The notes beneath the pieces were generated by a model. It saw nothing but the letters and a program-made list of their open reading frames with translations. It was not told the DNA's origin and made no database searches. 46,791 bases of DNA, taken from contig LT649278.1 in the NCBI GenBank assembly GCA_900128395.1, positions 1 through 46,791 of the forward strand. The letters run 5' to 3'. This document shows, piece after piece, positions 1 to 46,791 of this stretch. Every line of letters begins with the position of its first letter. Position 1 is the first letter of the stretch. The DNA is from Stramenopiles sp. TOSAG23-2. Taxonomy: Eukaryota. The position numbers were made by a program, and so were the translations under genes.

Positions 1-756
1 CAATCGAGGCCAAATAATTAATTTATTTACAGAGCTAGATATGCCTTAATAGTTTGGACTACCGACGACATTTTACTAGGGTATGATAGATACTAGTGTA
101 TGGTAAATAATGTCCACCATTAATTATCTGATAGGAACAAGTAGCTCACGAGCATCATCAGATAGGGGAAAGTTCCTACACCTGAGTATACATATGCTGT
201 ACTCGGTACAACGAGGTGAGGAACTTTTAGATAAAGAAAAAGTCACTAAGAAAGAAGGGGCCTATCCTCACGGCATATATATATATATATATACATTAAA
301 TATATATATATGTAGATCTAAGAGTCATACACACATAGAGGATATGTTTCAAGATCATATTTATTAGACATTAATAGATATAGATCTACATAGTTAGTTA
401 AAATTTTTTCTTTTGGAAGGCAGCATATTCAGCTCCATGAGCTGGGCCATAAATCATCATTCATATGCCAACAAACACAACGTTGTATTAGAGAGTAAAT
501 TAAATTAAATTAAGGAAGTAAGCTTGAGTAGTCAGTAAGGTATATTTAGTTTACCTATCGCCGATTGTAAATAATTCATCCCAACAAAAAAAACAACATT
601 GAAATGACCAAAAAAAATAATTTAATAATAAATGACTTTCTTCAATCATACAAAACAGAACGTAAAAATTTGAAATAATAAGAACAAGTATATTTTTATC
701 GCATTTAACGAAAGAAATACTATACATACATATTATATATATAAACACAAAGATCA

Positions 757-1188
757 ATGAACTTGCGAGAGCGTGGTAGACAATACGAAGCCATGCAAAA
801 TCGAAATAATAGAAATGCATTATTTGGAAATAATCAATACAATAATAATAATAATAATAATAATAACCAATATTCTGGACAACAATCAGCTGAATATACC
901 AGAGATATTTTAACGGAACAAAATGATGCGATGCAAGATGAACTATTGTTAAAAGCGCAACAACTAAGGAGTGTTGTTACTGTTATTGGTGACGAAGTTT
1001 CTGAACATAATAGAATGTTAGGTGGTATGCAAGATAATATGAACAAAACCGATAGTTTATTAGGTACAACTTTAACAAAGTTAACTGAAATGGGGAAATC
1101 TGGTGGTAGTAAACATATGTGTTATATGGTTTTATTTTTTTTCTTTATGATATTTTTGTTATATTGGAATGCATTTCGTAAATCATAA
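757..1188 (+). CDS. BET1: Qc-SNARE, Bet1/BET1-like ER-Golgi SNARE
   Basis: 143-aa ORF with a SNARE coiled coil (EQNDAMQDELLLKAQQLRSVVTVIGDEVSEHNRMLGGM...LLGTTLTKL) followed by a C-terminal transmembrane anchor (HMCYMVLFFFFMIFLLYW), the typical Bet1 layout. Confidence 0.85.
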   Translation: MNLRERGRQYEAMQNRNNRNALFGNNQYNNNNNNNNNQYSGQQSAEYTRDILTEQNDAMQDELLLKAQQLRSVVTVIGDEVSEHNRMLGGMQDNMNKTDSLLGTTLTKLTEMGKSGGSKHMCYMVLFFFFMIFLLYWNAFRKS

Positions 1189-1608
1189 AATACAGAAAAT
1201 GTCATTATATGAATGTACATGTTGATTTATTTTCATTATGTTCATGTATATATATATATATTATATATAAATGTAGTATAATATTGTGAATGTGTGTGAA
1301 TAAAATCTCATTTTAAAAAATATAAAATTTAAAATACTTGATAATAAAAATAAAAAAATAATACGCGTCCCGTAATAAAATATTTTAAGTAAAGTGTCAT
1401 TTTTGTTAAAAAATACTCGTACATCGTATATATAATGTACGAGAATTAATATATCGTATTCATCATATATATATAAATAAATTAAATTTCAAAAAAACAC
1501 ACTGCTATATGTGTACGTATTTAATACTCATATTTAAAAAAATACACCTCTTCACACCACGCAGAGATACAACATGTTCTATATATTAATTATATACTTC
1601 GTATATTT

Positions 1609-4600
1609 TTATACAATAGCAGTATTACCATTAATCACTCCTGCTTCATCATTGTTCACGATATTATTTTCGTCAACAGCAACAACAACAGCCGTTTCTT
1701 CCTCTATTACATCAGCAGCATTATTGTTTGTAATACCATTTTGACTATTAATTATATTTTCTGGTTTAACCCATGGATGTTTTAAAGCATCAAATGCACT
1801 TGCTCTTTTCTTTGGATTAAATGCTAATAATGGAACTAAAAACTCCGCAAATCCTTTTGCATCTTCTGGTTTAAAATGATATTTTTCTACCAATACATCT
1901 TTTAAACTCCATAGACGTAAATCAGTAATATGTTTCAATTCACCTTTTTTATTGAAGAAATTCTTTGAATATTTACCAGACAACGCAACTTTCTTTGGTA
2001 TTTTTCCTAATAATTCACACATTTGCGCCAAATGGTCTTCGTCTCTGTCATAATCATCCGTTTCTGATGCTCTTGGATCAAATAATAAATCACCCGTCGC
2101 GAGTTCAAAAATTAGACATGCAAGGGACCATATATCAGCAGACGTATCATACTTTGCGCCAACAATAACTTCTGGACATCGATATTGCCGTGTTTGAATA
2201 TCTGAAGCAAAATGTTTATATGTCCAACAGGCATTACCTAAATCTACAATTTTAATATCAAATGCAGATAATGACGATTGATCTTGATCGTTTCCATCCA
2301 TATTTGATGAGTTATTCTTGTCGTCGTTATTATTATTAATTACTGTATCTGCTTTTGCATTTTCAAGCTCTATTTTCATATTAATCATATCATCATTTGT
2401 ATCTCGTAAGTTAAAATCTACTAAATCTACTGGCCATCCCTCTAAACGGGTTTTAATTGGAAAGATCATTACTTGTTGCAATGTTTCTCTACCACGAGAG
2501 ACACTAGGGTCTTCCGTTGATATTGTGCGCGTTAATGATGGAGGTGGCAATGGTGGAGCATTATCTAATTTTTTATCCTTAGTAGATGGTGCCTGTGGCG
2601 CTGGGGGAGGATTATTATCATTATTACCTGGCAATACAGTAGATAAACTATTTGTTTTCGTTGTTTGTAATGATGTAGTTGATGGTGTAGCTTCACTTAA
2701 TAATTGTACACCTTCTAATGTCAATGGTGAATCTGGACACAAGGATAAACCTAAAATATATCCATCGAATGGACTTTTCTCCTTGCCCAATAATTTAAAA
2801 CCATCAGCTAATTTTCTATTTGCAATATAGAAACTTTCCGGTAATTCTGATACTGTATTAAGACCAATATTATTGCCAGTTGTTGTAACCATATCATTTG
2901 TGGCTGGTTTACTATCATCTTGTTTCTTCTTTTTCTTTTTCTTCTTCTTTTTTTTATTTGCATCGTTGTTGTTATTACTGTTGTTATTTGTAGGCACTAC
3001 TACATCACGTACATCATTCATAACTTTTTTGTATCTTAAAAATACAAGATCATCGCATTTATGTTCTAGAAAACTTAAGACTACTAATGCATAACTAGCA
3101 TCAAATGTTACTTTCCAAATTAATTCAGGATCTTCATCTTCATCAAGTAATCCGCCTTCTTCGTCGTCGTCAACGTCTTCTTCTTCATCTTCTTCTTCTA
3201 CCAGTGCTTCCTTATCTTCGCCATCGTTATTTTCGTCATCACCATCTTCTTCCTCGTTATCCTCATAATCGCTATAATCAATCGTATCGATTCCACATGA
3301 TTTTCGAAATTGACGCAACGTATGGTTTTTATCTTCACCAACGCATCTGACAGCAAACCTTGCTTTATTAGTTGGTGAAACATCTTCACGATGTTGTGCA
3401 CATAAATACCACGAACGTTCATCCGATGCTGTTTCATCATCGTTATTATCTTCCGTGCTTAAAGCTAATTCAGTTGGTAGACCTAATGCTTTTACTAACG
3501 TCCCATACGAGGTGATGAAAAAAACTGTACATGATTTCGATTTAATTGGATCCGTCCATTCTGATGGTGAAATAGACATTTTATTCCATTCAAAACTTAC
3601 AGGTTCGCCAGTCCCACAACTTCCTAAATTAAAATTTGGACTATATAAATTATGAACATATGGTTTCTCTGAATTTAGCTTGACTGCAACGGTATTTTCT
3701 TTCTTCGCGTTACTACCATTAATTTGATCATTTCCCTTTAACTTCATCTTATCAACTGCATTTGTCAATGCATCCATTGTTCCATCCGTATCATTTTTCT
3801 TTTTTTTAGAATCATCCACATTATTATTACTATCAGCATCTGTTTCTACAATTTTTGTAACATTTAATTGTTTCAATGCCGTATCTTTCTTTGCAGTTGC
3901 AGCGGCTAATTTGGCTGCTTTTTTCTTTGCCTTTTGCTTTTTACGCTTTAATTTTTTCTTCATTTTCTTCCGTTCCTCTGGTGTTAATTTGGACCAATCA
4001 ATCTCCTCCTCAGCTTTGTTGTTATTATTATTATTATTATTATTGTTGTTGTTGTTGTTGTTCGATACTCCACTACTCGTATTATTATTAATATTATTAT
4101 CATTATTACTTGTATTAGCATTTGAACCAACATCAACATTTGAACCAGTTGCAGCGATACGTTTTAAATCTTTGTAATCAGCTGGTTTTGCTAATAATAC
4201 ATTTTCAGGTTTTAAATCCGTATGAATGATTTGACAAATGCGATGTAAAAAATCTAATCCAATAAGTATTTGTCGAGAAATATGTCTGACGACAGGCAAT
4301 GGAATGCCAGTATAATTGTAACGTTTTATCAATGATAATAAATTTTCCCCAAGCGCTTCAAAAACCATACCAACATGTTTACCATTTGGCCCAACGTGTT
4401 CAAAACAATCCATTAACTTTACTACTGGTACATCAGACACACCAATCTTTGTTGCCCCTTTTTGTACAGCTTTTAAAAGTTCGATTTCATCCCATGCTGC
4501 TTCTGTATAATGTTCCGCTGATTTTTGTATTTTCAATGCCACATTTTTACCATCATTACTATTACTAACAAGCCATACAGTTGAAAAATGACCCCATCCT

Positions 4601-4861
4601 AATTTTTTTAAAACTAAGTATTTATTGTTATAAACTTCACCTAATTTTACAGGATGATATCCACCAATTTTATATCCATCAGCACCTTCATCATCATCGT
4701 CGGAATAATCTTCATCGGAGGAATCTTCATAGCTTGACTCTTCCTCACCTTCCTCTGTATCACTAGTTGTCTCTTCTTCTACACCTTCTTCTCCTTCTAC
4801 GCCTTCCTCTTCTTCGTCTTCTTCATCGTCTTCATCGTCTTCAAACTCTGCTGCATCATCA

Positions 4862-4894
<33 letters not shown>

Positions 4895-5331
4895 CTTTCA
4901 AAAATTTGTTCCGGCTTAACATCAACTTTATTTGTTGTTAATGGAGATATACCAGTCATTCTGGATTTTATTAAATCCTTTGTTGGTGTTAGGAGATTAT
5001 TTTTCTTTACACCAACTGTTATTGGTGATACTGGTAATGGTACCTTACCAGTAATAGTTGGTGCTGGTAATGGCGGTGCTGATAACGTTGATGGTGCAGG
5101 TGGTGGTGATGGTGAAGATTCTTTAACTTGTGTTCCTTCCATCTTCACCTCATTTTTTCCGTCGTTATTATTATTATTTTTCTTTTTCTTCTTCTTCTTC
5201 TTACGTTTCTTTTTTGCATTATTTGCATTATTATTATTATTAATATTATTATTACTGCTATTATTATTACCATCCATCATTGTTGGTGATGGTGGCGATG
5301 ATGATAATACATTGAATGTATTAGTCGACAT
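1609..5331 (-). CDS. SRPK: SR-protein kinase (SRPK family, CMGC) with a long spacer insertion
   Basis: SRPK signature motifs: YKIGGYHPV, LGWGHFSTVWL, ALKIQKSAEHYTEAAWDEIELL, IIHTDLKPENVLL, then after the insert KIVDLGNACW, DIQTRQYRCPEV, LATGDLLFDP, RDEDHLAQMCELLG. Confidence 0.95.
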
Positions 5332-6279
5332 AATTGTTATCTTTGTTGTTATATTTTTGTATGCAAGTTGTATATATATGTATGTATATATATATATATC
5401 ACTATGATTAGTCGTCTTTTGTTTATTGTTTCTATTTTTTGAAAAGCATTGAATTGAATAGTGATTTATTTGATTTTTTTGTCTGTAGTTGTATGTTAAT
5501 AGTGTTGTTGCAATAATGTAATAAAGCTACCAAATATTAATATTAATACATGCTGTGTGGTTGTGCCAGCTAAGGCCAGCTGGCGGTGGAATATTATTGT
5601 TGATTATGATATTTTTATGGATGTAGAAGCAAATACTAGGATGGAAATAGCATTGAAACCCTATAAAGAACAACAAGGCTTACCACCTGGTGGTATGTAA
5701 TATGTCATGTTTTTGTATACAGCCTTGTATGTCAAATAACAACATACATGTAACCCAAGGCTCTTAATATAAACATATCTTTATGCCATAAGGCAGGATC
5801 AAAACAATATGTTATGATGAAAAAAAAACATAGACGTGATGTTACAAATTTTACTTACAGTTTTTTCAGGATTGCTGCCTTTCTTCGGAAGATCGCTGGG
5901 CTTGCGTTTAACGCTTTTTCCATTTGTCTGTTTAATGTTTCGTTTGGTTAGCTGTGGCAATTTAGCAAGAAAAGAACATGAAAAATTAAGTGAATTTAAA
6001 TGTATACAAATCAGGTACCAACTCCTATAAGACCTGAGTGGTATAGCTTAAATAATGCAAATCGGGTGATTTGCACACTCTGCTCAAAACATGAACATAT
6101 GTTTCGTGGTCAACAATTGAATTGTATGGCGCGAAAGGGAAAAGGTGGGCAATTATCTCATGTTCTACAGGATACTTGCAAAAGTTTCGAAAACGTTGTG
6201 CTGGTGGGGGAGGGAAAAGCACAAGATTACATGGTTAATAGTAGGTACATAGCATTACAGTAAATTATAAATTATATAT

Positions 6280-9200
6280 CACACCAGTTACTAGCCCCAA
6301 TTGTTTTAAGGAAACAGCCAAAAAACAGGTTTATTTTTTGAATAAGTTATTTGATAGGTATTTCTTGCATATTTTACAATACCATATTTTCATACTAAAT
6401 CAATAATGGATGGATCGATAATAAAAACAATGTTATCAATACCTGGTAATGTAGAAAATACTTTATTAATCATATTTTCTATTTACAGTATGTTCTGTTT
6501 GTATAATTCATAAAAAATATTGTCTTATGATTCGTTATGAAATGATCTAATATGTCTGGAATACCACCAATGATGGTAGTTGTCGTCGTCTATATCCACG
6601 CAATTCGAAATAAGCAATTCGAAATATAAAAAAATAGGAGGTTCTTCTTCCGCCTCCTGCCTCCTGCCTCCTCTCGTCCGCATTTAACTCTCTAGACTAC
6701 CAACAGGTGGTATACCAAACTGTTGAAAGCAAGCCTATGTCCATGCTGTGGCAATTTTGCTGCTGAAACAAACAATAATTTTGCACCTACGTCCCACGTC
6801 ATGTGGTGGTTGTTCGCTCATTATTATTATTTTTATATTAGTATATAATAATATATAATTATATTGTTGTTGTTGTTGTTGGTTGTTGGCCATATATATG
6901 GTTGGATTTTGTTGTGTAATTTTTGTTATCAAGATATTGGCACCTACTACATCCTTTAAACATTTTTGTTTGTGAAAGAGAACGAGGATAATCCACGCAA
7001 TAATACCATATTTCAAAACAAAGACATAAAAAATAATGCATCGTACAAAATTATGTATCCTATTCATGCTGCTTGCGACGGCAAGTAACACAGAAGCAAC
7101 GAAGTGGAAGTGGGTTGTTGCCAAAGATTTGTGCGCGGGTATTATTGGCGACTGCCAAAACGCAAATGAATGTACAACCACTGCTGTTGGTCCGTGTGAA
7201 GGAGGTGAAACCTCGCCAAAAGCATATTTAAAATCGCGTTTTGTTGGAATGGCATTTGTTAATTTGGAAAAATATTTAGCATGTGCTGATCCGAATTCTT
7301 GTAACGATATGAAAATAATACAACCCTCTGGACTTGGTTATCGAGATTATTCTGGAGCAAAAACGACACCAAATGGGGGGAAGTATGCATATATGATGTC
7401 TGGCAACACGTTTGGTACTAACAGTGCTGATGTATATGCAGGAGTTGCATCGTATATTAACACAGGAGACAAAAATATTGAAACTTCCACAAACGTAGTT
7501 TATGCTGCTGGCACCACAACTGCCGCAAGAGTTTCGCGAGGTGATAGCACGATTGGTGCGCCAAATGGCCCTTTCGAGGTGTGTATTGTAGAACCATCGT
7601 CGACATCGGGCGTTTGCAAAAAGAATGCTATGTTTGAACCTGGAGCATTAAAGTTTTCCGTATTTGGCTATACTATAGTTGCTCCAAATATAGTCGCAGA
7701 TTCAGGATTGGATTATTTTGGTGTTCGCATGGAGTTACAAGCTGTGGGCTTCGACGTAAATGAAGTTCTAGTCGGAACACACGACACTCATTTCCATAAA
7801 TTCAGTGAATTCGATATTAATTCGCAGGTGAAATCGTTGTCATTAATCCATGCTTCGGGTGGGATAAATATCGAATTCCCCGAAATGTACAATGCTGGTA
7901 GTGTTAACTCGGGTGACTCGGGTGAAATCTTTCCCGTGGCTTCAACAAAGCATGTAAAAATCCGCATTCATGGAGTTGATGGGGAAAAGCAAAGCATTTA
8001 TATCGACTATCTGTTTCACCAAAATCCTGATTTCACAATTGATAATAAATACTTTATGTACGATCCAACAATAACTGAGGTAAAGAGCAAGGACTATACA
8101 TCAAAAGCGCCGGCCGCTGCAATCAGCTTATACCTGATGATTGGCTCGGTTGCTGTTATTTTATGGAATTCTGTATGATTTCGAAATGATGACAAGATGG
8201 TCAGTAAGGTAGGGAAGGATAGTTTGGTGGCTACTCACTCACACCTTTACAAATGGCAGCATTTAAAGAACAGTTGGGGATCATCCAGTTCCTCAAAAAT
8301 GTATGCTGCGGAAGCATTTGAGCATATTCAACAAGTGTATTCCATAACAGCACTCTACCTTTGTTTGATGCCGGTCGAAATATTAAAAAAATCACTCGTA
8401 GAAATATCAGAGTATATATATTTGTGTAAAAAATACGTATTATTGATGATAATCATACGCTTCCCGTAAAATATTTAATATTAAAGTTTACACTCCCTGT
8501 CTCTCCCTTGTAATTTTTTTAAAAAAATGTATACGAATAAAATGTTCTCTTACTCATATATTACATAAAAAAAAATATATATATGTGTGTGTATCACACA
8601 TAAAAAACAAATTTTTGTAAAAATATATCTTTTTTTTTAATTTTACTCCAGAATATGATTACGTACATGAAGTACCAATCCCTGTTAAGGACAACATTAC
8701 CCCGGTATAAATATACACCCCGGTGTATATTTTATTATTAGAAAACAAATAAAGCTGCGGAGGAGAAATAATATCAACATACACACTCTCTACTTGACTC
8801 AAAGTTAAGTAAACCCTCATGTTCATGTTGGCACTATTTTGGTGTTGTTGTGTTTCTCTAAGACCTCATTGGAAGCATCTCGATCGTATCTTTGTATACA
8901 ACATTTCCCACATGGTTGCCGCTGACCCTGTTTATTATATATATATGGCGTGTTCAGCCTCCACTTTTCATAAAAATTATCTCGGCATGGAACGCTACAA
9001 AAATGTATTTGTGCTTTTCCTTGGTAGGATAAACATTGGAAGGAATTCTTCTCAGCTACTGGTGATACTATTTCTCTATGTATTTGCCCTGTTGCTGGTT
9101 GTGGTGATTGAAATATGGAACTATTTGTGCGTTTTTTTTCCCTTGTCGATCTATATTATTTTTCGTGCAACAATAGCCAACTATAGTATATTTCCAAGCA

Positions 9201-9622
9201 ATTATGGTCAATTTATCCACGTATCACTTTATAAAAACTTAACTAGCCGAAAAGTTTATACAAATGATATCAGTTTCGTTTAGAGTATTAGGCTGGGGTA
9301 CTAAAAAGCCACAAGACTTGTTTCTATGTGTTGCGGTTCCAGAGAAATTGACTTTTTTTAAAATCGATGTTTTGTGTTTAAGTGCTAGAGTCCAATTAGT
9401 ATATATATACGCTTGAAAAAGACATGTGTACTGTATTCGATTAGTCTGGAGGGGCAAACTAGAATAAATGATGCCACCTCGGTTTCTGTGTGAGGTGATA
9501 TCAATATTTAGTATGAAAATATGGTATTGTAAAGTATGCAAGAAATACCTATCAAATAACAAATATTTTAGACACTCCTTAAATCAAGGCCAAATATCGT
9601 TGGGACTATAGTAACTGGTGTG
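6280..9622. mobile_element. Putative non-autonomous TIR DNA transposon (CAC...GTG termini, 3-bp TAT flanks) carrying a cargo gene
   Basis: 6280-6293 CACACCAGTTACTA is the exact reverse complement of 9609-9622. Inner block 6346-6400 matches the reverse complement of 9506-9560 at 54/55 nt. TAT lies immediately outside both ends (6277-6279, 9623-9625). No transposase ORF recognised inside. Confidence 0.65.
7036..8178 (+). CDS. Hypothetical secreted / membrane- or GPI-anchored protein
   Basis: Intact 380-aa ORF with an N-terminal signal-peptide-like segment (MHRTKLCILFMLLATASNTEA), a Cys-rich N-terminal part, a beta-strand-like body and a hydrophobic C-terminus (AAAISLYLMIGSVAVILWNSV). Family not firmly recognised. 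Confidence 0.7.
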   Translation: MHRTKLCILFMLLATASNTEATKWKWVVAKDLCAGIIGDCQNANECTTTAVGPCEGGETSPKAYLKSRFVGMAFVNLEKYLACADPNSCNDMKIIQPSGLGYRDYSGAKTTPNGGKYAYMMSGNTFGTNSADVYAGVASYINTGDKNIETSTNVVYAAGTTTAARVSRGDSTIGAPNGPFEVCIVEPSSTSGVCKKNAMFEPGALKFSVFGYTIVAPNIVADSGLDYFGVRMELQAVGFDVNEVLVGTHDTHFHKFSEFDINSQVKSLSLIHASGGINIEFPEMYNAGSVNSGDSGEIFPVASTKHVKIRIHGVDGEKQSIYIDYLFHQNPDFTIDNKYFMYDPTITEVKSKDYTSKAPAAAISLYLMIGSVAVILWNSV

Positions 9623-9639
9623 TATTTTGATTGTGATAG

Positions 9640-9717
9640 GCTTTCTTCCAGCTTTCCAGGCTTTCTTCCAGCTTTCCAGCTTTCCAGCTTTCTGGCTTTC
9701 CAGCTTTCCAGGCTTTC
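9640..9717. repeat. Short imperfect tandem repeat of GCTTTCCA(G)/GCTTTCTTCCA units
   Basis: Sequence ctttcttccagctttccaggctttcttccagctttccagctttccagctttctggctttccagctttccaggctttc read directly. Confidence 0.9.
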
Positions 9718-9875
9718 TCATCATCCCACCAGCACAACCAACAAAAAAAACATAATAATAATAATAATAATAAATACAGATTAATATATACAAATATATA
9801 ATTACATATTGTACAAAACAACATAACAAAACAGAACATATCACAAACAAACAAACAAAAAAAACTACAACAGCA

Positions 9876-10418
9876 ATGGCATCATTTGGATCGTCCTCCT
9901 CAACTGGAAGTACATCCATTGAAGAAGCAATAGCAAATTTAAAAAATAGACAAAATACATTAGCTGAAATTGAACCAAATAATAATAATAATAATGAAGC
10001 TGATGAAAAAGACCCCAATGTTATACAGTGGAAGGATATGACAAAGGAACAACAAGAAATAACTTTAAAGCGACGATTTCAAAATTGCATGGTATATATT
10101 AAAAATCTTCCTTATAAAATAAAAGCAGAAGATTTAAAAATGTTATTTTCTAGATTTGGAGAGATTCTTAATATTGCGTTAGGAAATGAAGATGCAACAT
10201 TAGGAACAGCATTTATTGTATATAAAAAACAAAAACAAGCAAAAGCAGCAATCAATGCTTTACGTGGTTTTAAACTACGTGAACGATATTTAATTGTCCA
10301 ACCATATAATCCTTTAACAATGAAAGAAAAAGTAGAAAAACAAATTGAAAGACGTCGTGAACAAGTTAGTAATAGTAAAAAATCTAACGGAAATGCAAAA
10401 AAACAGCGTGTATCGTAA
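9876..10418 (+). CDS. SF3B6: SF3B6/p14 (SF3b14)-like RRM protein, U2 snRNP branch-site component
   Basis: The RRM VYIKNLPYKIKAEDLKMLFSRFGEILNIALGNEDATLGTAFIVY...ALRGFKLRERYLIVQPY follows the p14 pattern (Y-x-x-NLPYKI ... GN-x-x-x-T-x-GTA-x-x-VY ... RYL-x-V-x-x-Y). It is divergent and has an extra N-terminal extension. Confidence 0.75.
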   Translation: MASFGSSSSTGSTSIEEAIANLKNRQNTLAEIEPNNNNNNEADEKDPNVIQWKDMTKEQQEITLKRRFQNCMVYIKNLPYKIKAEDLKMLFSRFGEILNIALGNEDATLGTAFIVYKKQKQAKAAINALRGFKLRERYLIVQPYNPLTMKEKVEKQIERRREQVSNSKKSNGNAKKQRVS

Positions 10419-10743
10419 AATAAATAAATATTAAAAAGTTAATACAAATAATATCGTATGAGAATAAAATAAAAAATTATGCATTTATTACATTTTTCTT
10501 CTTCACAAAAATAAATAAATAATAAAAAAACCTCACACACACGCCCCATTCTCTCCTACGACTTCCGTAGATTTAGATTTTAAAAATTAAAATGTATTTT
10601 ACTCCTACACTATCATTTACCCTCTTCATCATTTATATATGACGAGAAATAATGTTCTTCGCGTATATTTTTCTACACCGCACACTATCCTTCTCTCTCT
10701 CTCATCATCACCACACTATCTCCTTCATTCTTTTCGTTGTTCA

Positions 10744-12087
10744 TCATCCTTTCATTTGATTTGTTGTAAATTCATGACTATAAAAATCAGATAATCGTGT
10801 ACCATCTCTTGCTAAACTTCTTGGATGATCCAATTGTATGCATGGAAATGTTACTTTCCCTGCTTCGCCACCTAAGTCTAGTTCAATAGTTTTATATACA
10901 GGATGCATTACATGATATACATGTTTGGAATTGAAGAAATCTAATCGATCATAACCAACTTTATACATAGCTAAACAAACACAATTTTGATCTTTATCTG
11001 CCATGATTAATAACACAGGTGGTATTTTCCCTTGTCCAGAAATTGGTACTAAAAATGTCAATGGAACAATCGTTCCAGGATTTTCCCCTTCTTTTAAATC
11101 TGATAAACCAACAACTTCTGCTTTTAATTTATCATCTTTATTATTTTGAACCTTTTCAATTAATTTTAAATGATGCTTATTCGTCATCATAGCTTTACAC
11201 ATAGCAATTAAACGTTTCGGTTTCAGACCACCTTTTTTTTTAACTAAATCTGATGCTTTTTTAACTTTTTTTTTAATAATTTCAATTCGTTCCTCTGATT
11301 GTAAACCAATTGGATCAATTTCAAATGCAGTACGATAATCAGCAACTGCTTTAGTATAATTTTGTGTATACGTATGTACCTCTGCGCGATTGTAATATAA
11401 ATCTGGCAATAACGATACATTTACATCACGAAATTTATCAGCACGTTCATATGCTGATAATGCTTTTTTCAAATCAGTCGGATCATGATTTAAATTAAAA
11501 AAACTACCAAGATACGCATTACCAAGCACATACCAACTTTCAGCATCATTGAAATCTAATGCTAAGGCTTCCTTTGCAACTTTAATACTTTCATTAATAT
11601 TTTCTTTTGCTTTTTCCACTTGTTCTTTCACTGTCTTTTCGTTTGGTCGTATTTGTCTTAATAACATAGATAATAAACGCAACGTAGTGCTAGTTCTCGT
11701 TTGCTTTAATGCACCATCAAAACAACTTTTTGCTGTATGAAAATCTTGTTTTTTCCAAAAACATTCACCTAAACAGTTCCATGCATCTACGTTTGTTGGA
11801 TCTAACTTTACTGCTTTTGATAAATCTTTCTCTGCCGTTTCATTGTACGTTTGAAAGACACTATTAGCTTTACCTTTTAAATATGTTGCTTTTGTCTTTC
11901 GTTCACCTTTTAAACCTTGATTGTTCTCACATGCCGCAATGCATTCAAATATTGAATCTACCATGGATTGTAACCTTTTTTCTTTTTCACCAACTACTGG
12001 TGGAAAAAATGTATCCCGTATCCGATATAATTCCGTACATAAATTTTCTGCTTCAATTAATTTATCATCCGATGTAATTGCTGCCAT
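10744..12087 (-). CDS. TTC5: Tetratricopeptide repeat protein 5 (TTC5/Strap) homologue
   Basis: N-terminal ELYRIRDTFF, TPRs YLKGKA...AEKDLSKAVKLDP...DAWNCLGECFWKK, SWYVLGNAYL, PDLYYNRA and a C-terminal OB-like region. The 447-aa length fits TTC5. Confidence 0.9.
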   Translation of the reverse strand: MAAITSDDKLIEAENLCTELYRIRDTFFPPVVGEKEKRLQSMVDSIFECIAACENNQGLKGERKTKATYLKGKANSVFQTYNETAEKDLSKAVKLDPTNVDAWNCLGECFWKKQDFHTAKSCFDGALKQTRTSTTLRLLSMLLRQIRPNEKTVKEQVEKAKENINESIKVAKEALALDFNDAESWYVLGNAYLGSFFNLNHDPTDLKKALSAYERADKFRDVNVSLLPDLYYNRAEVHTYTQNYTKAVADYRTAFEIDPIGLQSEERIEIIKKKVKKASDLVKKKGGLKPKRLIAMCKAMMTNKHHLKLIEKVQNNKDDKLKAEVVGLSDLKEGENPGTIVPLTFLVPISGQGKIPPVLLIMADKDQNCVCLAMYKVGYDRLDFFNSKHVYHVMHPVYKTIELDLGGEAGKVTFPCIQLDHPRSLARDGTRLSDFYSHEFTTNQMKG

Positions 12088-12732
12088 ATTGTATAAAAAA
12101 TATTTTTTTAATTAATTTATATATAGATGTGTGATTTGAAACTTTTCTCCTCGAACGTTGTTGTCTATATATATATATATCAATGTTGATCTTGGTTTGT
12201 CTCTCTTAGTTGTCTATAATAAATATATATTTTGAATTTAAAATGTTTGTTTTTTCAAAAAACCTCATCAAAACCACCAGTCGATTTGTTATTCTTCTAA
12301 TTGACGCTATGCTATATGTGTAGTAATTAGTAATTATAAAAGAGATAGGAAAATATTAGAATACAATCAAGTAAAGAAAGGAGTGTTTTCTCTATCATAG
12401 ATTTTAACCAAGTAAAAAGGCAAAACACATTTTAGAACTATTAAATAAATCACACATATATGGCATGTACATCAGATGATCAGATGATACGACGTATGGT
12501 TAAAATCTAAGCTAAGTTATATATAATAATTTTACTTCTCATGTTAAATAATATGCTCAATACTCAATCTCGAGAATAAATATCACCGAGAATAAACATC
12601 AGTATAAACATTTTTCCTACTGTGTGGTGTTCATTCAGAGAGTGGTGGTGGTGGTGGTGAAACGAGAGTGAAGATATGAGAGATAATTTACACAAAAAAA
12701 ACACATATACAGAGAGGGAAAAAAACTTTTTT

Positions 12733-15330
12733 TTACACACACATACGCTCTAAGAAATCATATTTCAACATATCCGGATTGAGTTGTTTCATTGCTTGCC
12801 AAAACCCAGAATAATATGATTTTCCCATCACCCCTTGGTCTCTATAACTTTGTGCCATGAAATGTACAATTGCTGGCCTTCGTTTGCATAAAAACATGCC
12901 TACTTTCTTCGCTTCATCGCACTCTATGTTTTTTGTCGTATCCATACCACACGTTCGTAAATGTTCTTGAAATGCATGGAATTGTATATTGTATTGACAT
13001 GGTAATGGATATACCAATTCTGGGTGTAAACTAAAAATAGAATTGAATATATCTTGATCATTCATTTGTGGATTCCAACTTTCTACTTCTACTTCAAGAT
13101 CACCTTTCATTTTAATATATTTTGTAATAGATTTTTCAACTAAATCTTGCCATCCATCTCCACGTCCCATGCGTTTAAAATTTAACATCACAATGCCACC
13201 TATAAAACCATTACCATGATATTTATTTTTCATAATCATTTTAACAGTATTTGTTTCTGTTTTTTTATTATTATTATTATTATTATTACGATCATCATCA
13301 AGGTCAGCATCCTCATTATTTACTTTATCCTCGACACCGTTAATTTTTCCATCCGTTAAATCATTCACACTGGGTTGGTTTCTACCAGCACCCCATGGTT
13401 TATATATTTCCGGCATACCAATCATTGCATTTGTTGGAAAATTATTAAATTCATTCCATAATTCTACTACATCTTCTAAAAATATTTGATCACTTTCAAC
13501 TGCAATTAAACCATCGACACCAGGTATATTTTTTAAATATCTATACATATATAAACGGCAATAACCAGCATGACCGCTATAATGTGCACTTTGTGTGAAA
13601 TTAAATTTTTTCAACAAACGTTCATTTGGTTTGACACATACTTGTTGAAAATCATAAAAACTGATACGTAAACCAGGTAATTTCAAGGCTACAAAATTTT
13701 CAGTGAAAAATATACGCCCAGCTGGATCAACAATTAAATGAAAATGTAATATATTTGGCCGTTTACGATTAAATAAAATACTTTTGATCATAACCATTGC
13801 TTCATCATAACGATCATATGATCTTGCTGAAAGCACACCAATATGTACAACGGGGTATTCATCCGTAGCATCAAGTGCTGGTAAAAATTTTCCTGGAATA
13901 TTCGTATTGACCGGTATGCCAGTTGTTGGATCTTCCTCCATGCAACTATCCCAATATGTAATTAATCCCATCTTTGGACGTGGTAAGCTTGAACTTGGGG
14001 TGACACGAAACCATGTTTGTGTCATTGTTCCACGTTTACCAAGTGGTGTCCCATCCATGGAATACAATTGCGCACTAACACCATTTAAACCTTCTGGAAA
14101 ATTAGTCGATACAACGATTTCTTTTCTCATAGGTTTTAAGCATTGATCTGTACTTTCGCCAACATGTGTTACCATACCTTGTTCATTAACATGTATATCT
14201 TTACTAATCGTCATGCATACAATACCATCGTCTTTCTCAAAGCCATCCAGTCGAACGGCAACACCAACATATTGTACAGATAAATGTTCCTCCGTTCTTG
14301 GAAATGTTATACCAACCTTTGCAGGTTTCACATCTACAATAACATTGATGCTACGTGTATCTTTCGATATAATCTGACCTTGTACACGGCCATCTAACGT
14401 AGCATTCAATTCTAACGTTGCTATTGCTAACAATTGTCCACCTTCTAATCCACTCATTTCAACATCTGTAATGTCGTTGAAACAACTACGTTGTTTACCA
14501 TGGCGAAATAATAATTCTAAACACATAACAATATTTCGTTCCATTAAATTAGTATTTTCAGGCTCAATTGCTAAACCAACTAATACATCGGATGATTTCA
14601 AAATTTCACCTTCATTTGGTGACGTGAAAAAAATTTGTGGCATTTCTACACCACCAGCTACTAATGATTCTTTTGATAAGGGTTCAATGGGATATTCAGC
14701 ATGTTCTTTTGTTGGTAAATATACATATCCATCGTCCTCGTCGTCGTTGTTTTCTTCTTCTGTTACCACTGCTGTTTCGTCGCCACTTTTTATTTCTTTT
14801 TCTTGAATCTTATTCGTATCTTGTATATTATTATTATTGTTATCTGACGAAAGGGTGGTAGTAGTGGTAGTTGCAGTAGCAGTAGTAGTTGCTATGTCAT
14901 CATTGTTTAAGATGTTTTCATTCTTATTATTACTATTATCGTCGCTAACTTGTTCTTGTTCTGTTGTACTTGGTGGTATATTATTATTATTATTATTTGT
15001 ATTATATTCTTTTGTATGAACATGATCTATTTTTCCACCCGTTTTACCAGCAGAAAAGGATTTATTTATATCTTCATCGTCATTTGCAACGGCAGCAGCA
15101 CTTGCTAAAGCAGCTGCTAATGCAGCTGCAGCCCCAGCATGTTCTTCAAGACTATTATCAGCATTAATGTTTGCCGGCATACTACCACCGTTTGTTGGTG
15201 TCTGTACAATAGATCCATATGATATGTTGTTTGATGTACATAATAATATAACAGATACAAATAAACGTAATAATACAATTATATAATTGTTATTATTATA
15301 ATTTCTTCTATATATTATTGGTATATCCAT
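12733..15330 (-). CDS. Glycosyltransferase family 8, LARGE/xyloside-xylosyltransferase-like, with N-terminal anchor, low-complexity stem and two Ig-like repeats
   Basis: C-terminal domain motifs VMIKSILFNR, LHFHLIVD, HYSGHAGYCRL, ESDQIF (DxD position), NGFIGGIVMLN, DQDIFN, LPCQYNIQ, AIVHF. Hydrophobic N-terminal segment. Two related beta-rich units begin IFFTSPNEG and VGITFPRTE. Confidence 0.75.
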   Translation of the reverse strand: MDIPIIYRRNYNNNNYIIVLLRLFVSVILLCTSNNISYGSIVQTPTNGGSMPANINADNSLEEHAGAAAALAAALASAAAVANDDEDINKSFSAGKTGGKIDHVHTKEYNTNNNNNNIPPSTTEQEQVSDDNSNNKNENILNNDDIATTTATATTTTTTLSSDNNNNNIQDTNKIQEKEIKSGDETAVVTEEENNDDEDDGYVYLPTKEHAEYPIEPLSKESLVAGGVEMPQIFFTSPNEGEILKSSDVLVGLAIEPENTNLMERNIVMCLELLFRHGKQRSCFNDITDVEMSGLEGGQLLAIATLELNATLDGRVQGQIISKDTRSINVIVDVKPAKVGITFPRTEEHLSVQYVGVAVRLDGFEKDDGIVCMTISKDIHVNEQGMVTHVGESTDQCLKPMRKEIVVSTNFPEGLNGVSAQLYSMDGTPLGKRGTMTQTWFRVTPSSSLPRPKMGLITYWDSCMEEDPTTGIPVNTNIPGKFLPALDATDEYPVVHIGVLSARSYDRYDEAMVMIKSILFNRKRPNILHFHLIVDPAGRIFFTENFVALKLPGLRISFYDFQQVCVKPNERLLKKFNFTQSAHYSGHAGYCRLYMYRYLKNIPGVDGLIAVESDQIFLEDVVELWNEFNNFPTNAMIGMPEIYKPWGAGRNQPSVNDLTDGKINGVEDKVNNEDADLDDDRNNNNNNNKKTETNTVKMIMKNKYHGNGFIGGIVMLNFKRMGRGDGWQDLVEKSITKYIKMKGDLEVEVESWNPQMNDQDIFNSIFSLHPELVYPLPCQYNIQFHAFQEHLRTCGMDTTKNIECDEAKKVGMFLCKRRPAIVHFMAQSYRDQGVMGKSYYSGFWQAMKQLNPDMLKYDFLERMCV

Positions 15331-15840
15331 TGTTTTCTATTTTTTTACTTCCAATACCTTCTTCTTCCAATTTTCGTTGTAACTATTCTTAAAAACAATT
15401 CTTAATGCTATATACTAATGTAATGGATACTGTAATAAACTGGGTTGGTGTATTTTTTTGATTTGTATTTTGTTCTATTTGCAATGTGATATATAATCAC
15501 GTACAATGTGCCAATCACAATATATATTTCAACAACAAAACAAGAAGCGTATGATTGGCGCAATGTATTTTAGCAGGTAAATAGTAGCTACCTGATAGTC
15601 ATATTTTTGCCGTAGCTCGCTTAGCTACGTGATACTAGAACAAAAAAAAAAAACAAGGCGGGGCACGGCACGCAGACTATTGTATGAATACTACCTTAAT
15701 ATATAAATATAATTACCATCATACGGTGCTTATTATTTTATTGTGTTTTAAGGAATATCAAATCACCCCACAATCGTATCATCAATTTCTCACAGCCACA
15801 CACGTCTTTTGATAAATTTATACCTTTCGATTTGTGCATT

Positions 15841-16091
15841 CCTAAGTATTACCCGATATAATTTTTAGTGTGCCGGCCAGTTGTAAATTTTCGGTACAAA
15901 TTTGTTGGTATACTTAAACACTATATTTAACTATCAAACACACAAATTAATCCAAAACTCAACCACTCGAAAACCTGAAAACCGATTAATTTGTGTATTT
16001 GATAGGTAATATAGTGTTTAAGTATAATAAAAAATTTGTACCGAAAATTTACGACTGGCCGGCACAGTAAAAATTATATCGGGTAATTAGG
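15841..16091. mobile_element. Palindromic MITE-like element (about 104-bp imperfect inverted arms, 31-bp spacer)
   Basis: 15849-15952 is the imperfect reverse complement of 15984-16086. The core 15868-16067 (GTGTGCCGGCCAG...CTGGCCGGCACAG) is flanked by TA on both sides. A homologous partial copy lies at 43762-43873. Confidence 0.7.
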
Positions 16092-16116
16092 GCATTTGGG
16101 ATTTCATCAAAATCAG

Positions 16117-16475
16117 TTGTTAACAAGGTTATTTTTTATACCTATATATAATACTAGATATAAGTATGATTATTTCATATACTGATAGATTCAACCTGGT
16201 AATCCCATGATGTATATTGACAAGATGTGCAGATGATTTGTTAACAAGGTTATTTCCTTTCCTATATACAATACTAGATATAAGTATGATTATTTCATAT
16301 ACTGATAGATTCAACCTGGTAATCCCATGATGTATATTGACAAGATGTGCAGATGATTTGTTAACAAGGTTATTTCCTTTCCTATATACAATACTAGATA
16401 TAAGTATGATTATTTCATATACTGATAGATTCAACCTGGTAATCCCATGATGTATTGACAAGATGTGCAGATGAT
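16117..16475. repeat. Tandem repeat, about 3 x 120 bp, upstream of RPB1
   Basis: The unit starting TTGTTAACAAGGTT recurs at 16117, 16238 and 16358. Copies are nearly identical. Confidence 0.95.
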
Positions 16476-16835
16476 GACGACGACGAAGGACAAAAAAATC
16501 AAAAAAAACAACAACAAAAAAATGAATAAATGGATGTCACGACTATAAAATATATATACTACTATGTAGATATATGTTGAATACAAACATATAATACCAA
16601 AGATAGACACATTCCCAATACACGATACATCAACACAGACAGATTGGAGTATTTATTATAACATTTTATTTATTATATTTTGGAACATATATTTTTGGTT
16701 TGATACGTCTATATATTTATATACCGTACATAAAATATACTTCATAGTTCTTTTTACAATTGAAAGAAAAATAGTATACTTGATATTTAAAGACAAATTA
16801 TAATAATTATAATAATAAAATAAAATACAACAATT

Positions 16836-19800
16836 ATGTCTGCTGAATTTGCTTATTCCAGAGCACCATTGCGACGTATTGAAGAATTGCAATTTTCAGT
16901 TTTCAGTCCAGAGGATATTCGTGCACAATCAGTTACGCAAGAAGCATTTATCAATGGTAAGCGTATTAAAGAAGGTATTAATACTTCAAGATGTCACGAT
17001 GAGAGTGGTAATCCAATATATGGTGGTTTAAATGATCCAAGGATGGGATATAAATTTGATGACAAGGAATGTGTAGGTTACTTTGGTCATATTGAACTTG
17101 CACGCCCTATGTTTCACATGGGATATATTGATAAGGTTCGTATGGTGTTGCAATGTGTGTGTTTTGACTGCGGTACGCTTTTAATCGATGAGAAAGATCC
17201 AACATATCATCGTATTATGAACGAACATAAGCGTTCGGAAGATCGTTTAAAGGAGTTTACTAAAATATGCCGTGGCAAAAAGAAGTGTTATGGTGGTGAC
17301 GATTTGAATGAGGACATGGAGGAAACTGGTGGCAAAGAAGTGATCCGTCGTGGTTGTGGTGCAAAACAACCAAAAATTTCGAAACCTGCCCACTCTCAAC
17401 TTTCATTTGAATATGATAATGAGGAAGATCTTGAAAATGATTTAGGTGCTGGTGGTCGGGATAGGAAACAAATGTTACAAGCTTCTCATGTTAACAATAT
17501 TTTTAAACAAATATCTGAAAAAGACATGAGAGCACTTGGTTTCCATCCAAAATGGTCCAGGCCTGAATGGCTTTTATGGCATGTCATGCCTGTGCCACCA
17601 CCACATGTTAGGCCATCCGTGCAATTTGGTTCCGGTGTTAGTGATGATGATTTAACACATAAATATATTGGTATTGTAAAAGCAAATATTGCGTTGAAAA
17701 ATAGTATTCAAAATGAAGATCCTGCGTTCACTACGAATCAATATGCCGAGTTGTTGCAATATCATTGCTCGACATTGATTAACAATGAATTGGCAGGGCA
17801 ACAGCAAGATAAATATAGGAACGGCAAGCCGTTGAAAACGATACGTCAACGTTTAGTTGGAAAAGAAGGTCGAGTACGTGGTAATTTAATGGGAAAGCGT
17901 TGTGATTTCACATCGAGAACGGTTATTACTGCCGATCCAATTTTATCTATTCAACAAGTTGGCGTTCCAAGGAGTATTGCATCCACGTTAACTGTTCGAG
18001 AACGCGTAACGCATTTTAACCAAGAGCGTTTGCATGAATTGATTGCACGTGGGCCGGATCGCCACCCAGGAGCAAATTATATCATACGCGACGATGGTGG
18101 AGTTATCGATTTAAAATTTGTGCGTAATAAAAATGATTTGCAACTTGTAGTTGGATGGATCGTAGAAAGGCATTTAAATGATGGTGATGTTGTATTATTC
18201 AATCGTCAGCCATCTTTGCACAAAATGTCTATCATGGCGCATTATGCAAAGGTACTTGATTGGAGTACATTTCGTTTGAATTTATCATGTACGCCACCAT
18301 ACAATGCCGATTTCGATGGGGATGAAATGAATCTTCACGTTCCACAATCATTAGAAGCAAGAGCGGAGGCGGAGAAAATGATGCTTACCCCATACATGAT
18401 TGTTTCCCCACAAAGTAATGCTCCGGTGATGAAAATTGTACAAGATTCCTTGTTAGGTGCATCATTGATTACCAAACGTGACATTTTTATCGATCGTGAA
18501 TTGATGATGCATTTGTTGATGTGGGTGAAAAATTTCAATGGGAAAATGCCAGTGCCTGCAATTATGGTGCCTCGTAAAAACGTGGAAGACGACTACACAG
18601 ACGGTTATGATAGTTATTGGACTGGGAAACAATTGTATTCGATGATATTGCCAAATATCAATATGCAAAAAAATTCTGGTGGCGCACCGGATGGGCAAGG
18701 AATCACAGACCTTTCTGTGACAGATTCATATGTTTACATCGAAAATGGTACGTTGCATTGTGGAAATATAGATAAAAAAAGTTTAGGAGCAGGAACAAAT
18801 GCGTTAATTCATATTACATGGTTAGAGGTTGGACCAATGGCAGCACGTGATTTAATTGATAATACGCAATTGGTCATCAATGCATGGTTGATCCATTGGG
18901 GCTTTAGTATTGGTGTTGGAGATACGGTGGCTGATGAAGCAACTATGTTTGAGATTGCTCGTATCATTGATGAGAAAAAGGATAAAGTGGCAGAGCTTGT
19001 AAAGCAAGGCCAGAACAATGAATTAGAATCGCAACCAGGTCGTACGATGATACAAGTTTTTGAAGATTCCGTGAATCGTGCATTAAATGCAGCACGTAAT
19101 GATTCCGGAAAAAGAGCATCAGACTCTTTACCAAAAGATAATAGTTTTAAAATTACCGTCACATCCGGTAGTAAAGGTAGTGCAAATAATATTGCGCAGA
19201 TTTTAGCATGCGTAGGACAACAAAATGTTGAAGGGAAACGAATTAAAAACGGATTCCAATATCGAACGTTGCCACACTTTGCAAAAGATGATTTAGGTCC
19301 TGAATCTCGAGGTTTTGTTGAAAATTCATATTTGAAAGGGTTAACACCTGCTGAATTTTACTTCCATGCAATGAGTGGAAGGGAAGGTATTATTGATACT
19401 GCATGTAAAACTGCAGAGACAGGATATATCCAACGCCGTTTAGTAAAAGCCATGGAAACCATCATGGTCCGTTACGATGGGACCGTGCGTAATGCAGAAG
19501 GTCATATTGTTCAATTTTTATACGGTGAGGATGGCATGGCTGGTGAATTTGTTGAGCAGCAAAAAATGTTTACTATGAAAATGAGCCATAAAGCTATGGC
19601 AAGGAAATTCAAATTTAGTGATTACAAACCTGGTGAAGAAACTGTTAATGGCAAAACGCATCGCTTCATGTCGACCCAAGCAATTGAAGATGTTGAACGC
19701 GATGTGGACACGAAAAGGTATTTGAGGGAAGAATACCAACAATTATTAGTGGATCAAGAGACATTAGCAGAAATTGGGGTATGGCGTAAAGCAATTCTCT

Positions 19801-22266
19801 CGTCGCCGGACGTTGCTGATACCAGAATGCCAGTACCGGTTAACATGGCACGCTTAATCAATAGAGCAAAATTGCAATTTAGAAATGTAAATAACGTTTC
19901 AGAGCTCCATCCAAAAGAAGTCGTGAAAGATGTATTAGAATTATTCGAACGATTAATCATCGTGCCTGGAAGTGACAAATTATCCATCGAGGCACAGCAT
20001 AATAGTACGTTATTATTTAAAATATTGACTAGAATGTATTTAGCAAGTAAAGTAGTCATAAAAGAACATCGTTTAACATTGGCTGCTTGGAAATTTATTA
20101 TAGGTGAAATTGAATCCAAGTTTAACCGTGCGCGTTCAAACCCTGGTGAAGTTTGTGGTGTATTAGCAGCCCAGTCCATTGGTGAGCCTGCTACACAGAT
20201 GACACTGAACACTTTCCACAATGCTGGTATTGCATCGAAAAATGTGACTCTTGGGGTACCTCGTTTGAAGGAAGTTATCAATGTCAGTAAACGTATTAAA
20301 ACGCCTGGTGTTACTATTTATTTAAAGGAGGAGGATGAAGATGGCAAGAAAATTAGCTCTGTTCAAGAACGCGCGACGCAAGTACAGGCATCTTTAGCAT
20401 TTACAACCTTACGTGATATTACGTTATCGACTTCCATTATCTACGATCCAGTAGTTTTTGAGGAGGAAGATGGATTTAAAAAAATGGTATCATGTATTGA
20501 AGAACACAATGGTATGTTGGAAACGTGGTCTGAGGCACCAGATGATTGGCTTGATATGGAACGTGTAGAAGAAAGAGGTTATCTTTCGCCATGGGTGCTA
20601 CGGTTTGAATTAAATCAAGCTGCCATGTCTGGTAAACATTTAACCATGGCTGATGTAAAAGAAAAATTAATGGCTGAATTTGGTGAAATGTTTTTGATCA
20701 TTGTTGAAGAGTCATTAGATAGGAAGCAACTTGCGCTTATACGTCTTGTTCAAGAAGAGTATATGGACGGTGGTGGTGATGAGCAGAATTATGGTGATGA
20801 TGATGACGGCGGTAATAAAGAAGATTTTGCAGTAGATCACGATGAGTTGTTGAAACAAATCGAGTCGGAGTTATTAGACGAGGTTCAATTGTGCGGAATC
20901 TCTGGTATTGACAAAGTATACACACGTTTGGAGAAGAATGGTAAAACATATACCCATGGCAGTGGCTTTACTGAACGTCAAGAGTGGATTTTAGAGACGG
21001 ATGGAAGCAATTTATTAGAAGTATTAAGTCATCCGGATGTTGATCATACTCGAACTATTAGTAACGACGTATGCGAAATTGGAGACGTATTAGGTATCGA
21101 AGCTTGTCGTGGTTCGATATTAAAAGAAATTCAAACCATTCTTTCATCGTATGGTTTATATGTTAATTATCGACATTTAGCAATTTTAGTTGATGCTATG
21201 ACATCACGTGGGCATTTAATGTCTATTACTAGAAATGGAATCAATCGCGTTGATCACGGTGTATGGCAAAGAGCAACTTTCGAAGAAACCGTTGAAATTT
21301 TATTTGATGCTGCTGCCATGGCTGAAAGTAATACATTAAAGGGTGTCTCTGAAAACATTTTAATGGGACAACAATGTCCATTTGGTACTGGTATGTTTGA
21401 TTTAATATTAGATGAAAAAATGTTAATGGAAACTATTGAAGTACGTGGTGATGAAAATGTCAAGAAACCTAGCGCCGGCTATGGGAACGATTCATCATCG
21501 ACAACAGATAGTGATATAGATCCTGAGGAACCATGGATCTTAGATGATTCTGGCCAAACACCAAAAGTTAATATTGGTAGCATGACACCAATAATGGGTG
21601 GTGTAGGCAACCAAAGCACGCCGACCACCAATGGTGGCTTTGCTACACCAAAAATGACGGATAATGATAGTGGTGTAGAATGGAGCCCAGAACCAATGTT
21701 GGATACGAAATCACCTATGGTGTTCCAAGGATATGGAACGGAAGGAGGGATGAGTGGCAGCGGAAGTAGCGGGAATGAAGATTCGCCAATATATTCACCT
21801 GGTAGTGATGATGGTGGAGATAATTCTCCTGTATATAGTCCGACGAGCCCTCAATATAGTCCGACGAGCCCTCAATATAGTCCGACATCACCGGCTTATT
21901 CGCCAACTAGCCCAGCCGTATGTAAAAATCGATCACATGAAAAAATCAAAACATCCCAACAGTATTCGCCAACTAGTCCAGCTGTAGGTAGAACTCAATC
22001 AACACATTCGCATGAGAAAATCAAATCAAAATCTAACATAAAATTTTTTATTACATTCCAACAGTATTCGCCAACTAGTCCAGCTGTAGGTAGAACTCAA
22101 TTAACACATTCGCATGAGAAAATCAAATCAAAATCTAACATAAAATTTTTTATTACACCCCCAATAGTATTCGCCAACTAGCCCCGCATATTCCAGCGAA
22201 GATGGAAGCCCGCAGTTGGAAGTCACGCTTTCGCCAAATGTGGATAACAATAACAACAATAACTAA
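16836..22266 (+). CDS. RPB1: DNA-directed RNA polymerase II largest subunit; exons 16836-21917, 21963-21983, 22065-22085, 22168-22266
   Basis: Catalytic NADFDGDEMN, GKEGRVRGNLMGKR, FNRQPSLHKMS, TAETGYIQRRLVK, EPATQMTLNTFH and a CTD of YSPTSP(Q/A) heptads. Splicing three GT-AG introns gives seven tandem heptads, then YSSEDGSPQLEVTLSPNVDNNNNN and stop at 22266. Confidence 0.97.
21918..21962 (+). other. Spliceosomal intron 1 in RPB1 CTD (45 nt, phase 0)
   Basis: GTATGT...CCCAACAG placed exactly between two heptad codon blocks. It is in frame and has no obvious CTAAC branch motif, so retention cannot be excluded. Confidence 0.7.
21984..22064 (+). other. Spliceosomal intron 2 in RPB1 CTD (81 nt, phase 0)
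   Basis: GTAGGT donor, TCTAAC branch-like motif, TTCCAACAG acceptor, located between two 21-nt YSPTSPA exons. Confidence 0.85.
22086..22167 (+). other. Spliceosomal intron 3 in RPB1 CTD (82 nt, phase 0)
   Basis: GTAGGT donor, TCTAAC, CCCCAATAG acceptor. It is a near copy of intron 2 and must be removed to restore the heptad frame. Confidence 0.9.
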
Positions 22267-22823
22267 ATCTATGGCACGTATATAGAATTTGAATGGTATT
22301 ATCATGAAATCAATTGACCTTTGCATGCAATAACATTTTTAATCTTCTGTGAACATTTATGATATATTTATATGACAGCGCGTGGAAACTTTATTTAAAT
22401 TAAATTATTATTATTTATTTTTATATTACCTGGATTACCAAGTACAATTATTTTGTCTTCATCAAAAAACTTATAAATAATATTTTAAGGTGCAGGGTGA
22501 TTTGTTAAATTAATAAGATATTACTAATTGAACTAATATAATATTCTAGAAATATTATGTCCAACTCCCAAATTATTAATAAGCACACTATAATAGATAT
22601 TATATTATCATATGCATATGAATGTTGCACATATTTTAATATGATGTGCATATTATTATTTATTACTATAAAAAAATACTATACACAAGATTAATACCAA
22701 GTAATAGAATAAAGTTGAAAAGAACTACAATTGTACTATGTATATAACAATAATAAGAATAATAACAGCAACATATACATATATAGCATACCAATACTAA
22801 CAACAACAATAATACTACAAAAG

Positions 22824-24398
22824 ATGACATCGATACAAACGAAAAGTGAAGCGACTAATGGCAATATTCCAATAAACCAATCAGGGTATAATGCAGATTT
22901 TTTATCTCAAGCAATAGATATGCCAGTTAAATCATTTGAAGTACAAAATTTTGGTGCTGAAGGTGCAGGTGGAGGATTCGCAGGCGGTATTGTGTGCCGT
23001 TTTAAAAATATTGAATATGAAGGTAACAGTGATGAGGGCAATAGTAGACCGAAAACATTAATTTTAAAATGGTTAAATATGGCTAACGGTCCTACCAGTG
23101 GAGGGGCGCCCGGAATACCTTTTATTTCAAGACTTTTATTATTTTCGATATGTAAAATGGAGATGAATACTGAAGAAGTTCAAAGAAGAGAATATGATTT
23201 TTTCAATGGGAAATCATTGTTACAAGAAAAAATTGCTAATGCAGGGGTAAAATTACCAGATTGCTATGCATGCGATATGCTTGATTATGGTGATCCAAAT
23301 CTTTGTTGTATGGTCTGGTGCAATAAAAAAACAAATATGCGCAGGTATATGTTTTTCGGTGATATTACAGATGAAATGTAAGTATACAGTGTCTATAATA
23401 TAAAATAACATTTTTCCGTTGGCTGTGTCGTCTCTCTACTAAATTACTAACTATAATGGCACTAGTAGATAAAAAATGTCCTCTCTAACAATACCTCATC
23501 ACCATTTGTTCATATATGTGTATATATATATTATTATAATTAATACATACATGCTTCATTATATTATATAAAAAACACTATATTTTATTCCAGGGCTGAT
23601 AAATACGAAGTCACAAGTATGAACATTACAGAAAAACATATTGAAATTGCTATTAAAAATATGGCAAAAATACATGCCGTAAATTGGGGGAAAAAGAAAA
23701 ATTCAAAATTATTAAAAACAATTAAAAATACGTATTGGTATCCATGTGTCTTTGGTTGGACAAAAGTTTTAAATGATATGAAAAAAAAATATTCATTTCA
23801 GAAATATATTAATGAATATGGTAGTGAACGCACATATTTAGCAGAGAATAAAATATCTGAACCATTGGTACGATTGGAAACATTATATCGTGATAAAATT
23901 TCCACAATCCTTGAAAATCTTGATGATAAACAGACTATATTACATGGTGATTATCATTGTGGAAATATTATGTTTTTAAAAGATGTTGATGATGCGATCA
24001 TATTAGATTGGCAAATGTATGGCCATGGACATTTTGCATATGAATTTGTATATTTTGTTTATTCAGCATTAGCAAATGCACCATATGTAGATAGAACACG
24101 AACATTTAATTATTTAAAATTATATTATGATGAATTAATCCAATTGGATGATGGTACAATTAACAAAGAATTGACATGGGAAGAAGCCAAAAGAGTCTTT
24201 GTCTGTGTATGTTTGGAGTTGTTTGTATGGGTTATAGCAATTTATAGGGCTGATATTAAGAAACGAAATGTTCGAGATGCTGAAAACAAACGTGATAAAC
24301 GATTTGTTGAAGTAAATGGTGTATTAGATAAACGTGATGAAAATTTTACATTATTTGTTGTCGATTTGATGAATAATTTGAAGGAATATGGGTTGTAA
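22824..24398 (+). CDS. Ecdysteroid-kinase-like / choline-kinase-like phosphotransferase (APH/EcKL fold); exons 22824-23377 and 23594-24398
   Basis: Motifs TLILK, REYDFF, LPDCY, MAKIHA, TILHGDYHCGNIMF and ILDWQ. The two ORFs join in frame across a GTAAGT...TTCCAG intron (AT|G = Met). First ATG is at 22824. Confidence 0.85.
23378..23593 (+). other. Spliceosomal intron (216 nt, phase 2)
   Basis: GTAAGT at 23378 and TTTTATTCCAG ending at 23593. Removal fuses ORFs 22731-23381 and 23619-24398 in frame. Confidence 0.9.
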
Positions 24399-25116
24399 AT
24401 TTATATAATTATAATTTCGCGCCGACAGTATCACAGATTTAATCAAATGCTAGTACGCAAATATTTTTATGATATAAGTGCTTCATATTATATTTTACCG
24501 TCTTGAGGATTGTAAACTTATTCCAAAATATTAATTGTACACATTGATTGTGCAACATCAGGCCCAATTCGCTATAAATACGAGTGCCAATATTAAGTAA
24601 TAACTCTATTAAATATTATGTAAGACTATCGATATAGCACTATTTATATGCTACATACTAAAGTTAAAAAAAAGCTGTCATTCACAAAAGTATTGGCGCA
24701 TCATCATTACCTTATTGAAATTATAGCGTCGAGATTTTAGGAGGAGATTTCGGAACCAGGAGGACCTCTCTGAAATCAGAATTGTATTTAATATATGAAT
24801 TTAATACTGTTAAAGATATTTATATCCTATTAAAACTTGTAATATTATAAGATACAAATATAGTATTAAATTTCCTCCCGATCAGCATAGCCGAAAAAAC
24901 GCATTCTTTGGCACATATTTTCAAAATCCCAGAGTAACCCAAATAGAATGTTCATATATTAATTAATATAATAGATATCATACATATAGAAAAGGGAATA
25001 TATAAATAGAATCATCGTCCTCCTCATCATATTATAATTATTATTATATTACAACGACGAGTAAATTATTAAATATTTTACAACTAGAAACAAATATACA
25101 TATATATACATAAAAG

Positions 25117-28100
25117 ATGACATCCATTGTGGAACCAAATCGTAAAAAACAAAAAACAATACACCCTGCATTAAAACATGCAGCAATATTGGCAAATGGT
25201 CCAGCTTATAAAGGTGTACCACCACCAAGTGGTGATATTGCTAAATTAAATGCAAACGAAATGAGTTATGGACCTCATCCAGAAATTATCAAAGCATCAC
25301 AAGATGCAATTAAATCATTTCATGTTTACCCCGATCCTGGACAAAATGATTTAAGACAAGCTATTGCAAAGACACATCCTGGATTTTCCAAAGAGGAAGT
25401 CGTTGCTGGCTCTGGTAGTGATGATATGTTAGATGTAATATTGCGTGTAATTAAACCAAAACGTGCTATTCATTTAACACCAACGTTTGGAATGTACAAC
25501 GCGCTATGTGGATTGCACGACATTCCTATGGTTAATATCCCACGCGATGATAAAAATAATTTCAAAATCAATGTACAAAAAATTGTGAAAGAATCTGATG
25601 AAACAACTATTATTTTCCTAGCAAATCCAAACAATCCAACTGGAACTATGACAAGTGAAGAAGAAATTGAAATTTTAGCAAAGACGGGTGCGTTAGTAGT
25701 TGTTGATGAAGCATATATTGAATTCGTGGAATCGTTGAATAGCATTGTTGCACCATCATTAAGTTTAGTGAAAAAATACCAAAATGTTGTCGTCATGCGA
25801 ACGTTATCCAAATGGGCTGGTTTAGCTGGATTACGAATTGGATATGCATTGGCTGATCCAATTATCATCAGTGCTATGATGATTGCAAAGCAACCTTACA
25901 ATGTAAATTGTACTGCGGAAAAAACTGCAATTAAAGCATTGGAAATGAAACAAATGTTAGTGGAAGATAAATCTTCGAATGTATTTAAAGTTGCAGAAGG
26001 TGCAAAAGTATTACAAGCAAAGCTAAATGAGAAAGAATGGTTAACACCAACACCAACAGAATCGAATTTTGTATTATGTCGTGTACATGGTTTCAATGCA
26101 AAACATGTTGCTGCAGTACTTAAATCGCATGATGTTTGGATACGTTTTTTTGGCAGTCAAGGTGGTGCGTTGGAACGTTACATTCGTGTAAGTGTCGGTA
26201 CACCGCGTGATATGGAGCGATTTCATAATGCTTTGGAAATGGTCCCGAATGAAAGTGAGTTAGTAAATGATTTTTCTATGGCAAATAAGAATGTAAAAGC
26301 ATTAATATTTGATATGGATGGTGTCCTTGCTGATGTAAAAGCAAGTTATAGAGCAGCAATTATTGAAACATGTAAATTTTTTAATGTGAATATAAGCAAT
26401 GAAGACATCAATGACATGAAGGCAAAAGGTGATGCAAATAATGATTGGGTTGTTTCACATCGATTGATCATGAATAATAATATTGGTGGTGGTGGTGCTA
26501 CGGTGGAATATGAAGATGTTAAAAACAAATTCCAAGAACTTTATCTTGGTGGATTACGTGATACGGAAACATTAATACCAAGTAAACAAATGTTACTTGA
26601 TTTAGCTGAGAAATATCCATGTGCAATTGTTACTGGCAGACCACGGGATGATTGTGATTATTTTTTAAAATTAGTAGGTTTAGATCAAGTGTTTACAAAA
26701 TGTGTATGTATGGAAGATACTGAAAAACCGAAGCCAGATCCAGCACCTGTACAAATGGCATTAAAATTGCTTGGCATTGAGAATGTTAGCAAGACAAATA
26801 TGCGGGATGATATTTATATGTTTGGGGATACGGTTGATGATATACGAGCATCAACTGCTGCGGGTATTGTTGGTGTCGGTGTCAAGTTGCCAGAAGGATC
26901 GGAAAAAACAGCACGTTTATTAGCTACCTCCGGTGCAGATATCGTATTAAATCATGGGATGGATGCGTTGAATGTTTTATTAGTAGGTAACGATCGTAAC
27001 AGTAAAAAGCAAACGAAAATAGATAAATCTACTGATTCAAGTTTGCCATTACAGCGTTTTACTGCTACTCAAGTTTTAAACAAAGAAAAAAGCTTATGGC
27101 GTGCATCTACCAATCCAAAAATTGAACAAGCTGCTGTGGACATAGTAAGGGATGTGGAAAAGAATGGGGAAACTGCATTGTTAAAATATTCAGTGCGTTT
27201 TGGTGATTTGCCAAGTGAATCTACACCATATTTATTACGAAATGGACCAAATGTAGAAAAAAATGAATTGAAAGCAGCATATGATAGAATATCGGATGAG
27301 ACACGATCATTATTAAATCGTTCTGCACAACGTGTAAGAGAATTTGCACAAGGACAAAAAGATTCATTGAAACAATTTAATATGGATATTCAAGGTGGAA
27401 AAGCTGGCCATACGGTACGGGCAGTAAAAAATGCAGGATGCTATGCACCTGGCGGTAGATATCCATTGCCATCATCTGTTCTAATGACAGTCATACCGGC
27501 ACGTGTGGCTGGTTGTGAAACTGTCGTAGTTGCAAGCCCACGCCCAACAGATGAAACATTGGCAGCAGCATATGTAGCAGGTGCAGATTATGTTTTAACG
27601 ATTGGGGGAGCACAAGCAATTGCTGCTATGGCATATGGTGTAGGAAATATACCAGAATGTGATATTGTCGTCGGTCCAGGAAATGCTTTTGTAACTGCAG
27701 CGAAGAAAACCGTTTTTGGAAAAGTTGGTATTGATATGTTAGCAGGACCATCTGAGGTATTAGTTTTAGCAGATGAATTTGCCAAGCCAGATATTGTAGC
27801 AGCTGATTTAATAGCACAAGCTGAGCATGATACCGCTGCATCAAGCGTATTAATTTCAACTTCATTGGAATTAATTGAAAAAGTTGAGAAAGAATTATTT
27901 AAACAATTGTCTGTTTTGTCAACAGCTGATGTTGCACGTGCATCTTTAGTAAAAAATGGCTTTGGTGTTTGCGTTAAAGATTTAGAAGAAGGTATTAAAG
28001 TTTGTGATATGCTAGCACCGGAACATTTAGAGGTTCATACTGCTAATCCACAAGATGTTGCTAATAAATTAAAAGCATATGGTGCCGTATTTATTGGTGA

Positions 28101-28335
28101 ACAATGTGCGGAAGTTACAGGTGATTATGCTAGTGGTCCAAATCATACATTGCCAACTAGTGGGACTGCTCGTTTCTCCGGCGGGTTAAGCGTTTTAACA
28201 TTTCTTTGTGTACGAACATATATGTCATTTGATGATGCTGTAAAATCTCGACCATTGATAGAAGATGCAGTTGCCTTTGCAAAAATAGAAGGTTTGGCTG
28301 GACATGGCGCAGCTGCAAAGATTCGATTGCCATAA
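25117..28335 (+). CDS. Trifunctional histidine biosynthesis protein: histidinol-phosphate aminotransferase (HisC) + HAD-family phosphatase (putative histidinol-phosphate phosphatase) + histidinol dehydrogenase (HisD)
   Basis: HisC: KLNANE, YPDP, GSGSDD, ANPNNPTG, VVVDEAY, RTLSKWAGLAGLRIGY. HAD: IFDMDGVLADVKASYRAAI, NNDW, IVTGRP, KPDP, MFGDTVDD. HisD: GCYAPGG, PSSVLM, GGAQAIAAMAYG, GPGNAFV, IDMLAGPSE, AQAEHD, APEHLE, GDYASGPNHTLPT. Confidence 0.92.
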   Translation: MTSIVEPNRKKQKTIHPALKHAAILANGPAYKGVPPPSGDIAKLNANEMSYGPHPEIIKASQDAIKSFHVYPDPGQNDLRQAIAKTHPGFSKEEVVAGSGSDDMLDVILRVIKPKRAIHLTPTFGMYNALCGLHDIPMVNIPRDDKNNFKINVQKIVKESDETTIIFLANPNNPTGTMTSEEEIEILAKTGALVVVDEAYIEFVESLNSIVAPSLSLVKKYQNVVVMRTLSKWAGLAGLRIGYALADPIIISAMMIAKQPYNVNCTAEKTAIKALEMKQMLVEDKSSNVFKVAEGAKVLQAKLNEKEWLTPTPTESNFVLCRVHGFNAKHVAAVLKSHDVWIRFFGSQGGALERYIRVSVGTPRDMERFHNALEMVPNESELVNDFSMANKNVKALIFDMDGVLADVKASYRAAIIETCKFFNVNISNEDINDMKAKGDANNDWVVSHRLIMNNNIGGGGATVEYEDVKNKFQELYLGGLRDTETLIPSKQMLLDLAEKYPCAIVTGRPRDDCDYFLKLVGLDQVFTKCVCMEDTEKPKPDPAPVQMALKLLGIENVSKTNMRDDIYMFGDTVDDIRASTAAGIVGVGVKLPEGSEKTARLLATSGADIVLNHGMDALNVLLVGNDRNSKKQTKIDKSTDSSLPLQRFTATQVLNKEKSLWRASTNPKIEQAAVDIVRDVEKNGETALLKYSVRFGDLPSESTPYLLRNGPNVEKNELKAAYDRISDETRSLLNRSAQRVREFAQGQKDSLKQFNMDIQGGKAGHTVRAVKNAGCYAPGGRYPLPSSVLMTVIPARVAGCETVVVASPRPTDETLAAAYVAGADYVLTIGGAQAIAAMAYGVGNIPECDIVVGPGNAFVTAAKKTVFGKVGIDMLAGPSEVLVLADEFAKPDIVAADLIAQAEHDTAASSVLISTSLELIEKVEKELFKQLSVLSTADVARASLVKNGFGVCVKDLEEGIKVCDMLAPEHLEVHTANPQDVANKLKAYGAVFIGEQCAEVTGDYASGPNHTLPTSGTARFSGGLSVLTFLCVRTYMSFDDAVKSRPLIEDAVAFAKIEGLAGHGAAAKIRLP

Positions 28336-28577
28336 AAATTTTGTAATATTTTCAATTGTCACCTTAAAAGCCTATACGGAAATAGTGTACATATTAAAAT
28401 CAGAGTGAATTCTCTACGTTAAAATTATACGTAAAATATTTATTTTAATTAGTTTAAGGAAGTTTATATTGGGAAACAAATTTACGTAATGCTATTTCTC
28501 TATCTATTAAGCTATAAATTAAAATATTCCTTCTCCCTTTAAAAATTAAAAATATTATAATATATATTTTTAATGTT

Positions 28578-31405
28578 TTATAAATTTTGAAATTCATCAT
28601 GTGTAAGCATTTCAATAGCTTCCTCATCTGCTTCCTTCTCTTCCCCATCTTCAAATTTATCATTAGCAGCTTTTTCATACCATTCTTTTGCTTGTTTTAA
28701 ATCTTTTTTGATACCATAACCATAATGATACATATTGCCAAGTAAACGTTGAACTTCAGATAAATTTTCATAATAACGTTTTTCCCACTTCTTTACTAAT
28801 TGTGAAAATAATTCAAATGCCTTTTTATAATTTTTTCTTACACCTTCACCATTTTTATACATTATACCTAGTAAATGTTGAGCATTGGCGTCTGTACGAT
28901 AATGGCCTTCATGAGACCCTACTGCTTTTTTGAAATATTCAAATGCTTTTTTATCATCTTTTATAACACCTTCACCATTTCTATACATTTTACCAAGCTG
29001 AATTTGACTCCAACGGATGTAAATTTTATCTTTGCCTATTTCAATTGCTTTGGTGTAATATTCAAAGGCTTTAGTATAATTTTGTGGCATTTCATCTCTT
29101 TCATAGTACAATTCAGCTAGCAAATACTCATATTTACCACTCTTGCAGTGATCTGCTGCTTTTTGATACCATTCTTCTACTTTTTCATAATCTTTTGTAA
29201 CATATTGACCATGTAGATACATCTCGCCAATATAACACATACTACTTGAATCTTTACAATGCTGTGCTGATTTTGTGAAAAATTCAAAAGCAACTTTATA
29301 ATTTATGGTACACCCAGCCATTCCATAAAGATAATACCAACCAATTCTAGACAGTAAGCCAGAATTTTGCTCTGTTGCTTTTGTCAGCCATTCCAATGCT
29401 TTTTTTTCATCTTTTGGAAAACTATCACCACAACCTTTTTCATACATCTCACCAATTGCTTGGGAACTCTCAGCATATCCTTGTTCAGATGCTTTTTTAT
29501 ACCATTCCAAAGCTTTATTATAATTCTTTGTGATAAAATCTATCCCACCACAAAAATACAGAGCAATTGCATATTGACCTTGCGCAAATCCTTGTTCCGC
29601 AGATTTTTTATACCATTCGAATGCTTTTTTATCATCTTTTGCAACACTGTCTCCATACATACGAGGACTATATGCTTCACCAAGATAATATTGACCAATT
29701 GCTGATCCTTGTTTTGCTGATTTCATCAACAAATCAAATGCTTTCTTATTGTCTTGTTTTACACCATGACCATCACAATAGCATCTACCAAGCCAACATT
29801 CACCATATGCATCTCCTTGTTCTGCTGATTTACTAAAATAATCAAATGCTTTTTTATCATTATCTTTATATCCGAAACCTTTTAAAGGCTCGATTTGAAT
29901 ATAATGCAAAAAACCAAGTATATTTTGTGATAAACTATCATTTTTATTATTTTCATAATATTTAGTAATAATATTATATCCTTTTTCAGCATCTTTAATA
30001 AAATTACCAAATCCAAAAACATGACATAGACCAATTGCAAGATCAAATCCACTATATGCAGATATTTCAATCATTGTTTGATATTGAAGTGGTATAAATA
30101 TCTGTGAATCGTAGTCATATTTGCGAATTAAATGAAGAAATCCATTCATCATCAATTCACGTGTACCAACAGATAAATCAATACTAACATTATTATTATT
30201 ATTATCAATCTTATTTTTACGACGTTTTTTTCTTCTGGATGTAGATGATGATGAAGAAGATGAGCTGGTAGTACTACTATTGCTGCTGCCATCAGCATTA
30301 TTGTTTATCTCATCCACACCTTTTCGTTTTTTACCTGTTACATTATTGCTATTACTAATGTCTTTACCAACAGCGTCCTTCACATTCTTAATTTTCAATT
30401 CAATAATTTCATTCATTTTTTTCAATATTTCAAGTTTTTGTTTATTTATTAATAATGATTTCTTCACTACTTCAAAATTCAGTTTTGCTTCATCATATGC
30501 TTTTTCTGATTGAATATATTCATTTTTCAATTTTACGCTATTGAAATGCTTACACATGATGAATTTCAAAATTTATATTCAAAATTCAGTTTTGCTTCAT
30601 CATATGCTTTTTCTGATTGAATATATTCATTTTTCAATTTTACGCTATTTTCCTCCTCTGATTTTATCATTAAAGATTGACAATCTTTGATAGCATTATA
30701 TTTATTTAATTCATCAGCTTTTTTATTTAAGAAAAGTGCAATTTCAGATTCAAGGACACTAAACGATGATACTACCTCTGTAGTTAAAAGTGAATTAGAA
30801 TCAATGTACTTTTTCCATTTATTAATTTTTTCACTTGTCACTAAGACTTTTGGACTTGATTGTACAAGGTTTGCAATCTTTGATATGGTTTCAATCACAT
30901 TATTCGTTGTCTCTGATGTTAGCATTTCACCCTCAATCGTCCTCAACGCTTTATTGAAATCAATGCCATTTTTATTTTTTTGTTGCCACGATGATATCAT
31001 ACTTTTTACCATATGATTTGGTGTTAACATATGATTATTTAAAATAGCACCAGTTAAAGGAGATCTAACAGGTTGACCTTCTTTTGTTGCAATCCATTTT
31101 TCAATAGATTCACGCATATGATTTGGTGTTAACATATGATTATTTAAAATAGCACCAGTTAAAGGAGATCTAACAGGTTGACCTTCTTTTGTTGCAATCC
31201 ATTTTTCAATAGATTCACGTTCATATGTTTGCCCATCTGATGCTATAACAGGCTCTTTAAATATTTCACCACTAATTGAGCATATAAAATGTTCTGGTGT
31301 TGGCACTTGCATACCACCAGTATCTTGACTATTTGAAATTGACGTCGTCGCCGTGGTGGAATTCGTCGTCGTCGTTGTGGTTGTTGTTGTTGGCATCATC
31401 ATCAT
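28578..31405 (-). pseudogene. U-box + coiled-coil + SEL1-repeat protein, copy A; interrupted (ORFs 31405-30566 and 30569-28578)
   Basis: U-box (PEHFICSISGEIFKEPVIASDGQTYERESIEKW...SPLTG...LTPN) and many SEL1 repeats (LGxMYxxGxGVxxDxKKAFEYF). The frame is broken by a 107-bp insertion at 30543-30649, and there is an in-frame 105-bp duplication in the U-box. Could be an intact gene that was mis-assembled. Confidence 0.75.
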
Positions 31406-31950
31406 GATGATAATTTCTGTTGATTTTTAATCTTGTATATTATCGATACACACTCGTATGTAAATATATATATAGATGATTGAACACAGAAGCGCACACG
31501 CACACTTATAATCTACTATTACAATTGTATATAAATACTCTTTATACTATTACATACATTTACAAACATTATACAATACATGTATTAATAATAGAAATAC
31601 ATATTTTATCATCAAATATCAAATTAATTATTCCAGGTATTTCTAATTTCAAAATATTTTATACCCTTTCCCCTATTAATTAGAATATACCTGGTACATA
31701 TAAGTATAAGAAATTTGAGATATTGATTGAATATGATTTGATATTTCGTGAATTCGAAAAGATTTGTGCATTTGGTGATTTGGTGTGTGTGTCTGTTTGA
31801 GTGAGAGTGAAAGTAGTGTGTTGTTTTTTAATATTATAAGAAACATGAAACATGATGAGAGGAAACGCATGCGTATCTCTGTCTTAATATATAAATTCCT
31901 TTTTGCTTTAAATATTATATATAATATATATATATATATATATATGTTTT

Positions 31951-34679
31951 TTATAAATTTTGAAATTCATCATGTGTAAGCATTTCAATAGCTTCTTCAT
32001 CTGCTTTCTTCTCTTCCCCGTCTTCAAATTCATCATTAGCAGCTTTTTCATACCATTCTTTTGCCTTTTTTAAATCTTTTTTGATACCATAACCATAATG
32101 ATACATATTGCCAAGTAAACGTTGAACTTCAGATAAATTTTCATACTCGGAACCTTCACCTTCATCTACCGATTTTGTAAATAGTTCAAATGCCTTTTTT
32201 TTAAATCTTTTTTGATACCATAACCATAATGATACATATTGCCAAGTAAACGTTGAACTTCAGATAAATTTTCATACTCGGAACCTTCACCTTCATCTAC
32301 CGATTTTGTAAATAGTTCAAATGCCTTTTTGTTGTTTTTCCGCACTCCCTCACCATTTTTATACATTATACCTAGTAAATGTTTAGCTTCAAAAGATTCA
32401 TCATCTTCGTCATGTTCTAGTGCTTTTGTGAAATATTCAAATGCTTTTTTATCATCTTTTATGATACCTTCACCATTTCTATACATTATACCAAGCTGAA
32501 TTTGACTATAACAGATGTAATCTCCATTTTCAATTGCTTTGGTGTAATATTCAAATGCTTTAGCATAATTTTGTGGCATTTCATCTCCGTAATAGTACAA
32601 ATTTGCTAGCATATACTCATATTCACCACTCTTGCAGTGATCTGCTGCTTTTTGATACCATTCTTCTACTTTTTCATAATCTTTTGTAACATATTGACCA
32701 TGTAGATACATATCGCCAATATAATTCATACTACTTGAATCTTTACAATGCTGTGCTGATTTTGTGAAAAATTCAAAAGCAACTTTGTAATTTTTGGTAC
32801 ACCCATTACTTCCACGAAGATAACTCCAACCAATTTCAAACATTAATTTAGAATTTTGCTCTGTGGCTTTTGTCATCCATTCCAATGCTTTTTTTTCATC
32901 TTTTGGAAAACTATCACCACAACCTTTTCTGTACAACTCACCAATTATTTGGGAACTTCGAGCATATCCTTGTTCAGATGCTTTTTTATACCATTCCAAG
33001 GCTTTATTATAATTCTTTTTGATAAACCCACTTCCATAGCGAAAATACTGAGCAACTTCATATTGACCTTGCGCAAATCCCAGTTCTGCAGATTTTTTTA
33101 ACCATTCAAATGCTTTTTTTTCATCTTTCGCATCACCGTATCCATACCTATATGCATCACCAAGATAATATTGACCGATTGATGATCCTTGTTTTGCTGA
33201 TTTCATAAACAAACCAAATGCTTTCTTTTTGTCTTGTTTTACACCACATCCATAACAATAGCATATACCAAGCAAACATTCACCATATGCATCTCCTTGT
33301 TCCGCTGATTTACTAAAAAAATTAAATGCCGTTTTTTTATTATTTACGGTTTCGAAACCTTTTAAAGGCTCAATTTGAATATAATGCAAAAAACCAAGTA
33401 TATTTTGTGATAAACTATCATTTTTATTATTTTCATAATATTTAGTAATAATATTATATCCTTTTTCAGCATCTTTAATAAAATTACCAAATCCAAAAAT
33501 ATGACATACGCCAATTGCAAGATCAAATCCACTATATGCAGATATTTCAATCATAGTTTGATATTTAAGTGGTATAACAATCAGTGAATCGTAGTCATAG
33601 TCGGCGATTAAATGAAGAAATCCATTCATCATCAATTCACGTGCGCCAACAGATAAATCAACACTACTAACATTATTATTATTATTATCAGTCTTTTGCT
33701 TACGACGTTTTTTTCTTCTGGATGTAGATGATGATGAAGAAGACGAGCTAGTAGTACTACTATTGCTGCCATCAATATTGTTACCGTTTATCTCATCAAT
33801 ATTTTTACGTTTTTTTCCTGTTACATTATCGTTATTAATAATGTCTTTACCAACAGCGTCCACCACATTCTTAATTTTCAATTCAATATTTTCATTCATT
33901 TTTTTCAATATTTCAAGTTTTTTTTTATTTATTAATAATGATTTTTTCACATTTTCAAAATTCAGTTTTGCTTCATCATATGCTTTTTCTGATTGAATAT
34001 ATTCATTTTTCAATTTTACGCTATTCTCTTCCTCTGATTTTATCATTAAAGATTGACAATCTTTGATAGCATTATATTTATTCAATTCATCAGTTTTGTT
34101 GTTTAAGAAAAGTGCAATTTCAGATTCAAGAACACTAAACGATGATACTACCTCTGTAGTTAAAAGTGAATTAGAATCAATGTACTTTTTCCATTTATTA
34201 ATTTTTTCACTTGTCACTAAGACTTTTGGACTTGATTGTACAAGGTTTGCAATCTTTGATATTGTTTCAATCACATTATTCGTTGGCTCTGATGTTAGCA
34301 TTTCACCCTCAATCGTCCTCAACGCTTTATTGAAATCAATGCCATTTTTATTTTTTTGTTGCCACGATGATATCATACTTTTTACCATATGATTTGGTGT
34401 TAACATATGATTATTTAAAATAGCACCAGTTAAAGGAGATGTAACAGGTTGACCTTCTTTTGTTGCAATCCATTTTTCAATTGATTCACGTTCATATGTT
34501 TGCCCATCAGCTGCCATGACAGGATCTTTGAATATTTCACCACTAATTGAACATATAAAATGTTCTGGTGTTGGTATTTGCATACCACCAGTATCTTGAC
34601 TATTTGAAATTGACGTCGTCGTGGTGGTGGAATTCGTCGTCGTCGTCGTTGTTGTTGTTGTTGTTGGCATCATCATCAT
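31951..34679 (-). CDS. U-box + coiled-coil + SEL1-repeat protein, copy B; frameshifted near the 3' end by a 131-bp duplication
   Basis: 837-aa ORF 34679-32166 is clearly paralogous to copy A. Removing one copy of the duplication at about 32062-32330 restores ...KKDLKKAKEWYEKAANDEFEDGEEKKADEEAIEMLTHDEFQNL* ending at 31951, matching the C-terminus of copy A. Confidence 0.8.
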
Positions 34680-35246
34680 GATGATAATTTCTGTTTATTT
34701 TTTATTGTATGTTATCAATACACACACACGTATATAAATATATGTAGATTATTACACACAGAAGTACAAGCACACACACAGACTTATAATATACTACTAC
34801 AATTGTATATAAAGACTCTTTATACTATTATACATTTACAAACATATACAAAATATATGTATTAATAATGTAAATATAAATACAGTTTTTATCAAAAAAT
34901 ATTATCATCAATCAAATTCTTCTAAATTTCAAAATATGATATATCTTTCCCCTATCACTTAGAATACAAACAAGTATAGAAGTTTGAAATTGAGGTAAAG
35001 ATTGATTATATATGTATTCGTGATTCGTGAAGGGAAAAAATTTGTTGGCATCATCTGGTGTCGCGACTTGTGTGTGTGCTTTAGTGAAAGTAGTGCTAGA
35101 GTTAAATAAAAAGAGAAAAATATGTAGTACACAAAAAACATTTTTTTAATATATCCACAATGTATGATACTAAGTATGATACGTTCGTACGTACGAGAGA
35201 TCGTAAAATTATAAAAAGAGGATATTTTAGAGAATGATGACAATTT

Positions 35247-38200
35247 TTATTCTTCCTCCTCTTCAGATGTAAACCCGGAGTCACTTGCTTCATTTAATGC
35301 ACGTTCATCATCTGAATCATAATTTGCATCTCTTTCATAACGGGACAATTCATCTCTTGAAAAATATTCCCAATTATCCTTGCGATAAGTTTCATCTTTC
35401 TGTTCATCATCATCTCTTTTCATATCTGCTCTAGTATTTCGTATATGTATTTTAAGCCTTCCATCAGTTTCAAAGCCAATAATTCTTCCAACTTTCGATA
35501 CTGATTTTCTCCATGATTTTTTTTTCAATTTCCGTTTTTTTGCCTGACAATTGACTAGTTCTCCAAGCATAAAGACGTAATCAATAGGAAAATCCTCAGT
35601 TGCATCCTGTGGGCTTAAAAATTGATGACAAGCAATGACATCGTTTGCTTGGATACGTACTAATGCTTTGCTATATGTTGTTTTATTTAACAATGTAGCT
35701 CTGAAAAAATCGTGTTCCCTTCCATCTTTTTTCATAACATGAGCACTTTTAATTTTATGCGTGTCTAAAATTAGCTGTGCTTGGTAAGAGAACTCTTCCC
35801 ATGTTTGTGGAAGAAAAATCCGTTTTGTTTTCGCTTTAAGAATGTTTCTATGGCTTTCAACAAGATCTACCGGTATTTGTTTTTGTGCTATTCGCATTAT
35901 ATTCCCATTTGGCATGTATATAAGATTACGTTTGATATCAGCTGCATGCAGCTTATTTTCCAATTCGAACATACATAAATCCTCTTGGACAGTAAACTTG
36001 ATATCTTTGTTTTTATTTTCTACAACGCCATATTTCACAAGCAATTTATCAAAGTCCAAGATTTCATCTTTCTGAAGAACCCAACGCTCATCATCATCAA
36101 AATGTATTTTAAATTTTATGGTGTTCATTCTCTTGATAATTTTAACAATTTTACCTGGAAAATACCTGGTCCATCTTTTCGCCCTAAGTTTTCCCTCTAC
36201 ACGTTTACCAATCAGCTTACTATAATGATGATCCTTTGCAATACTTGTGTCGTCATCGTCCTCCTTCGTCTCCTCCTCGTCATTGTTGATGTAGCCTTTA
36301 GTTTCCCCAATAACCTCACCATCCGTTAGAGCTTTTTTCTGTTTCAAACTTGTTAAAAATGTTTTAGGTTTTGTACGCAACAAATTTTTTGAATTTAGAA
36401 TATCTACAATTTTCCGTTCGATATTTTTGTTAAATTGGTAAGATATATCTCGAGTTTCATTTGAAAAAGCATACTTTGGTAGAACATTTGATACATGTTC
36501 TATTATGGTGTTTAAATCGCGCATACGTGTATCCCTATTATCATAATATTCATCTCCGTGATAATATTCATCATCGTCGCTATTTTCTCCATGATCATTT
36601 ATCTGCTTATAGAAACATATGTCAAAAGTTCCATCATCGTGTTTTTTTAATATAGTTCCTGGTAACCAATCAGTATCTTTTATTTCGTTAGCATATTTAT
36701 TGAGGTTATTTTCAGACCACGGTGTTGCTAATACTGTATCAGTTAGGCGGAGCGAATTTGTCTTACTATTTGATGGTTTTCTGCAAGGATGATAACGTTT
36801 AGTAACTCCACAACAAGACCAGTGTGGTTGTCGAATGATTGCTATTCCATGACAACATACAGGATGAAACGTGTTACAATTATTATTACAGGTACTGATT
36901 TTTTTCTTTGAACGATTACACCATGCATCTTTTGACTCGTCCCGCCATTCACCACTATGTCCAAGTATTCGATCGGTTAATGACTTACATGGTATCGTCA
37001 CCGAGGATGATGTAGCAATACTATTATCAACATCAGTTTTATTAGCATCATCTTCTTTGAACTCATTTGTTAATTTAATAATTTCTCCACGATTTAATAC
37101 TTTTATCACTTCCTCCATTTTTCTTGATTTATATAAGTTTGTTTCACGAAGAACGACAAAACTCAACGACTTATCTTTTTTATTATTTGGAAAAGTAGGA
37201 CATAATGGACTTCGGAGTATAACCTCGTTAATATCTCCTTTTTTCCCCTTATTTACGCTTGAACCAATTACAGCGTATCCCACAGACCCGTTGTCAGTTT
37301 GAAATTTTAGACATGAGCAAGTACCTAATAAAGGCATAAACGGGGTGATACGCTTCATTGGCACAAAGTTTAATGAAAAATGATCATCTGTTAACAATTT
37401 TACAGTTTGTTCATCATAATTTACAGACTGTACAACGCATATTCTGCGTCTTTCTTTTCTAAATACATGGCGTCTTGAATAATTAATCCCACCCTCTAAC
37501 CATTCTGTATGTGGTTTCAACGTTTTTAAAATCACAATGTCGCCCTTTTCATATATTTTGGAGCTATTATTTGTTTTTTCCATGGCCCACATCTTATGCT
37601 GTGATCTCGTTTTCGTTTTTAACAACTTAATTTTTTTCCAATCTTTGCTTTCAAGTGGCATATTTTCTAATCTAATTTTCTCTTCTTTCAGTTTCTTCAG
37701 CCTATCTTCCAGTTCTGGTATCTTCTTTTCAGCAATTGATAAATTCTTTTGCATTTCTTTGAATTGAGCATTTTTCGAGGCGATGCTATTAATCTTATCG
37801 TTAATAAGTTTCTTGATTTCTTTTTTATTTTTTTTAATTGGTATTTGCTTTACAATTATTTTCCCGAGTAAATCTTTGGTTTCGTAAGGTCCATACCCAT
37901 CAGAATCATAAAGTACCAATGATGGCGTAATATCTGAATGTTCCAATAACTTTTGAACAACTTTAACGTTACCGCAACTAATGGCCATTAATAATGGTGT
38001 TTTCCCCCCTTTCCCACGTTGGTTTACATCGATACCTTTTTGCTTCAATAAAAATTCGGTAACATCAGGAGTTCCATGATACGCGGTGGTGCATAATGGT
38101 GTTTCTTGCTCAAATTTAGACACATTTGCATTGACATTATATTTATTATCTTGAATAGCCTTCCGAGATTCCCCGTTAAAAAAGACAACATGGCTTTTAC

Positions 38201-40712
38201 AAGATTTTACAAGCATTCTGTCCAATGCTGATTCTTTATTTATAGCATCATTCTTCTCCATCATATCTATCAATGATTTATAGGCCTTATCAAAACACTT
38301 CAATGTTACCGTGGATTTTTCTAGATCAAGTGGATCAATCTTTTTTTTTTGTTCCATCGTAGACGAAACCAATGCAATTATATCTTGCGTATCTTTATTT
38401 CTGCAACTCATCATTTGTTTCTCTACATATTTTAACTCTTTTTCTTTCTTTTGAAGTGTTCGTGTAATTTTTTTACGTTCCTTTATCAATGCTTCATGTG
38501 GTGCTAGCAAATCACTATATTTTTCGTATTTCTTATTAATATTATCAAACTTTTTGTCTAGTAATCGGAATTCTTTTTTATTAGACACAAGTCTATAATG
38601 ATAGTGTGCACACACCCATTTACGAATAGTATGGCAAACGGAATATGCTTTTCCAAGATCTCCTGCTACCAAATCCCCAGCAAAATGTGTTTCAACATAT
38701 GGCCGAAGTTTCTTGAGAGTATTTTCATCTATTTTTGTGCTATCAAATGTCATCATATTATTCATCATTTGTTTCCCTGTCATATAAAGTTCTTGCGTTA
38801 CTATGCGAAAATAATCTTCTTCTCCATTATTTTCATTTATATCTGGTGCAAGTTTAAAAATAATTCCAAGTGCCTCAGTAGCCAATATTAGAGATTTTGG
38901 CGGCGAGACAAAAGATCTTATTGCGTATACCTCGTTTGGAGTTGTCAGCTGCACGAGTGATGACACTTTTTTAACTTCTTCTTTTGCTTTAGTTATTAAG
39001 TTGTCATATAATGCCTCTTGTTTTAACTTTTCACATAGCACCTCAATTACATCGCAATTTTCTACCTCATCAGCATATGCTTGTTTGGACAATGCAATTT
39101 CTTTACTAGTTTTAACAAGAGATTCTTTTATTACATTTTTTTGAATATTTAATTGTTCTACAAATCCATGGAGTTTATTATCTTTGTTAAATTTGTTTAC
39201 TAAAGAACAAAAACCAATGAGGTTTACAGTATTTAATTTCAATGCAAATAATTTTTGCTCCAAATTTTTTACGTGTACTTTTTGATCCTCGATGTATTCT
39301 TCAGTATCTTGTATCGCTTTTACATTTTCGACTAATAATGGCTTTTTCTCAAGTAAATGAAGCAACGGCTTCCGTGTATACATTCGAGCCTTTGCCCCAT
39401 TTGCAAGAGCCCAATTTAATTCAATGACATTGACTCCATCATTACGAGCTAAGATAAGCTTGCCGACACCCATATGGGTTTTGATTGTATATGCATCAGT
39501 TGGACATGGATTATTTTTTCTTTCATTTTTTTTTCGCAGTAAATTATCTTCAATCATACCACTTACCTTTGTTTCATTTTCAGTATCGTCATTATTAGAA
39601 TTGCTATTAGTATTATTATCATTTAAAACCACAGAGTCGTATGGCAATCGCCCATCCCATAATGGATAATCATACCAAAGAGCACTAGCCCAACCACATC
39701 TTGGGCAATTGTTATTGGCTTCATGGGCATGTGCAGCCATATCATTGCAATTCAAATTAATAATTGGACCAAAGAAACATATTTTGCACATTCTTGCGTT
39801 TGGTAAAGCATTTTTCATTGCATAATTAATTTTTGTCCTTTCTACTGCTTTCTCATCGATTCCATTTCCTCTCATTGCATTTAATAATTGTTCTTGCGTT
39901 TCCTTTATACGTTTACTCGTTTCTGTTGCGTATAATAATGTTGTAAAAAATCTACAACAAATAGATTGAGATAATACTTTGGAAATTTCATGATCAGCAT
40001 AATGATCTGAATTACAATTTCCGGAAGCCACAGCTGGGCAATAAATATGACCAGAGCGGGTATGTAAATCTTGAAAATTAAAGCTTGAACCACTTTGCCG
40101 TGCTTTCTCAACGCTTTCGAATGTGCTCTGTTTCACCCAATCATTTAAACAGTCCGAGCAAGTAAAGTGTGAATTACAACACGAAAGACCTTTTAAGGAA
40201 CTTTTCGTTTCCAGGCAAATTAAACAAGTATTTGTATCTGGATTGAATGTAATACTTTTTGAATGAACTTGCTTAATTCCTTCTTTGCTGGAAAGTAATA
40301 GTTTTTTTAATCTAGCTTTTTCTACAATGGTGATGTTGCCCAACCTACATGATTCTGATATCTTATCCAAAGTATATATAACTTCATCTTTATCAGTTCC
40401 ATATTCTTTTTCAATAAAGTCAGCGATTTCTTCATGCCCTCCTTGCCCTGTTTTTTGTCGCAAAATATTTGGCGGTGATGTTTCGACATACGATGTAGTA
40501 TCATTGACTTCTGATCTAATTTCTCCTAATAGCCTATTCATTGGTGGCAACCGGTTTAGCCCAGTCACATTATTAAATAATTTACATTTTGTTAAGTTAT
40601 TTTGTATATTTTTAGAAAAGAGGTTAAAATTCACAATTTGGATTTCTGATGATTTTTTTGCTTCCTTGTTTTCTTTTTTCCTTTTTTTTGCACCTTTTCT
40701 TTTTTTTGGCAT
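35247..40712 (-). CDS. Large mosaic protein: RING/IBR-like Zn fingers, coiled coil with a dynein-stalk microtubule-binding-domain-like region, ankyrin repeats, Cys/His motif, Tudor/Agenet-like domains
   Basis: 1821-aa intact ORF with CLICLETK...CCNSHFTCSDCLNDW...CP; CKICFFGP...CNDM...CPRCGW; IRSFVSPPKSLILATEALGII...TFDSTKIDENTLKKLRPYV...CHTIRKWVCAHYHY; ETPLCTTAYHG...GKTPLLMAISCGNVKVVQKLL; WLPGTILKKHDDGTFDI; YFPGKIVK...IHFDDD. Confidence 0.75.
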   Translation of the reverse strand: MPKKRKGAKKRKKENKEAKKSSEIQIVNFNLFSKNIQNNLTKCKLFNNVTGLNRLPPMNRLLGEIRSEVNDTTSYVETSPPNILRQKTGQGGHEEIADFIEKEYGTDKDEVIYTLDKISESCRLGNITIVEKARLKKLLLSSKEGIKQVHSKSITFNPDTNTCLICLETKSSLKGLSCCNSHFTCSDCLNDWVKQSTFESVEKARQSGSSFNFQDLHTRSGHIYCPAVASGNCNSDHYADHEISKVLSQSICCRFFTTLLYATETSKRIKETQEQLLNAMRGNGIDEKAVERTKINYAMKNALPNARMCKICFFGPIINLNCNDMAAHAHEANNNCPRCGWASALWYDYPLWDGRLPYDSVVLNDNNTNSNSNNDDTENETKVSGMIEDNLLRKKNERKNNPCPTDAYTIKTHMGVGKLILARNDGVNVIELNWALANGAKARMYTRKPLLHLLEKKPLLVENVKAIQDTEEYIEDQKVHVKNLEQKLFALKLNTVNLIGFCSLVNKFNKDNKLHGFVEQLNIQKNVIKESLVKTSKEIALSKQAYADEVENCDVIEVLCEKLKQEALYDNLITKAKEEVKKVSSLVQLTTPNEVYAIRSFVSPPKSLILATEALGIIFKLAPDINENNGEEDYFRIVTQELYMTGKQMMNNMMTFDSTKIDENTLKKLRPYVETHFAGDLVAGDLGKAYSVCHTIRKWVCAHYHYRLVSNKKEFRLLDKKFDNINKKYEKYSDLLAPHEALIKERKKITRTLQKKEKELKYVEKQMMSCRNKDTQDIIALVSSTMEQKKKIDPLDLEKSTVTLKCFDKAYKSLIDMMEKNDAINKESALDRMLVKSCKSHVVFFNGESRKAIQDNKYNVNANVSKFEQETPLCTTAYHGTPDVTEFLLKQKGIDVNQRGKGGKTPLLMAISCGNVKVVQKLLEHSDITPSLVLYDSDGYGPYETKDLLGKIIVKQIPIKKNKKEIKKLINDKINSIASKNAQFKEMQKNLSIAEKKIPELEDRLKKLKEEKIRLENMPLESKDWKKIKLLKTKTRSQHKMWAMEKTNNSSKIYEKGDIVILKTLKPHTEWLEGGINYSRRHVFRKERRRICVVQSVNYDEQTVKLLTDDHFSLNFVPMKRITPFMPLLGTCSCLKFQTDNGSVGYAVIGSSVNKGKKGDINEVILRSPLCPTFPNNKKDKSLSFVVLRETNLYKSRKMEEVIKVLNRGEIIKLTNEFKEDDANKTDVDNSIATSSSVTIPCKSLTDRILGHSGEWRDESKDAWCNRSKKKISTCNNNCNTFHPVCCHGIAIIRQPHWSCCGVTKRYHPCRKPSNSKTNSLRLTDTVLATPWSENNLNKYANEIKDTDWLPGTILKKHDDGTFDICFYKQINDHGENSDDDEYYHGDEYYDNRDTRMRDLNTIIEHVSNVLPKYAFSNETRDISYQFNKNIERKIVDILNSKNLLRTKPKTFLTSLKQKKALTDGEVIGETKGYINNDEEETKEDDDDTSIAKDHHYSKLIGKRVEGKLRAKRWTRYFPGKIVKIIKRMNTIKFKIHFDDDERWVLQKDEILDFDKLLVKYGVVENKNKDIKFTVQEDLCMFELENKLHAADIKRNLIYMPNGNIMRIAQKQIPVDLVESHRNILKAKTKRIFLPQTWEEFSYQAQLILDTHKIKSAHVMKKDGREHDFFRATLLNKTTYSKALVRIQANDVIACHQFLSPQDATEDFPIDYVFMLGELVNCQAKKRKLKKKSWRKSVSKVGRIIGFETDGRLKIHIRNTRADMKRDDDEQKDETYRKDNWEYFSRDELSRYERDANYDSDDERALNEASDSGFTSEEEEE

Positions 40713-40717
40713 ATTAT

Positions 40718-41120
40718 TATATATGTCTTTGTTTTTCTTTAATTTAAATTATTATTATTATATTATTGTTGTTGTATTTACAATTTGATTTCAAAAAGTT
40801 CTTAATATTATATATGGGTATATACAATTATTTATTATTGTTTTATTAAATAAAGAAAAGGTGGTTGTCGTGTTGTCGTGTTGTCGTGGGAATTTATATA
40901 TATATATGTCTTTGTTTCTCTTTAATTTAAATTATTATTATTATATTATTGTTGTTGTATTTACAATTGGATTTCAAAAAGATATACATATGTGCATATG
41001 TGGGTATATACAATTATTTATTTACTATTCATTATCATGATATAATAATAATAATAAGAAAAAAAAAAGGTTGTTGTCTTGTTTTGTCGCGAGAGGACGT
41101 TGTCGTGTGTTGTCGTGTGT
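40718..41120. repeat. Diverged tandem duplication of the region directly upstream of the 1821-aa gene
   Basis: TATATGTCTTTGTTT(T/C)TCTTTAATTTAAATTATT...TGGGTATATACAATTATTTATT occurs at about 40718 and 40901. Each copy is followed by GTTGTCGT repeats. Confidence 0.85.
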
Positions 41121-41345
41121 TAATTTTTATTTTTTTATTTTTATGTACAAAATAGGATAACATATAAAGTGCTATTTATATGCTAAATTAGATCACGCAA
41201 TACCTTAAATGTATCCTATAATTAAAATTAAAATCTTAATTATATCTAGTACTATACTAATACTACTACTACTATAATACTACTATATATCTAGATATGG
41301 ATTCTTAAACATGATGAACAATGAACAATGTAGAAAGAACCTATT

Positions 41346-41639
41346 CCCTATCCGGAGGGATAGGGTGTGTACAGTAAAATTTACTAAGCAATAGGCCTGA
41401 AATGATTAGCATTGAATAGCACATGTCCCAGATTATATCGGGACATATGGGACATTTTTGGGACATACGCTATGTCCATGCTAAATTTACCATATTTAAA
41501 ATAAATAGCATATACACATCATTCATGTCCCGTCCTGCTATGTCCATACTAATTAACAGGCACACAGCTCATGTCCCGCTGTGTTCAAACGAAATCCGGG
41601 ACATAAAAAACGTGTGTACAGTAAAATTAACATGGACAT
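41346..41639. repeat. Motif cluster: hairpin, 17-bp direct repeats and ten GGACAT/ATGTCC hexamers
   Basis: CCCTATCC-GGAG-GGATAGGG at 41346-41365. GTGTGTACAGTAAAATT at 41365 and 41612. Hexamers at 41423, 41441, 41450, 41461, 41472, 41525, 41540, 41571, 41599 and 41634. Confidence 0.85.
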
Positions 41640-42088
41640 ATCACCATGATGCTGTGTACTGCCTAATTCCAAAAGAACAATTCTACAAATTGGAGTTTTT
41701 TTAGTATAGTAACAAGAACATTTTTATGCTATCAAATTAGAGGAAATATTTGGAATTTTTTTTTTTTTATATTTTCGGAAATTCTTACTTTGAAGTTTGG
41801 TATTATTTTTGTATTTGAAAAATAGGATGTAGTGGAGCAAAAATAATTAAAATATACATTTTTTACATCTTATTTTTTTTTATTAATTTTGTTATTTTTA
41901 AACTCACACAAAGCTTCGATATAACATAGTTTTCGACTATTGTTATTCTTACACCCTTTGAACTTTGAAGTGTACTAATTCGAATATTTAAGTGATAAAT
42001 TTTTTTATTGAAAGAAGACATTTTTTTCTTTAAGATGTTTATTATTATAAACCTTCCTTAAACATAAATAGTATGGACACAGCATGTC

Positions 42089-42733
42089 TTAATTCTGTTT
42101 CTCGTTTGTTTTCTTTACTTTCAGCAACGGGACCACTTCCTCGTCTGCTGCTTTTGATTTTAGCCTTCCGATCATATACCCTTTTTCTAACACGATGTCG
42201 TCCTCCTCGGGATGCAGTGCGATTATTACCTTAAACTTCATTAGTTTGTCAAAATATTGAACAACTACTTTTGCTCGTGATTTATTTAACAGTTTGCCTA
42301 ATCGTTCACTCGGTGTGAATATTACTTCATCCACATACTCTGGCATGTTTCTTATATCCCCTTCCTGGATTATAAAATAGCCTTTTTTGCTGTTCAGTCG
42401 GATGCCCGCCTGCAGGTATAACTTCGTTGTGGGAAGTCGTTGTGATGAGATGGTCTTGCCATTGACAACGATTGACTTTCTTCTGGATGTTCCATCGATG
42501 TTTGCAACCACGCTTGCGGGTTTGCTTTTTCTAGTTGCAATACTTACTTCATCGGCGTGTGTTGTATCTTGCGGTTCAGGGAATGTCATTATATTGCGCT
42601 TTGGGCAAAAGATAATCATATTTCTACTTGTTAAACAGGTGTTTGTTCGTTGGTTTGGCGGTTTGGTTAATAATACGGTTTGTGTTCGGTCTTTGTATTT
42701 GTTGTGTGTTTGTGTATGTAGGTAGTAAAGCAT
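42089..42733 (-). CDS. Hypothetical protein (orphan; start may be the ATG at 42619 or 42589)
   Basis: 214-codon ORF in a locally more GC-rich stretch. The C-terminal ~130 aa have globular-protein-like composition. No family recognised with confidence. Confidence 0.5.
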   Translation of the reverse strand: MLYYLHTQTHNKYKDRTQTVLLTKPPNQRTNTCLTSRNMIIFCPKRNIMTFPEPQDTTHADEVSIATRKSKPASVVANIDGTSRRKSIVVNGKTISSQRLPTTKLYLQAGIRLNSKKGYFIIQEGDIRNMPEYVDEVIFTPSERLGKLLNKSRAKVVVQYFDKLMKFKVIIALHPEEDDIVLEKGYMIGRLKSKAADEEVVPLLKVKKTNEKQN

Positions 42734-43316
42734 TCACTTGTTATTAAATTTACAATAATTATATCTGCTTTAGAATATTCTTCACTTATTCGCCATCCCC
42801 GTGCGATTGCTTTTTACCATACGAATAGCATTTAACGTTCTGTAAAGATGCGTTTCTCCCGTTCTAGTCATTAACAGGCTTTTAGTTTGGTGAATTCCAT
42901 TCACCGTTTATATTTTTTCTATATTGAAGTCGGCAGTAACGGTTCCCAAAGGTTTCATTTTCGTGTTCCATTCCCGCCCAATCGAAATAGCATGCTTATA
43001 TCATTGGCGTTCCCAAAAATCTTATATGGAAAGTCATTAGCACCACACAGCAGGCGTTATCCGAAAATGATTTGGGGTCTCGAGGAGTGTTTAAGGGGCG
43101 TGGTTGGAGGGTAGGGTTGGCGATAAAAATTCGTGGAGGAATTTTTCCCGCAAAATGAAAATCTTAAGACGGTGCTGTGTCAGCCTAGCGTGCAAAAATC
43201 CCAAAACTGTGAATATATTTTTGGGGTTACGATGGACGTACCATTACCCGTGCCGATTTTACTGGGATGATATGCAAGAAAAAATGGATTATTAAAAAAA
43301 TTGCGTATCGTACATA

Positions 43317-43370
43317 AATATAAATTATTTAAATTAAATTTAAATTAAATTTAAATTAAATTTAAATTAT
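43317..43370. repeat. Pure-AT tandem repeat (TAAATTTAAAT, about 4 copies)
   Basis: tttaaattaaatttaaattaaatttaaattaaatttaaatta read directly. Confidence 0.85.
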
Positions 43371-43761
43371 ATTTTTTTTATTTAATATTATTTAAAATAT
43401 ATCGTATGTTTTATGTTTTATATGTGTTTTAATAATCATATAATTCTTCATCACGTTTTCCACCTTTTGAACGTATAAGATCAATGATCTTTTGTTTAAT
43501 TGGATTACCACTATCATATCCCCGGCAATTTGTATCTATATATTGATATATCTATTTTGCACTTTTCTTATAACAGTTTATTGTAATTTGTTGTAAATTT
43601 GTTGTAATTTGCTTTTCTTTTTAATGAATTTGAAATGCTCTGATAAAATTGCATTAAATCACATCAATCACATCATCTATACGACTCATTACATCTACAT
43701 AAATGTATATATTGTATCTATTTACACCATATTAATATTTGACCCTCTTGTTGATTTATGG

Positions 43762-43873
43762 AAACCTAAAAAACCGATTAATTTGTGTATTTGATAGGTA
43801 AATATAGTGTTTCAGTATACGAACAACATTGTACCGAAAATGGGTGACTGGCCGGCACGCCGGCACACAGTAA
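43762..43873 (+). repeat. Partial second copy (part of spacer plus right arm) of the MITE-like element at 15841-16091
   Basis: AAACC...AAACCGATTAATTTGTGTATTTGATAGGTAA..TATAGTGTTT..GTATA...TTGTACCGAAAAT...GACTGGCCGGCAC matches 15971-16070. An internal GCCGGCAC is duplicated, and homology stops at CACAGTAA. Confidence 0.9.
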
Positions 43874-44515
43874 CAGTTCTCTGGACACCAGAGGCATTTC
43901 CAGGTCCAAATCTACGTTTTCCCAGGAAAGCTAGGCCCAGAGGCCAGGTGGAAACTAATTTTAAATACCTTTATCATTACTAGCAGTGAACATACAGTAT
44001 TATAGTATACAAAGGGCGAATTTGGAAATATGCCCTTCTCTCAAGTACAAAAAATACCTAATTTGGCCTATCAAATATATCAAACACTACAAATCTACTG
44101 AGTATATGAAAAGTACTATATTAAGTATAAATATGATAGGAAATGAAAAATGTAAAACATGGCAGAAAAACACAATTTTCACAAATAAAATGTTGAAAGT
44201 GCTCTGACAATGCTAATTTATACAGTGCTATTTCCATATATTACAAAAAACTTCATAGGGAGAATTATCATTACTATAGAAAATAACAAAAAATCTCCAT
44301 ACTATAGTTTTAAGTACTCTAACAAAATTATGTAAATTAGACTACCAAATTTATACTACATTTCTATAACACCTCAAACACACATATTTTTGCCAATTTT
44401 ATTTTTGAGAAATTTCATCCAATATATAAAATTTGCATTACGTCTCACAACATCATTCCCAACATTTTAAAGTCACATAAAGTTTCAGATCCTCTCTTTA
44501 TATATATAACTTGTA

Positions 44516-45848
44516 TCTCTAAACTCCAACCAAAATAAATATTACATTTACATGAAACGCTAGACCCAAAGTGAATTTTCATTCAAAAATGCACTTTTTT
44601 TGACACTTTTATTAAGGTTTTACAAGCCTATTCCATAGAAAGGGTACTTTGACATGCAATTGAAACGTCGTTAGTAAAGTAGGTTCCTGAAACTCAGTTG
44701 TCATCAACTTACTCTTAAGTTTGACTCTATACATGTTCTCTAAACTCCAACCAAAATAAATATTACATTTACATGAAACGCTAGACCCAAAGTGAATTTT
44801 CATTCAAAAATGCACTTTTTTTGACACTTTTATTAAGGTTTTACAAGCCTATTCCATAGTAAGGGTACTTTGACATGCAATTGAAACGTCGTTAGTAAAG
44901 TGTGTTACTGACACTCAGTTGTCATCAACTTACTCTTAGGTTTGGCTCTATACATGTAGAAATGAGAATCGAACCTACTTTTATATCAATATTTTCATTG
45001 ACTTGAGATATATTGTTTCGATTATACCCCATTTTGCAATGTATTTTCACATGCCTGAAAAAGGCCTAGAAATCCAGATTGATTTTCATTCACAACAATT
45101 TTAATGGGAGCTAGAAATCTTCATTTGGAACACGAAACATAAAAAATTTTGATAAAATGTCGTAGATACTCTTAGGTTTGGCTCTATACATGTAGAAATG
45201 AGAATCGAACCTACTTTTGTACTAATATTTTGATGGATTCGAGATATGTTGTGTCGATTATACCCCATTTTGCAATGCATTTGACCATGCTTGAAAAAGG
45301 CCTAAAAATCCAAACTGATTTTAAATCACATCAATTCTAAATGGAGCTAGAAATCTTCATTTTAAACACGAAACATAAAAAATTTTGATAAAATAACGTA
45401 GATTCTATATGATAGGTGATATATTTAACTTTTCTCCGAGAGTTTAGACGTACAATTATGTTTTTAAAGAAAAGTGCTGGAAAAAAAATTTTAATCGCAC
45501 GTTAGCATGGAGTTAGTATTAGAGCACTTTTGCATCGAAATGGTGAAAATCATGAAAGGTTGAAAACTTTCATTGAAGTTATTAATATTAGACTTTGAAA
45601 AAATTCATTTCGAACATGCAACATAAAAAATTTTGATTAAATATCGTAGATTCTATATGGAAGGTGATATATTTAACTTTTCTCCGAGCGTTTATAGGTA
45701 TAATTATGTTTTAAAAGAAAAGTGCTGAAAAAAAAAATTTAATCGCACGTTAGCATGGAGTTAGTATTAGAGCACTTTTGCATCGAAATGGTGAAAATCA
45801 TGAAAGGTTGAAAATTTTTATTGAAGTTATTAATATTAGACTTTGAAA
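44516..45848. repeat. Three consecutive interlocked tandem duplications (periods 221, 236 and 248 bp)
   Basis: A: 44516-44736 / 44737-44957. B: units starting at 44931 and 45167. C: 45372-45600 / 45620-45848. Junction sequences are each present three times. Confidence 0.92.
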
Positions 45849-46791
45849 CGTTGTATATCCGTTACTTATTACGTATACATTGTCTGTAGGTCGTGGTCTT
45901 GGGAGTTTAGTTGTAGAACCATGTTTACTAAAAATATCGTGCATTTTGATCATTCACGTTAGGGTTAGAGATGCTAGCACTACTCAGCACCGCGGGGTCA
46001 TACCAGTACATGACGGGACCTCTCACTCTATTTTTCAACACCATCATACACTCACACGAATGCCATTTCTACTCTTTCCCATAATATACAAAGCTGAAAC
46101 CAATACCTAAAAGTCGTATACTGATCCCCTGAACGTTCCCCGACCGTTCTCCTGTCCATACATCATATATAAGTCGAGCTTTACACCGATATGTGATTTT
46201 CAAGATCGGGTTAGTTTAGGGTTAGAGACCAAAAAATCACCAAAATATTGAAAAATTATCACAAATATCATCAAAATACAATATGTCGATTTTTTCTATC
46301 TAAATCTTCTACAAATTAATCCGTTATAAGACACACCTCTTAACACATGTCTAACGGAAAGATAAAAATGGTGATTTTTTTTCAAATTAGTATGGACATA
46401 GGCTGGACTAAAAATGGAAAATTTCAAAATTACAAAAGGTAGTTTTTTGGGTATACAGATACATAACTTTAGCAAAACAAGTATCCACGATCAATTTATA
46501 TATGTTTGGTAATAAATATACGAGATATATCAATATTTCTGTATCTATTTCATATTTGAATATCCGTTAAAAGTTAAAAAAAACGCGTAACCCTATAGCT
46601 GTAACTCTACTTGATAGGTGGTTTTCACATGTAGTGTCGGCTCTGTCTTACACTTTTTAGTATAAAAATATTATATGGAATTTTGATAGGTTTCAATCTT
46701 CCAAAAACGATATTTACAATTTATGTAAAAAATGATATTTCCATCTATATTATGATATTTTGTATAATTTCATATTGATGGTATTTATATG

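Follow-up and report, generated by a model that had tools for sequence, protein, structure and literature searches.

Plant CACTA/EnSpm transposons are characterised by a terminal CACT[A/G] pentamer and by subterminal arrays of short repeats. The wider CMC/CMCT clade, as outlined in the parts of two works that concern it (PMC12730594, PMC4079192), comprises EnSpm, Mirage, Chapaev, Transib and Plavaka, and in the first of these texts CAC...GTG termini together with a 3-bp duplication are called consistent with EnSpm. For the capture of host DNA by non-autonomous elements with terminal inverted repeats (TIRs), or Pack-type capture, most records in the accounts we draw upon come from plants and animals (PMC6379663, PMC8277862, PMC8903248), together with a brief analogue in Ectocarpus (PMC12477816), where EnSpm is present and whose authors compare their elements to Pack-MULEs. 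Among the open-licence literature, where one of the searches was swamped by unrelated papers, we found no report of a Pack-CACTA element from a heterotrophic protist.

Here we describe a 3.3-kb element of Stramenopiles sp. TOSAG23-2 that is very likely a Pack-type non-autonomous cut-and-paste DNA transposon. It lies in contig LT649278.1, whose whole analysed stretch of 46,791 nt is hereafter called the window. The initial annotation had proposed that a TIR element, non-autonomous and flanked by a 3-bp duplication, had captured host DNA, and both a second paired member of the family and parental copies of the cargo have now been found in agreement with this idea.

Ends and setting of the element

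The terminal features that had been noticed beforehand all hold on re-examination (Table 1). The 14-bp terminal repeat (CACACCAGTTACTA) is found as its exact reverse complement at the opposite end, the inner 55-nt blocks are 98% complementary, the linker between repeat and block is degenerate and gapped, albeit still alignable, and TAT stands directly outside both ends. The base composition predicts 0.00014 occurrences of the 14-mer in the window and 0.2 in all 32.8 Mb of the assembly, against five exact copies found. As TAT makes up 4.6% of the local trimers, the flanking duplication alone is weak evidence. The two arms are unequal, with 121 bp on the left, where captured DNA truncates the arm at 6400, and about 400-450 bp on the right, where the inner limit falls within 9170-9230.

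On its right side the element is followed by the gene for SF3B6 (best PDB match p14, E 1.4e-17), as originally named, and on its left side by a protein kinase gene; the kinase itself stands, and its SRPK label is one that we presume from its motifs. An Rfam search of positions 5300-10000 gave no match.

Table 1. Features of the element and its borders, in window coordinates
Feature	Position	Strand	Match or remark
Left target-site duplication copy (TAT)	6277..6279	.	trimer flanking the left end
Left arm: 14-bp repeat 6280-6293, left-type linker, 55-bp block 6346-6400	6280..6400	+	
Protease piece: upstream region and first ~24 codons, frameshifted	6401..6598	-	88% to G000:C1969:9385-9570
Filler	6599..6813	.	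no other match in the assembly
Cassette: whole gene with 5' and 3' flanks	6814..8604	+	95% over 1708 columns to contig L067
380-aa gene	7036..8178	+	intact; unnamed family
Membrane-protein gene family relic, within the cassette	8296..8383	+	76% to G000:C1298
Short dispersed repeat, later insertion, limits approximate	8527..8569	.	at least about 40 assembly matches; absent from L067
Filler	8605..8822	.	no other assembly match for 8625-9505
End of a multi-pass membrane-protein gene (29 codons and stop)	8823..8913	-	97% to the P0161 C-terminus
Decayed 5' remnant of the family ORF, with cysteine motif, reading inward from the right end	8914..9160	-	
Right arm: family backbone, 55-bp block 9506-9560, 14-bp repeat 9609-9622	9170..9622	-	
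Right target-site duplication copy (TAT)	9623..9625	.	trimer flanking the right end

A low-copy family sharing the ends

Searching for the 14-mer with at most one mismatch returned 18 matches outside the window (a control pattern returned 12), four of which run on into family sequence: two right-type ends, on contigs C5672 and C1270, and two left-type ends, on C2262 and C2346. All family ends read CACAC. An exact overlap of 47 nt (C5672:980-1026 = C2262:1-47) joins two of these contigs into a second member of 849 bp, which has long inverted arms and is flanked by AAT left and right, so that the search of the assembly for paired termini with a different 3-bp duplication was successful. The join is a likely one, though not a unique one, as it falls inside a repeated arm; the last eight bases of C5672 remain unmatched. 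A 3-bp duplication thus borders two of the two paired elements, and the TAT and AAT pairs would both arise by chance with a probability of about 0.2% (4.6% x 3.6%).

The right arm of the window is collinear with C5672 over about 400 bp (score 173, versus a maximum of 55 in 60 shuffles) and also with C2239 (55 versus 38 shuffled), the latter belonging to a set of decayed or more distant family pieces that further includes C1821, C716 and C6730. Partner ends were found neither for C1270 in the 20 kb searched nor for C2346 in the 8.1 kb up to the contig end. The terminal 15-mer was also sought in viral contigs, where none of its 88 matches extends into family sequence (best score 23; true ends score 36-62 on a comparable scale). 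Altogether, these data show that the ends belong to a family of low copy number whose left and right termini differ (CACACCAG), with A/T-rich duplications of 3 bp and a resident ORF.

It had been feared that the two ends were independent short repeats, present everywhere as solo copies and never paired. Unpaired ends do exist (C1270, C2346), but one paired member does as well. A related reading, where separate members or solo ends that integrated near one another in opposite orientation now bracket a rearranged stretch, with TAT matching by chance, draws on those solo ends together with the decayed arm pieces C1821 and C2239, on the 4.6% chance of such a trimer, and on a hybrid route from neighbouring insertions that has been published for Pack-CACTA (described in PMC6379663). 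We consider it very improbable, given that the window holds one left-type and one right-type end, as the second member does; that its inner blocks are 98% complementary and differ from those of other members, which marks one element; and that its interior comes from three unlinked loci rather than from local DNA, with the first piece abutting the arm exactly.

Resident ORF and the search for a transposase

Positions 8940-9047, on the minus strand, match residues 14-51 of an 882-aa protein (P0162, encoded on a 6.3-kb contig) through a cysteine motif. Residues 526-571 of P0162 are matched, at 67% identity, by the interior of the 849-bp member, in the same orientation, inward from the right-type end. 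As the two members keep different parts of it, we infer that P0162 is the resident gene of the family. Variants read by hand in the sequencing runs, with an in-frame start codon in X5 and X7 and the second cysteine of the CxxC in all four runs, indicate that other copies of this ORF are less decayed. P0162 matches no transposase family and has no significant PDB sequence match, and its structural model is poor (mean pLDDT 38). A by-eye idea that it could be a 2-oxoglutarate/iron dioxygenase found no support, and neither of two candidates from viral contigs proved to be a relative.

A family member encoding a DDE transposase, which the initial annotation had suggested looking for, was not found in the organism's own assembly, which is incomplete. 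PF02992 gave a single match there, below the cut-off and with six stops, and PF18759 and PF06918 gave none. The ORFs beside the C1270, C2346, C1821 and C716 ends were read, and the three of them scanned with Pfam had no transposase match. Within the element itself, ORF lists, six-frame reading and Pfam scans of three inner ORFs revealed no intact transposase, and no autonomous partner element was found in the incomplete assembly. As no transposase was found, we do not assign the element to the CACTA/Mirage/Chapaev group that its ends suggest; judging from those ends, it would probably be mobilised by a trans-acting transposase of the CMC/CMCT group.

A mosaic interior with traceable donors

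The interior of the element is made of pieces of three unlinked host loci, one of them holding a whole gene. It had been regarded as one intact 380-aa gene with no transposase, which is correct for this ATG ORF, but incomplete, since at least two further captured gene pieces and the family-ORF remnant accompany it. The first piece starts at the very base where the left arm stops, and small indels break its frame. Its parent is an intact 421-aa ORF on C1969 that encodes a papain-family protease with I29 and Peptidase_C1 domains. The third piece corresponds to the end of P0161, and a contig of run X5 departs from the window at 8913 and continues in the P0161 frame, as read by hand. A 154-aa plus-strand ORF at 8819-9283 was discarded as a gene, since two remnants that do have homologues lie across it on the minus strand. 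The junctions show by eye only 0-2 bases of identity, and the two filler stretches, some 430 bp of the interior, have no source match in the assembly.

The central cassette carries the 380-aa gene, which is 98.9% identical to the copy in L067: of its 1143 nt, 13 differ, 4 of these changes being silent and 9 replacing. Contig L067 covers 3.8 kb upstream and 2.1 kb downstream of the gene and contains no 14-mer within two mismatches. Its neighbouring genes differ from those of the window: a PEX11 gene and one further ORF, without Pfam match, whose motif looks by eye like that of a DIRS-type tyrosine recombinase. A syntenic gene free of TIRs in relatives had been put forward as an argument against transposition; this applies in part, as the gene does occur in L067 without these repeats, but in a different neighbourhood, which argues for capture rather than for a chance flanking of the gene by repeats. 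The membrane-protein relic inside the cassette is already present in L067, so it was not captured separately. A second contig, L068, holds a relative with 43% identity beside a GH5 gene and no 14-mer, with only 0.8 kb of upstream sequence covered, and the 14-mer (at most two mismatches) was found near relatives at none of seven metagenome loci, five of them under 2 kb.

Only one of the three donors, the C1969 protease, lies in this assembly (G000); L067 and P0161 lie outside. The L067 flanks were sought in G000, which is incomplete, at both DNA and protein level, and were not found. The neighbours in L067 have GC3 values of 0.45-0.56, whereas nine window genes range over 0.13-0.30 and the cargo has 0.35; at least one gene of G000 comes near 0.44. 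An origin of the L067 cassette in the same species is the simpler reading, transfer between lineages being a possible alternative, and the L067 locus could also be a secondary one.

The 380-aa cargo protein

The cargo gene encodes a protein with a hydrophobic N-terminus, a beta-supersandwich body and a hydrophobic C-terminal anchor, and its structure is modelled with confidence (pLDDT 87.9) as an all-beta supersandwich followed by a C-terminal helix. Twelve close homologues (33-98% identity) and 308 representatives (at 50% identity, E up to 0.001) were recovered, with no relatives confirmed among 63 viral and 24 prokaryotic candidates, and the family is apparently eukaryotic and unnamed. No Pfam domain was detected in the query, none was common to more than one of 77 family members, and searches for a name gave no PDB sequence match and no Atlas match. 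The fold matches are tied at Z 11-12, with an rmsd of about 3.6-4 for most, and include the supersandwiches of alpha-mannosidase, beta-galactosidase and mutarotase, the periplasmic domain of YidC and lysosomal GLMP; with such a tie, no function was adopted from any single match.

Among the family members of at least 330 aa, crude hydropathy detects a hydrophobic N-terminus in 43 of 62 and a hydrophobic C-terminus with a short uncharged tail in 54 of 62, a profile that fits a secreted, C-terminally anchored protein. The cargo would most likely be a protein of the surface or of an endomembrane, GPI-type or tail-anchored, whose fold is carbohydrate-binding-like and whose putative function is drawn from these features. 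The label of surface protein initially given to it is plausible by hydropathy, with a lysosome- or phagosome-facing protein as another possibility.

When compared with L067, the gene shows a pN/pS of 0.69, with no difference from neutral (p 0.52). Comparison with P0002 indicates that the window residue is the derived one at six of the nine replaced sites. At four of these nine sites the element-borne allele of run X3 agrees with L067, which makes the changes there private to the window haplotype. At codon 220, four different residues are found among the window, X3/X7, L067 and P0001. The RNA runs X15-X20 contain only 0.11-0.21 of the sampled words.

Occurrence in sequencing runs and copy number

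Four of 21 listed runs were compared with the window, all as contigs, and every listed run that names a habitat is marine or aquatic. Runs from two other studies contain the insertion; X3 and X4 belong to a single study, which is not marked as source. Contigs of both X3 and X4 bridge the left junction, the joins between arm, protease piece and gene, and the right junction, with variants of their own; the join between gene and arm is also bridged by X3, and the left junction by X7. This reproduction of the junctions in independent runs rules out an assembly chimera. A chimera of single-cell amplification or assembly, for which the fragmentation into 9146 contigs and the patchwork interior might be invoked, is barely conceivable when outer and inner junctions are crossed in X3 and X4 and a divergence of 12% separates the protease piece from its parent. 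The empty site with a single TAT, proposed as a check, was not seen in any of the four runs, where no contig skips from 6279 to 9623.

A high-depth contig of X3 covers 6289-6400 and stops there, and arm contigs are deeper than flanks in X3 (30 versus 9-14) and X5 (48-55 versus 7-17); depth here is no copy number, and it hints at further family copies. The 380-aa gene is found at flank depth in X3 and X4; its low cover in X5, of which 55% was read, is uninformative. In the assembly, the packed element and its gene occur as one copy, and no second site with another duplication was found.

These figures bear on the suggestion that we are dealing with an active gene-carrying family that amplifies or spreads surface-protein genes, possibly between lineages. 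A whole gene with flanks inside the element, the insertion's occurrence in two other studies, the GC3 contrast between the L067 neighbours and the window genes, together with the absence of the former from G000, and the left end on C2346, which is followed by other intact ORFs, could all be read in this way. Against it, the gene and its mosaic occur once in the assembly, the gene is at flank depth in X3 and X4, the 849-bp member is devoid of a 380-aa-type cargo gene, the 14-mer is missing from the seven, mostly short, metagenome loci with relatives, and the pN/pS does not depart from neutrality. We hold such a family to be quite improbable, and the original proposal of a vehicle that spreads surface-protein genes was not sustained, as there is a single copy of the packed element and no such gene in the other complete member.

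A possible origin and its meaning

Under the favoured interpretation of a Pack-type element, a family member would have inserted between the kinase and SF3B6 genes, generating the TAT duplication. A break inside the element, repaired by gap filling with template switches, could have copied in host DNA, which would have replaced most of the left arm and most of the resident gene, either at the present site or before the last jump. This copy retains the full right arm, the decayed start of the ORF and 121 bp of the left arm. The single copy, together with its presence in several samples, favours gap filling as described for animal Pack-TIRs (in the account of PMC8277862); the distant donors favour capture followed by a jump. 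Any further movement would need a transposase in trans, with the cargo as a passenger.

A bolder scenario, which we find rather unlikely, would see in this CMC-like family a live gene shuffler that picked up an entire gene for an anchored protein, possibly out of another lineage, and set it beside housekeeping genes, so that the element copy might be the sole, putatively expressed and diversifying one in some strains, and P0162 would mark an undescribed transposon lineage.

Pack-type gene capture is a known mechanism, not a new one, here in a wild marine protist. Parents could be identified for three pieces of its cargo, including one complete gene from an unnamed family, and this suggests that in protists, too, small genomes have their genes shuffled and relocated via TIR elements. 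Moreover, the locus offers the opportunity of directly testing the empty site and expression.

Comparison with known systems

The element shares with the CMC/CMCT clade its CA..TG (CAC..GTG) termini and a duplication within the range of 2-5 bp. The clade's DDE transposase, which bears C(2)C / H(3-4)H motifs, was sought here and not found. The family ends, CACAC, are not the pentamer of plant CACTA/EnSpm. Other groups can be told apart by their duplications and termini: Chapaev3 is described with a TWA duplication (in the relevant part of PMC4079192), unlike the TAT and AAT seen here, and Pangu (PHIS) with AG/GG termini and an ANT duplication (in that of PMC4482050), whereas our elements start with CA, and AAT fits ANT but TAT does not.

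With the Pack-TYPE and Pack-TIR elements, the locus has in common the shared TIRs, a target-site duplication, a host-derived interior and the lack of an intact transposase, while the parental copies (the C1969 protease, L067 and P0161) are not tied to terminal repeats. It resembles plant Pack-CACTA and Pack-TYPE elements, as far as their descriptions go (Catoni et al., PMC6379663; Gisby and Catoni, PMC8903248), in its family TIRs, 3-bp duplication, missing transposase and merged host fragments, and departs from plant Pack-CACTA in its CACAC ends, single copy, marine protist host, one whole gene with flanks, and an autonomous partner that was not found. The single-copy Pack-TIRs of animals offer another parallel, with host DNA in a decayed TIR element and compatibility with gap filling (Tan et al. 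2021, PMC8277862); according to the same account, those elements mostly contain nearby DNA and are mostly hAT or TcMariner, whereas three unlinked donors, none adjacent, contributed here, with junction identity, judged by eye, of only 0-2 bases. Finally, the elements of Ectocarpus, as presented in PMC12477816, are likewise non-autonomous, carry non-transposase genes and inhabit a host outside plants and animals, but they are giant (over 10 kb) and multi-copy, in contrast to the present element, which is 3.3 kb long and single-copy, and whose donors have been traced.

Sequences flanking and within the element

The Pack-type TIR transposon is flanked on both sides by an identical 14-mer, CCCACCAGCACAAC, whose copies point outward, toward the two divergent host genes, and which is perhaps a promoter motif. 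Immediately beyond the right end of the element lies a minisatellite of the CTTTCCAG type, a sequence that reaches very high depth in metagenomes and that also occurs within a distantly related end of the transposon family, on another contig of the assembly.

Inside the element, the A-run of the captured cassette harbours a dispersed repeat of about 44 bp, with at least about 40 matches in the assembly. As this repeat is missing both from L067, a contig whose cargo-gene copy is free of the terminal repeats, and from one contig of sequencing run X5, we regard it as younger and polymorphic. Because its minus strand carries a GTAAG donor-like site, this sequence is possibly a mobile repeat of an intron-like kind.

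Short insertions with CCAGG or TACTG seem to accrue in decaying DNA of this genome. The piece captured from a papain-family protease gene has such insertions of 5 and 7 bases, and the same words were found again in other decayed family ends (G000:C2346, C6730).

Codon 220 of the cargo gene encodes four different residues across near-identical alleles. In most homologues the loop that holds it is longer, by about 8 residues.

Coordinates of the features described in this part
Feature	Location	Detail
14-mer CCCACCAGCACAAC	window 6195-6208 and 9725-9738	
CTTTCCAG-type minisatellite	window 9637-9715	
Same minisatellite in distant family end	G000:C716:8315	
Captured protease piece	window 6401-6598	
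Dispersed repeat	window 8527-8569	
Cargo codon 220	window 7693-7695	V in window; D in runs X3 and X7; G in L067; N in homologue P0001
Decayed element	L067:625-2690	
Unpaired left-type end and ORFs	G000:C2346 (L055:538-6585)	
Decayed piece of P0162	G000:C874:843-1118	63%
Decayed piece of P0162	C1841:6682-6759	weak match
1072-aa ORF	window 25117-28335	
Tandem duplication	window 28576-34685	about 3.3-3.5 kb, 89-97%

Related ends and decayed elements

An unpaired left-type end on C2346 precedes three ORFs: one of 428 aa for a multi-pass membrane protein, and two of 508 and 540 aa, which are divergent paralogues with 64% DNA identity, the 540-aa one having no match in Pfam. This arrangement possibly represents a larger packed element, truncated by the end of the contig. 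Two further decayed pieces of P0162, the 882-aa protein linked to the transposon family, were located, one of them a weak match, and no family ends were seen beside them. Upstream of the repeat-free cargo-gene copy on L067 there is a decayed element with a direct repeat of about 150 bp and an ORF that, by eye, resembles a tyrosine recombinase.

Other features of the window

The tandem duplication comprises a gene with Sel1-like repeats, recognised by eye, and at its boundary lies an inverted copy of 41 bp. The 1072-aa ORF looks, also by eye, like a candidate fusion of three histidine-biosynthesis enzymes: an aminotransferase, a phosphatase and a dehydrogenase.

What the first reader, a model, noticed from the sequence alone, without database searches (positions are those of the whole stretch)
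21834..22266. RNA Pol II CTD encoded as one-heptad micro-exons separated by homologous introns
Seen: after four contiguous heptads (YSPTSPQ x2, YSPTSPA x2) come GT-AG introns of 45, 81 and 82 nt, all phase 0 and all exactly between Ala7 and Tyr1. They isolate two exons of exactly 21 nt (21963-21983 and 22065-22085, both TATTCGCCAACTAGTCCAGCT). Introns 2 and 3 are near-identical and intron 1 is a shorter relative, so the unit of CTD expansion is heptad plus intron (about 102 bp). The preceding 5 kb of the gene has no intron. Introns 1 and 2 are in frame and stop-free, whereas retention of intron 3 truncates the tail. Inference: CTD length (only seven consensus heptads when fully spliced) could be tuned by exon skipping or intron retention, a possible feedback between splicing and the Pol II domain that recruits splicing factors, and a snapshot of intron gain by tandem duplication. 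Similar CTD introns may exist in other stramenopiles; I cannot verify how well described this is.
Basis: partly seen in the sequence, partly recalled or inferred. Interest (0 to 1): 0.85.

Follow-up and report, generated by a model that had tools for sequence, protein, structure and literature searches.

The report
Pol II tail built from heptad-plus-intron cassettes
In an uncultured marine protist, the repeated tail of the main RNA polymerase II subunit is encoded by tiny 21-base exons, each followed by a nearly identical short intron; the number of these cassettes differs between close strains, which looks like introns multiplying by local duplication, but splicing itself was not seen directly.

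Summary
ORF 16836-21917 is RPB1 and ends in four contiguous heptads. Three GT..AG spacers (45, 81, 82 nt) follow, isolating two identical 21-nt heptad exons, then a last exon (22168-22266).

The 102-bp unit is a tandem repeat. Two 97%-identical contigs (L001, L002) and 11 ORF-called database proteins carry the same architecture, with 2-4 spacers after 1-4 leading heptads.

I read the spacers as real phase-0 spliceosomal introns (about 0.8), for these reasons:
- Removing them in silico gives 7, 5 and 4 uninterrupted heptads plus a tail.
- That tail is conserved in an 86%-identical relative whose 18 heptads carry no spacer.
- Several copies are not multiples of 3, so they would truncate the protein if retained.
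- 9 of 10 DNA copies carry CTAAC 28-29 nt before the AG.
- One RNA contig starts exactly at 22168.

No junction-spanning RNA was obtained, because contigs break at the repeats. The idea that CTD length is tuned by alternative splicing is untested.

Heptad counts come from short-read assemblies. Two unrelated metagenomic eukaryotes (L042, L056) also have CTD arrays cut by same-position introns, so this is the extreme, youngest case of a wider pattern I did not find described.

The parts
16836..21917 (+). RPB1 exon 1: catalytic core, linker and the first four CTD heptads (heptads at 21834-21917)
   Evidence: Continuous ORF. Pfam Rpb1 domains 1-7 with E-values from 1e-92 to 6e-20. Heptads parsed. 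RNA contigs of three studies cover it up to 21857-21862.
21918..21962 (+). Putative intron 1: 45 nt, phase 0, GTATGT..CAG. It is a 27-nt-deleted version of the 72-nt copy seen in L001 and L002, and lacks the CTAAC motif and the T-run.
   Evidence: This is the only short copy among the 10 DNA copies examined.
21963..21983 (+). Micro-exon, 21 nt, one heptad YSPTSPA
21984..22064 (+). Putative intron 2: 81 nt, phase 0, GTAGGT..CAG, with CTAAC branch A 28 nt from the 3' end and a T6 run
22065..22085 (+). Micro-exon, 21 nt, identical to 21963-21983
22086..22167 (+). Putative intron 3: 82 nt (not a multiple of 3), GTAGGT..TAG, with CTAAC branch A 29 nt from the 3' end
   Evidence: If retained, the ORF ends at 22181.
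22168..22266 (+). Last coding exon: one heptad, the conserved acidic tail and the TAA stop
   Evidence: The tail aligns to the C-terminus of relative P0123, residues 718-749, 23/32 identical. RNA contig X11 record 5 begins with its first letter at 22168.
22267..22356 (+). Start of the 3' UTR covered by the same RNA contig
   Evidence: table 8, record 5 (22168-22356). The contig runs on unlike the window after 22356.

Best explanation
The window holds the RPB1 gene of an AT-rich, intron-poor, uncultured marine eukaryote, probably a stramenopile. The 3' end of its CTD-coding region is a short tandem array of cassettes. Each cassette is one 21-nt exon encoding a single YSPTSPA heptad, followed by a 70-82-nt U2-type GT-AG intron in phase 0 between Ala7 and Tyr1.

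The cassettes arose by local tandem duplication (unequal exchange or slippage) of a unit that already held an intron. Their number still differs between near-identical haplotypes: 2 to 4 introns.

Splicing joins the micro-exons into an uninterrupted but unusually short CTD (4-7 canonical heptads in the assemblies seen) that ends in a conserved acidic tail.

Shown: the anatomy, the duplication unit, the copy-number differences between assemblies, the absence of spacers from relatives, and the need to remove the spacers to reach the conserved tail.

Inferred: that the spliceosome actually removes them, that removal is largely constitutive, and that the assembled copy numbers are close to the true ones.
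For: 1. GT..AG borders lie exactly at heptad borders in all 3 window spacers and all 7 spacers of L001 and L002.
2. In-silico removal gives uninterrupted heptads plus tail in the window (7), L001 (5) and L002 (4).
3. The tail after spacer 3 matches the C-terminus of the 86%-identical relative. There it follows 18 heptads with no spacer.
4. In the window the tail is out of frame unless the 82-nt spacer is removed.
5. In L001 and L002 the first spacer is 70 nt. An unspliced protein would therefore stop after a single heptad.
6. Of the 10 members of the P0122 cluster that reach the CTD, 5 stop right after the first spacer.
7. Homologous copies differ in length by non-multiples of 3: 69 nt (23 aa in P0246) versus 70 nt (L001, L002), and 81 versus 82 nt. 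This argues against coding constraint.
8. 9 of 10 DNA copies carry CTAAC with the branch A 28-29 nt from the 3' end, followed by a T-run.
9. The neighbouring gene's intron 23378-23465 is shown spliced by an RNA contig of X13. It has GTAAGT..TACTAAC..TAG.
10. RNA contigs from 3 studies cover RPB1. The intergenic bins 15335-16668 have depth 0-0.31 in those runs, so they are not mainly DNA.
11. X11 record 5 starts with its first letter at exactly 22168, the predicted 3' splice site. That is what a branch in an assembly graph would give if two different sequences precede that base.
12. The spacers have no Rfam match and no fold beyond shuffles.
13. The spacer family is local: no further copy in the 46.8-kb window or in the L001 and L002 flanks.
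14. L001 and L002 are 99.8% identical over 3654 nt and differ by one cassette.
Against: - No RNA contig or read spanning any predicted junction was obtained. The three long RNA contigs end at 21857-21862, inside the perfect 21-nt repeat, and no joint within 21900-22170 was listed.
- None of the 11 ORF-called database proteins that reach the CTD shows a spliced array. As far as their sources show, all come from genomic contigs.
- A search for the tail among cluster representatives of 177-566 aa found nothing.
- The reading frame that continues from the heptad is stop-free in 9 of 10 spacer copies. In 19 of the 20 other-frame readings there are 1-4 stops; frame 1 of the 45-nt copy has none.
- Two haplotypes (P0246, P0249) read through every spacer to the genuine tail, so translated spacers are possible there.
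- Window intron 1 lacks the branch motif, and the second intron of L002 has a GTATTT donor.
- All copy numbers come from short-read assemblies. This window also holds perfect 105- and 131-bp two-copy duplications elsewhere, so assembly errors are a live concern.
Confidence: 0.8

Rival explanations
1. The spacers are not spliced. They are translated as inserts between heptads in haplotypes where they are in frame, or they truncate the CTD where they are not.
For: Frame 0 is open in 9 of 10 copies. P0246 and P0249 read through to the true tail. No junction read was seen.
Against: - In the window, L001, L002 and 5 of 10 cluster members, the unspliced protein loses the conserved tail or stops after 1-4 heptads.
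- Non-3n length differences between homologous copies.
- Canonical donor, branch motif and acceptor.
- In yeast, non-functional spacers are tolerated only between diheptads (PMC5940151, passages read). A spacer after every single heptad would break that unit.
Confidence: 0.07
2. The cassettes are real, but short-read assemblies collapse them. The true gene would hold many more heptad-plus-intron units, or more contiguous heptads, and so a CTD of normal length.
For: - The cassettes are 91-98% alike.
- Assemblies disagree: 2, 3 or 4 spacers and 1, 3 or 4 leading heptads.
- The perfect repeat 21833-21886 is 54 nt.
- The window has other perfect duplications.
- Assemblies of the relative's array also vary: 8, 18 and 18 or more heptads.
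- Yeast needs more than 8 repeats for viability (PMC5940151, passage).
Against: Across the window, L001, L002 and 11 database proteins, no assembly shows more than 2 copies of any one cassette type or more than 2 identical Q heptads. The assemblies come from several sources, presumably built with different settings (my inference). Adjacent cassettes carry distinguishing substitutions.
Confidence: 0.2
3. One reading: the array is a regulatory device. Exon skipping or intron retention tunes CTD length and couples Pol II to splicing activity.
For: All donors and acceptors are phase 0 and the exons are symmetric, so any donor-acceptor pairing stays in frame. Window intron 1 lacks its own branch motif, so its donor may pair with a downstream acceptor. 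Frame 0 of the spacers is open.
Against: There are no expression data of any kind on isoforms. Copy number varies freely between haplotypes, and frame-breaking and frame-keeping variants coexist. That looks like neutral turnover, not a tuned device.
Confidence: 0.1
4. The introns are copies of a mobile introner-type element that inserted repeatedly into the CTD.
For: The introns are near-identical. Introner-like elements are described in other eukaryotes (PMC4457414, search listing and abstract start only).
Against: The repeat period includes the exon: 102 bp, TRF. No copy lies elsewhere in the 46.8-kb window or in the 2 x 6.4-kb related loci. The rest of the genome could not be searched.
Confidence: 0.04

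Closest known systems
Spider silk genes Nephila Flag and Argiope MaSp2, which have iterated exon-intron modules with near-identical introns
   Same: A repetitive protein encoded by tandem exon-plus-intron modules whose introns are nearly identical within one gene. This implies module duplication or homogenisation (PMC3563967, passages read).
   Different: The silk modules are far larger (recalled). Here the exon is a single 21-nt heptad, the gene is an essential housekeeping enzyme, and the array is only 2-4 modules long and varies between near-identical haplotypes.
Intron gain by tandem or segmental genomic duplication
   Same: A local duplication creates additional introns in place (PMC3265369 and PMC4974935, search listing and abstract starts only).
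   Different: In that model the new intron is made from duplicated exon sequence between a duplicated pair of splice-site motifs (recalled). Here a pre-existing intron is copied together with its exon. The origin of the founding intron is not explained.
Canonical stramenopile RPB1 CTD, a regular YSPTSPA array
   Same: The same heptad consensus, YSPTSPA. It is reported as very regular in stramenopiles (PMC3646058, passages read). The same Pfam core is present.
   Different: Relatives encode 18 or more contiguous heptads. This species has 4-7, most of them as single-heptad exons. PMC3646058 notes a much shorter array in Thalassiosira pseudonana, so short arrays have a precedent in print.
CTD arrays cut by same-position introns in other metagenomic eukaryotes
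   Same: The introns recur at one fixed position of the heptad, and in-silico removal restores a perfect array.
   Different: Their exons hold several heptads. Their introns are 122-197 nt, sit inside a codon (Ser5 phase 2 in L042; codon 7 phase 1 in L056), use GC donors in 5 of 6 L056 introns, and show no long-period repeat by TRF. They look like older, diverged versions.
Introner or introner-like elements
   Same: Families of near-identical short introns.
   Different: Those are dispersed across many genes (recalled; abstract start of PMC4457414 seen). Here the copies are strictly tandem and include the exon.

Membership tests
RNA polymerase II largest subunit (RPB1) | Rpb1 domains 1-7 in order | tested here: met
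   Pfam PF04997, PF00623, PF04983, PF05000, PF04998, PF04992 and PF04990, all far above their cut-offs.
RNA polymerase II largest subunit (RPB1) | C-terminal YSPxSPx heptad repeats | tested here: met
   Four contiguous heptads, and 7 after in-silico splicing. PF05001 itself did not score on the unspliced ORF.
U2-type GT-AG spliceosomal intron | GT donor and AG acceptor, with removal restoring frame and homology | tested here: met
   10 of 10 DNA copies are GT..AG. Removal restores the heptads and the tail that is conserved in P0123.
U2-type GT-AG spliceosomal intron | Branch-point motif and pyrimidine run upstream of the acceptor, like validated introns of the same genome | tested here: met
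   CTAAC lies 28-29 nt from the 3' end in 9 of 10 copies. It is missing from the window's 45-nt copy. The control intron 23378-23465 has TACTAAC.
U2-type GT-AG spliceosomal intron | Spliced junction observed in RNA | tested here: inconclusive
   RNA contigs break at the repeats and no joint was listed in 21900-22170. One contig starts exactly at 22168. No spliced protein was found in the database.
Introner elements | Near-identical copies dispersed in unrelated genes | tested here: not met
   No copy outside the CTD in the 46.8-kb window or in the L001 and L002 flanks. The whole genome is not available.
Tandem exon-intron cassette array (Flag-silk type) | The repeat period spans exon plus intron, and introns are near-identical within the gene | tested here: met
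   TRF period 102 bp at 95%. Intron pairs of the same type are 91-98% identical.
Intron gain by tandem duplication of exon sequence (duplicated AGGT model) | The intron body consists of duplicated exon sequence | tested here: not met
   The intron bodies do not resemble heptad-coding or other RPB1 exon sequence. By eye, only a 6-nt ATTCGC match.

The most novel reading that the evidence does not exclude
A variable-number array of interchangeable heptad-plus-intron cassettes lets one RPB1 gene produce Pol II molecules with different CTD lengths. Any donor can pair with any acceptor and stay in frame, and the frame-0-open introns can be retained as spacers. CTD length would then depend on spliceosome performance, making a direct loop between splicing and the domain that recruits splicing factors. 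The unusually short CTD of 4-7 heptads would be a genuine derived state in a free-living eukaryote.
Probability: 0.12. Interest if true: 0.8.

Novelty: new variant of a known kind. Interest (0 to 1): 0.55.

Why it matters
If splicing is confirmed, this is a very clean natural example of introns multiplying by tandem duplication. The copies are still 75-98% alike, and copy number still differs between haplotypes that are 99.8% identical elsewhere. It occurs in an essential, universally conserved gene.

It suggests a general route by which repeat-coding arrays acquire many same-phase introns. L042 and L056 look like older versions of the same process.

It also points to a free-living eukaryote whose CTD may have only 4-7 canonical heptads while a close relative has 18. 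That is below the more than 8 repeats needed for viability in yeast (PMC5940151).

On the practical side, automatic gene models fail here. The EukProt model P0260 joins the first CTD donor to the next gene. Surveys of CTD length that rely on such models can therefore be wrong.

Tried and rejected
- Whole-genome search: no genome is held for this window. The introner test and a search for a second RPB1 copy were therefore impossible.
- Read laying: all four runs are kept as contigs. The RNA contigs stop at the perfect 21-nt repeat and no junction in the CTD is listed. This gives no verdict on splicing, skipping or retention, and the depths cannot be used for copy number.
- Word shares of the RNA runs (0.62-0.67) overlap those of the DNA runs (0.65-0.94), so they do not discriminate.
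- Protein database:
  - The search with the C-terminal region among shorter proteins found only genomic read-through ORFs.
  - A query with the 32-aa tail was too short.
  - The tail region of P0249 among cluster representatives of 177-566 aa found nothing. Other length classes were not searched, and non-representative members cannot appear.
- The metagenome scan gave only two conspecific loci, both genomic.
- A regex scan for intron-like patterns in the window gave 68 mostly chance matches and was not used.
- An embedded small RNA in the introns is rejected: no Rfam match at E up to 1, and the folds are no better than shuffles.
- An extra intron near residue 1410, suggested by P0002-type ORFs, is not present in the window, L001 or L002.
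- Literature: four searches and passages of PMC3646058, PMC1326215 and PMC4362643 gave no description of single-heptad exons or of same-position introns in CTD arrays. Subscription papers and supplements were not searched.
Full report
**1. What is in the window**

ORF 16836-22181 (+) translates to a 1781-residue protein. It carries Pfam Rpb1 domains 1 to 7 in the canonical order, with E-values from 1e-92 to 6e-20.

The best named relatives are oomycete and diatom RPB1 at 46-49% identity. The window is about 32% G+C and is made largely of long uninterrupted ORFs. No whole genome is held for it. Sequencing runs that hold it are marine. I read it as an uncultured marine eukaryote, probably a stramenopile.

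**2. The observation**

Reading and parsing the 3' end confirms every coordinate of the finding:
- Heptads lie at 21834-21917: YSPTSPQ twice with identical DNA, then YSPTSPA twice.
- The spacers are 45 nt (21918-21962, GTATGT..CAG), 81 nt (21984-22064, GTAGGT..CAG) and 82 nt (22086-22167, GTAGGT..TAG).
- Two identical 21-nt blocks sit at 21963-21983 and 22065-22085.
- The last block, 22168-22266, encodes YSPTSPA YSSEDGSPQLEVTLSPNVDNNNNNN and a stop.
- TRF finds a 102-bp period with 2.3 copies at 95%.
- Spacers 2 and 3 are 93% identical, and spacer 1 is a shortened relative.
- Spacer motifs of 23 and 25 nt occur twice each, against 0.00 expected in shuffles, and nowhere else in the window.

**3. 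Independent copies of the same architecture**

A metagenome scan with the species-specific linker returned 80 loci. Two of them, L001 and L002, match at 96% protein identity and about 97.4% DNA identity to the window. These two loci are 99.8% identical to each other over 3654 nt.

| Sequence | Leading heptads | Spacers (nt) | Micro-exons |
|---|---|---|---|
| Window | 4 | 45, 81, 82 | 2 |
| L001 | 1 | 70, 72, 81, 81 | 3 |
| L002 | 1 | 70, 72, 81 | 2 |

L001 and L002 therefore differ by exactly one 102-bp cassette.

In the protein database, the 90% cluster of P0122 has 12 ORF-called members. Ten of them reach the CTD, and all ten run straight from 1-4 heptads into a spacer. P0272, from another cluster, does the same.

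The cassette structure is thus not an artefact of one assembly. The number of leading heptads (1, 3 or 4) and of spacers (2, 3 or 4) varies between assemblies.

**4. Relatives without spacers**

P0256 and P0123 are 86% identical to the window protein (1325/1535). P0123 has 18 heptads with no spacer, written 10 + 8 around one extra Val. It ends in YSSEDASPQSDAASPQLEVTLSPNVILR. P0003 is 68% identical and also has an uninterrupted array.

The window's last exon aligns to P0123 residues 718-749, 23 of 32 identical. The tail is therefore a conserved part of the protein and must be read in frame with the heptads.

**5. Why I read the spacers as introns**

- All 10 DNA copies are GT..AG and lie exactly between Ala7 and Tyr1.
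- Removing them in silico yields uninterrupted heptads plus the conserved tail in all three DNA sequences: 7, 5 and 4 heptads.
- Without removal the window loses the tail, because the 82-nt spacer shifts the frame and the ORF stops at 22181.
- Without removal L001 and L002 would stop after a single heptad, because their first spacer is 70 nt. Five of the ten CTD-reaching cluster members also stop right after their first spacer.
- Homologous copies differ in length by one base (69 versus 70 nt; 81 versus 82 nt), which a coding segment would not tolerate.
- Nine of ten copies carry CTAAC with its A 28-29 nt from the 3' end, followed by a T-run.
- The neighbouring gene has an intron that an RNA contig shows removed. 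It is 23378-23465, with an alternative acceptor at 23593, and has GTAAGT, TACTAAC and TAG.
- There is no Rfam match and no fold beyond shuffles.

**6. RNA evidence and its limits**

Contigs of three RNA studies cover RPB1 up to 21857-21862. The intergenic bins 15335-16668 are almost empty in these runs, which argues that they are transcripts.

All three contigs end inside the perfect 21-nt repeat. By my own reasoning, and from my recollection that these contigs are built from 31-letter words, that is where an assembly graph must branch: the last unique word ends at 21862.

No joint is listed inside 21900-22170. One contig of X11, at similar depth (9.9 versus 11.3), begins with its first letter at 22168, the predicted 3' splice site. 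A graph branch at exactly that base is expected if two different sequences precede it, for example a spliced and an unspliced form. A strain difference inside the intron would place the break elsewhere. I count this as a weak to moderate hint, not as proof.

Splicing, skipping and retention therefore remain unobserved.

**7. Points against, and oddities**

- Frame 0 of the spacers is stop-free in 9 of 10 copies. In 19 of the 20 other-frame readings there are 1-4 stops; frame 1 of the 45-nt copy has none.
- Two haplotypes (P0246, P0249) read through all spacers to the true tail. Because the copies are paralogues, this could be one inherited accident. It does leave room for tolerated retention.
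- The window's intron 1 is the 72-nt copy minus 27 nt. It lacks the branch motif and is the only such copy seen. It may be retained, adding 15 residues in frame, or its donor may pair with the next acceptor and skip one micro-exon.
- The second intron of L002 has a GTATTT donor.

**8. Copy number**

All counts come from short-read assemblies. The window also holds perfect two-copy duplications of 105 and 131 bp inside other ORFs, so errors are possible. Against massive collapse, no assembly seen shows more than two cassettes of one type or more than two identical Q heptads.

I give about 0.2 to a substantially longer true array. If the counts hold, the CTD has 4-7 canonical heptads, against 18 in the close relative. 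Yeast needs more than 8 repeats for viability and more than 12 for normal growth (PMC5940151, passages).

**9. Wider pattern**

I scanned the other 78 loci for heptad-coding blocks. Most are contiguous arrays.

- L042 has 4 GTGAG..CAG introns of 122-157 nt, all after the second base of the Ser5 codon.
- L056 has at least 6 introns of 136-197 nt, all after the first base of codon 7, and 5 of the 6 have GC donors.

In-silico removal restores perfect arrays in both. TRF finds only the 21-nt period there. These look like older, diverged products of block-plus-intron duplication. The window's species is the extreme case, with one heptad per exon and introns that are still near-identical.

**10. Known parallels and novelty**

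Near-identical introns iterated with exons are reported for spider Flag and MaSp2 genes (PMC3563967, passages). Intron gain through duplication is described in PMC3265369 and PMC4974935, of which I saw only the listing and abstract starts.

Four literature searches and three papers read in passages gave no description of single-heptad exons or same-position introns in CTD arrays. Subscription journals and supplements were not covered.

I file it as a new variant of a known kind.

**11. Verdict**

- Intron nature and cassette duplication are well supported but not directly shown (0.8).
- Regulatory tuning of CTD length is untested and unlikely as an adaptation (about 0.1).
- Interest is 0.55.

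Noticed in passing
L042:1-1058 and L056:2590-4110: Two unrelated metagenomic eukaryotes have CTD arrays split by introns that all sit at one fixed position of the heptad. L042 has 4 introns in Ser5 phase 2. L056 has at least 6 introns in codon 7 phase 1, and 5 of the 6 have GC donors. In-silico removal restores perfect heptad arrays.
   Followed up: partly
window 31010-31219 and 32066-32330: Perfect (100%) two-copy tandem duplications of 105 and 131 bp lie inside minus-strand ORFs. The 131-bp unit is not a multiple of 3. They may be assembly artefacts, which calls for caution about all copy numbers in this window.
   Followed up: no
window 16117-16475: A 120-bp unit is repeated 3.0 times at 97%, about 360 bp upstream of the RPB1 start codon (16836). 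This stretch has almost no RNA depth.
   Followed up: no
window 44516-45848: Three adjoining two-copy tandem repeats with units of 221, 236 and 248 bp (88-96% matches). A regex scan found two near-identical 85-nt GTAAGT..TAG stretches on the minus strand inside them (44628-44712 and 44849-44933).
   Followed up: no
window 23378-23593: The downstream gene has an intron with one donor (23378) and two acceptors (ending at 23465 or 23593). Both are seen as joints in RNA contigs of run X13.
   Followed up: partly
window about 21066 (RPB1 residue 1410): Several database ORFs of near-identical strains (P0002, P0262, P0264, P0271) stop after ...HTRTIST, and a second ORF starts at MTSRGHLM. So other strains or assemblies have a frame interruption there. 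It is absent from the window, L001 and L002.
   Followed up: partly
window 21918 onward (protein P0260): A EukProt gene model of this species joins the first CTD donor to an acceptor in the next gene, giving a 2084-aa fusion. The micro-exons and the true tail are missed by automatic annotation.
   Followed up: partly
protein P0123, residues about 660-670: The 86% relative has a single 8-residue unit, YSPTSPAV, at the same Ala7|Tyr1 junction where this species has its introns (which begin GTA, the codon for Val). It could be a footprint of an intron or a coincidence. Its DNA could not be fetched.
   Followed up: no
window 22356: The RNA contig that covers the last exon and the 3' UTR (X11 record 5) continues for 91 letters unlike the window after 22356. 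This could be a strain difference, a chimera or a further processing event.
   Followed up: no
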